63,270 nt of DNA, filler included, from Reticulomyxa filosa (GCA_000512085.1; 19 parts of 19 records of this genome joined end to end with filler, not necessarily neighbours in it), one strand, 5' to 3'; shown: positions 1-63,270, counted from the first letter of the whole stretch. Notes: generated by a model from the letters alone, not told the origin. Program-made: numbers and translations.

Positions 1-858
1 TTATCATCAACGTATGTGGACACAAGTTTCTGTTGCTTTGACACGCCATCAATTATCAGCAAATATTGTGTCGAACTACAATCTACAGGCTCCAATGAGC
101 AAGGGAAATTCAATCGGTATGGAAATGGCGCTAATTTTATGAACGGAACACAATAATCGAAACACAGATATTGGACAATCGTAAATTTGGATATATAGAG
201 ATTATTACATTTTCTGGCTCCATCACTGCAAGAACTATGTGCCTTGCGCTTGTCAAAAGAGCGCATGTAATCTTTGCTGAACTGTCTCCGGGATCGACTA
301 TTGACGACTGGTAACGTGTTGAACGGCAAGAAAGCAAGCAAGAAGAACAATAGCGAATACGTTAAAAAAAAAGTAAATACAAATGATACCTTCACTAATC
401 GGATCGTCAATCCAAAAATTGTTGAATGGACGTGTGCCGGTGGATGCAAGAATTTCCAATAACGGCAGTCATCCAATGTCAAAGTTATATCTCATTACAA
501 GTGTGACGATAGCGAATGAAGTTGGTGTTTAGAAAATATCCATTGTGCACGACTGCATTGGAACAATCGAAGGGTGGGAGGAAAGTATGACAAACACTTG
601 GCAAAAATAATCATTGCATAAAGATCAGATCAAGACCAATTCAAATAAGAGTTGCACCATTTGGAAATATCACCTCCTCCAACTTTGCAAGATATTCGAT
701 CAGTGAACGAAAGCAATGACGAAATATTTTGGAGGATATCAAAAAAAGCAATTGAAGACAAAGAACGAGAAAGCGATGAAGATGCAGAAATGAATGACGA
801 TTAGTACGAAGACGGAGACAAAGACAATAAAACCGAACATGGATGCGCAAACAGCACG

Positions 859-2444
859 GTGGTGAATTTGGTTGACGTGGCTATCGGCGATCGAGATCGA
901 TTTCAAGTCTTGGGAAACAAAATAGGAGTTGTGCACTATCTTGGCAATGTGGAACTTTCCAAATTGAGCTGGATAGTTGACATCCTAACACAATCGATGG
1001 AATTATGCGAGGAAAGATTTATTTCAAAGTTAGTTTCAATTTATTTGTGTATTCATTCTTGTTTTGTTTTAATTTCATCTTATTTCATTCTAGCGCGCTC
1101 CTGATAGAACTTCGTTGTGGAGAATCTAGTAACAGTTGTATGATTTATTTATTTGTTTTTAGGAAAAATGAATAAATAAGTACTTAACTATTTTTGGATT
1201 TTATTTTGATGTAGGAAAGCAAACTGATGACAACAACGATAACGACCTCAGCAATCGCCATTGCGGTCCGAAAACCTCAAATACGTTCCTCCAATTAAAA
1301 TCATTCAATCCCAACGATCGCACAATCTTCATTAATGGAGACAACAGGTGGCGAAGTTATTTGCACTGAACTAGATTTGTTTTTTTTAGAAACAATTTTT
1401 TTTATATGTAATGATATTTTGTATGTTTTTTATAGACATATGGATTCCTGGTGATCATGATGACGCGTACAACCAATGTTAATACTTTCAGGTGTTTTTT
1501 TGGTCTTATTTTTGTTATGTAATATTTGCTTAAAGTTAAATGACATATATCAGTTTATAATGACTTGATTCGAGTGTAAAATACGGTGCCCAAAGGAAGA
1601 GATATTTTTGTCAAACGATGTTCAGTTGCCACTCAATCGATTCCAGAAGTGGATACCAGAGCGACGGGCCGCAGTGACAACGAAAGGAAAGAATACAAAT
1701 ACAGTATTGGACAACGAGTGCAGATTGATACGAGAAAAAAAAGAAGTTAATCTGACTATTTTTTTTTTAAACGATATGCAATGCTGGACTTTGAAATTTG
1801 GAAAAATAGAAAATACGATAAATTGGAAAAGATACGAACGGAGAGAACGTATACGGCTTGAGCTAGATGAAAAATACCTAAAGATATCAATGAGCAGTGC
1901 AATCAAATGAAATGCTTCACATACAGGTTTGTTATTGTTTGCTAATTGCCATTGGGATAGAAGGGAGAGGGCAATGAGCAAAACAAAAATTCAATATCTT
2001 TTTTTAAAAAAAGATCTGGAAGACGATATATTTGTGCGAAGACATGCAATCAAAACGGCAATCGACAAAGACGATATTCCAAAATACAGTATTGAAATTG
2101 AACAGTGGACGTCATGGATACATAAAAAAACATTGAAGACACGGACGAAGGAGAAATATATGTTATCGAGACGGACATGTGGAACGGAGAATCAATAAAC
2201 GTCGAGGTTGAACAAACAAGGCAATTCAGTGTGAAGCACTGGCATAGCATAACTCGGCCACCCTTCAGCATTGAACGAGTTCGAACCAAGACAACAACGA
2301 AAAAAGCAACGATAAATCTCCTGATTGGATGAGACCGGAATTTGCTAATGGCGTGGTGGCCACAATCCATTTCATTGGCACCATGCACTTCGCAACAGAT
2401 GAGCAGATCAGTGTGAAGGATGGAACAATCACGATGGCTTGTAT
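859..2444 (+). pseudogene. Decayed CAP-Gly domain protein (two remnants)
   Basis: ~880-1030 reads IGDR..FQVLGNKIGVVHYLGNVELSKLSWI, then frameshifted DGIMRGKIYFK (CAP-Gly GKNDGxxxGxxYF). ~2325-2444 reads FANGVVATIHFIGTMHFATDEQISV, then frameshifted NNHDG. Stops and frameshifts throughout. Confidence 0.6.
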
Positions 2445-2544
2445 NNNNNNNNNNNNNNNNNNNNNNNNNNNNNNNNNNNNNNNNNNNNTTAATTAATTAA
2501 NNNNNNNNNNNNNNNNNNNNNNNNNNNNNNNNNNNNNNNNNNNN
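2445..2544. other. Artificial contig spacer N44-TTAATTAATTAA-N44 (first of 18)
   Basis: Identical 100-nt spacers with stops in all six frames start at 2445, 6297, 9300, 13708, 15988, 19649, 21821, 25110, 26353, 27485, 29526, 36941, 38143, 40138, 44946, 57692, 59236 and 61976. Genes are cut off at them. Confidence 0.99.
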
Positions 2545-2663
2545 TATGTATATGTATATGTGTGTGTGTGTGTATGCTGTTATCACAAAGAAATGAACGC
2601 GCAACACTACATTTCTCAAAATTTTTTAAAAATTAGTAATACAAAAAAAAAAAAAAAAAAAAG

Positions 2664-4448
2664 AAGGAACAAAGCGACGAAGCAAGTCAGACGAGTGACA
2701 ATGATACGAAAGAAGAAAAAAAAGAAGGGGAAACAGAAATGGTGGAGGACAAGAAAGCGAATACGCACTTAACGGCAAAAGAGATAACCGAATTACTTGA
2801 TTGGGAAGACATATTTGCAGAAACGCCACAGTTGCTGTCGGCGAGTAAGCAGAACTTGTGCATTCACATGGAAGTGTTGAAGACCATATTTTCGGTGGAA
2901 GAGAAGGACAAGTTCGATCGCAAATGCGGATTAACCCATTTGGAGTTTCTTGAAATGCTGGGGGAATATCCGATGCTATTGCAACCCTCGTATCAGTCCT
3001 TACTGGCCAAATTCCGCTTCGTCATCAGCTGTGTTGGACCTGTTGTATTGAAACGTTTCTGTCCAGATCTCTCCATCGCGTCTGGCGATTGGAAAGATTT
3101 TCCCAATACCAATGGTTTTAAAATGTTATATACATGCATATCAACACACACACACTCCCTTTTTTTTTTTTTTTGCAAATTGACATTTTTTTATTTAAAT
3201 ACGTATAATACATGTTTTATATACATTTACACATATGTGCATGTGTGCATGTGTGCATGTATAAATCTGACTTTTTAAAAAAAAAAAAAGTGGAAATTGG
3301 AAATATTGGCCGTCGCCAGCTGATTAAAAAAATAGCGCGTTTCGGATGGTGCTTTTCAACGTGGAGCTGGGGGCGCTTGTCGCGTTTAAAGTACTGGCAA
3401 TATTTTCCCGGCCTGCACGAAAAATTGGATTTCTTTTCAATAATCACCTTGTCGCCACTGTACTTTTTGCGATATTGCGACAACCAATTTTTTGAGTTTC
3501 ACTATAATTTGATGAAGCAGCAAAAACACGAACAGCAATTGTTTCAACAAGGAGCCAACCAACAGAAAGATACTGAAAATAAGAACGAGGGCGACGAGGA
3601 TAGCAACGCGAAAGAAAATCCACCCTTTGCTCGAAAGGCGATCAAAAGATTACAACATGCTCAACTCAAACGCCAACATCGACAGCATGTGAACCAAATT
3701 GAAGAAGACATTACCAATTCATTGTTGATGACGTCTCCCAATGCTCCCGCTGTTTCTACTTTTTCAAATGACTTTGCTTCGTATCTGCTATCAAAGAAAA
3801 ATACCCAATACTTGGACTGCTTCCATTTTATTCAAAATGAAATCCAAAGTGAAATTAAACATACTTTGGGATGGAAACACTTTGACAAAGACAGATTGGC
3901 AGATTTGTTGTTGGTTCCGGATAAAAAAAGGTTTTGCTATTGTCTTGTTCTTTTTCTTATCTACAATCATTTTGTTTTTTTTTTTTGAATGGGTACGTAC
4001 ACAAAACGCGACGTATAACAAACGGCAATTGACAAAAAAAAAAAAAAATTATCAAATAAGGCTATTGAATCCCGAACGATACGAAGAATGGCTAAAGTAT
4101 AAAATAAAAATAAAACAACAACTCACGCAAGACATAGCGCAATGGAAAACTGGAGACTTGCAGACAACAGACAAGCAAGACGAAAGCAAGGGTAAACAAC
4201 ATTCCAAAGGTATGCTTTGGGGCTCTGAGAGTATTACTCAACAAGTAGAGGTATTAAAGGAGTTGGAAAAAATCCATGGAAGGATTTTGATGCAAATGTA
4301 TATGCCCACTCATGACGAAGTACTGACCTTTTTGAATACAAAACGCTTTGATTGGCAAATCAAATCGAGCCATCAATCAGTTGATGACAGTTCTGATCCG
4401 ACACAAGAACATAAAAGCACAAATAGACCTTATGAACTACAGTTTTAA
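2664..4448 (+). CDS. mTERF-like repeat protein, 5' partial, 3 exons visible (introns 3115-3290, 3931-4060)
   Basis: IFAETPQLLSASKQNL and MLGEYPMLLQPSYQSLLAKFRFV resemble mTERF repeats. FGWCFSTWSWGRLSRLKY...SIITLSPLYFLRY resembles the mTERF C-terminal motif. GT-AG introns join the frames. Confidence 0.5.
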
Positions 4449-4678
4449 AATTAAGAAATCCCTTTTTTTTTTTTGACTCTTTTTTCCGTCTCTCTTTCTC
4501 ATCCTTTTATTGAAAAGGGTAGATTGATTTGATTAATTTGCAACTTTGTTACTCAAATTGTATTAAAAAAAAATTGACAATCCTCTAAAGAATTTGACAC
4601 TTATAATGAAGTTCAAAATGACATCTTTGATGCATTTGGATCTAAAACACCAAAAATTGAAAGGAGAGGGGAAAAAAG

Positions 4679-5410
4679 TTACACTAGTCTCATTTGCACG
4701 CAAATCCGGCATGTGCTTATTTCTGGGTATCTCAAAGATAAAAACGCGGGGCATGTACCTTCTTCAATATGTGAGATTCCATGCTCGACAGCAGCCTCTT
4801 TACTTGTGTCAAACATAAGCACGTCTCCACTTGCAAAATCGAAATATTTTTCACCAATTGCTGCTGATTTGCAACGAAATTTTGCAATGTTGCCAATACT
4901 AAATATAATTACGTAGCCTTTCAAGCCATCAATATGATCTTCAATGCGGCCATTTTGAGTTTCGTATTTCAGTGCTTTGACTATTTTCAGTTCAAGAGCG
5001 TTCTTGGTTGTTCTATCAAATACTTGCATTTTGCACTGTTTCCACAATATATGACTCACCGACGACAGCAAATCGTCATATATTTTGCAATATCTTTGTT
5101 TATAGTGGTAAGGATTGGATGGATTCAGCACCATCAATTTACTGCTGTATTTGTTCTTGTTTTTCAAGTCTTCTGGCCTACAACATTTTGCAGCTTTCAA
5201 AACGGCTTCGTAAAGTGCATATTGGTCTTGCATTGATAACACTCCTTGCAGCCACACGCAAGTACTATGAAAAACAGTAGCTTTTTGCAGGGGTATCTGC
5301 TTGGGACACACGATATTTGATTCATTGTCGTTTTTCACAGCTTTTATTTTTTTCTCGTTTTCTTGCTTATATTTTTCTAAATATTTCCAATATTCACTTT
5401 CACGTGCCAT
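4679..5410 (-). CDS. AlkB-family 2OG-Fe(II) dioxygenase
   Basis: Intronless ORF from MARES. KY...HID...FSIG...SGDVLMFD...HGI...RICVQMR matches the HxD...H...RxxxxxR AlkB signature. Confidence 0.8.
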   Translation of the reverse strand: MARESEYWKYLEKYKQENEKKIKAVKNDNESNIVCPKQIPLQKATVFHSTCVWLQGVLSMQDQYALYEAVLKAAKCCRPEDLKNKNKYSSKLMVLNPSNPYHYKQRYCKIYDDLLSSVSHILWKQCKMQVFDRTTKNALELKIVKALKYETQNGRIEDHIDGLKGYVIIFSIGNIAKFRCKSAAIGEKYFDFASGDVLMFDTSKEAAVEHGISHIEEGTCPAFLSLRYPEISTCRICVQMRLV

Positions 5411-5769
5411 AGGATAAGTTTCTTGTGGAGGAAAAAAACCTATAAACGAAGAAATGAGAACGTCTTTTTTTTTTTGCAAGGACCGCTTTTGTATCAACAT
5501 CATGCTGTATCCTTTTGTGATGAGGAATAAAGTTGTAATTTTATATTCACAAACAAGTTTTCATTTTGTCGTAAAAATAAGAAAAGATAATATCTAACCA
5601 TACGGTTAGTTTTTAGTCTCTCTTTTTTATATTTTTATTATAGTTACTATAACACACTTCTGGGTTATATTTAAATTTTAATTGATAAACTCTCACACGT
5701 AAAAAAAGTAGAGTACTGCTTTGCAAAGGAAAAAAAAACCCTTTGTGGTTTGACGATTCAAACAATAAA

Positions 5770-6296
5770 ATGCCTTCCACATCCAAAAGAAAAGCTCAGA
5801 CAAACACGTCTTCGGGTGATGTTACTTCGAAACGTCAAAATGCTCATGTTCAAAAAGTATGCATTCATCTTCTGATCTGTTGAAAAAAAACACAGAGGAC
5901 AAACAACACACCTAACCAGGAACGAGCCAAAGGTGGCAACAATCACGTCACGAGTTCCAATGGATCAAATACCTTGACTCTGCACAATATAAAGAACGGG
6001 TTAGTTTCAGAGCCAATATCACCATTGTCAACCGAAAGTGATAAGCCGTCCTTGGTTTACATTGAGATAATGAAGAAAATGAGAGCAGCAGATCACAATG
6101 ATGATGGATATTTAACTTGGAAAGAATTTGAGTCTTTTTTAGATTCTTATTTACACTTTTCCAAACACTCAAATGTCTCAACGGCAATGATTGAGAAATT
6201 TTTTTTGGAACTGTCCGATGATCAGTTTAGTAAGCTACGTCATAATTAATGTCGGAACCGAAAGGGTTTGAATTCCGGGTTTTTTTTTTTTTGAAG
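5770..6296 (+). CDS. EF-hand protein, 3' partial
   Basis: ATG 5770; a 39-nt GT-AG intron at 5857-5895 removes an in-frame stop. EF-hand loop ADHNDDGYLTWKEFESFL. Divergent from the AlkB gene. Confidence 0.65.
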
Positions 6297-7944
6297 NNNN
6301 NNNNNNNNNNNNNNNNNNNNNNNNNNNNNNNNNNNNNNNNTTAATTAATTAANNNNNNNNNNNNNNNNNNNNNNNNNNNNNNNNNNNNNNNNNNNNATGT
6401 CCACGTTTTCAACGAAGACGCGGGCAATATGCTCCGTACGCATACGTCAGTTTGTTGTTCGCAAACGATTGTGAATATGAATTTGGATCCCATTCACTTT
6501 ATTTTCGGCAAGAACTTGAATAGAGAAAATACAAGCTAATACACCGGTAATTCGTCGAAATGCCATCTTTTTTTTTTTACACAAACCATTTCAAAAGGGG
6601 TAAAATCAGCAAAAAAGCAACGAACGTCTTTTGCTGTTGGCCAAGAAGTTTAAAACAGAAAACATAATTGACTTTATTTGCTTTTCTTATAGCTGTATGG
6701 TTTTGTGAACATATTAAAATACACATTTGTGGAGTGACATTAATTCTTGCAAACTCGTTAGCATACAATATGTATATTTGAATAATCTCCAAAAGCAAGA
6801 ATTTTCATATTTAGAAAGTATTGTTTTGTTTTTTATTATTTTATTTTGATTATCGAAGATGAACCTTTTGTCGAAAAATTTAAAAAAAAGAAGTGTTGTT
6901 AAAGTGCTAAATTTAGTATACTCGATAATTTTTAATTTTCAGTTTTTTAATTAACTCGTAATTAACATAGTCATTTCATTTTATCAGAAAAATACAATTT
7001 AACATTTTTAAAAATTAATTGTTTTTGTCAACTGTCATAATATAAATCATTATGAAAACCAAATGTACATGAATTACAAGTAATATTGTAACAATTCATG
7101 TCTATCAATTTATTCTTTCTTTTGCAATAAAATTGTTATAAAAAATTATTATTTGCAACTAGAATTATAAAGTTTATACAAATTAACAACAATTATAATG
7201 AAGAATTAATTGTAATAATGACTTTTGAATTATAGTAACAATTAGTTATTAAATTAAGTTTCATAATATACGATCATGAAATTTACACTTTCTGACTTAT
7301 TCACAAATAATAATTTGAATCACACAAAATTTAAATGTATTGAAACTTATATTAAAAATATATTCTAAGTATAATATTTGAAACGTAAAAAATTAGATTA
7401 ATTAAAATAGAATAAATATATCTGATAAAAGATAACCTATTATGACGTTGTGTCAAATATTATGTATATTACATAAGCAAAATAAATCATTAAATAATTA
7501 TAATGAAATTTAATATCTATCATATTTCTAGTTATTTTCGTAACATAAAATCAAGTATATATATTTGCATTGTGTTATTTTAACGTAAACTTATTTTCTT
7601 TATTTATCCTTTCCTTTTATTTTTCATTTTTGTTTTTTGAAATGATCTAACGACTAATCAATTATTAAATTTGCACTATGTATATAAGTAACATTATTAA
7701 CTTAATGCAAAACTTTGTTAATGCTTTAAGTTGCAAGTTTTCATCTTCAAATCAATTGATACAGTTATTATCGTTTACTGCAAAAAAAATAAAATAAAAT
7801 AAGTAATAGTCCAATTTGTATTTATAATTTGGATTCAGACACAGTGAAAGGTGGACACTCAAGCCCCAATGCACAGCCATCACCATGGCCATCCGAGCCA
7901 CCCCACAACACATTATTTGTGTCATTTTTAAAAATGACTTGTCC

Positions 7945-8076
7945 TCTCGGTTTTGTAATGTAAACACACAGTTTTTCGGAACCAAACTGGTGCCAAACTC
8001 GTGGAATTGCTTGAAATAAACGAACACGCATTGCCCCAATAATCTACCGCACAAAATGACACTGTATCACTACTTG
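7945..8076 (-). pseudogene. Gamma-glutamyltransferase small-subunit N-terminal fragment
   Basis: SSDTVSFCAVDYWGNACSFISSN / (frameshift) HEFGTSLVPKNCVFTLQNR matches the GGT nucleophile-Thr region T.xF.VVD..GNACSFINSN...FG.G.VP...FTLQNRG. Confidence 0.7.
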
Positions 8077-9299
8077 TCAATGGTTTCCTTCTCCAATGTA
8101 CTTCACCACTCCTACTTTCACATAGTCCCCAATCTTGAATTGGATTTTGGCAATGGTATTTGCGGAGGTGGCGTTGTCTTGTCCTCGTTATCGATATTGT
8201 TATCATTCACTTCTACTTCCCCGCTTTTTCGCTCTTTGTCCTTAATTACTTTTTGACATTATCCAAAGATATTTTGTCATATCTTCCGCTCACTGGCCGA
8301 GTATCTTCCTGTATTGTTTTTCACACAAGTCTTGCAGAGTTGGATAAGTGACCATTTCCAAATTATGCAACTTTTCTTTGAATTGGTCTTTTCGATTTGA
8401 TTTTTATGCTATTGTTTATTGTTGGCTAAGTTTTTTCAATGTCTTGAATACTCCAGCTTCGAAAACATTTGTGCTTCTTTCGTGGGTCCTCCTTCAAGTT
8501 TTTCACTATCATGTTTGCAACTGAACGTCGACTGGCAAAGTATATACTGTTTCAGCATACTGTATTGAAACACACAAATATGGTAATACAAAATAAAGAT
8601 AGGCTTTTTTTTTAGTGAACTTGGAAATATTTATTCTATAATAACCATTGATCCACCAATCATCAAATTCGATTCCCAACATTTCTTCGCCGCAACTAAA
8701 GTCATTTATTTCACGATCCAATTCAACACAGTTGTCAACTTTGGTACTTTTGTTTCTTGGATCCAATCGTCGTCTGCTACTTCAATATCATTGACTTTTC
8801 CGTCATGAGCCCCTATGTCCATTGAGCCAACTACAAACCGATCACTTCATCGCCTTTGCTAAAGTCCAATGAACTTGACCTCGCCCAATATTGCAACGAG
8901 TCAGTTTTTACTTTGCCGCTAACTTTGAATGACAATAAATTATTCAAATTCAAAGACTGATACTTTGCAATTTTGAACGAATTAGAGAACTGGTCCAGTA
9001 GGACCGAACCCAGCCTCAAGCAGCAAAGCATGCAATCACACTTCCATTTTTGTATTGGTGCTGCCACCATCCAGCTTGATACTAATGGCGAATTGATCTT
9101 GGAAAAATCGGTTTTTCCGATAAACGAACTGTTCCAATAGCGCCGTCAATAAAACGAATGACACAAATGTTGCGTGTGATAACTAAATTTTATCTCCACT
9201 TTGAAATGAGTAGTCGTCTTTGTCACTAGGCAAATCTCTTGAAAAGTCCACTGGTCCAGCATCACTGACAACAGCCATGTGATCTTTTTTCTTCGTTTT
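8077..9299 (-). pseudogene. Decayed multi-CAP-Gly protein (at least 4 remnants)
   Basis: Fragments DGAIGTVR/IGKTDFSK, LGEVKFIG/LDFSKGDEVIGL*LAQWT/AHDGKVND, DFSCGEEMLGIEFDDWWING and FKIGDYVKVGVVKYIG, with stops and frameshifts. Confidence 0.65.
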
Positions 9300-9469
9300 N
9301 NNNNNNNNNNNNNNNNNNNNNNNNNNNNNNNNNNNNNNNNNNNTTAATTAATTAANNNNNNNNNNNNNNNNNNNNNNNNNNNNNNNNNNNNNNNNNNNNG
9401 TTGCTTTGCTGTGTCGGTTTTTTCTCCTCCTCTTTGTGTTGGCTCATTTTTTTTTTTTGGTGACGAGAG

Positions 9470-11014
9470 ATATTAGGCGACACATACGGCAATGTCGTGT
9501 TCTTAAATGAAAGAGAATGCTCAATCCAACGACGTAACCAAAAAGTGTACGAAGAGGCACCTTCTCCAGTGTCGACACCGGAGTTACGCAAAGCTATGGG
9601 CGCGCAGGCTTGTGCGTTGGCAAAGGCGGTCGATTATATAACTGCCGGAACGTGTGAGTTTTTGGTTGATAAAAACCGCAATTTCTACTTTTTGGAAATG
9701 AACACACGTTTACAAGTGGAGCACCCAATTACCGAAATGATCACTGGCGTTGATTTGGTGGAACAAATGATAAACGTTGCCGCAGGAAAACCATTGCCCT
9801 TTAAACAATCGGACATTGGCATTAATGGATGGGCTATTGAAGCACGAGTTTATGCCGAAGATCCATTCAAAGAGTTTTTACCTCAAACCGGAACTTTGCG
9901 ACGTTATCGTGAACCTCAAAAAGGTCCTAACGTCAGAGTGGACAGCGGAATTCAGGAATATTCAGAAATCTCGTTTCGTTTCTGTTTAAACAAAAAAAGG
10001 GGGAGGGACAGATGAACCCCCTCAAAAAAAAAAAATGAAAAGATTTGAAAAATGAAAAAATAAATCTGCCTTTTTTTCCCTTCCTCCCCCCCGCCCCTTC
10101 AGAACACACTATGACCCAATGATCGCCAAATTAGTCACATGGGGAAAGAACAGACAAGAGGCATTACAAACAATGGCGAATGCGTTGGACAGTTATGTGA
10201 TCCATGGCTTGAATCATAACGTTCCATTTTTGAGAAACATTTTGGATCATCCAAGATTCAAAGCTGGAGACCTAAACACCAAGTTTATTCAAGATGAGTA
10301 TCCGGATGGATTCAGTCGTAAGTATTTAAAGTTGACCGACAGTGAAGTGGAGAGATTGTACGCCTCTGCTGCCACTACTTTTTGGAAGATTCGAAGAGAC
10401 TTGACAAATCGTTTCCCTTGCACCGTATGTGTCACTTTTGACCAAAAAACGCGTGAGGTGGTGGTAAAGAGCGGCAATGAAGTGACGATTGACGGAAAGA
10501 GTATTTCCTTTGTCAATGCATTCGAGCGAGGCAACTACTTCTTTGATACTGTGATTGGTAATGAGAAAGCAATTGTACAACTGATCAAGCGAACTTCTCA
10601 TCATTTGGTGTTACAATACAAAGGAATTAAAGTTAAGATGTTTTTTTTTTAGTTATTTGTTTTGCCACAAAAATGCAAAAGATTAAAAACAACTGAAACT
10701 TGTGTTTTTTAATGGGCCTCAAACAGTATGACTTTGAAGTAAGAACTCCAAGAGAAGAAGCATTGCAACAATATATGCCTCAACCAGAAGTCATCGATGA
10801 GGAAAGCGTTTTGTTGGCACCAATGCCTGGAAACATCTTCTCCATAAACGTTAGGGAAGGTGAAAAGGTAGCTCAAGGACAAGAAGTGTGTGTCATTGAA
10901 GCCATGAAAATGCAAAACATTTTCTATGCAAAAAAAGATGGTATGGTTAAAAAGGTTTATGTTAAACAAGGTGACGCCGTTCAAGCCGAACAAAAAATTT
11001 ACGAGTTGGAATAG
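9470..11014 (+). CDS. PCCA: Propionyl-CoA carboxylase alpha chain (biotin carboxylase + BCCP), 5' partial
   Basis: [36 protein letters not shown], spliced [14 protein letters not shown] and biotin site EAMKMQN. Introns 9973-10102 and 10632-10726. RRNQKV and GVDLVEQMI favour PCCA over MCCA. Confidence 0.88.
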
Positions 11015-11370
11015 GAGATGTGCAATCAACGAGGTTTTTTGTTGGTTTGTGTGTGATATTTTATCCATTCTTGAATTACCAAACTCTCATTGCATCAAAA
11101 CCTCTAAAATCGTGTTCTTGTGAAACTACCTCGTTTTTTGGAGAAACAACACAATTCAAAATCATTCTGCCAAAAAATTAGTTGCAACTTTTATTTGATA
11201 ACTTCTTTTTGTATGAATTAGCAGACAGAAATTTTGAATTTTTATTACAAAAGGAAAAATAACTGATGGTCTTTTAAAAATGATTGTTTAAACAAGTTGG
11301 AAGAATACCGAAAAGCGTACATGACTCATAAAAACAACGCTTTGAACAAAAAAAGTGAGAAAGTAGACCA

Positions 11371-12362
11371 CTACACAATAGGGTCTCTCTCTAGTGTACG
11401 GAACCACTCAAAGTAGCAAGTAGATTGGCGATAATAGGTGCTTACCAAATCATGTTTGGGATAATATCCAGCAAAGTGGATAATCCAATCGGATTTGTCA
11501 AACGAATATAAATAGCTATTCATAAGTTTTTGAGGAGCAATAGCAACATGTGAGCGAATGTAATGAGGAATAATTTCTCTCGCGGACATGGCCAAACGAA
11601 GGGTGGTTGCATTTCGATGATTGAAAGGCTCAGAGAAACGATTCTTTACTTCCAGTTTGCTAATTTTACCCGAGACGACTTTATCCGCTGTAAGGCCACC
11701 AAGTACGGCCTGAAAGACAGTTTGATCCACGAAACTCATATCAGAAGGACTCGGATTATTCCACAACAAGGTCGTCAAGTTAAACCAATTGCGAACAAAG
11801 TCGCGAGACCACTGACAGCTTCGAAACAGCACTGTGCCAGTATTGACAGCTTGAAACTGGTCTCCACTGAAAATGATATCAAATGGCTCCTCACTGGGAT
11901 ATTTGTTGTATACAGTATTCACTGCCGCAATGATATCGTACACAGACTTATTACAGTTCATAAATACTGCATCATTGTCGACGAGCAACAGATAGTCCAT
12001 TGCGTCCCCATATTTTTCCAATAAATAATGTGCCAATCCCACTTTTTGGTATGCCAAATGCATGTTTTGCATGTCCTTAAAAAATGTCTTGTTGTGGTAG
12101 CTTACATATTGGTAATCATGCTTCGATGCATAGAATTGATGATTCAGATCGCTCTCGGCACGTAGTGGGGTTGATATCGCTACTGAAGCAATCATCACCG
12201 TTTTTTTTTTTCCACTTGCTGCTCTGTTAAAACTCTTACCGTTGTTTGCGCGCTAAATAAGAGATTACTCAATGTCAGCAACAAAAAAAAGCATAAACAT
12301 AAAAATAATAGCTTTGGTGTTAAAATTTTATCATTTTGCGCGGTTTGTAGAGGAGCGATCAT
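11371..12362 (-). CDS. GT34 (GMA12/MNN10 galactosyl-transferase family) type II membrane glycosyltransferase
   Basis: N-terminal TM anchor, NH..YASKHDY, DYLLLVDNDAVFMN (DxD), VNTGTVLFR...WSRDF, DQ and WIIHFAG. One frameshift in the homopolymer at ~12200-12212 joins the two ORFs. Confidence 0.8.
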
Positions 12363-12715
12363 ATTCTTTTTTTGTCCATTTGGTTTCCTTTTTCTTCCAC
12401 TAAACAAAATTACTCATTTCTTGAACTAGGAATTGCTTTGTAATAACAATTTTTCCAGGAGATTAAATTTCAACATTAGTTTTTTCCGATGTTTGATGGA
12501 TGCTTGACATTTTTTCATTGAGCAGGAGCAGCTTCTATTGACTGTTTCTTATTTTGAAACGATTACAATGAGTTTTATTGTAGATATTTTTAACATAGCA
12601 TCAGTACACTTACTTGAATATTCAAAAATAATTCAAAAGTACGTTCATGGACAGTAAAAAAAACAACAATGGCGAGTTCAAAGGGGTAATTTGTTTTTTT
12701 TGCAAATAAAGTTCC

Positions 12716-13707
12716 ATGACCGAGGCTGAAAATAACAATCCAAACCCCCCCTTGTATGGGGTTGATGGTGCATGGGATAATCCCGAAGTAGTAGAGAAAA
12801 CGGAAGAAAAAGTGCCACCATCGGAACAAGATTTGAACGTAGAAGAAAAAGACGTAGTAAAAGAGAAGAAAGTAGTGAAAGAGGAGGATGAGGAGTACGA
12901 CAGCGACAACATTGCAGCAAAAAGCGAGAACACAAAAGAGAGAGTGACATCAGCATCGAATATTTTCGACGACGTCGTTCCAATTGCAGCAGAGGGTGCA
13001 GAAGCTGAGTTTGAAGAAACATTATTGGATTCGATATACAAAGCGAAAATAATGATTTTAATAGCATTTTTGAAAATATTTAATTACGTAGTGCGATATA
13101 GCATTTGGGTTAGGATGTATATGTATATATATATATACGTATACGTATACGTATATACATATATATACATATACATACATATATATGCATGTATAATAAA
13201 CCATAACAAATGAAAAGGTGTTGTATGCAAGACAATTGATGGGGGATTCGGCAAGCCATCGCCATTTAGTGATCGGATTGGTGCTGTATTTGGGATACAT
13301 AGTGAGCGGATTGAGTGAGATAATCCTTCCGTGGATGTCGGACAACTATGGATTCGTCATGGTGATGATGTGGAGCTTGGCACTCGGTTCCGGCTTCATT
13401 TTGCTGGAAGGCATGGCGACGTCGATGGCCTGGCTTTCCATTTGCTATTTGTTTTCGTCCATGTGGACCCCTTCCTTCAGTCTGGGCTTGGGGTACATTA
13501 CCAAGATTTTGCCCTTACGATACTCGCGCATGTATTCTACCATCTTGCAAGCCGCGGTCATTTTCGGTGAAATTTTTGGGCCTGTCATGGCAAGGTTTTT
13601 TTTTTTTTTTTTTTTTATACGTTCTTTTTTTTTTTTAAAAAAGGGGGGTCCCATAAAATTCAAGGTTCATATATACCCTTTTTTTGGTCTATTCGATATG
13701 CACTCAA
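12716..13707 (+). CDS. Major facilitator superfamily transporter, 3' partial
   Basis: Acidic N-tail, intron 13109-13217, hydrophobic helices with motif-A-like PWMSDNYG and motif-C-like GEIFGPVMA. Confidence 0.75.
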
Positions 13708-13808
13708 NNNNNNNNNNNNNNNNNNNNNNNNNNNNNNNNNNNNNNNNNNNNTTAATTAATTAANNNNNNNNNNNNNNNNNNNNNNNNNNNNNNNNNNNNN
13801 NNNNNNNG

Positions 13809-14127
13809 CAAATTCAAGAGTTCAATGGACATAGATATCATGTATGGACTGTGGAATATTCGCCATTTACAGTAAATAATATTGAAATTTGTGGTAATTC
13901 AAATGTAATATGCTCAGGATCAATGGATAATACAATTCGTTTTTGGGATATTCGATCGAATAAAGAATCAATTGTATGCAATCAAAGGCTGTAGTAAAGA
14001 AGATAACGGGATAATATGTTTTAAATTTTTACAATTACAAAGGAAAAGAAAAAGCAGTGATAGCTATGATTGTAATATTAATCTGTGTTATGGCTCATAC
14101 AATGGTCCAATTCGTATTTGGGGGTAG
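13809..14127 (+). CDS. WD40-repeat family protein C-terminus (one frameshift; may be a pseudogene)
   Basis: FNGHRYHVWTVEYSPF...GNSNVICSGSMDNTIRFWDIRSN / ...LCYGSYNGPIRIWG*. Paralog of 19155-19648 and 61814-61975. Confidence 0.85.
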
Positions 14128-15120
14128 TATTGTATTTCGAACTAAAAGAGATTTTGTTGACTGATTTGCTTGTTTTTTTTGGATTGAATTAAATGAATAT
14201 ATTTTTCCTTCACTCAATTAACTTAGCATATTTCAAGCATTTCTTTTTCAAAATATTGTAACACATACAAAATTATATTCTTGACTGAATTGATTCGTGG
14301 CCGTTATTATTTGCATGAGTTATTAGATAGTTAAACCTTTACATATTTCATCAAAACGTGTAGTTTTTAAATCTCTGTCAAAAGACAAAGTGATTTCATT
14401 TTTCTTTGTGTTAGCTACAATATGCCCATTTATTTCAACATTATTTGGATATGAGCAGATAAATTTATATTCGTTTCTAAGTATATGACAAGAATAACAA
14501 TCTCTTTGAAAAAAGGAAAAATAAAGTTCTTTTTAATAGCCTTAAAAAAAATCAATAACTAAAGTTTGTTTTAAAAATGGGTAAATTATCAGGAAAAAAA
14601 CACAGTTAAGGTTTTTAAAAGTTTTTAATATCTAAATTGTGGTATTTGTTGTAAGTTATTCCTTAAAATAAATTCTTTATTTTACTCTTTTATTGCAATA
14701 TTGAAATATTTATGTTTATGGAAATAAAATATGTTTGCGCATTGAGAATTAAAAATTGTTAGTACTGTTTTATTTATTTTGGTATGTAACAAAAACTCCA
14801 AAACAAAATAATAAAAATTTTCAAAACGTTCGATTATCGTGAATGTAATAATTTTTTTATATTAAAATATTATAAAACTTCCATTGTAAATTTGCAAATT
14901 TTACTTTTTAAAAAATTCTTTGAATTTTGATGTAATCAATTAATAAAAATGAATAAAACTGTTGAAGTTGGGTTATTGCTTATTTGTTTATCAAGATTAG
15001 ATATGTTTTTCAAAATGAGTATTAGCAATAATTGGACAACTTGAGTGAAATTGTTTGTATTAAAAGTGAGTTAAACCCTTCAAGGATAGCTGTATATAAT
15101 CCCAATTTACAAAAAAAGTA

Positions 15121-15987
15121 ATGGCCGATACAGAGCATTTAGCTCGTCTAATTGAGATCGATTCAGGCGAGCCAAAGAAAGGTGGGGAGAGTTCGACACC
15201 ACCAAAGAAGGGCAATGGAGCAGGAAGCCCAAGAGGAGGAACGCGAGGGAACGTATCTGACGATGAAAGTTCGTCAGAGAACGAGAGTTCCGCAAGTCAG
15301 CACTCATCGTCAGGAGGTCCACGAAAGCGTCCAGTGGGGAAAGGAGCAACAGGATCAGTAACAGCAATCGGAGCGACAACAGCCACGATAGCCACCGAAG
15401 TGGGCAACAATGGGACAGCAAAAACGGGGAATGAAATGGAAATGACAACGACAACGGCGACGACGGCGACAACAACAACAGCAACAACAAAAGGGGGACA
15501 CAACTCTCAAGGTTCAGTAAAAAAAGGGATCCCCACGTCAAGTGGTGAGCCTTCTCTGAACGTTCCGAGACGTTGCGAATGTAGCAAGAAGCGAGGGTCG
15601 GAATGGATAGTGGTATGCATTTGTGTGATCCTATTTTTTTGGTGGGTTGTTTTTGATGTCGAACATTCGACATTATACGCAAATCCTAATCGATTGGATA
15701 TCCACCTTTGATGAAACGTATGGCCTGGCGTCACTATTTTTTGCATGGATCAACATCACTGTGTTTCTGCTGAGTGGCATCGATAGCATCCTAATGATGG
15801 GCTTTGGCTTCATTTTCGGCAGCATTGTCGGCTCGATCACGTGCTGGGTCAGCTCCTTCATCGCATGCGTTTCCACGTGGTACTTGGGCCATGTCGTCCT
15901 GCGACCCATTGTTTTCAACTTTTTCAGCAAATATGAAACCTATCGATTACTCGACCGATGTTTGAAGGATTTCGGATTGTTGGTTTG
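15121..15987 (+). CDS. TVP38/TMEM64 (DedA/VTT, SNARE-associated Golgi) family protein, 3' partial
   Basis: Disordered N-terminus, frameshift in the T-run at ~15634-15640, then LMMGFGFIFGSIVGSITCWVSSFIACVSTWYLGH..LR...YRLLDRCLKDFG, typical of the VTT domain. Confidence 0.75.
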
Positions 15988-16088
15988 NNNNNNNNNNNNN
16001 NNNNNNNNNNNNNNNNNNNNNNNNNNNNNNNTTAATTAATTAANNNNNNNNNNNNNNNNNNNNNNNNNNNNNNNNNNNNNNNNNNNNT

Positions 16089-16622
16089 TCTTCATCCAAA
16101 ATCGATTGCTCAGAATTAGGATATCCAAGTGATCAAGGTCCTGGAAAGGGTGGATGTGGATATGCAAGTGGTGGAGGAGGATATGGAACAAAAGGAGGGG
16201 AAGAAGATGTGTTATCAGATGATGGAAGAGGTGGGGGAATGTATGGAGAAGAGACTTTATTGAAAGAAATCCATTTTGGAAGTGGTGGAGGAAGAACAAG
16301 TTTGATCTCACGTGGAGGAAGTGGTGGTGGAATAATTGAATTGATAATTGGACAACAATTAATCAATTATGGTTTAATCCAATCAAATGGAGGAGATGGA
16401 GGATATAGTGGAGGTGGTGGTGGAAGTGGAGGATCAATATTGATAGAGTTACAAAATCACAAATTCATTCAAATATTTGGAACTATTAAATGTATTGGAG
16501 GGAATCAATGTCAAATGAATGAAGGTGGAAAAGGAAGAATTGCGATTTATGGTATTGAATTATCGCCAGATAAGATCAAAGATATTGATCCAAAACCTTT
16601 TAATAAGATTCATAAAACATAA
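16089..16622 (+). CDS. Glycine-rich domain protein C-terminus, 5' partial
   Basis: Open frame from the contig start: IDCSELGYP..GPGKG...GGGGYGTKG...YGEETLLKEIHFGSGGG...GGGIIEL...GGGSGGSILIE...GGKGRIAIYG. Confidence 0.75.
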   Translation, partial: SSSKIDCSELGYPSDQGPGKGGCGYASGGGGYGTKGGEEDVLSDDGRGGGMYGEETLLKEIHFGSGGGRTSLISRGGSGGGIIELIIGQQLINYGLIQSNGGDGGYSGGGGGSGGSILIELQNHKFIQIFGTIKCIGGNQCQMNEGGKGRIAIYGIELSPDKIKDIDPKPFNKIHKT

Positions 16623-17679
16623 ATGTATTATCTTAATTGTGTCATGTAGACTTTTCAATACTTTAAATGTTTTTTGTAGTTTGATAGTTTTCATTGTATT
16701 AGTTTGTTTCAAACACGATTAGAAAGGCAACTGTTAAAAAATGCCTCACTTTAGATGGTGATGAAACTTTGGATTGATGTTCAAAGTAATTCATAACAAT
16801 CAAATGTTATCAAGAGATATACAATTGTGTTTTTATATCCCAAATCAAGTTTTTATGATATCTCGAAATACTCTAGTTTTCATCTTGTAATTCGAGTTCA
16901 ACTAGAAATTGCTATATGTTATTAATTTCACATGAATATAATCAGTCTTCAAAGTTTAAAAGCTTCTTCGTAATATTGAAATTGAAAGAAGGCAAATTTT
17001 CCTGTTATTCTATTGTGACATCTCTAAAATACAGAATATTTTTTGCGTGTGCATTTCAACTTTTAATTGTTGGCCATTGATAATATCTTGACCACCATTG
17101 TAAACAATTTTAAAATTGAATGTAAAGTGCATTTTTTTTAGTTGTTACTGGTTATTAAGAAACAAAAAAATTAAAAAAGTTCTTTCTCATCACATTTTTT
17201 TAAAGTGGTAATGTTCTGCACAATCCAAAAAGACATATTACAAGAATATACGCAACAATAACATCGAGAATTTAACAAAAAAGTTCTTCGACTGTTCCAT
17301 ATTTCAAAATCAATAATTACTCATGAATTCCCTTTTCTTATGAATAAAAAAGAAGGATTATTGTTCTCCTTTTCATATCATTTTCACACTGGAATCACAC
17401 CACAAAAGTGTGCTGATAAGATTTTTGTGATGAAAAAATGTGATGTAAATGTTTTCATTTAGATTAGATTTGTTGATAGCTTTATAGTAAAAGGACCATT
17501 TGTTTTCGTAAGTCTCTTTTTGCATTGGTGCCACCAATGTTGACCAAATAAAACCTTTCCAACGTTTTAGACTTTTTTGTTTGTTTGAAAATGTGGACAC
17601 TAGTTTCTTAAGATGATAAATTACCAATGTAATTTTTTCTCTCTTTTTGTGTTGTGTATTTTGCTTCGAAGAAAAATCT

Positions 17680-17941
17680 GAACAATGTTTTGACAGAATT
17701 GGATATTGCAATTAAACACACAAGAACAAATCAGTCATTTTATTTATTTGATTTACAAACAAGTAGCAATTCAGTTGAAATCAATTGTTCTCAGTACAAA
17801 GACATGGATAAAGCATTGATTTCTGGAGAGAATTGTTTAAAACAATTTCTTAACAGTAATAACAATACATGTCCTGTTCAGCCTCATAATGATTGTCAGT
17901 ACTACTTAATCAAAAAAATAAAAAAAGGAATAAAAGAATAA
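17680..17941 (+). pseudogene. Decayed RING/TRAF-like zinc-finger N-terminal domain
   Basis: Frameshifted WILQLNTQEQISHFIYLIYKQVA / VEINCSQY...GENCLKQFL..NNNTCPVQPH. The expected CxxC reads YxxY. Confidence 0.6.
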
Positions 17942-18499
17942 AAAAATGGTTTACAGCAAGTTAGGTTTGAGATATGCTCTATCAAATCTAGGTAAATTTT
18001 TATTCTCTTTTCTTGATTTGCTATCTTCAAGTAGTGTTGTTATCATTATATTGGGCATTAAGAAAAAGATTTCATTTTCAAAAATATGAAAAACTAAATA
18101 TTATAAATTGTTATTCATGTTGGGTAAAAATGATCATATTTATATTTTTTTGTATATTCTGGTAATAATTCAATTGGGTTTTTAATATGTTGATATTTGG
18201 AAGAGCAATCAATTAGGCAAAGATTTACTCAATTTTGTTGTTTTAAAAATGTATGTTTTAATTGTACTGATTGTCAATTTAATTGCAAAAACAATGTTTT
18301 ACTAAATGATCAAAACAAATTTTAGATCATATCTCCAATATAAATTAGACAATAACAGAGATTGATATTATCTCTACAAATAATCACAATAATATTACTT
18401 TATTTGATCAACTAAATCTGTTCAGACTTAAACATTGATCTAAAACAAATAAATATTGCAATGTTGAGCATTGTTTGTTTGTGGGTTCTTCATAATCTG

Positions 18500-18650
18500 C
18501 CAAAGAGGAAGAGAAAACTTCAGTATTGATTGCAACAAATATGCTTACTTATGGCATAGAATTATTTGTCAAAATTGGTTATTAATTATGAAATATCTAT
18601 CAATCAGAGAGAGCCGGAAAACATGATATCACTTTTGTCAGTGATTTGTT
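18500..18650 (+). pseudogene. DEAD-box helicase C-terminal remnant
   Basis: KTSVLIATNMLTYGIE / LVINYEI / RAGKHDITFV resemble motifs V-VI (VLIAT.V.ARGID...VINY...GRAG...ITFV), with frameshifts. Confidence 0.4.
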
Positions 18651-19154
18651 CATCCACAAGGTTGATTACATTAATTGACTTGGTATGCATGGTGCGTGTA
18701 TTAGTTTGATTCATGACAAGACGTTAAGCTTTATATGGTATACAAAAAAAAGTGAGCAAATATCTGTTATTTTATCAATTTTTTTTAATAAATAAGCCAT
18801 CAGACTATCAGGCAATAATAATAAAAAAAAAGTATTTATGTACATGAATACACTTTCATAGAAATATTTTAAACAATAGGGATTGAAAAAAAAAGAATAG
18901 ATTAGGTGATTATGACAATGTTAATATTTCCATTAAAAAAACATATATTTTCTCTTTTTCCATAGCATGTGATTAGCAAGTATTGCATATCATTAAAAAT
19001 GCTGTTTGTGCAACTCTGAAATACTCAACGTAAGCGTATTTGAACGCAGTCAATTAACAAACAAAATGTCATGTAAAAGAAGAAAATAATTAAAATATTA
19101 TCTCATTTAATTCGTTAAAAAATTATTCAAAATTTTTGTCAGCGAAAAATGATA

Positions 19155-19648
19155 TTATCCCCAAATGTGAATATGTCTATGTGAACCATAACACAAACTA
19201 ACAAGATCTTCATTGCTTTTGGTATTCTTTAATTGTAAAAATTTAAGGCAATTTATTCCATTATCTTTTTCAATAACATACAATTCATTCTTATTTGATC
19301 GAATATCCCAAAAACGAATTGTATTATCAATTGATCCAGAACATATCACATTTGAATTACCAATACTATTCTTTATTACAAATGGTGAATATTCAACAGT
19401 ATTCACATTATCTGTATGTCCATTGAAAACTTGAATTTGTTGATTAAATCGAATATCCCACAAGCGAACACTTTTATCAGATGATCCAGATAATATTGTA
19501 TTTAATAATTCATTTGATCCATATTTTACACTATTCACATAATCTGCATGTCCTTTGAATAAATTGAATAGTTTTGTTGTTGCAATATCCCATATTCGAA
19601 TGGTTTTATCAAATGATCCAGAACAAATTGTATATCCATTTCCACCAA
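19155..19648 (-). CDS. WD40-repeat family protein C-terminus, 5' partial
   Basis: Open to the contig end: GGNGYTICSGSFDKTIRIWD..FKGH..VNSVKYGSNELLNTILSGSSDKSVRLWD..FNGH...DNTIRFWD...IHIWG*. Confidence 0.92.
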
Positions 19649-19749
19649 NNNNNNNNNNNNNNNNNNNNNNNNNNNNNNNNNNNNNNNNNNNNTTAATTAA
19701 TTAANNNNNNNNNNNNNNNNNNNNNNNNNNNNNNNNNNNNNNNNNNNNT

Positions 19750-20016
19750 TCTTCTTCTTCTTCTCAGGAACAATCAAAAAAACCTATCCCTAAAAATAAA
19801 TCTATTCGTCGTAACAAGTCTTTATCTTTTTTATCATCATCTAAACATGATGATTCCATTGTTAGTCCAGTCACTTCTCCTGCTCCTGCTCCTACTTCTT
19901 CATCCCCTATTCAGGACAATTGGGTCACTGTCCCAGTTGTTCGTCTGGAAACTGTTGACACAAAAGTCCAAAAACGAAAACTTCGCAAATGTGCTTCGGC
20001 TTGTCCTAAACAGTGA
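19750..20016 (+). CDS. Ser/Pro-rich C-terminal fragment of an unknown protein
   Basis: Open frame from the contig start (SSSSSQEQSKKPIPKNK...KCASACPKQ*) followed by T-rich UTR-like sequence. Confidence 0.45.
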   Translation, partial: SSSSSQEQSKKPIPKNKSIRRNKSLSFLSSSKHDDSIVSPVTSPAPAPTSSSPIQDNWVTVPVVRLETVDTKVQKRKLRKCASACPKQ

Positions 20017-21064
20017 TTATTTCCCATTGTTTTTTTATTGTTCTATTGCTTTTATTACCTATTGCCTTCTTGTCCTTGTTTGTTTGTTTTTAAGGTGAAA
20101 CAAACATGATCTTACCATTGTTTATTTTTTCGCAAGTGTCATTGTGAACATGTCTAATTTAGATCACAAAACATCCTTTTATAACTTCCTTTTTTTTTTT
20201 TTCGCCTTAAAAAAAAATAAAATTCAATGAGGATTTTCTTTTGTCATAACAATTGTACATTTCAAATTTTTTGATAGTATTATTTGTCGCTTTTGGAAAA
20301 AGGTATTTATTAAGTGAGGACATGCTCTCAATGATTATTATTATTTGTTTTTTTTAAAAAAGACAATTTGTTGGGATCTCTTACTTTTATCTTCAAACAA
20401 AAAATTACAAATTCAGAAAAGGCCATCTTTTCAACTCGTTGGAGATGATGGTGAGTCCTCATGTAAGCAACAAGCATTTCCAAAAAATGCTTAGATTTGA
20501 ATCTATTATATATTTAACGTTTTATTTGTTTTTACTGCTTTTTCATTTTTTAAAAAATTGTATTACAACACATGTTTTTGTTGTGACTTTGGAAGCTGAG
20601 TGTAATTATTTGTGAGAGCCTTATCATGCATTATCAACACTTACTCGAAACTCATATTCCAGTAAAGGAGTTTTTGTTAACGCTAATAATTAGATAAGAA
20701 TGATAGTGCTTGTTATGAGTTTTTTTTGTATATTTTATCAACTTCCTAGTCCCCTAGGACAGATCCAAGAGTTGTCAGTGATTCTCTTATGGCTAAACCA
20801 TTTATTGAAAATTTGTAGAAAACATTTTAGTAGAAGAAAAAAGTTTAGTATTAAATTGAAATGATCTCACGTGAGCTTTAATTATTTCATTGTACTTCTC
20901 CAAAGACAGTTGTTAAAAAACACATTATTATGAAAGCGAATATTCGTTAATAATTATCGTTTTGTCCCAGACATCTATTTGCAAATGAGTTAAACCAAAA
21001 AGGTTAGTTTTTGTAGAACACTTTTGGGCAAAAAAAAAGTTTGCAATTCCATCATCAGCACTCG

Positions 21065-21820
21065 ATGCATTCAAATGGACTTTCATTTTTTAATAATGGC
21101 GTGGATGATTCAGATCGTCGGTTCCTGACGAGCCAAACAGAGAAAGCGACAGATTCAAGACAGACCCATACTCGTCATCATCACAACGAAGCGAACAAAA
21201 CACACGGATGCGAAAGGAATTACCCTCAGCATCACATGACTCATCCGTCAAATCAAAACTTTAACATGGATACAATGGGAGACACAACAATTGGTTACCA
21301 CAGTGTTCCAAGAAAAATTCCGGAATTGCTAGTTCCACCACCATCTTTGCAGTTGTCGTCTCATCATTACAATGGATACCTACCAGCGACACCAACAATG
21401 GGAAATCTACGACCATCAGTAAACTATGGAAATCACGTAAATAACAATAACAATAACAATAACAATCATAACCATAATCACAATCATGGCCACAATCACA
21501 ATCATAACTATAATCATAATCATAACCATAATCACAGCCACAACAATATCCACTTTGAAAGTAGTCCAAATAGTGGTCGAACCGCCAACAATTTCAACAA
21601 TTTTAATAGTTTCAATGGTTACAATAGTTTTAATAATAGTAACAATACTGACACTGATTATGGAGGTAACAGTGGTTTGGATTTTCCAATGCTCAATTTT
21701 AATAGTGATACCAATACTATTAGTACCACGTCTAATATGAACACGAACATTAGCAATGGCATGAATAACAATAACACTAACAATAATAATAATGCTAATA
21801 ATAACAATAATAATAATAAT
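21065..21820 (+). CDS. Asn/His-rich low-complexity protein, 3' partial
   Basis: Uninterrupted ORF with (NH)n and poly-N tracts running to the contig end. Confidence 0.65.
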
Positions 21821-22009
21821 NNNNNNNNNNNNNNNNNNNNNNNNNNNNNNNNNNNNNNNNNNNNTTAATTAATTAANNNNNNNNNNNNNNNNNNNNNNNN
21901 NNNNNNNNNNNNNNNNNNNNAAAAATATTATAAAATGTCATGGTGCAAATGCAAGTGCAAACTAATTAAAGCTTCAAAAAATTTTCAAATGATATTTTTC
22001 TCCAACCCA

Positions 22010-22150
22010 AAAAAAGTTATTCAAAAATCAATATCATATTTAAAAACTACAAGGCTTGTAGATATTTTTTTTTAAAAAAATTAGCTTTAAATGTTTGTTT
22101 TTCATTAAGAAAATCTATAAGGTGGCATTTTAGATGTTCAGTTTTTTTTG
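22010..22150 (-). repeat. Dispersed ~140-bp non-coding repeat, copy 1
   Basis: Its reverse complement aligns with 57490-57640. Identical core CTAAAATGCCACCTTATAGA plus ATGAAAAA.AACATTTAA, AAAAATATCTAC and AGTTTTTAAATAT. Confidence 0.8.
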
Positions 22151-22599
22151 CAGCCTACTGTAGTAGTAGTATTTGTTGTTGTTATTGCATTACATTTGTA
22201 TTCACTGTTACACTTACTGTTACAGCCACACTTTCACCTTGATCTCTCAATCTGTTGACATATTCCTGTAAGTATTGATACTACTTCTTTTTACATCAAT
22301 AAAATCAAATATCAATACGATTATTTTGTATTGTTCTTTGTACAATTAAAGTACCTTTATGAACACGAATACCTAATGCAGTTAATCTTCTCATTTCTTT
22401 AAATAAAGTGACCCTGCACAAAAAATAAAAGATCCAGTATCAAATTGTTCTATAATATGCTTAGGATCTAATTTAGTAGCAAATCGTGCAATTAATTGTG
22501 CTAATTATTGTCTTATATTATATCTTTCTTGCCATTTTTCACATATACGAAACATTTCCCCAGGATCACTAGACTGTCCTATGTTAGAACGTAATTGTT

Positions 22600-23400
22600 T
22601 TTCTACTTCTTCTATGTAATTATTATAATGATCTACACATTGTTTCTATTTGTGAATCTAATTGCATTTTCCTTTCTTTCCATCTTTCACTATGCTCTTT
22701 TTTTTCTTTATTCGCTCTTCCTTATAATTCTTTACCTTTTCATCTTTTTCATCTTTCTCTCAATGCTATCTTTTTTCTATATCGTGTATCGCTTGCGCCT
22801 CTTTTTCTGCTCTTTTTTTTTCCCTTCTTTTATTTGTGTTCATTTCCTTCTCTTTTTCCTTGTCCTTGTTCTTGTGCGAATCGATCCGGAAGATGTATTG
22901 ACTCCTCCAACTCTTCCTCCTCCTTTTTCTCCCGTGGCAGTGACAAATCCATCGGTGGATGAAGTCGTCAACGATGCTTTTGATTGGCCTCTTTGAGAGG
23001 TCGGGATCGAAGCATCATTAGCATAGGCGAGTCAGTCACTACAGAATATAGCTCAATTGTTGACTCGTCTACTTTCATATTTTGCGCCGACAGCACACGT
23101 CTTTTGTATTTCCATTTCGCTCAAATTTAATCTTTTCGACATCACAAATCAACGGCTTGAGTTTGGACAAATGCAACAGCTGTTCTGCTTCTTCCAAAGA
23201 CCTGTTCTTTTAAAATGGCATAGTGATGACGCTCTCGTTTGTGTACGAAAAGGTGGAGAAGGTTGTGGTGGAAATGAGTTTAAATCCAATAAGGTGGTAG
23301 CTTGGTTTGATGATGACTGTTGTGTTGAGACACCCTTCTTTGGGTCGTCTTCATGTCTTCCGCTCTCCACAAATCGACCCTTCAATTGAAAGGGTTTTCG
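22600..23400 (-). pseudogene. Decayed protein-kinase-like gene
   Basis: Fragments SPPF and LTRLC**CFDPDLSKRP.IKSIVDD (subdomain XI-like C..DP..RP), a charged tail, and several stops and frameshifts. Confidence 0.35.
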
Positions 23401-24129
23401 TTAGAAAATTTCCGTAAACGAGTCCGTTCACTGGAACTTGTCTGTGTCTTGCCTTCGGGCGACTTTATCAACGGATAAAATGCCAACTTTTGAAAAAGTC
23501 ATAAATCTTGATTTATATATTTTCACTATAACGTAAGTAAGTATTTGAGATTTTACAATGATATTGCAAATTTCATAATGATCTTTTTTTGTACACGTCA
23601 TGTGTATGTTTTTTTTTTGGAGGTAATTCATTATTTCGAAACAACAAATATTTAAAATGCGACTATTGTAAGAAAGATAAACAATGGAAAAAATCCAATA
23701 ACAAAATATTAAAATTGGAAACCTAGTTTTTTTTTCCATTATCAACAAAAAAAATTCTTGATAGGCTTTTTCTCAATCCAATAAATAATAGGGAAAAACT
23801 GTTTCTTTTGAACGATTTGTAACAGTAACACCTTTTTGCGATTTATCAATGCATTGTAAATCTCTTGGGGCTGTGTCGTCAATTTTTTTTTTGGAAAAAA
23901 AAACCCTTCAATATTGACATTCCAATGTCATTTTATACTTTTTTCTTTGACTAAATTTTATCTTTTGGGACATGATTATAAACATTAGCGCTTTGTCCTT
24001 CTTTGCAAAGGCAAAAAAACAATTTTTGGCAAAGGATTGGCTATTATATCATTGACATATCGTAGCTGCCATTGCGACGACTGCAACAGCGTCTATTCTT
24101 ATCATTTGGGTTTGCAATTATTTTTGTTC

Positions 24130-24480
24130 AAAATTTTTCACTTCTTAGCTTTTTTGTTTTCCGCAGTTACTTGTCCTGCAATACCACAATGATCAACAGT
24201 ATATCCAACAAATACCTATTTTTACTTTCTGACAATCAAGCAAACTTCTACATGTTGGACCAATCTTATTGTTTTAATCTTTTGCGATGCGTAGTAATGC
24301 AAATTTATTGTTCAATTCAAAAATCCGTCAACATAAGTAACTTTGTTGTAATGTTAAACGTTCCATTTCCTCGAATACAGCCTTTTATTGATAGACTCCA
24401 AAAAAAATAGAGTATTTTTTTACACTTTCAACCAAAAGTAGAGTGGAAAAAACTACCTTGATTTCCTAGATCGCTTTTGA
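24130..24480 (-). mobile_element. Degenerate RNase H-like remnant, possibly from a retroelement
   Basis: LLMLTD ... KVKIGICWI / DHCGIAGQVTAENKKAK resembles RNase HI TDS and W..xHxGxxGNExADxxAK. Heavily decayed. Confidence 0.35.
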
Positions 24481-25595
24481 TCATTTATTTGGAAAGTTAT
24501 GATTGAGTACAAATTTATCAATTGCAATTAAAATTATTTTATAACTATCGTTCAAATATGTAATATTTCTTGAATGTATTGGGGTACAGAAGTAGAAACA
24601 ATCCAACATGAAAGAATCATTTCACAAAAACTGTTTTTTTGTTCTTTTTATCATGTTCATCCTAAACTTGTTTGTGATAAAATGAATGTCTAATCTGTCA
24701 GCTCCAAAATACAAAATATTATTGAAGAAAACATTTTGAATAATAATTGACGATTGTTCGGCCAAACCAATTTCATCAAATAAAAATAATATAATAGTGG
24801 TTTTGTCAGTGGAAGATCTTCAGCCTGATCACATAATTCTTTGTAGCACTTGATTTGCAATTTCTTGTGCCTTGAAATAAAATGCATTGCAATGGTATCA
24901 CATTGAAATGAAATTGATTATATTTCAACTTTTGATGGAACTGTCTAATATTGCAATGAGACAATGTATCAAGCACAATCTGCAAAAATAAAATTTTAAA
25001 AGTGCCAAACCTAGCAAAGGCTTTATTTAAAAATATTTAATTTCAGTCTTTTTTTCCCCCAAAAAAATATGCCTGTTTCATTCTTGTATGAAAAATACAT
25101 ATTTTGAAANNNNNNNNNNNNNNNNNNNNNNNNNNNNNNNNNNNNNNNNNNNNTTAATTAATTAANNNNNNNNNNNNNNNNNNNNNNNNNNNNNNNNNNN
25201 NNNNNNNNNCAACAAATAATATTTTAATTTTTTAAACAAAAAAAACAAACAAAAACAATACTTTCGTCGAACGGAACCCGGTCCTAATTTCCACTCCAAT
25301 TCCTATTTTTTCTTGAAATATGATGCAATGCATCAAACAAAACATTTTTGTCTATAAAAGGGGGGGGAGCAAATAAATACATTTTTTCATTGATTGGGGC
25401 ATGCCTATTGATAATGACAAACAAAATCATATTATTATAATAGATAAAAAAGTACACACAAATGTACAAACCCTTTTTTTTATTTTTTCATACGATGTGG
25501 ACTTCAACCCATTATTTTTTTTCATAGATAAGGGTAAGATACAACTTTTCTTTTTTTTTTTATACTGGGACAGCTATCATAAAACAAATCACAAT

Positions 25596-26352
25596 TTAAT
25601 ATATTAAAAATAAAAAAATTAAAAAATTGCAAACCTTTTCAACTCCTTTCGGAGACGGGGGGGCTGTACCCCATTTAACAATTTTTTTCATTATCAAAGT
25701 GGGCTTCGGTCCAACATGTTGGTACACAACCACATTCTTTGTTCGGGAGATTTTTCTTCGCCGACTTTTGAAACTGGAGGATAAACATGGGCAATCGGTG
25801 GAGGAGCATTTGGTTGACGTTTCAATAGGCCATTTTTGTGCCATTCCGGCTTTGCGCAACGCTTTGTCATCTGCATGTTGTCGCAGGATGATCCATGCTA
25901 CTACATCGTCACTTACTTCCAGTACCAAAAAATTCAATTGTTCTTTGTCACAAGATTTGTAATGTTCCAACTTGTAATGCGACAAACGTATTTTGATGCC
26001 GATGATAATCAATGACTTATGGTGAGTCTTGGTCACAAATCTCATCGAAGCGCATCCACACAAAGCAGACAATTGCGCAGAATTGCTTATTAAGGACGAC
26101 GCGTCCACATTGACTAATCGCAAATCGATCGTATTGGTCCATTGTCGCTCTCCTCCATTTGTGCCTAAAAAATGATCAAGCCATTAAAGTTCAGGTCTTG
26201 ATTGTACATGAATATGCGCTTGTTGCATTTGAGGCCGTCCTCTTCTCTCGGTGCGTCGACTCCCGATACAACTTTAACATAAATTTCGAATCCAGAATAT
26301 GGCAAATAGGTGTCAATGCACAATGGATGACGCTTATCAATCACAACAACGG
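25596..26352 (-). pseudogene. HECTD1/BTB-type galactose-binding (SUN-like) domain, frameshifted
   Basis: FMYNQDLNFNGLI / FLGTNGGERQWTN..LRLVNVDASS...SHYKLEHY...VLEVSDDVVAWIILRQHADDKAL...KWPI matches F.Y..DFD.NG..Y.LGT....W.NP...HYTLRH...GS.DG..W..LR.H..D..L. Confidence 0.6.
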
Positions 26353-26664
26353 NNNNNNNNNNNNNNNNNNNNNNNNNNNNNNNNNNNNNNNNNNNNTTAA
26401 TTAATTAANNNNNNNNNNNNNNNNNNNNNNNNNNNNNNNNNNNNNNNNNNNNAATCTTCAAATCAAAGTTGGCCGAAAATACCAAGTTTTCCAACTATTT
26501 TGTTGTGTGTTGGCATTTATTTATTTATTTTTTTGGTGATTGTCGCAATGTTGCAATAAGCAAGTAAGCAATAAGCAATACAAAAGCCAAGTACACAAAA
26601 ACAATAGAATAATGACAACGGAATCACAATAATCATGGACTTTTTGTGTTGCTTAAACTTTCAG

Positions 26665-27484
26665 ATCTCGATGAACAATTCCATTGTTGTGCAAATATTT
26701 ACTCCTATCACAGCCAAGGAACTGCATGTGGACAAAGCTCTGAAGCAACAACAACTATTGCGTGAACATCCTGCCTTATTCTGAGCTGGGGTTGCCTTGT
26801 TGAGAGCCAATGCCAAAAATGATAACGAAAGTGAACTATTTGATCGAAGCTGTCTATATCTACAAACAATACATACACATATATATGTATACGTATATGA
26901 CATATGGATAATTTTAAGAAATTTGTTTTCCAAATGTGATAATATAAATGCGCACATAAAACAAAATAAATACATAACATTACATACGTATACGTAAGGT
27001 TGGAATTGGTAGGTATGAATTTGGAGCAGGCCCAAAACCCACAATACTTTGTGGAAATGGAAGATTGTGAAGCGAGAGACGATGATACGAATAAAGACCG
27101 AATGAGCGTGAATACCAATACCAACAACAACATTAACAAAGAAAAAGCGAATGAAAATACAACCAAGAACTCGCAAGATATTGAGTCTCCCAAAAAAACG
27201 GTAAACGATAAAAAAGACAATGTAAATCCAAATAGTGAAGATGAAGAAAAAATTGCTATGTCCTCGACGACGAATTACTAGTCATCGAAAAACAATGCTG
27301 ACATCAACATTAATGATAATGATAACGCAATACCTCCAGAAGATTTGCTCCTTCTAAAGCAAAGCAACTCTCTGATCGGAGACGGAAATGAATAAGACAT
27401 GCGAGAGACTCATTACGCCGCTCCGATGGAAGACTTGAGTGCGACGCAGAAATGGAAATGGAGATGCAAATGGAAGTAGCCGAA
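26665..27484 (+). pseudogene. Intron-containing pseudogene of an unknown protein
   Basis: Coding-like frames with an intron at ~26850-26998, interrupted by in-frame TGA 26782, TAG 27279 and TAA 27393. Confidence 0.5.
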
Positions 27485-28235
27485 NNNNNNNNNNNNNNNN
27501 NNNNNNNNNNNNNNNNNNNNNNNNNNNNTTAATTAATTAANNNNNNNNNNNNNNNNNNNNNNNNNNNNNNNNNNNNNNNNNNNNTGGCATTTTATGTGTC
27601 AACTTTCTTTTTTATCTTACTGTATTAGCTTGTCTGCAATAACTAACGAATCTTTTGCACGCATTTGCTGCGACAGTGCATCTAAACTGTAGTAAGCGCT
27701 GACAACTGACTTGGCTTCAGTACCACAATCATGAGCGCAGGGACACTGGAATCTATAATCAATTATCGACATAATATCTATCTGAAGTCAAAATAATACT
27801 GCAATCCACAACAAATGACTCTGGAATCCATAACAAATGTGACGTCGAACACAACCGTACTATCGATCACGAACAATCTTCGATGCCAATTTTGTTTGAC
27901 ATTGCGTTTTATAATTCCAAACTTTCAGTCTTTTAAAAAAGAAAAAATTTGTTTGCCTAACTTCTCTGAAACGAAATTGACGCATGAACAAACAATTCCT
28001 TCACCACTAGCGCTGGAGACTTGAAACGAACTTGCTGCATAACTGAAAAAAGTTCCTCACTACTAGCACATTTTAATTTTTTTTGAAAATGAAATCTTGC
28101 CATTTAAAATTTCATACACTTTGAAATGTGGAAAAGAATTTGATGTAATTAGTACTTTTTTAGAGGTAAGTATATGATTCAAATGAATGGAAATGAAAAT
28201 AACAAATGATTGACGAACTTATTTTATAATTAACA

Positions 28236-29525
28236 ATGAATCCAAACTCAGAAGAAGCTAGCACGGATGGTTGTTACTTTATACTCGCAGTTTGATTATC
28301 ATCAAATGTAACAGTGTCTTCGTTTTTTTGTGAACTTTTGCGCTTGTATGTATAATCTGTGAATGACAGCATTATCTGCCTTGTTGGCGAGCACAAGTAG
28401 CCAATTGTTTGCCAAAATTGGCAAACATTTGGAAGAATTACAAGTGACGGAGGAAGATTTGAAGCACATGTCTTTGACCGAGTTAACTGAAGAATCAGAC
28501 TTGATAGCATTTGGCATTAAAGATCGTTAAGTGCTTTTCAAAGTCTTATTTTGATCTACCATTAGCAGTGTATATTTGACAACTTTAAGCAAATATGCAA
28601 AATAAACTAGCATTTCGACGAGAATTTGTACTAAAAAAAGTGGAAAAGTTGATTAAAAACAATGAGGCAAACGATTCAAAGTACATAAAACATGTGTTTG
28701 ACAATACAAAATCGGACTTGTTTGTAAAAATTGGCCATCACTTGTTCGATTTACAAGTTGAAACGGATGATATCGAATCGATTGATGATTTGAAAAAATT
28801 TATTTCTGTGGAGGAACTTCAGACATTTGGAATTACCTCAGGCCCCTTTTTTGTTCCAATTCATTGATCTAAAAACAATAGACAAAAATATATATGTACA
28901 TACATATATAGAAGATAAATCGAATTTCGTGTATAAAAAAGCATTTCTGTTGATAACAAATTTGAAAGAAAATCTGTCCGAAGTGAAGGAGTTGGTGAAT
29001 AAGCAATCGATGATGTTTTCCCCATCGATAATGGTCCAAGAGACACCAAGCAAACTCATCCCATCCACGTTGCATATGCGACAACAAAGTCGCAGGTTTA
29101 CCTTATCCGGCCCCATCGACGCGAGGTCCTTTTGGCGATTCTATTTTGGACAGGTTCATTCCTTCGACAAGACTTTATGAATAAAATGTATATTGATAGA
29201 CGCATGTGTTATGTGTGTAATAAATATATCAATACACAAACATTAGCAAGACAAAGTGACAGAGGGACAAATGGAAGGCGCGATTGTGTCGTTGATGGAA
29301 AGTCTACACGATGAGACTCGAATATCGGAAACCAATGTCCAATGTATATTGTCCGCGATTATCAGTCAACAGCAACAACAACAGCAACAGCAACAGCAAC
29401 AGCAACCCAGCAACCAAAGGACACGATGCTATGATTCACAAAGACTCGTTTTACACTTTTACGACTCGTTTTACAGCGACAATGTCATTCGCTCTTTCAT
29501 TCAATTGCAGGATGAATGTTTGTTT
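28236..29525 (+). CDS. Tandem SAM-domain protein with a Cbl/SHK-like EF-hand-type segment and polyQ, 3' partial
   Basis: Introns 28270-28369, 28526-28610, 28842-28911 (GC-AG?) and 29154-29246. Two similar units, LFAKIGKHLEELQV...DLIAFGIKDPFRREFVL and LFVKIGHHLFDLQV...ELQTFGITS, then DARSFWRFYFGQQDKVT. Confidence 0.6.
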
Positions 29526-29626
29526 NNNNNNNNNNNNNNNNNNNNNNNNNNNNNNNNNNNNNNNNNNNNTTAATTAATTAANNNNNNNNNNNNNNNNNNN
29601 NNNNNNNNNNNNNNNNNNNNNNNNNA

Positions 29627-31784
29627 ATGAAAAAAAAAGTCTCTGTGGCAGTATTCTGTATCGCCATGGGATTGGCGGCGCTGTTTTTAATGCGATGGCT
29701 TGTACTAGTATGCGTGTGGTATTTCAACCTGAAAGAAAACGACGTAACGGCACAAGAGAATGCCACAGGAACCAATGACAGCGTTGACAATGGCATTCAT
29801 GGCAACGGTTCAGCTCCTTCCATTGCCCAGTCGGACAAGTGGTGCCATCTCTCCACGTTTTTCACGCTCTTTTCTCTCGTGTTATTGTTATTCAATGTCA
29901 GTCTCTTTTTCTTCTTTTATAATCAATCTATATCTCTTTTACAAATAACAAATAACTACAATAATAATAATTTTTATTATTATTATTATTATTATTGTTG
30001 TTGAACAAAGGCTGCAGTTATCCTGTACTTGGCACAAACCGATAACAACGGTTGGAACACGCGGACAACAGAGATACTGGTGTCAATATTTGAAGCAGAT
30101 CACGCAGTGTTGTACGGTCTGGTGCTTGTCGCAGTGTGGTTGTTCAACCCAAAAAAAAAGGATCTACACGAGTTGGAAATTCCACATCGGATCTCACCCG
30201 AAAAAGTCACTGTCTTCCATCATCCCGATGGGACTATTACCACTGTCACTGCTGGAGGTAACTTTATATTACGTACATATATATGTATATATACGTATAT
30301 GTATGTATACGTATATATGTGTATGTCTAAATTGTCAGCAACAGCGGAAGACGCCGAGAAATTGAAGAAATGGTACAAAGTATCATTTGGAAAAGATGAC
30401 GACGAGGACCAAGAGAACCTGCTGACATTGCGAGAACACCGACGAACGAACACGCTGACAACAGACACAAGTTCGCCACAGCGCCACGAGGGACCCTATG
30501 TTTCGCACACGAACGAATACAAGAGTACGAATCTTCATAATCAGAACGAAACGGACAATGACGATGATGAGGACGAAGATGAGGATGAAGAGGAAGAGGT
30601 CGAAGAAGACGAAGACGACGATGAGGACAACGAAAATGATTACGGCGACGACGATGGCAACGCAAGCAGGCCTGCAAACCACATTGAAGCAACGCCATTA
30701 GAAAAAGGCAAGCGAAGAGGAGGAGTGCATTACGAGAAAAGCAATAGAAATGAAGAAGATTCGAGACAGGACATGGAGGAAACTGATGAAGACGATGACA
30801 ATGACAATGATAATGATAATGATAATGATAATGATAATGATAACAGTCATGAAATGCAACAACACTTTCAACCTATGCCATTTGCAAATGAAAAAGATAG
30901 AAATGGATTTGCTCCGATGATTATAATTAACCCCCATCCAAACCTGGCCCCACAAAATGATAATGCCGCCACAGCAGCAGCGACGGCGACGCAACACATT
31001 TGGTACGATTTGAACCAGAATAGCAATGGGGCCGTACCCTTCCAAGACACGCGAAGGGCCATGTCCACAAATCTGTTTGTTACCACAGCCGCACCGACAC
31101 AGCAGCCGTCGCACACTCGAATCCCGACGTATCCGCATACGCATAGTCTCGTCATCCCCAACGGTGGCCCGCAGAACATGTATCTCACGCAAGAAGACAT
31201 GTTCAATCGCGTTCAAGGTGCCTATGTCCAGCGAGGTCCCAACGCACACGACCTGCAGTATAACGACTCCTGGCAAGATAATCTCGATCCAGACAACAAC
31301 CGAAAGAGAAGAGAGAGCAAGGTATGTACTTTTTTCAAATGACATTGCATCAAAAAAATCAATTGAATATATATGTGTATATGTATATATTCAATTGGTT
31401 TTGTGTTTGATCAGATATTGCAAGAGGACCGACCATCGATACAAGAATTAGAATTGGAGTCGGTAGTGTCAAGTTTGACCGGTCTGCCAACAATCCCTCA
31501 ATGTTCGCATATGGACGTTGGCCAAGACATTTTTATACAGCAGCAGCAAGAACAACATCAACACCAAAAGCAACAACAGCAACAACAAATAACATTTCAA
31601 CAATCGTCCCCCGTATCTGACGTACCTTCTCCACAGCAAGTACAGGCTCAGATGCAATCGCAGACTCCGACTCAGATACAAATTCAGACACAAGCACAGA
31701 CACCGACGCAGCTGCAGACACCGACACCGACACAAGCGCAACTCCAACAGCAACAGCAACAGCAACAGCAACAACAGCAACAGC

Positions 31785-31821
<37 letters not shown>

Positions 31822-33297
31822 GCAACAGCAACAACAACAACAACAGCAACCACAGCCATCGCTTATATTTTACAGTCCTTTGCCTTGCCCACCCTATTAC
31901 GGGGCACTTGAAATGGACCATCAAGGTGGCCAAGGCCATCCAGTGCAACTGACTGTACCCATGGCGGTACCGATGAATTGGGCCCCTACGCTGGTAGGTG
32001 GTGGCTACATGCAGGCGCCATTGCCGCCACTGCCGACGGCCACAACGATCCTGCAGCAACGGCAGAGCAACCACATGCGTGTCCAAGCGGACGAGGAGGA
32101 CGACCAGGAAGAACTTTCTTCTGTTCATCGCTCGCCTTCGAACACAGAAACCATTGCTAGCGATCAAACGCCTTCCCTTCCGCTTCAAAATACTTTTATA
32201 AACGCCTCGTTCAAGAACAAACAGACACGCCCTTCTCGCGTTGTCTCCAACAGTCATTCGCAACAACACTTCCCTCCAACGTCGATGCAAAATACCACCC
32301 ATGTCCATCATGACTACGACCAACATTATAACCCGGTCAATAACCACATTGTCGCTGGTAATATCAATGATGGCAATGGTGACAATGGTGACAATGATGA
32401 CAATGGTGACAATGATGACAATGATAATGATGATGACAATGATGATAACGATGATGATGATGATGGCGAGGATGACGAGGATGAAGATCAAGATGAAGAG
32501 GAAGAAGATCATAATCCAGTTCATCTTGCATCTGCTTCACGAAAGCAAGGTTCGTAAAAATATATGTATGTATGTATACGTATCTAGGTGTGCAGTTGTT
32601 TTTTTTTTACACAGACCAAACCTTTTATTTGTAACATATCTGCAATAGATATTCCACATTACAACCCATTTGTAGGGTCCAATCAGTTGGCATTGGACAA
32701 TAACCAACTCAGAGAGAACAATGCACATGCAAGATCTTTAGAGAAACAAATGGGCTCAATTGTCGATACCAAAACTATTGAAGAGTACGACGAAGAAGAA
32801 AAAATGTATATAGTTCGTGGTACTGCAAGCAAAAGTAGTGTCAATCATGACGCCGCAAAAACTTATTCAAGAAAAACAGGAGATGAAAGAGAAGTGTCAG
32901 CTGCACATTCGTACTATCGCAGTCACCCACATTTCAATAGCGAAGACAAACATTCCAAGAATCATTTGCCCAGATTTGGCAATCAAATGGAAAACTTTGA
33001 CGAAACAAATGGTACAAGATTTTCGCAAAATGGGATGTCTAGTGAAAATGTAAAAATTCAAGAAAATGAACTGATTCTTTCAAAAACTCAAAATCAAAGT
33101 GGCGATGCCACAAATAACTTTGACACAAATCAAATTCAAAATACAAGACCTGAGGATGTTGCACAAATGTTATGTTCTTGACTCTGTTGTTGTGTTCATT
33201 CATGTCTTTTTTTTTCATATAAATTGTAATGTTTTTTATTGATGACAGAAGATACGAATTTCGACACGCAAATGCTAATTCAATAGATGAAATGTAA
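29627..33297 (+). CDS. Multi-pass membrane protein (GPCR/TOM1-like?) with a very long acidic, polyQ cytoplasmic tail, 5' partial
   Basis: Two hydrophobic helices, then ~900 aa of low complexity. Frame-preserving introns 29839-30010, 30258-30338, 31322-31414, 32550-32648 and ~33169-33248. Confidence 0.65.
31745..31849 (+). repeat. (CAA/CAG)n coding polyglutamine tract
   Basis: About 35 consecutive Gln codons. Confidence 0.95.
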
Positions 33298-33743
33298 ATC
33301 ATTACTAATATTTTTCTTTTTGCTTTTTTTCCTCTCTTTCATTTGTTTTTCGCCAATGCCTTTCTCCGTTTGTGCTAGTCACATCGTGCTTCTTTTTTTG
33401 TTGTTTATTTACTGCTTTGTGTTTGCTTGTTTTTTGTTTGTTTGTGATGAGGTGTGTTATCCAATTATTGTACGTTTTTTCATCCCAAAGTCTTAACCAT
33501 ACTATTTCGAAATAGGTGGCGCAGTGTTAACGAGTGATCCAACACTTTCAAAAAATAGTCTCTCAACTCACAAAAACATGATTCAATATTTTATTTGAAC
33601 AAAATTGATTTGAATATTTTCAAAAGATTTTTGTCAGAAAAAAAGAGAAATTTTCTGTCAAAATTGTAAGATTTAGGGAAAGTAATTGTTTCAAATATAA
33701 AAGAGCAGGAAAAAGAGACTAAATTTAATTAAGGTACTCGAGC

Positions 33744-34770
33744 TTATGAAATAAATGATGATAAATCATAGCCGTTGCTTTTATCAATAATTTTCAACAA
33801 AGAGGACAGACTCTCCTGGTCAAAAATATTCAAAGGAATAAACGAGATCAATCCAAAACTTTCAATTAAATTTGCCATTTCAGAGTTCATCTCTTGAAAT
33901 TTTTTGGCAGTGGTACTGAGCGTACCACTGTTATCACTCATTCTATCAATAAATCGGTACAAATCCAGGCCATCGCAATAGTAGTCTATCGAAAAGGCCA
34001 TTGAATCTTCGAAGTTTTTCAAAAGGTCCATTCTTAATGTTTGTGTAGGTAGTAGTTGCAAATTATATTGTTTCAGGCAAATTACAAACTTCAAAAAAAA
34101 AAAAAAAAAAAAGGTGTGTAAGCATATAACACATGGCAATGATAACTTGGACAGCACATTGACGTGTGGCATTTCCAGATGCAACATCATCGTCAACGAC
34201 ATCATAACCAAGCTGATATATTGAAACTGATTTACACGATCACTAATGCAATGATGAATATCACAAACGTTGACACAAGTCAGCCGATAGTTCCATTGGT
34301 ACAACATGCATTGAACAATATCTCGCATAAAGCCATGATTGATGTATAATTCCACTTGCCCAGGGCAGTCAAAGATCAAATAAATCTCATCATCTCCATG
34401 CTCGACACGGTTAGCAGTACGAAGCAAATCCAATTTATGTCGCAACCACAACATATTTTGTGACAAGTACTCCATACAATAAATCAATCCACCATTGGGT
34501 CCTAGTTCAAAAGCATCCATTCCTTCCTCCAAGGAAATCAATTCCTTGATATCCGCACCAACAAAGTGGTCATATCCCAATTTGCCGTAATCGTTGTCGG
34601 GATCCAAGTTGATAATCTTAACCAAGCGTTTGTGTTTGTCTTGAGATTCTAATTGTGATGAGGAATCAGCTGGAGCGGATGTGTCTTGTGACAGATATTG
34701 GCACATTGTTACGCAATAAGTAGTTTTACCACTCCCTGGAGGTCCAATCACAAATTGTCCATAATAGATC
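33744..34770 (-). CDS. GPN2: GPN-loop GTPase 2 domain
   Basis: YYGQFVIGPPGSGKTTYC, NLDP, LGPNGGLIYCMEYL, FDCPGQVELY, LEMPHVNVLSK|MDLL (114-nt intron 34033-34146), IDKSNGY. There is no in-frame ATG between the upstream stops and the P-loop. Confidence 0.92.
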
Positions 34771-34931
34771 CCATGGTCACTTTCATCATCCCCTTCCTCT
34801 TCTTTTTTCTCCTTTTCGTCCCCTTTGCACTGCCTCTTTTTGTTGCATTTGATTTGGCAAAAGTGTCATTAAACATAGCTTCAAACAAGTCTTGTGGCGG
34901 TGGCTCATTGATGTTTGCCATTGTCTTTTTA

Positions 34932-35618
34932 TCACTGTTGTCGGTTTCGGCCTCTCTTATTTTCGTTTTTTTTTTGTTGGTTTGCCAGGTCTTTGTCACT
35001 TTCATACCACCGCTTTTGCTTATTTTGTGCTTTGGCGTTCTCCTGTTTCTCAAATGCTTTTTTCTCCAATATCATCCTCAAACTTTCGCTTTCCTCTTTT
35101 GCTTGGACATTTTGAGGTTGTAACTTCAATGCTTTTTCAAAGTCTTTTTTTGTTTGTTTTTGATTGGTTGCTAAATTTTTTTTTATATTTTATTCTATGT
35201 TTTTATGCTCATCTTGCTCTCATACCTTGCAAGGCGGATTTGAATTTACCCAGACATTTGTATGCAGTTGCTCTTCTAAGATATGATTTCACGTGCTTAT
35301 CGTCTATTTTTAATGACTCGTTACTGTCGCTTATTGATTCATTAAACCTGTGGCGTTCATACATACAATATACATACATTACAGCATTCTCATTGAATCT
35401 TTCCTTTTGGTAACTAGTCTTTTCTGTTGTTTATTGCCCTTCTGTTAAACCAACTTGCCAATTTTCAAGTATGCCATGGCTCGATTTGCCCACGCTGTTG
35501 CGTCTCTTCTGTTTTCTTGAATATATTTCGTATAGCATTCGATGGCTTCTGTATAGTTTCCCTCCTTATATTTTTGATTTCCTTCATCTTTAAAATTTTT
35601 TGCTGAATTATTTGCCAT
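34932..35618 (-). CDS. Three-TPR carboxylate-clamp domain (RPAP3/Tah1/SPAG1-like), probably the N-terminus of the GPN2 gene
   Basis: Spliced with introns 35348-35454 and 35144-35225: MANNSAKNFKDEGNQKYKEGNYTEAIECYTKYIQENRRDATAWANRAMAYLKIGKFNESISDSNESLKIDDKHVKSYLRRATAYKCLGKFKSALQDFEKALKLQPQN. Clamp residues K, N, N, K, R are present. Confidence 0.88.
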
Positions 35619-35803
35619 TGCCGATTATTCGCACCCCCAGTTTTTCTTTTTCCTGGTTCAAGCACATGGTAGAAACTAAAAAAAATTAAAATAGTTAAGT
35701 AAAAATGCAAATTTAGAAGCAAAAAGATACACTATTAAATTTTAATCTATTCTTTTAATCAACTAATCTGAAAACACGAAAAATAAATATTTTTTTTTTA
35801 GAG

Positions 35804-36152
35804 ATGAAGGCGCCAAAGACGCCAATCTTGCTAAAGTTTTGCCCGCCTCGTCCAAAATAGACATAGTACGCATAAATATAAAAAAAAGAAAAGCACTGCC
35901 TCTCTTCATCGCTGTGGCATACCAACTGGGCATTTATATTTCTATTGATAGGCCAAATGTGCATTTGAACTTCGTTCGGAATTTTCGAATATGATTTATT
36001 TGCTTTTGTGTGTTTTTGATAATATGGCCCATTTGAAGTTCGTGCTGGTTCAATGTTCGAATTTTGAAAGTGTTTCATGCTGGAACATGTATGTAGGACG
36101 AGGACCTACAGTGTTAAGCGAAGTTCCAAAAGGAACTGTGAAACCCTATTGA
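35804..36152 (+). CDS. Putative small 3-exon membrane protein (~70-76 aa), missed by the ORF track
   Basis: MKAPKTPILLK|KALPLFIAVAYQLGIYISIDRPN(VHLNF)|FVLVQCSNFESVSCWNMYVGRGPTVLSEVPKGTVKPY*. GT-AG introns 35836-35888 and a second ending ~36038. Confidence 0.4.
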
Positions 36153-37738
36153 GTCAAACTTCTTTTCAAAACCAACACTCAAACCTACTTGTTGTTCTTG
36201 TTGTTTCTCATTTTGTTTTCTTCTTAATTTAGCTTTTGTTTTATTTTGAAATTGGCACAAAAGAGTTATTTCCTTTTCATATTACACTTGTCTGATGCAA
36301 AGTAGCTGCCTCACTCTCCCTATATGTATTTGGCCATTTTGTTCTTCCCTTTTGAGTTAGCTTTACTTTGCCAGAGAGATGTCAGTATTTACGTCAATGC
36401 AATTTTTAGTTCAGCAATTGATTTTCTTTTTTATTTAATGAAACTTTAATGAATAAAAAGGGAATAAGAGTATACTAAGATCGATGCTAGAACCGATTTC
36501 AGATTTTACTAACGTTTAGTGCTCTTTTAAATATTTTCCATTATTGATCGCGACAATCAAAGAACATATAATCTGTGATACAATTTCATTTGCGACTATA
36601 ATCAAGGAAGAGCACATTTTTGGTTTCTTAGTGATTTTTTTTGTAAAGGAAGGGTCTGTTGCGGTAGCGGCAATTGCATGTTACAGAATGTTGAAAGGGA
36701 TGAAAAGGGCTTACATTTTATAAATTAGTATTGCAATCTCCATTGAGAAAATGCAAAACTTTGGTAAAATAAGCAATCAAAGGAGGCTTCGTGTCAGATC
36801 AAAGGTAGTAACTTTTTGCATTACACTTAGTACCAGCTACATTCTTTCAGTAACTCTTTGGATATGGTAATTATCATGTTTACATTTTGCTGTTTTGAAA
36901 GAGCAAAAAGTAAAATGTGCACTTACCATAAGCAACAATCNNNNNNNNNNNNNNNNNNNNNNNNNNNNNNNNNNNNNNNNNNNNTTAATTAATTAANNNN
37001 NNNNNNNNNNNNNNNNNNNNNNNNNNNNNNNNNNNNNNNNTGTAGAGTAAAATGTCTGGAGAGTGGAATGAGCAAACACGGACAATCAAAGAAAAAATTA
37101 ATAAATTGATAAGAAAAATTGTTCTTTTTTTTTTTTTACATCAAAAATTTTGGAATAATGTTATTGAATACAACATCTCAGTCAAAACCTTCTTTATAAA
37201 TAACAATTACGACCCAAATTTTGATTTGACGCGTTAATTTTCACAAAGTTATTTGCTGCCTTTTCAAAGTTCATGGTATGTCGTATTTGGCTCAACGCAC
37301 ATTTGGTTTGATCAAAAACACAAGTCGTCCCATTCTTTTTAAAATTGTTATTAAATTGATAAAGAAAATACAAAAATTTGATTTTTTCTGCAATGACAAT
37401 AAGTTATTTTAATTGGCTAGTTTTTTTATCCACTAGGAAACGCTTTTGGAAAAACAATCAAAAACAGTGAATGAATGCCATAAAGCAAAAATATACTTTT
37501 CTTATTATTTTTTTGTGATTGAACAAATGGTTGAATTAGCTTGACAATAGTTGACTAAGAAATTAAAAATGGTGAATATTACAAACATCAGCCCTTTTGA
37601 ATTTTGCACTATTTCGCCAAAATAGAAGAAGATTTGAAAAGGATATCAAGAATTGGAGAATTAAAGAAATTGTAAACTAACTGATACAAAAAAAAAAGGA
37701 AAACAGTTTTTTTTATATAAATTTTTTCTAAGAGTTCA

Positions 37739-38142
37739 TCAACAACACTTCGTCTCGTAAGATGCCTGTTGATTCAACTTGATTACCTTCACACGCACAC
37801 ACGAACTGTCTTGCACAGTGAAGTCATCTTTCAAATTAAAATTCCCGCGCACACGTGTTGGCCAAAGAAATATTTTGACGCAAAGTATAATAGCTATTTC
37901 TTTAAGTTCATACACCTGCCAACGTACTTGTTTTTTTCCCATTCTTGAACAATGTCTTGAATTTTTTTGGAAATATTATCTCTAACTGGTACGCGTAAGT
38001 TCTTTTTGCAGTAATTGATTAATGTGTGTGTGTGCCAATGGCGTCCTAAACAAAGGATCGCAATAGCTTGACAAAAAATTCCGATTTTCTCTTTCTGCGG
38101 CTATATTTGCGCGTGCTTGGAGGAATGCATCTTGTTTCTGCT
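37739..38142 (-). CDS. 3' fragment of an unknown intron-containing gene
   Basis: Exon-like QKQDAFLQARANIAAERENRNF and NLRVPVRDNISKKIQDIVQEWEKNK, separated by a (CA)n intron-like segment. The model is uncertain. Confidence 0.3.
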
Positions 38143-38242
38143 NNNNNNNNNNNNNNNNNNNNNNNNNNNNNNNNNNNNNNNNNNNNTTAATTAATTAANN
38201 NNNNNNNNNNNNNNNNNNNNNNNNNNNNNNNNNNNNNNNNNN

Positions 38243-38244
38243 AA

Positions 38245-38280
<36 letters not shown>

Positions 38281-38554
38281 TCTTGCTTTCTGGACAAAGA
38301 CTCCAATAGAGCCGCTAATTTGTTGTTTTGCTCAATTAACGACTTTTGCAACTCGGCAACCACATCGACGCTTTTTGCAAACACCTGACCCGCCATCATT
38401 TGCGCTTGTTCCATGTGAAGCAATACTTGTGCGACGTCGTTGTCGAGAAAGCGTATTTTTGGCAGCAACACCGTTAGGTGTCGTTCGTTTAATTGATCCA
38501 ATTTCTATACACATAATACCACATACGTATACATAAATAGAGAGAATTAATTAA

Positions 38555-38589
<35 letters not shown>

Positions 38590-39764
38590 TCAACTGTAGA
38601 AGAATGCGACATATTGATACTCAATCCATTCGAAAGCCCAAGTTGAGCTACAGCATCGGCGATTATATCTTCAACTTGTTTCAAGTCTTCAGACAGCCAC
38701 TTGTCAATCTGCTCAATGTCTTTGGTCTTGGTTCGACCCGACTCTACCTCATTCGACAGTTTACTCAAACTTTTTTTAAAAATGTTATCACCAAAAAAAA
38801 AAAAAAAAAAATGAAGTTGAGTGTTTTTGTCTTTGTCGTTGAAAAAAAACAAACAAAAAAAACAAGTCAACACAAAAACGAACTAACCTAAATGGCAGAC
38901 GGGTAATTGTGTCGGCCACCGAACGATATTTCTCTTCCATTTGTATTTTTTCAGTCTTCAATTCCATCACCTTTGCTGCCAATGTTTCTGTATAGTGCGT
39001 GTGCGTGTGCGACATTATGATCGAATAACTGAGTGGCTAAATAATAACACACGCGGTAACAACAAGACCAAACAAAAGCAAATATGTTTTCAATGTACCG
39101 TGAGACTGTTTGCAGCGAGAGTACCATTCTCTCAGCCCTTTTTCCGGCACGCAATCCAACAATGTTTTTTTGGATTGATTTCGCAGGGCCGGATGTAGTT
39201 GAATATTCCCTAGCTGTTATATATACATATACATATACATATACATATATATGTATATGTATGTAATGTATGTGTATATGTGTCCTGTTTACAGCAAAAA
39301 AAAAAAAAAAAGGGGGCCCACCTTTTCTAAGTCTGCTTCAAACTGTTGTAACAACAGTTGATGTTCAGATGACTGCTTTTCAAATTGCTTCACATACTCT
39401 TTCATTGAAACATCCATTTTGCTGAGTAGTTTTTATTTGCATTTCATTCACTATTGTTGTTGTTTTTTTTTTTTTCTCCTCCCTTCTCTCTTTTCTCAGT
39501 TACAAATAAAAAAACTTGAATAGTGATAGAATATGCTTGTTCAACACTTGCAACGAATAGTGTTGATATGTCAATTGTTGAAGACAGGAAGAAGAAACGT
39601 CAAGTCGCTGTTGGTTTTGATGAATATAAAATTGGCTGATAAAAGAGTGGTATTGGAATTGCTGTTCAAACTGTGGCAGCGCTCGAACCAACATGGACGG
39701 ACTCTCACTTAATGGATGTCGCTCATTTTCATTCTTCTCTTCATTGTTATTATCATCATTATTA

Positions 39765-39810
<46 letters not shown>

Positions 39811-40137
39811 TCTTCACCGTCGATTACTTTTTTTCTTTTTTTGTGAAAGGACTGTGCCTCTTGCATTGTTGGCTCATTTCCGCTGTAGTTCTTTCGATCG
39901 ATTATATCTTCGCGGTTCATCGACGGATGACGAATAAATTCTCGGTCGAACAAATACACGCATGTCTCTTCTATTGTTTCCTTTTTATCCTTTAATGATT
40001 CACTCTTCCAACAACTTGGTGGAATTGCTCCACTTCCAAGTCGGATCCCTTCGCTTGTAAATAATATTTGATTTTTCATTGGGATACTTGTTTCCACTGC
40101 TAATTTTTGTTTCAAATCTTCAACTCTTTTTTTTTTT
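38243..40137 (-). CDS. ATG11: Autophagy scaffold ATG11/FIP200 N-terminal region, partial at both ends
   Basis: Ubiquitin-like start (LKQKLAVETSIPMKNQILF...VYLFDRE) and HPLSESPSMLVRALPQFEQQFQYH, matching plant ATG11 HPLDDASDPALKALPxYERQFRYH. Helical exons follow. One homopolymer frameshift near 39830. Confidence 0.78.
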
Positions 40138-40237
40138 NNNNNNNNNNNNNNNNNNNNNNNNNNNNNNNNNNNNNNNNNNNNTTAATTAATTAANNNNNNN
40201 NNNNNNNNNNNNNNNNNNNNNNNNNNNNNNNNNNNNN

Positions 40238-41690
40238 GGAGACTTCAACCAAAGAACCCAACCAACAACTTGGGCATTCCTTAGCCAAGATATCGAGGCG
40301 ACGAAGGGTGACAGTAACAACAATCAAAGAGGTCCAACAGCCATACAATGAACCCCTTACCACCGTTGATACCTCTTACATCAAGCTCCCAACCAGCCAC
40401 CAATTGTATACTGGACACGTGTTGCAACAAGCAAAGCCCACTTCGACGACCACGTGGGCAACACTCACCGCGCCCACTGCACAACATACATCCAATACAG
40501 AAACTGTCTTTCCAACTAACGACACTGAACAGGTACCCCTCACCGCTTGGATTGCAGATATTCGTCCACAGCAGCCACTTCACAGCGTACACCAAGACCA
40601 TTCACCTGCCGATACCATTGAATACAACCACCGCCAAAACCGCTCCCCAACGGGCCTAGACACCCTCAACCAAGAGGAGGAAAAGTCCATCCCCCTCGCT
40701 ATTGACACACCACACCACGTCTCACCAGAGCATGCAGACAATCATACCGTTGGTCTAGCAAGGCTGAAATCCATCGAAGCCAAAGTACCCCGCATGACCG
40801 ACATGCTATCCGACGATGAACACTCAGACATAGACTCCGACGCTGTCGTAATCTCAGCACCGAAAGCGAAGCAACGATAAACCAACATAAACAATCCACC
40901 GCCGCTAGTTTGTCCAATCTGTAATCATCAATACGCCTCCAAATCCGAAGAATGGCTTCACAACCACATCAACACCCACATTTCCAAAGACCCCAACATC
41001 ACCATCCCACCTGGCTATTTCTCATTATACAACAGAATCAGCTGTTACCGGTGCAGACAAACATTGCTCAGAAGGCTAGCCTCGAACGGTATGCATGCGA
41101 AATGCATACGGGCAGAAAATGCAGATCCAACATACTCACAATCACCATCCGAACTCAAAGTAGACGCAAACGACGCAGAACCATACGCAAACGCTGCCCT
41201 CCAAGGTTGGACTTGCCCTAAGCCTGAAACGATAGCCAAACATCCAGCCAGAATCATGGCCAGAGTGCCTCAACAAGCAAGGAGCCTCTTCGCATCAATC
41301 GTCAGCCGTGCGTTATCTGATGTCGCCTCCAAAAACAATATAGAAGCATGGGCAATGTGAATGCTCCTGATCAGAACCATCCTGTGGGATCCAGGGAGAG
41401 GTGGAAAGTCGCACATTGGGACAACATCAAGAACAATTTTAAACAGAATCCAATTGTGGAAGGCAGGCAATTACCCCCGTCTCTGTGAGGATTTTCTGAC
41501 CATTCCAATGAACTTATTGTCGAGGCAGAGAAAGCATCGAGTCTCCCAATCAAAGAAAGCAGTCTGGCAACAAGAAACAAAAGATGTATCAAATTTGCGG
41601 CCCTCGGAGAACTCTCCAAGGCCTTCAAATCACTCACTGGACAAATGCGAATGGATCGCGAACCAACCAATTCACAAAAAAAAAAAACAA
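40238..41690 (+). mobile_element. Inactive CRE-clade non-LTR retrotransposon, N-terminal part (RT missing)
   Basis: C-rich frame with stops at 40878 and 41358. Zinc fingers CPICNHQYASKSEEWLHNHINTH and CYRC...HAKC. RVPQQARSLFA...NNIEAW..LLIRTILWDPGRGGK...RIQLWKAG and frameshifted RCIKFAALGELSKAFKSL are the pre-RT motifs of CRE-type elements. Confidence 0.72.
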
Positions 41691-42359
41691 ACATATTGAC
41701 ATCAGTACCATTGTTGGTATCTCAAACTTTGCCAAGGAAAAATTGACAAATAAATTCGAGTTTTTTAAATTTAAACTCACCGACATTACGGTTTTATACA
41801 TTATATAATATACATGTCCAATCAACACTCGAGCTTGTTATTTCGTGTCGTCAATAAATTGAGCAAAGTTCAGATATATCCATCCAATTCACTATACAAT
41901 TTCTTTTTATTTCACAAAAAAAAAGGTGCAAGTATGGAACAGCTATTGAATATTAAAAAAACCTTGACGTTATTTTTTTGATTGTCACTTTTGTTTTAAA
42001 AATTTAAATAATACCCAATTTCCTTGACGCAATTCAATACAATAGTATTTTTACTGCTTTTAAAAGATTTACATGTGAAAAACATGTGTTAAATTTTGTT
42101 TTTGCAAAAGGAAAAAACTCTTGGGCTTATTACCTTTTTAACATGGTGATGTTGTCAAACTCTCACTTCTATTCTTTTGCGGCCAATTCCTTGGCTAAAT
42201 GGAGAGTTTTAACAACGCTGGCACACACTTGCAGTTGCTTGTTGAAGTTGCTAAACGATATTCTGATCAATGAATAGTTGAAAAATTGATGCAATTGTTT
42301 GAAGACTTTGAATGGCTTGTGTTAACACTTTATTTATTTTTCCTTTTTTTTTAGACAGT

Positions 42360-43860
42360 TGATATTTGTTTTAAATTTTAGTCAATAAATAGACGGTCCG
42401 GAATGTACTTGTATTTGGTTAACTCCACCGAAAATGACGATATAATTTTCAAATATATCCATGCTGCTGAAAAGTGGCACAAATTAAATTAATATGCCGA
42501 GAAAATAGCCATTATGATCCTGGGAAAGTAAAAGAAATTTTGTTGGAATCAAACAAAATCAAAGACCTTTGATTCACGCTGATGATCGTCACTGTTTGTG
42601 GACGAATTGACCTCCCATTTGTACTGTTTCATCGAAATGTATTTGCAACGAATGAATACCAGCGCTTTGAATGCACCAGAAGACCAAATCCGAAATTTAG
42701 TAAATAGCATTGTCCGGTGAAAGAATTAGTGGAAAACAAATCCAATTGCAATGGCTAGAAAGATATTGTATAGAAAGATAAGATGCCGATTTGTGGGCTT
42801 TGGTGTTGGCAGAACAAAACGGACAACGAGGATCATTGATTGATCAAATGGTATCCACTGCATTGGCTACCACATTAGTTCTCTTGGAATTATTCCAAAA
42901 AGCAGCAGAAGCTGCAATACAAGCAAATAATATCTAAATATGGAAAGATGTTTGTTATGCATGTGTTGAAAATGGCAAATTTTGATTGGACCAAATGCGC
43001 AGTGTTAACATTATCGTGCTTACTGATTACTTGAATGAATTAATCCAACACTACAAAAATCATAATCAATTTGTTGGAACGGGGTATCAAATATCATCAA
43101 GGCATTACATTCAATTGGGTATATTATCTGCCAATACAAGAAAAGGAATTGATTGGACATATTCACTTATTCTGGGACCGTTTCAATATTCCAACTTTGC
43201 TGCAAGCATGCAAAGATAACTTGCATTGGAAAGAAACAGTATTTTTTTTATACTCATTATGGTCAATATGACAATGCTATCGACGATTGTTCACACACCA
43301 TCTTGTTGGGAACATGAGCAATTTAAATCGGTCATTGTCCAAGTAACAAACACTGAAGTCTTCTACGCGATTTACATAAACATCCATTGCTCCTAAGTGA
43401 ATTGTTGAATGAATTAAGTGAACGCTTGGATCGCAAAAGTGTTGTGAAAACTGTTGATACGGGTCGCCAATTGCCTTTGAAAAAAAGGGCAATACGAATG
43501 AACAAGCACAAGTGCAGCCACCTTGCGAAGATGGAAGAACCAATGGACCAGGCAAAACTGACTCTGGAAAATGAAATAAACCAAATAAAGAAGTTGATCA
43601 AAGAATATAATGAGTATCCGATGGATCATAGCCAGAAAAAGAGAAAGAAAAGATAATGAGCAAAGAGAAGACAGTCGAGTAACTGGATGCCAAACGAAAA
43701 TTATTGATCTTTTGATATCAAAGGAGCCGTCTCAATATATGGGCATTGACTCCTATTTAAAAAATCCTAAAAAAGGTTATGAAGAAAATGATACAAATAT
43801 CATTCTCGAGCAAGAGCAGGAACGAAAACAGTAACAAGCGCAAGAACAGAATAAGTAATA
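42360..43860 (+). pseudogene. CLTC: Clathrin heavy chain pseudogene with large internal deletions
   Basis: Collinear fragments FKYIHAA, CRENSHYDPGKVK, DADLWALVLAEQNGQRGSLIDQMVSTAL, FQKAAEAAIQANN.*IWKDVCYACVE, HIHLFWDRFNIPTLLQAC..NLHWKETVF and WEHEQFKSVIVQVTNTEVFY, with many stops and frameshifts. Confidence 0.82.
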
Positions 43861-45045
43861 TATCAAAGTAAGGAGATACTTCCTTTACAGAAAGGCGTTA
43901 GAATCAAAATCTTTCGCTGTTATTTCATTTGAGCAAAAAAAAAGGAATGCAATTACAAAATAAGATATAAAAATAAATGATATTTGAATTTCTCTTTTTC
44001 AAAATTGTTATACGTTTTATTTTATTCAGGTAGTTGAGTCGACACATTCACATAGAAATATAAAAGAGTTTCAAAAAATACTTTTGAAAAGTTATTTCAA
44101 TTGGTAATGACTGATATATTAAGTAGATAAAGATACAAATTAGCAATTTACATAGAATGCTTTATTTGAATTCATTAAATAAATTTTTGTCATTGTTTAT
44201 TTGAAAAATGAAAAAATACAAAATATCTTTTATTGTTATAAGTATTTTGTCTTGCCTTTTATTTTTGGCTCTTTTTTCTTGGAAAAAAAAAACTATTCAT
44301 CATAGAGAATGATAATGTTGACATGTGCTCAAATCATGTCCTTTCAAACAGATTCGAAGTTGTGCTTTGTTTTGGGCTACTACAGATATGGGAACTTCTT
44401 CCATTTGAAGACTACGAACACTTTTCTTTGGAACAAGACTAGCTCTTAGTCGCTCCTTTTACCGAACCTTTTCCTTTGCCAGTGTATTGACACTGGTTTT
44501 ACCTTTCTATCCAATGTTTCACACTATTGCACTGTCTGTCAGTGCCTTTTCAAAGAATTTTATTAGTCCTTCCAGACTAAACATTCCTCCAATTGTTGCT
44601 GTTTGATTATTTCTCTGTTATTCGTCAATTACCATCATTCTTTCTTTCGTGAGTGTCTCGCATCTGTATAACACATGCTTGACTGGACTATCCCATTTTT
44701 TCTTACACCAATTGCATTTTTTTCACTTCCAAGGTTTTTGGTCCCCCCCAACCTGCTGGTCATCCAGCTGAACTTTGGGTTTCCCACCACTATTCTAAAA
44801 AACTTTTTTAAACTTTCATATTTTGAATTTTTTAGGTTCCCATTTATTGCATGAACTAATGATTTGTATGATCTCCTGTTCTTGTTCCATATTCCTACTA
44901 AGTCCATTACTAGTGAGTGTTTTCATCCCTTTGGAGTGTTTGTGGNNNNNNNNNNNNNNNNNNNNNNNNNNNNNNNNNNNNNNNNNNNNTTAATTAATTA
45001 ANNNNNNNNNNNNNNNNNNNNNNNNNNNNNNNNNNNNNNNNNNNN

Positions 45046-45085
<40 letters not shown>

Positions 45086-45986
45086 AAAAGCAACCGATTT
45101 TCGAAAATGAAATTCTAATTAAACCCACCTTTCTGGCTTGTTCCGTCAAGTTCAGTCCATCCAATTCGTCATCGTACAAGTTTTCAACTTCGACTCCGTT
45201 GATATTGCTGGAGAGGTGAGTAGTGCCCTTGGAAGCACTGCCATTCGCATTTGCAAAGGAAGAGAGTTTGTTGTTGTTGTTGTTGTCGTTGTCGTTGTCG
45301 TTGCTGTCATTGGAAGCATATGCCTCTGCAGATGGTGCCATTGGTGCAGGTGCTCCATTGATAGACAAGTCGTGAATGGTCAAAAATGATTTTGCATTGA
45401 CTTCATTTTTACTCTGAGCTTGGGCTGGGTCGGAGGTTGCGTCCGCAGATGCATTTTTTGACATTACCTTGGAATAGTCCTCCGAATTAATGTAATCAAT
45501 TTTCGTCGGGTCATATGCCATATGGTCTTTATGAAGCTCTTTTATAAATGCCGTGCTGTCAAATTTTTCAATATCTATATTGTAATAATGCTCTATCAAT
45601 TTTATTTTTACTATGTAATGATCCACTCGATGTCGCAAGTTTTCCACCAATTTAAATCCAAACTCTCTCTCTTGCTCCCATTGCCGCTTCTCGGTTTCCA
45701 ATTGCTTATTGTCTCGGCGGTAATCGTTCAATAACAACAGACCCTCGCTGCGCTCTTGCTCCCATCTTGCGCGCTCTTCTTTACGCTCTTGCCACAATTT
45801 TTTGTACTCTGTTATCCATTGCTTCAACTTTTTTATCAAACATACACACACACACACACATGCAAGGTCCCGTCCAAGAAAATATTATAATAATGATCAT
45901 ATTTTACAATTTATGTACTTAACTTGCTCTTCCACCGTCATACCAGGACGTATAAAGGTCACTTGAAAATCTTCACTTTCAGACAT
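45046..45986 (-). CDS. Coiled-coil protein of unknown function, 3' partial
   Basis: MSESEDFQVTFIRPGMTVEEQ|LKQWITEYKKLWQERKEERARWEQER..., with a repeated WEQER heptad segment. Next donor at 45128. Confidence 0.6.
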
Positions 45987-46277
45987 TGCTAAGTGTGACA
46001 GATGCTGGAGTTTTTCTTTTCAGAAAAAGAGTTCTCAAACATTTCCTTTTGAGAAGATTTACTGTGCTGTTCGGCCTGGCATTTCACAAAAACACTTGAT
46101 TTAAAATTATATAATAAATAAAAATTTAAATTGTATACTTTTTCAACACGTACATAGGTCTTTATCAATATTGCAACTTTTAAACGAGAGACGAAGCAAA
46201 AGAGAGCCGAAGTGTAAACAACAGGTACAGTGTCGGAAAAAAAAAGTATTAAAAGACTCCTCACAAAGGTAGCAATA

Positions 46278-47085
46278 ATGTCAAGTAATAGGGAGAAAGG
46301 CAAAAATTCCAAGGAAATTCAACCGTTAATAGAAAAAGATGACGCAAAAACGTCGAAGAAGTCAGGCAGTTTTGAAACGTTGGCTCCACAAGCAGCAATG
46401 CACGATCCCCAAATCGAATCGAATGTCACAAAATATTTAAAGAAGGACACTTCATTCACAGAAAAATGGGGAGAATGTGTAAAAGTATACTTAACAACAG
46501 ATTGGAGACGAGGCAAAGGTTGCAATAAAAACCACATTGACGATGCACATCATGATAATTGTGTATTAGCCGACGAATGGCATATGTCCGCCAAGGTGGT
46601 CACTATGGATTCAGGATCATCAGAGGCATATTCTTATTTAGTTTCACTAATTATTCGAAGTCGGAGTAAAGAAGTGAAACATTTGCCATTCCATTATTGT
46701 CAAGGTCTGTTTCCAAAAAAATTCTTTCTTTCCTCTTTTTTTTTTTTTTTTTGCATCACAATTTTTTTTTTTTTTTTGCATTCCGCTCACAAAATCATTT
46801 TTAAAAAAGTTCGTGCTGGTGAACCATTTGACTGCAGACTATTGGATGATGCTGCATATGACGCACTTGTAAATAAATTTGGTAAAAAACGGTCTTGCAA
46901 GCATCGGAAAACTCGAAAAAAATAAATCAAGCAGTAAACATACTAAAGTGACGGTGGATGTCAATGATGACACCACGCAGGAAGAAGATGAAAGAGGAAA
47001 TATCAGCAAAAAACAAGTTGCATGTTTGTGTAGTGGCATTGCTTTGGTTATTGTTATCTGTCTTGTTTTAACGATTGGTCTGTGA
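46278..47085 (+). CDS. Tail-anchored membrane protein of unknown function
   Basis: Intron ~46705-46809, an A-run frameshift near 46885, and a single C-terminal TM VACLCSGIALVIVICLVLTIGL*. Confidence 0.55.
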
Positions 47086-47363
47086 TCTATGGGATAATCT
47101 TTTCTTAGCTACTGCCTTATAATTCGCAAAAATTAATGCTATGTGTTTTTATAAAGAGGTTCAACAGATATACATACTTGTACTGAATGAGTCTTAACTC
47201 TGAAAACATATTCATAGTTTTGTTGAAAGAGAAAAGTGAGCCTTTTTTTTTTTCCATCAATCTTGCAGGCAACACTAAAAAAAGGAGTTTTAGTTTTAAA
47301 AAATGAACCTAGGGGGGGGGATGTTAAAAAAAAGCATACCATAATTATATTGAGAGAAAATTA

Positions 47364-48388
47364 ATGTCAAGAAAATTTGTAGTAGATGACGATTCAATTC
47401 GGGCAAAAGTAGTTGTTTTGGGAACTGCAAGTTCAGTGGATCGTAGATTTCTGTTGATTTGTTTGGCAGACTTGCAGTGTAAGTCAACGGATGTGTTTGT
47501 GCAAGAAAAGACGTAGGAAAAACATGTTTGGTGATTAAGTACGACACTGGTAATTTTGCAGAAGGATCTGCGCCAACAATAGGAGCCTCTTATGTTGCAA
47601 AAAAAGTGTTATGCCATGTTTATGTGTGCGTGCAAACAATCACTCAATGAAGTGCATATGAATGTGTTTGTTTGGACAAACAAACAAAAAAATAGACAAG
47701 TGAACAAAGATAATGGAATATTACTACAAGTTAAACGAAGCAAAAAAAAAAAGGTGATTCAGAAACCAGTTAATAGAAAGAAAACAATACACAATAGATA
47801 TGGGACACGGCAGGACAAGAAAGATTCAAGTCAATGGCCTCCATGTATTATCGAGGTGCAGATGCAGCAATCTTAGTATTTGATGTCACAGATAATCACT
47901 CTTTTGAGTCTGTGAAACAATGGGTCCAAGGTGAGTTTTTAGTGTTTGGCACATCTACATATACATATATGCATATGTAGATGCGAATTGATCTGTTTAA
48001 AAGAATAAACTAAAAAAAAAACTCAAAGATATAACGCACATCTGCTTGCAATACTACAATGAATGTGTGTTTCAAAAACAACAAAGAGTTGCAAGAACAC
48101 AGTGACGTGTCATCTGACATAGTATTAGCCATCGCTGCGAATAAAATCGACTTAGCGAATCAAAACCCTTCCAAAGAATCTTTGTTAGCACAAGCAAAAG
48201 AATATGCCAAAGAAATAAAAGCGTCTTTTTTTGAAACCTCTGCCAAAACATCACAAGGCATCCAACCTTTGTTTGAAACGGTCGCACAAAATATCTTATC
48301 CATTAAACTTAAAAAAACAAATGCTGATGACAACAGGGTCATTGTTTGGGATACATCATCCAATCGGAAGAGGTGTTGTTATGGGTAA
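47364..48388 (+). CDS. Rab GTPase, Rab5/21/22/31 group
   Basis: Five exons (introns 47431-47510, 47608-47695, 47730-47797, 47931-48086): [49 protein letters not shown] and C-terminal CCYG. Confidence 0.92.
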
Positions 48389-49312
48389 TTTTTCCTTTGT
48401 TGGCCCATTTTCTTTCTTTCCTCTTTTTCTCTTGCCAGCTTTTGAAATTTTCTAATTTTGCCTCTTTGAGCTTTTTTCACACCACCGATTATGCTTACTT
48501 ATCACCATTCTATTTATCACGATGAAGCAAACCCATATCATGTACAAATTACAACTGTGATTACAAAAAGATACAACACACGGGATAAAATTTTTTTTTT
48601 ATGAGAGTTTGATATTTCTACTTTCTTGCTTAGGGGTAACACGCTTGCTAAATAGTACGTCAAGGGTGCAAGGTTCACAAGTTTTCAACAAATTAAAAAA
48701 GTTCATGAATAAGAGCCCAAAAATATCACATAGCATCAAATAAAAGACAAATCAAATTTTAAAGAAATTAATAACTTTTCAAAACTTTTTAAGGTGCTTT
48801 CGACGCATGGATTTTATTCAAAAAATATCAAAAAACTATTTTCATTGTTCGACAGTTGCTCTATTAGTTCTAATTTCCCATTGAAACATTTAGGACATTT
48901 CACAATGTACTGTTTACTTTGAAGGTTGGATATGCAGCAAAATCTTGATTGAAATGATGAACAATTTATTCTCGATCACAACAAACCTCACTTTTTATTA
49001 TATCAACAAGATTTTGTCAACTTTTTCTTAATGCTTTCATTATGAAGTTCAGTTTTTCTGTTGGTCCCTTTTGGTTCGTTTAGAAAAAAAATGGTGTCGT
49101 TGAAGTGTATGCACTTTGTGTTTCACCTTCTAATTTTATGAATTAACCAATAGTTGGTTAAATTACACTTGCTTTAAATTTTTGAATATTTAAATCATGT
49201 ACGTGGTGTGTTAGAGAATAAATAGGGATAACATAAAACAACCAATGAATAGATGTAGCAAGGGTTTATGTTTTTTTTCTAGTGTTGGCCCCAAAAATAC
49301 TTTTTCGGGACA

Positions 49313-52300
49313 ATGGCAGCCCCATCTACAACGCTTGAACATGAAGCTGAAAATGGCATTTTTTACGCTGTTCAAGAGTTGGCACAGACCGAAAGAGGAT
49401 ATTTGAAATCATTGAATCAATTGAGAAGGGTACTTGAACAAAGCAAAAAACAGAAAAGGGGAGAGGATGAAAAACACAAACACAACGAAACAAAACATTG
49501 GGACAGGAATACATCAATAAAAATGTTGGAAAGCAAAGTTCTGAATGAAGAAAAAATTCATGCATATTTTTTGGAGATACTGATAATCAATGGCATCCAT
49601 TATTTACTGTCTGAAAATTTGGAGAGAGAATTGGATTGTTGGCCATCTTCACAAATCCCTCAATTATTTTTGCAATTTGTTCAGCTTTTATTTACATATT
49701 TTTTTTGTTTGTTTTATAACGGCATAGAAACAATTCTCAACGAATGCACATATAAAAAACTCTGTACATCACTATTTTTCTTATCCAATTATCACAACTC
49801 CCAAAAAAAAAAAAAAAAAAATGAAAAAAAAAGGTACCAACATTTCGAGTGTATACGTATTATGTATTGCGATATAATTGGATCGCAGAAGAAATGAAAA
49901 AGCTCGCAGAACAATACCCAGAGCTCAAAAATATTTTACCAGTTTTTTTTTTTCCCTTCTCCAATAACAAGCTTACATGATAGCACTTTTTATTTCAAAA
50001 AAAAAAAAAAAAAAAAGGGAAAAAGTTATTGGCCACAAAAAATTGAAAACTTGTTGATTACTCCAGTGCAAAGAATTCCTCGATACAAACTTTTATTGGC
50101 AGTGCGTTGAGTTTGTTTCCTTTTTGCGATTTCTATGAACGTTTACATTTTTTTTTTTTTTTATATATAAAGTTTGAAAAATCGACACATTTTTTTTTTT
50201 TTTTTTTTTTTTGTGGAAAAAAAAAAGGAAATAATAAAATTGAAATCAAAAATCCCAAAAAGCAAGGTGGAACCATCCACACCAGTGGAAAACGTGGCGA
50301 CAAAGAATGACAATACACAGACGGCAAATGCATTGAATGACAGTGCACGCGAGATTGAAGAGCAGAAGAGTGCTGACACAAACACAACCGTGAAGGAAAA
50401 TCGCCGACATAAATCGAAGCAGCTGAGTGCCAATAGTGACACGTGGCGACACATGCACAGCAACTCACTGGTGATCACATTGACGGAAGAGAAGCCATCG
50501 AACGGGATGGGTTCGGAAGCAGTCACAGTCGCCTCTCCAAGTGAAGCAGAGTTGGAAGAAGACTCGAATTTTGAAGAGACGGCCAGCATCAAAGACAAAA
50601 AAGAACGTGCCAACAGCAGAGACTCCATTCGCTCAAAACACAATTTGACTCTCACCATTTCCACCAATGTCAATGAAGAAAAGACGACGACTGACATTAC
50701 TCCAGTGTTGTCCGAGCCAAAAACAATGTCCTCTCAACATGAGAATGCGATTCTGGTGACCAATTCAAAGGTTATTTTATTTACACATTTTTTTATAACA
50801 AAAATGTATCAATACAAATAAAATATAAAATATAAATATATACATTTATATTTATATAAAGTGAAATTTTTATTTTTTCATTTTTTTTTTTTTTTTTTTG
50901 ATGAAAGAATGCCTAAAAAAACAAAAAGAAACATCACAGATTTCATCAAACACAAACACTGGCGATGCTACGTGGGTTTATGAAATGCGATTTGTGGTTG
51001 AAATGCGCGTCAGCTACGAAAGGCTGAAACATAGAAAGGCAGTGCATCTTGATGCAAAACATTCTGCAAGTGAAAACGATAAACAAATAGACAGACAAAA
51101 AGAACAGTTCAAAATCAACTTGGCTCATTTGTTGAGTATCGATAGCGAGCGAGTGTCATTTGTTGATGTGGAAAAAATACACGGTGGCTATTCGATTGTT
51201 TTTCATGTACTTTTCACCAATTTGAGTTGAGTCCATTGTTTTCGAGTTGCTGGCGTGTCTATTCATCAATGTATATCATTATACACAAAAACTCTTTGTG
51301 AAAAATATAGTCGACCTCACTCGTTTGCGAATGGCATTTGATACGATAATTGACAATTTCGAATTTCAAAAAAAAGTTTGGCGAGACAATGGACCTGAAA
51401 GAAACACCCAACATCCAAATGCACGTAACCGACTTTTATGAGTTGAAGACAGCGGATGAAGCTATTGCCCAATTGGATAATGCGGGCGATCCCAATGGCG
51501 AAATCATCACTTTTGAGGATTCAGAGAACAGTGAACAGAAGAGCAACAATGATAGTGATGAGTTGGAAAACTTTGAAGAAGAAGGCAGCACTAACACTGA
51601 CGGCAATGATAGCGGTGATGGTGATACACTTGGACATGACAAAGACACAAAAGATCACAAAGATAAAAATAGAGATAAAGGTAAGGATAAGAATAAGGAT
51701 AAAGACAAAGACAAAGATAATGAACATACAAATGAAGACCGTTCTGACACTAGTCACACTGACCTTGATGAATTTCATTTCCTCCAGTTGCATACTTCTG
51801 AAGAGAACGTTGGTATGGAGACCATCGACAGTACCAAAGAAGATTCATTTGCTCACGTATGCTACACAAAGAGAGAAAAAGGGGGTTGTTTTTAAAAAAA
51901 TAAAAAAAATTTGAATGAAAGCTAAGATTAAATAATAAAATATACAAACAGCCCGAAATTGAAGTGTGGCGCAACGATAACCATGAAGAGGACCACGAAG
52001 AGCCTCCTCAGCGAACCATCACGAACCCGCTGTCCTTGCTTGCGCGCTCATCTCAGGCCGCAAGTGCAATTCGATTAACCAGTTTGGGAATTCAAGGGGA
52101 CAAGCAAGTGTCACAAACGCCTCTGACTCCCTTTGGAGGGATGAACAAAATGCTCAGTGCACCGGGGACGCCCTTTCATTTGGCAAACACCCCTTTTGGA
52201 TTATCTCCGGTCACTCCGCGATTATTTAGTTTCCGCAGTAGTAATTCTTCCATCGGCAGCGCCGCTGGGCTTGTGCTGTCTCCAAAAGCAAGTGGCGGAG

Positions 52301-55300
52301 GAGGAGGAGGAGCAGTGCCTGCTTCAGGCCAAAGAGGCGGATCGTTGATTATGCCAGCCGGGCACAAAAAAACCTCCTCCGATCACGACCATGACCGTTT
52401 CAATGACAAGGCAAAGTCCAGTCGGCAAAACTCCATTGACATGTCAAGAAGAAGCAATAACAATAACCCCTTATCTTTATTGCCTGAAGTGTTAGAGCCT
52501 TTTGAAGCCGAATTGCGCAAAGCTTTGAGCGTCAAATCAACCCCAATCACACCACAAAGTGCCAGAACAACACGAAAAAAAATCGATCCCAAAGGTATTT
52601 TAAAAAAAACTCAAATCCTCCTTTTTGTTCCCCTCCCCCTTTTTTTAAAAAAAAAAACTTTACAAAAAAAAAAAAAAAAGGTGCCACTGGCAAAGGTTCG
52701 AAAGTAAATCAATCATTACGCCCTTCATTGCCACCATCACACGGAAAAGCCAGTGCTATTGGTTCCAAACGAAAGCCACACAAAGAAGCAACGGATACAT
52801 CGCAGTTGGGGATCTCCTCCTCGCAACCAGACGAAACTGATGCAAACGAAAAGCATTTGAGTCGCAGACTGTCTCGAGCTTTGAGTGGTGGTGCAAAGAG
52901 TCATTTCTTTAGCGGACTGGAAAGTCATCGCGACAGTGAGATACGAGCCAAACGCAAAACCGCATTTGCGAAGTCGTTCAGCAAAAAGACGCACCCAAAA
53001 AAAGGATTGAACCAACGAAAAGGATTATACTCACAGCGACACATTTTAAAAGGGATTGGTTTGAATCGCCAATCTACTGCCCCAAAACATCGAAGATCAA
53101 TGTTTTTTGATAATGATATGCTGATCAATATCGGAACTTTGGGTAGCACCAGCAACCTTGCTGCGAATAATGCCGCGTTGGGAAGCAAGGCAATTGTTCC
53201 TCCTCCCCTCCCCCGCAATCAGCAATTGCACAATCTCCCAGTTTTAACTGTGGCATATCCTTTTGCACTTTACAAGAACATTATGTATGTGGTGAAACGA
53301 AATGAATTGACTTCAAATGCAAATGTGTTGTGTGTGTACAATGGACTGTTTGTGAAAAATGTTGTTCAAAAGGCAAAGAAGGAAGTGGATTTAGCGAAAC
53401 GGCTGACCATCACGAAGACGCTCAAGTCACGCCTTTTTGGGAAAACGACAGAGACTTGTACGGCGCGCTGATGAGCGTCCAAATCATTGCCGAGTTCATG
53501 AATGAGTACAAGGCGTCGAGCGAGTGTCGAGCCAAGTTTATGAAAATGGCCAAATATTTCACGCGCTTTGTTAAAAACCACACCTATCATAAAAACTGGT
53601 CGACCAAGAGATTTGTCGATAAAGCCAAAGCCAAACTGCATTCCACTAATTACAATCTCCATTTGTACGAAAATTATTTGACAAATCAAAAGTACTTTAT
53701 TAATTATCAAATCAACTTAAAAAAAAAAAGTTAAGAATTTATTATTATTATTATTATTATTTATTCATAATAAATAAATATAAATACAAAACAAAATGAA
53801 ACAAAACAAAAATATGTTACTCCAGAACAATCGATTCCAAGGATCTTACCTCTTCCAGCGCTGCAAGCACAGCCCTGGAATTGGGTGTCATTGACGTCAC
53901 GCCCCGCCAACATTGGCTTGTTGTTGTTGAAGGAAAATGAAGACGACACTTACACCGGATCTTTGGACAGGTCTTGCACAGACCGAGAGGAAATATCTAG
54001 CTCTGCAAGCCATTGCAGAAATGTGGACAAATCAAAGACTGGCATGCTACCCAAAATCTCGTTTTCAACGGGAAAACGAGGAAAAGACAAAGACAAAGAC
54101 AAAGAAAAAGAAAAAGAAAAATTTGGAACGCGATGCGACCCAAGAACTTTCGAATTCACAGTTCGAAAGCGGAGTGTTGCCGTCACTCACTATTGAAAGA
54201 GAACAATCCACAAGTCAATCGATGGGAAGCGGCTTGGCATTCGCCGAGGATTCCGTGGAAATTTCCGAGTCGAAAATGGACGAATCCTTGAGACATTTGC
54301 ATTGTGAAATGGACGATGAGTTCGCCTTGGAAATCGACCCTGTTCACAAAATGGGCTTTTGCTACACCAAAAACTATGCCGTGAAAAAGAACAAATCGAA
54401 ACAGTGGAAAAATCGCTATTTTGTAGTGCGAGGACATATGCTGTTCCGATACACTTTGAAAGAAAATGGACAAGCTATCGATTTGATGAACTGTCATGCA
54501 AAGGCTTTTGATTTGGAATATGCCAAAGTTTAAATCTTTGCAAAAAAAAAAAAAAAGACGACGAAAATCAACATTGAAGATATTTTCTATTTCATCTATA
54601 TTGTACACTGTGTATATGTTGTCACTTTACAAAATAAAAAAAAGGTCGAAGCACATGAAACGCCAATCACTTACAATGGAGTAAACTTGTACTCATTTGC
54701 ATTACATTTCGTCTCGCCTTTCGAAAACTTGAATAACCTGTCTGCACAGCAAGAGCATAGGCAGTTCATGAGAGATCACCCTCCATTGCATTTGGCTTGC
54801 CGAAGCATAACCGAACGAGACGGATGGATAACTGCTCTTAAGTCATGTAGCGAAGTATATCAAGACAACGAGAAAATAGCAGCGAAAAGTGAGGACAAAC
54901 ACAGCAGCGAAGTGTCTGCTGCCAATAGCATGTATACTGACAGTAGTAGCACTCAAATAATACAAAAAAGCAAGGTAAAAACAAAGAAAAAGAAAAGGAG
55001 AAAGAAAAGGAAAAGGAAAAAGAAAAAGAAAAAGAAAAAGAACAGAACAACTTTGGAACCGAATCCAATAATACATTTCCAAAGAGGATGGGTAGATCCT
55101 GTTCTTCGACGGCGTTTCATTTGGTAAACTCTTACCGACAACTATTGTTTGAAGGCTGCGCACAGCTGCAAAACCAACAAATGTATGGCAAGTTCGCCAT
55201 TCCTGTTCAACTCTTCTTAGGAAATGATATCATCATCATTTGTGACCGGACCGGACTGCTGGAAATGAACACCACCGAAGAAAAGAAAACCAGTGAACAA

Positions 55301-56941
55301 AGGAAAGATGGGTCAAAAGGACACAAGAGACAGCCGACCAAAGATCCACAAAGTATATATATGTATATTTGCATGTGCGTGCATATAATTGTGACAAAAA
55401 ATGTTTTGTTTTGCTATCAGATACAAAGAGAAATCGTCGACGATCAGCTTTTTTAGGAGAATTATTCAACAAATCCCAAGATGCGACTCCAAGTCATGAC
55501 ACAACAGCAGAGGATGAGGATACTGACGTCGATGAAGGCGAAGACGAAGAGGAAATGCTTCAACGCGATTTTCGAGAGTTTTACAAATTGAAATTCATTG
55601 GTGCAATTCATTTGATGGAAATCGTCAATATTCAATTGGTTGATCCCACGAATTACAATCCCACGACCACGGGCAACAAAGAGCAAGGTCCATTGTTCAA
55701 GTCCTCCGCCTCCACGATCGGCGACATTCATCACACTTTTCATCAAGAATTCAACAGCGTGGGCCGCGCTGTTGTCCATCACGAAGAAGAAGAGTTCCAG
55801 TGGAAATTGGTCATTGTCACCGAATTTGAATTATTGACTTTTGCATATAAAACACAAGAGGCTAGGGACGATTGGATTCGTCGATTGGCACATTTGTATA
55901 CCAATTTACAGATGTTGTGCGGAAGAATCACTTGTATCTATACATACATACATCATACATCTATACATGTAATATGTGCATATATGATGTATATAAAAAC
56001 ATTATATTGTATATGTACATATTTTTTATTCATGCTGTATTGTATTGTGGACAATAGCGGTGGAAATTGCTCACAATACGCTTCAAAAATTGGATAAGCG
56101 AATTCAGAAATTAGAAAAGGAGGAAAAGAAATTTGAAAAAGATCTACTCGATCGATTGGGTGAATTATTCAAACTAAAAGACAAACGAGAAAAACAAGAG
56201 GATAAGCTGCTGGCTCAGTCAGGATTGCTGGAGACAAGTGTGAGCAGTTCGGCGTCCGCGATCGAAGATGACCTGATGGAGAAGATACGACACGTCCAAG
56301 GAGAGTTTATGACGCTGGTCGAAAACTTTGCCAGCTTTCAACTCAAAATGTATGCCATTCGTGCACGCAAAGATGAATTAACGTTGTACTTCAACAACAG
56401 GCAATTTATCCCTCGCTTTGTCAAACAGTTCATCGAACTGCAAAAAGAGCTGCAGCGAATCACTCCAGAGACAGAGTATCTTGAGAGCTTGGAGGAATCC
56501 CCGCCTATCTTTAGTGTAGATGGCGACGATACCTTCTTTCAATCTACAATCACTCCACAAAACCCGAGTCATCAAACCAATGATACTACTACTGCCACTG
56601 GTGTTGAATCAGGCAGTCGTCAAGAAGTTAAACAAGTCAGCCAACCCCATACCTCTTCTTCAAAGCCGCCAAAGGACAATAAGGACACTTCGAAAGATAA
56701 AAAATATCTTAGTGCCAAAGGAAACAAAAAGCAAAGAGACGACATGTCAGATGATTTGGAAAAAAAACACACGTTGGTCCATTGGATGGTCAAAAATAAA
56801 GATGATGAAATTGAAAACAAATATATTGATGACAAACTTGCATCGGAAACAAAAAAACAAATCAAACGAAAAATGCAAGAAAAAGTTATCAACGAAGTTG
56901 ACACAGAGGTTCAACATATGTTGGATGAAAATAGTTCCTAA
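49313..56941 (+). CDS. Large RhoGEF: split DH domain, two PH domains, C-terminal coiled coil
   Basis: DH CR1 VQELAQTERGYLKSL, CR3 LLITPVQRIPRYKLLLA|EIIK and helix-6 ALMSVQIIAEFMNE. PH1 KMGFCY...WKNRYFVVRGHMLFRY...ERDGWITAL. PH2 LVNSYRQLLFEG...LFLGNDIIIIC...EARDDWIRRL. More than 10 GT-AG introns. Confidence 0.85.
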
Positions 56942-57489
56942 CTTTTTTTCAATTTTTTGTTTTTGTTTTGGGAGGAGGGGATCAAATGGCAAAGGGATTA
57001 GTTTGTGTGTTGGTTGACTTTCTTTGCTTTTCGTCTCTTTCATGGTTCAACCGAATTTGGTACTAAAAAATTGACATTTTTAATGTTACTATTTTTGTTT
57101 CTCGGATGACAAGGAACATATATTTTTGTGTGGATTGTTCAGTAACCAGTTTACGGACTAGATATTTTTTTTAACAATTGTGGAGGCTATTGATATAACT
57201 GAGACATCTTTTATTATTTCCTGCAATTTAAGTATCAGATGTCAGCAAAAAATTATCTTGTCATTTCTTTCTACATTCGAAAGTATATGTGAAATGTCAA
57301 ATGTGGGATCAGGGATGTCTGTGTACCGAAAGGAAAAAGGCAAATCCGAGATTGCAGAGACAATGACAAAAATAAACAATGTGACAATCAAATTGATTTT
57401 GTTTACAGACTTTGGTCGCACAAACGATTGGAGTTGTAATGTATGCCGATTGAAACAAAAACATTGGAACAAATTAATACAGTAAGATA

Positions 57490-57640
57490 AAAAAGAAAGT
57501 TGACACCTAAAATGCCACCTTATAGAGATGATTGTGTTTCTACATGAAAAAACAACATTTAATCAAAATTTTTTTAAAAAATATCTACGAATCGTGCAGT
57601 TTTTAAATATCATTTTGGTTTTTTAATAAGTCTTTACAAT
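57490..57640 (+). repeat. Dispersed ~140-bp non-coding repeat, copy 2
   Basis: Matches the reverse complement of 22010-22150; core at 57507-57526. Confidence 0.8.
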
Positions 57641-57791
57641 TTTTTCAAAAATTTTATTCTTTCATTTGATTTGGTAAAATTTCTTAAAAAANNNNNNNNN
57701 NNNNNNNNNNNNNNNNNNNNNNNNNNNNNNNNNNNTTAATTAATTAANNNNNNNNNNNNNNNNNNNNNNNNNNNNNNNNNNNNNNNNNNNN

Positions 57792-58621
57792 AAAAAAAAA
57801 TAAAAAAATAAAAATAAAAAATCAAAAAAAAAAAAAAAAACAATTGCAAAGCCAAAAAGCAAAAGCAATGCACATGAACAACACAACTTATAAGTTGCAC
57901 AACTACCCCCATACATACACATACTCCATTACACAAACGTAACGTGCGTATCATGGCCCAGTCTTTGAACAGCAGTGACGCCAATGCCACCCGTTACCTC
58001 GATATCTGGATCTGTCAATTTGGATTGATAAAAGCCAAGTTCATCCATAAACGCTTCATAAAATTCGCCAATTGCAAATTGTTCATCTATTTATGTATAA
58101 AAAAAAAATATATATATATACATATATAAGTATTATATATTTGACAATACATATTAAAACAAATCACACACACACAAAAAAAAAAAAAAATTATCGAAAC
58201 ATCCAAATTGGAGCAATCGATCACATGACGATAAAACACTTTTGGTCACGGCTTGCAGCAATTTTTCACTTTTTGTCGTTTCAATAGTTTCAAATAAACC
58301 CAAGAGAAATGCACGGTAAAAACAATTTCCATCGGCTCGTAATTGTCGATACGTCGCATGCTTTTTGTCACTTATCAACCATTGGATTTGCCTTTGATAG
58401 TTCGAATGGTCTTTAAATTCGTTTAACAGCTCGCTTAATGGTTTTGGATCACTTACTAATGGCTGTTTCTTCTTTATCTCATCACGTATTATTTCCATCT
58501 CGTTTATTCCTTCCGATATTAGTTCTTCCTCCTTCACTTCCTCTTTTTTCTCCTCTTCTCCTGGGTCCTCTTTTTTCTCTTCTTTCTTTTCTTCTTCATT
58601 TCCTACTACATTTTGTGACAT
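57792..58621 (-). CDS. OTUB1: Otubain deubiquitinase (peptidase C65), 3' partial
   Basis: IRDEIKKKQPLVS...YRQLRADGNCFYRAF catalytic motif; the next exon gives FG(Y)EQFAIGEFYEAF. Confidence 0.9.
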
Positions 58622-59335
58622 TTCTTATTGTGGTTCCCAATATGTTAGTTCTCAATTCCTTTTCAATCAGTGCTAACAACAAAAAATCTATAAATGATTG
58701 AAGATTAGCGTTAAACTTTACTATATTTTTTTTGTCCCTCTCAGTTCGTGAAAGAACCATTTGTTTTTCGAAAACTTATCAAGAGTTTGTGATGAGGACA
58801 GCCACATGAAAGCGGCAACAAAACAAATCAATCTTTGAAAAAACAAGGTTTTCAGAATGAAACAAAAACCGTCACAACAGCTTTCAGAAAGTCAACTTCA
58901 AAGTATTTTTTATAAATTTCTCGGCATTTTGCGATAGACAGAGCAAGGTGAATTAAGATTTTAATTGGTGATGTACAGAAAGGCAATAAATAAAGCTACA
59001 ATAAAAATGAAATTGTTTGATATGTAGTGAGTAAAACCATTTGAACACAACAAAAACCAATGGCTGTCCCTCCCTCCTTGTCAAAGAAACGATTAATTAC
59101 CAAAGAGCATTACCGAGACAAAATTAGGTTCACTACGCACGTTACCGCATCTCGAAAAAAACTTTTCAAACAATTGTTCAACAAAATGAAACGCAAAAAT
59201 GTGATCGTCTAAACCAACACTTTGGTTTTTTTTTTNNNNNNNNNNNNNNNNNNNNNNNNNNNNNNNNNNNNNNNNNNNNTTAATTAATTAANNNNNNNNN
59301 NNNNNNNNNNNNNNNNNNNNNNNNNNNNNNNNNNN

Positions 59336-59470
59336 ATTATTGTTATTTATTATTGTTATTTGTTATTTGTTATTGATATTGATATATATTATTTGTTATT
59401 TGTTATTTATTATTGTTATTTTGTTATTGATATTGATATTGTTATTGTTATTGATATTGTTATTGTTATT
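59336..59470. repeat. Degenerate (TTA/TTG/ATA)n simple repeat
   Basis: Includes a duplicated unit ATTATTTGTTATTTGTTATTTATTATTGTTATTT, at the contig start. Confidence 0.8.
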
Positions 59471-59601
59471 CGTTCCAGTGGGTCCTATAAAAAACGCAGC
59501 CACTAACCCTCTTCGCGGGAGGACCTAGAAACACACTTACATACTTTGTAGTGTGGCCAAGGTGACATTCACCAGGTGGGCGTCGCCACAAACTTGTGGT
59601 G
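59471..59601. other. GC-rich, stem-rich non-coding island (structured RNA or retroelement terminus)
   Basis: Complementary pairs GGTCCT/AGGACC, AGTGG/CCACT, ACACT/AGTGT, GTGGC/GCCAC, GGTGA/TCACC and CCACAA/TTGTGG within very AT-rich flanks. Confidence 0.4.
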
Positions 59602-61813
59602 TTTATTAAGTTATAAAAAAACAAAAAATAGATGAAATTATGGAATGAAAGAGAACAAAAGGATAAAACATATATCATTCAAAAATTTAAAACAATGTTA
59701 AATTGACAATTTGTGAATGCAAATGGAAATTACAATAACAAAAGATTATATCGCTTCTACCTTGAATTTATTAAAACTAATCAAAAAAACAAAGAAGATA
59801 AAGTTAACAATTGTTTTTTCTCCAAATTACGATAATAAATATAAAATAGTGGTAATTGCAATTGATTGATATGATGAATAATATTATTGAATCGAATAAA
59901 GATGTTATGAAAGAATTTAAAAATTGTTTGGACTTCATTTCAACAATCAAAAATGCATTGGTAACAATAAATGGAAAAATCTCAAAAATGTGAAAGAAAT
60001 GGTATGCAATCCATCTTCAAAAATGGGAAAAAATTTAAAAATAAAATAATTACAAAAAGTAATATATTGATCATATTAAACAGTTACAATTAAAAAATTT
60101 TCTAGCAAAAATTATAAATTTTCAATGTAAATAAGATAAGTTTTATTCCTTAAAAAATATTACAAAAAGTATGACAAATGTGATGAAATCTGGGTATAAA
60201 TAAAAATGCAAAATTGAGTGAAGACAACACATGCGTGCATTTAATTTGATGAATAAAAGTGTGAAAACAAATCAAAATGAACATGAATAAATGTATTGTT
60301 ATAGTATTGAGCATCTGTTACAATCATGAATATTGTAACAATTTTGAAACGTAGTTACTTTAAAAAAAGAATTTTTAAATCGTATGTTTGATTTAATAAA
60401 AAAACAAAACATAAAATATGCAATAATGGATAAAATGAAAAAAAATCACAAATGAAGTTTTTTCGATAATACGAAAAAAGTTTACAAATAGAAAAGTTCA
60501 TAAAAAAAAAAATGGAATGATTCAAAAAAAAACAAAATTTCTTCACAAAGCAAATTGCAAGAAAGAAATACTAAATCAACTTTTTTTTTGTGTGTGTGTG
60601 TTATCAAAAAAAAATAAAACCCCTTTGCATTTGTTAATATGTCTGCCTCTTTCCAATCTCAAGTGATTTATTCGGTACTGTCAGTCATATCCTTCAAAAA
60701 AAAAAACTATACAACGTAACATTTAAAAAAAAAACTCAGTTATTCTAAAAAAACTACAAAGATGGACGCTTTGAACATTTTGCAAATGACTCAAAAAAAA
60801 GTTTTTACTGACCTATTGTTAATAGCAATCATGCAAAATGCCATGAATTGGATTTTGATGAAAATACTTTAGTATTGATTCACAAAATGAATATCACTCA
60901 AGTATGTACAGTTACAATGATATATGCAATAATTTTGCAGTATTTTTTTTCATTGCTACTATTTACTTGTGCAAATCTTGTATTTGGGTGTTATTACGAA
61001 TACATTGTAACAAACAAGATTGAAAAGATTAAATGAAGGTGAATTTGTTTCATGGAATCACCAAAAAAAGAAGATGTTTTTCTCATGACCAGTTTATTCA
61101 CTATTTAGCGTTTCACGTGTTCCCAGCAATGTTCCTGTCCAGAATTTCAGAAATTGTTTTTTTTGTTGTCTCAATTGCAATAGCGAAGAGCTTCATTTAA
61201 ATATCTCTGACCCTTATTATATGATATGAGGAAAAAAGAGTTGTAATAGATGCTTTTATCACGTTTCAACGAAGTAAGCGGACTTAGCTTTTTTTAGGAA
61301 GCGAAAAAAAATGGAAATGTATGATATATCAAAGGCTGCATGAACATAACAATGACTTTATTATAACATTTCAAAAGCCAATGCAATCCACAATGTTATT
61401 CATCACCAGGTTCACGTCGTTCAACTTGTCCGTTTCGAAACATTTACAATAAAAACACAACAATAAGTACCAAAATAGTGGGAATGCATGAGCATTATCA
61501 GATATTTTGTAAATGTTACTTATTTCTTCTTATGACGTCACACACTGAATGTTTCTTTGTTCAACAAAGAAACATTCAAAATATTGGATTTTTTGTCAAT
61601 TGCTATCTAAACATTGAACTGCATCAAACACATTTTAAATAATTTTAAAAACAGGTTGTGATACTTGAGAAAAAAAGTATTCAGCATATTATGTCTTGTT
61701 AAGAACATAAAGCGCAAAGTATTTTTAGGGAATCTCCAAAGATGTGACAAATTACAATGAGACACAAAAAAAAAAATCCAATAATTAATTGAAAAAGATA
61801 GATAAGCTAATAT

Positions 61814-61975
61814 TTATCCCCAAGTGTAAATTTGGCCTTTTCTTGAACCATAACATAAATAAACATTGTAATTTTCTTTTGATTTTTTCTTTTCCAATGA
61901 TACAAATTTAAGACAAAACATTCCATCATATTCTCCTTTGATCACATATAATTCATTCTTATTTGATCGAATATC
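61814..61975 (-). CDS. WD40-repeat family protein extreme C-terminus (frameshifted)
   Basis: DIRSNKNELYVIKGEYDGMFCLKF.../LCYGSRKGQIYTWG*. Paralog of 19155-19648. Confidence 0.8.
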   Translation of the reverse strand, partial: DIRSNKNELYVIKGEYDGMFCLKFVSLEKKKSKENYNVYLCYGSRKGQIYTWG

Positions 61976-62208
61976 NNNNNNNNNNNNNNNNNNNNNNNNN
62001 NNNNNNNNNNNNNNNNNNNTTAATTAATTAANNNNNNNNNNNNNNNNNNNNNNNNNNNNNNNNNNNNNNNNNNNNAACGAAAAATAAAAAGAAAAAAAGA
62101 CAAAAAAAAAAAAGTTTGGCCACTATTTTTTTTTTGGCCAACAAATGAAGCGAAATAAGGAAAATCGAATTTGTTTTGGCAGACAGAAACAAAACAAAAT
62201 CACTAAGT

Positions 62209-63191
62209 TTAGCACAATGGCACATCTTTAAATTTGGAAGCGATTTCATTGTAGTACTTTGCAATTTGTGGCGAGTCTAATTTCAAATCGTTAATACGTT
62301 CTCTGACACGTTGAAAGCCACGATCTAACTCTTCTGATGGGATGATATCTATGAAAATAGGGACGACAACACCCAACAAAGCAAATGAAGGGAGGAGGGG
62401 AGTGAAATGCTTGTACTAATTGTTTGAAAGTTGAGCCGAGCAAATCCTAACTGTTTTTAACACAAGTGGAAAGCAATTCAGCCACTAATTCAGCCTTTTT
62501 GGATCGTACCGAATCACTAACAGGTGCATCTAAGTTGACAGGAGTATAATCGGTGACAGCAGATATACATTGTTTGACAATTTCATGTGAAAATAATGGA
62601 ACATTCAAATCACGAATATTGTCAATGGTTTCGTTCATATCTTCATTCACCAAAAACTCTCTCACAATCGCACTAATGGCTGTTTTAAGCTCTTTCACGG
62701 GTTTCTCTGATGACACTCCCCATATCTTTATCAACACATACAAATTACTAAATGATGTATCAATACAACATTCCATCCTTTCAAAAAAGAAAAAAAATAA
62801 ATAAATAACATTTTGTAATCTCTTGTTGGCATGTCTTCCTTTCAATAAGTTTTGAGCTCTAAAGATGATGGCGTAGCCCATATCAGTTTCAAGCAAATGC
62901 ACGCTTTCCAAAAACGAAGGCGCGAGCACTTCATCTGCGATACAACGAGCGACAAAACACGACAGATAATGCAAAACGTCAGGGACATCTTTGAACAAGT
63001 CTTCCACGCGTTGTAACAATACGGTAAACCCTAACTCTGCAGACTGTCGATCGATCGCATCTTCTGGGCCATCCCCAATGGCAACAGACAAAAATTTGCT
63101 TGCCAGTTCTCGACAGCGATTGTCCCGGTCCATACTTGTGCTAATGATTTGCTTGACGACTTCAAAGCTGTAAAAACGGGTTCCCATTTCC
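62209..63191 (-). CDS. PDCD4: PDCD4-like tandem MA3-domain protein, 5' partial
   Basis: FEVVKQIISTSMDR..RELASKFLS...GFTVLLQRVEDLFKDVP...FVARCIADEVLAPSF and ELKTAISAIVREFL...DLNVPLFSHEIVK...RGFQRV..INDLKLDSP. 84-nt intron 62726-62809 and a final intron ~62349-62451. Confidence 0.85.
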
Positions 63192-63270
63192 CTGGATGTT
63201 CCAAAGACCACAACAACGCATATGTAGAATAAAGTAGGTACACTTTTTTTTTTTTTTTTTTTTTTTTTTT

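Follow-up and report, generated by a model that had tools for sequence, protein, structure and literature searches.

A predicted fusion of an RPAP3-type TPR domain to the GPN-loop GTPase GPN2 in Reticulomyxa filosa and other foraminifera

The window analyzed here is a stretch of 63,270 nucleotides of Reticulomyxa filosa DNA (GCA_000512085.1), in which parts of 19 records of the genome are joined end to end with filler. A single contig within it carries a TPR domain (35618-34936) and a GPN-loop GTPase (34833-33744), both on the minus strand, and the ATG at 35618 is preceded by an in-frame TAA 9 nt away. The exons and introns of the locus are given in Table 1. Introns 1-3 were placed by homology, using colinearity with a profile of seven intact fusion homologues (alignment A1), and every stop-to-stop fragment of the minus strand was searched with this profile. 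As listed in Table 1, the profile is colinear with the window from 35618 to 33759, far beyond what would be expected by chance. Intron 1 is the sole GT-AG pair yielding KIGK/FNESISD (the slash marks the splice junction), which is colinear with KLGKYHNADAD in the homologues. Removal of intron 2 gives KSALQ/DFEKALKLQPQN, again colinear with the homologues, and removal of intron 3 gives VNVLSK/MDLLKNFEDS, colinear with VNVLSKCDLVENYEES. Because intron 3 is in frame and free of stops, it is translated as coding sequence both by ORF finders and in the GenBank model. The five-exon model encodes 489 aa, which falls within the size range of the homologues, and scores 501.6 bits against the A1 profile. 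It should be noted that joined spliced models were scored only against this profile, and that database searches were carried out with single exons or homologue proteins.

Table 1. Features of the TPR-GPN2 locus and matches of the A1 profile, numbered from the first letter of the window.
Feature	Position	Strand	Description
Gene-bearing contig	29626-36940, 7315 nt		Reticulomyxa filosa
Exon 1	35455..35618	(-)	start codon, TPR repeat 1, and first helix of repeat 2; clamp K10, N14, N45
Intron 1	35348..35454, 107 nt	(-)	GTTGGT...CACAG, phase 2
Exon 2	35226..35347	(-)	remainder of TPR repeat 2 and beginning of repeat 3; clamp K75, R79 (VKSYLRR)
Intron 2	35144..35225, 82 nt	(-)	GTATGA...AAAAAG, phase 1
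Exon 3	34936..35143	(-)	end of TPR repeat 3, capping helix, and basic (K/Q/N-rich) start of linker; stops short of TGA 34934-34932
A10 homopolymer	34966..34975	(-)	read from the sequence
Junction, two candidate readings	34834..34935	(-)	102-nt in-frame intron or frame-1 coding sequence (MANINEPPPQDLFEAMFND...)
Frame-1 ORF, 101 codons	34748..35053	(-)	bridges the gap between the two frame-2 ORFs, overlapping both
Exon 4	34147..34833	(-)	acidic end of linker and GPN2 GTPase core: GPPGSGKT, LGPNGG, DCPGQVE, NVLSK
Intron 3	34033..34146, 114 nt	(-)	GTTATC...TTAAG, phase 2; long T run inside
Exon 5	33744..34032	(-)	C-terminal part of GPN2 domain; stop codon 33746-33744
Profile 1-55	35618-35454	(-)	47.5 bits
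Profile 49-97	35367-35221	(-)	35.1 bits
Profile 89-160	35165-34968	(-)	21.6 bits
Profile 165-364	34817-34137	(-)	264 bits
Profile 361-454	34034-33759	(-)	78.9 bits

The C-terminal half of the locus lies in a long ORF (34751-33744) whose upstream extension reaches 34865. It matches ATP_bind_1 (PF03029) over 34865-34146 with 135.2 bits (cut-off 27), and exon 5 adds profile positions 166-239. The window translation contains GPPGSGKT and ELGPNGG, both of which are invariant in the seven homologues, and the DCPGQ and LSKxD motifs are likewise invariant in A1. The named proteins among the best 120 matches are all annotated as GPN-loop GTPase 2, with 36-39% identity. Judged by these closest named relatives, the GTPase appears to belong to the GPN2 group rather than to GPN1 or GPN3. 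Sequence searches recovered a single solved eukaryotic relative, GPN3 (9t5j, 108 bits). When the GTPase part of a homologue, P0002, was submitted to Foldseek as an AlphaFold model, it returned Npa3 (5hci, TM 0.81), a Sulfolobus GPN protein (7zhf), and PAB0955, so the part has a GPN fold. Yeast Gpn2 assembles the Rpb3 subcomplex together with Rba50 and is required for the localization of Pol II and Pol III (PMC8136413).

At the N-terminus, exon 1 is matched by the Pfam families TPR_1, TPR_2, and TPR_11, and TPR matches were found in exon 2 as well. The best natural PDB match of exon 1 is RPAP3 (residues 282-329), and exon 2 matches SPAG1 (best natural), OM64, At1g56440, and PP5. With the TPR of the homologue from Nonionella stella as the query, the best natural PDB matches are RPAP3 TPR2 (86.9 bits) and TPR1 (83.4 bits), followed by SPAG1, STIP1/Hop, At1g56440, and PP5. 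The EEVD tails of Hsp90 and Hsp70 are the known ligands of three-repeat clamp TPR domains, and RPAP3 binds them as part of R2TP while RNA polymerase II is being assembled. The carboxylate clamp of the window protein comprises five residues, K10, N14, N45, K75, and R79, encoded by exons 1-2. The equivalent columns in A1 (K13, N17, N48, K78, and R82) are invariant, and the clamp residues align with K286, N290, N321, K351, and R355 of RPAP3 TPR2. In the AlphaFold model of P0002, the TPR consists of seven helices (H9-135, pLDDT >90), that is, three repeats and a capping helix, followed by a linker of low confidence (137-178) and a GPN domain with a pLDDT of 60-88. Foldseek matched this TPR to RPAP3 TPR1 bound to SRMEEVD (TM 0.94, 40% identity) and also to RPAP3 TPR2 and SPAG1 TPR3. 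To look for a separate RPAP3 in foraminifera, the TPR region of another homologue, P0003, was used in a word search, which returned only the fusions and one unrelated TPR protein. RPAP3_C was absent from Pfam scans of the window pieces, P0003, and P0005; with one TPR domain and no RPAP3_C, the N-terminal half is to be described as an RPAP3-like TPR and not as an RPAP3 orthologue. An earlier note on this DNA had claimed a spliced 3-TPR domain with an intact clamp directly upstream of GPN2 on the same strand, which is borne out by the translation and Pfam. Its assignment of an RPAP3-type carboxylate clamp for Hsp90/Hsp70 is also supported, given that the best natural PDB matches are RPAP3 TPR1/TPR2 and SPAG1 and that the five clamp residues are invariant.

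The same architecture is present in other organisms. In a search with the GTPase ORF, the best matches after the R. filosa protein were seven proteins of 481-515 aa that contain both a TPR and PF03029, and a profile search added two further fusions of 378 and 437 aa. Of the 8000 top-ranking candidates from a collection of 5.8 billion proteins, approximately ten clusters have TPR and ATP_bind_1 in uninterrupted frames, and all those ranked below are stand-alone GPN2 proteins of ∼300-320 aa. Two of the fusions carry species names, Nonionella stella EP01083 (512 aa) and Bolivina argentea EP01084 (378 aa, partial). Both species are rotaliid foraminifera and both proteins come from EukProt transcriptome sets. 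R. filosa, in contrast, belongs to the monothalamids, and the fusion is therefore old within Foraminifera. P0002 is an intronless, continuous 1539-nt ORF on an 11.7-kb metagenome scaffold, where it adjoins CAP-Gly and RasGEF genes, and the 1607-nt contig of P0005 resembles a transcript, having a 3' trailer and a short leader in which upstream stops occur. Transcript-like contigs of 1.5 kb are likewise among the sources of these proteins. The claim of the earlier note that this is a true TPR-GPN2 fusion is thus supported by continuous ORFs or transcripts of the same architecture in independent relatives. A metagenome scan with the GTPase part for closer relatives gave no match.

A maximum-likelihood tree was built from the GPN domains of ten fusions and 13 stand-alone GPN2 proteins from animals, fungi, plants, a green alga, and a heterolobosean. 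The fusions fall on one side of a branch with 98/99 support, although, as the tree holds no stand-alone rhizarian GPN2, the split between fused and stand-alone proteins may coincide with taxonomy. On these sequences, the GPN-domain tree would fit a single origin of the fusion.

In the R. filosa contig, the two halves are separated by a break in the reading frame. The TPR frame ends at the TGA at 34934-34932, and the GPN2 frame, which is in one phase with the last TPR exon (codon starts = 2 mod 3), is open from 34865. Six in-frame stops lie between the halves, all of them inside 69 nt (34934-34866). No ATG is present in the GPN2 frame from 34865 to the P-loop (GPPGSGKT, starting at ∼34745), so that the GTPase half lacks its own start codon and a separate GPN2 would, on any reading, still require a frame correction. 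The ATG of the peptide MANINEPPP, at 34921 and 10 nt past the TPR stop, belongs to a different frame (1 mod 3) that has no stop over 35053-34748. The earlier note had described several of these points, and translation in three frames agrees with it on the shared frame of the last TPR exon and GPN2, on the lack of an in-frame GPN2 start, and on the position of the MANINEPPP start and its spacing of ∼10 nt from the TPR stop. It had also placed stops within a gap of ∼180 nt; the stops are there, but instead of being spread across the gap they are confined to 69 nt.

A rival explanation is two adjacent genes, a small stand-alone TPR protein ending at TGA 34934 and a GPN2 beginning at ATG 34921, which would have arisen by secondary fission of an ancestral foraminiferal fusion. 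To reach the GTPase frame, the separate GPN2 would then require a tiny intron or a single indel error. In its favor, the TPR ORF of the assembly does carry a stop, the ATG follows it by 10 nt in a frame open to 34748, and one frame correction suffices where a fusion by way of that frame needs two. However, 10 nt is too little for a 3' end and a promoter, and the median intergenic distance in the R. filosa genome is 426 bp (PMC13746701). Every other member found has both domains in one ORF, including those of two deeply diverged foraminifera. Moreover, the frame-1 ORF starts 130 nt upstream of the ATG at 34921, inside the ORF of the TPR frame, so that a frame slip fits better than a new start. 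On the strength of the 10-nt gap, the single-ORF relatives, and the upstream start of frame 1, ATG 34921 was rejected as a separate GPN2 start, and we consider the two-gene explanation improbable.

The apparent break between the halves is attributed to the draft contig or its splicing and not to the gene. The R. filosa genome assembly was reportedly made from 454 reads. The frame could be restored in two ways, by a single in-frame intron or by a linker read in frame 1 with two frame changes, and the choice between them leaves the main conclusion of a fusion unchanged. The earlier note had suggested a 3n intron or two compensating homopolymer errors, and each of these is still a candidate.

Enumeration of GT..AG pairs across the junction found 14 that give an open frame. 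One of these is a 102-nt candidate intron, 34935-34834 (GTGATA...AAGAG, phase 2), which takes out all six stops and whose donor GT combines the final G of the last CAG with the T that begins the TGA. If this intron, or one of 156 nt (34935-34780), were spliced out, the MANINEPPP frame would be non-coding. No sequencing error is required for this solution, the ends are GT..AG, and a size of 102 nt is inside the span of the six other introns on the contig (65-114 nt). It gives the 489-aa product described above, with a linker about as long as that of the homologues. For comparison, the average intron of R. filosa is 87 nt (PMC13746701). Several observations argue against a single intron. The acceptor of the 102-nt intron is poor, GAG with a G at -3, whereas the six other introns on the contig end in CAG or AAG. 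In the junction stretch, both other frames are free of stops. The frame-1 peptide beats 986 of 1000 shuffles when scored against the homologue profile, and models that include it reach 505.6-507.4 bits. Finally, the exact position at which a frame slip would be required coincides with a run of ten A. Our confidence in the single in-frame intron is accordingly somewhat short of even, and the frame-1 linker is slightly ahead.

For the frame-1 linker, the peptide scores 505.6 bits as compared to a shuffle mean of 500.5 bits, with 14 of 1000 shuffles reaching the real score; in the frame-0 control, 48 of 500 shuffles reach its score. The frame-1 segment EAETDNS...QDLFEAMFNDTFAK aligns with the linker helix of the homologues (...F(R)EMFEN...). 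With one A fewer in the A10 run, the TPR frame continues as ...QQKKTKIREAE..., like K(R)KTKI(R/K)KIE in the homologues, and on this alignment, if the linker is read on in frame 1, a one-base miscall is most likely to have occurred in the A10 run. Entry into frame 1 could thus be by a one-base miscall at A10 (34975-34966) or by the 55-nt intron of the GenBank model. Exit from it could be by a one-base miscall at an A/G run in 34841-34790 or by an intron of 29-38 nt, which would be implausibly short. When X was placed at both breaks, the model scored 484 bits because of its longer insertion. Pairwise local alignments of the homologue linkers with the three frames were weak (z-scores ≤2.9), the base composition of the junction stretch did not separate it from exons or introns, and no match was obtained when metagenomes were scanned for an exact pattern that spans the A10 run and allows a variable gap. 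Reached by miscalls, the frame-1 solution needs two independent ones.

The best protein match of the locus, at 98% identity, is ETO20903.1 (RFI_16307, UniProt X6N4T6), a 567-aa protein annotated as 'GPN-loop GTPase 2'. It derives from the same locus and contig, and the TPR and GPN2 parts are already joined in this one automatic model. However, the model retains parts of introns 1 and 2 and the whole of intron 3 as protein, and it spans the junction by introns of 55 nt and 29 nt. Against the A1 profile, ETO20903.1 scores 441 bits versus 501-507 bits for the revised models, and the public protein X6N4T6 is thereby corrected. Both of its junction introns are shorter than the 65-114 nt seen on the contig and than the 87-nt species average. 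The 29-nt intron was rejected as far under the intron sizes on the contig.

A broken frame in a draft genome may also reflect a decaying pseudogene copy or a misassembled chimera of two loci, with the functional GPN2 located elsewhere in the genome. The frame is indeed broken as assembled, and the assembly is highly fragmented (50,809 scaffolds, N50 of 3.6 kb, and 30% repeats; PMC13746701). Decay is hard to reconcile with a locus in which all exons are open outside the 69-nt stretch, in which the P-loop, GPN, DCPGQ, and clamp K-N-N-K-R are all intact, and in which the three homology-placed introns all have GT-AG ends. The order and orientation of the parts are exactly those of the intact homologues, which is not expected from a chimera. 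A weaker point is that no second R. filosa GPN2 appears among the best 120 matches listed. We regard a pseudogene or chimera as highly improbable, more so than two adjacent genes.

Taken together, there is a high probability that the TPR-GPN2 fusion is real. Our reading, in which we have considerable confidence, is that one R. filosa gene encodes a single TPR-linker-GPN2 protein of ∼490-520 aa, with docking of a chaperone at the clamp inferred. As predicted, the protein would have an N-terminal three-repeat RPAP3/SPAG1-type TPR whose carboxylate clamp is complete, a linker of about 85-120 residues that is charged and probably disordered, and a complete GPN2-type GPN-loop GTPase at the C-terminus. 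From what is known of the family, the clamp is predicted to bind the C-terminal EEVD tail of Hsp90 and/or Hsp70. The bound chaperone may then be brought in cis to subunits held by GPN2, or GPN2 may be brought to chaperone-bound subunits. By analogy with yeast, the cargo of GPN2 would be the Rpb3 subassembly of RNA polymerase II together with Pol III subunits. The assembly GTPase of foraminifera would thus carry its own chaperone dock, a function that RPAP3/R2TP normally provides in trans.

The protein can be compared with several known systems. It shares with stand-alone GPN2 (yeast Gpn2 and human GPN2, ∼300-350 aa) the PF03029 domain in its C-terminal 300 residues, the P-loop, the GPN loop, and DCPGQ, and differs from it in the added N-terminal TPR and a linker of roughly 70-120 residues; in addition, the R. 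filosa copy carries ∼16 inserted residues behind the P-loop helix, and its C-terminus is short. The TPR is closest to TPR1/TPR2 of RPAP3 (83-87 bits, ∼40% identity), the TPR subunit of R2TP/PAQosome, also known as Spaghetti, whose paralogue is SPAG1. RPAP3, however, has two TPR domains and an RPAP3_C domain that binds RUVBL2, whereas the fusion has one TPR and the GTPase in place of the rest, and without RPAP3_C nothing points to binding of RUVBL1/2. Tah1, the minimal R2TP TPR adaptor of yeast, is likewise a small single TPR module that docks Hsp90, and it is matched by exon 1 with 32 bits. This match is weaker than that to RPAP3, and Tah1 has two repeats and a Pih1-binding tail and acts in trans. 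The closest parallel in design is PP5/PPT1, in which an N-terminal three-repeat EEVD-clamp TPR is joined to an enzyme and whose TPR is among the good matches. Because the clamp TPR of PP5 is fused to the enzyme, the enzyme acts on Hsp90-bound clients. The partner in PP5 is a phosphatase, not a GPN GTPase, and its TPR also autoinhibits the enzyme.

A full-text literature search found no paper describing the GPN2-TPR fusion architecture, and reviews of R2TP and polymerase biogenesis treat GPN proteins as stand-alone. To the earlier note, this architecture was not known to have been described. That statement stands for the literature but not for the databases, from which the architecture is not absent because automatic predictions exist in GenBank, UniProt, and EukProt, including the fused R. 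filosa model itself (ETO20903.1/X6N4T6). The domains and the pathway are known, and it is their combination that is undescribed and restricted to one lineage. The invariance of the clamp and of the GTPase motifs across deeply diverged foraminifera indicates that the fusion is conserved and under selection, and it could be used as a clean foraminiferal lineage marker.

Both GPN1-3 and the Hsp90 co-chaperone R2TP/RPAP3 are required to build RNA polymerase II, and the connection between GPN GTPases and chaperones is poorly understood. The fusion offers comparative evidence for action of GPN2 at an Hsp90/Hsp70-bound step, and it makes a simple, testable prediction for model organisms, namely a handover between GPN2 and Hsp90 or between GPN2 and RPAP3. 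More speculatively, and with less than even confidence, Foraminifera, and perhaps the wider Retaria, may have hard-wired an RPAP3-type Hsp90/Hsp70 dock onto GPN2 so that GPN2 itself became a co-chaperone. Read as a Rosetta stone, the fusion would then point to a direct handover of polymerase subassemblies between GPN2 and Hsp90/Hsp70 in all eukaryotes, and within this lineage the fused protein might partly replace R2TP/RPAP3.

The R. filosa protein ends immediately after the conserved DKSNGYDL motif, whereas the other TPR-GPN2 fusion proteins extend a further 50-70 mostly acidic residues, which structure prediction models, at low confidence, as a long helix. A 3' exon of the R. filosa gene may have been missed. 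Directly after the P-loop helix, R. filosa GPN2 carries a serine- and aspartate-rich insertion of ∼16 residues (SQDTSAPADSSSQLESQDKHK), which none of the other fusion members has, nor does stand-alone GPN2.

Because the 114- and 81-nt introns lack an in-frame stop, plain ORF finding runs on across both of them. The GenBank protein of the GPN2 locus (ETO20903.1) contains 38 junk residues (LSLPCVICLHTFFFFFFLK...) that correspond to the retained 114-nt intron. TA/TG microsatellite stretches resembling TGTATGTATATA were observed inside four introns of the contig, but not in the candidate 102-nt intron at the junction of the TPR and GTPase exons.

The GPN2 gene is faced by a convergent second gene, which consists of three successive ORFs in the same frame (437, 394, and 197 aa) with what appear to be short GT-AG introns between them. 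Its protein is of extremely low complexity, with D/E/N runs, N-D dipeptide repeats, and a run of ∼40 glutamines, and a Pfam scan of it returned no family above threshold.

Features of the contig carrying the GPN2 gene
Feature	Position	Strand	Remark
Intron	34033-34146	-	114 nt, multiple of three; no in-frame stop
Intron	30258-30338	+	81 nt, multiple of three; no in-frame stop
Intron	31322-31414	+	93 nt, multiple of three
TA/TG stretch	35360-35400	-	within intron
TA/TG stretch	30270-30325	+	within intron
TA/TG stretch	31370-31395	+	within intron
TA/TG stretch	32560-32580	+	within intron
GPN2 C-terminus	33744-33790	-
GPN2 insertion	about 34630-34690	-
Convergent gene	30029-33181	+
Glutamine run	near 31800-31900	+

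The homologues P0005, P0007, and P0122 belong to a second group of fusion proteins, which is more divergent (∼42% identical to the rotaliid-like group) and was found on JGI contigs of 1.4-1.8 kb (among them L003, JGI 3300019023). In the GTPase-domain tree, these proteins fall on the fusion side, yet outside the Nonionella/Bolivina group. The TPR-GPN2 fusion may thus reach beyond the sampled foraminifera.
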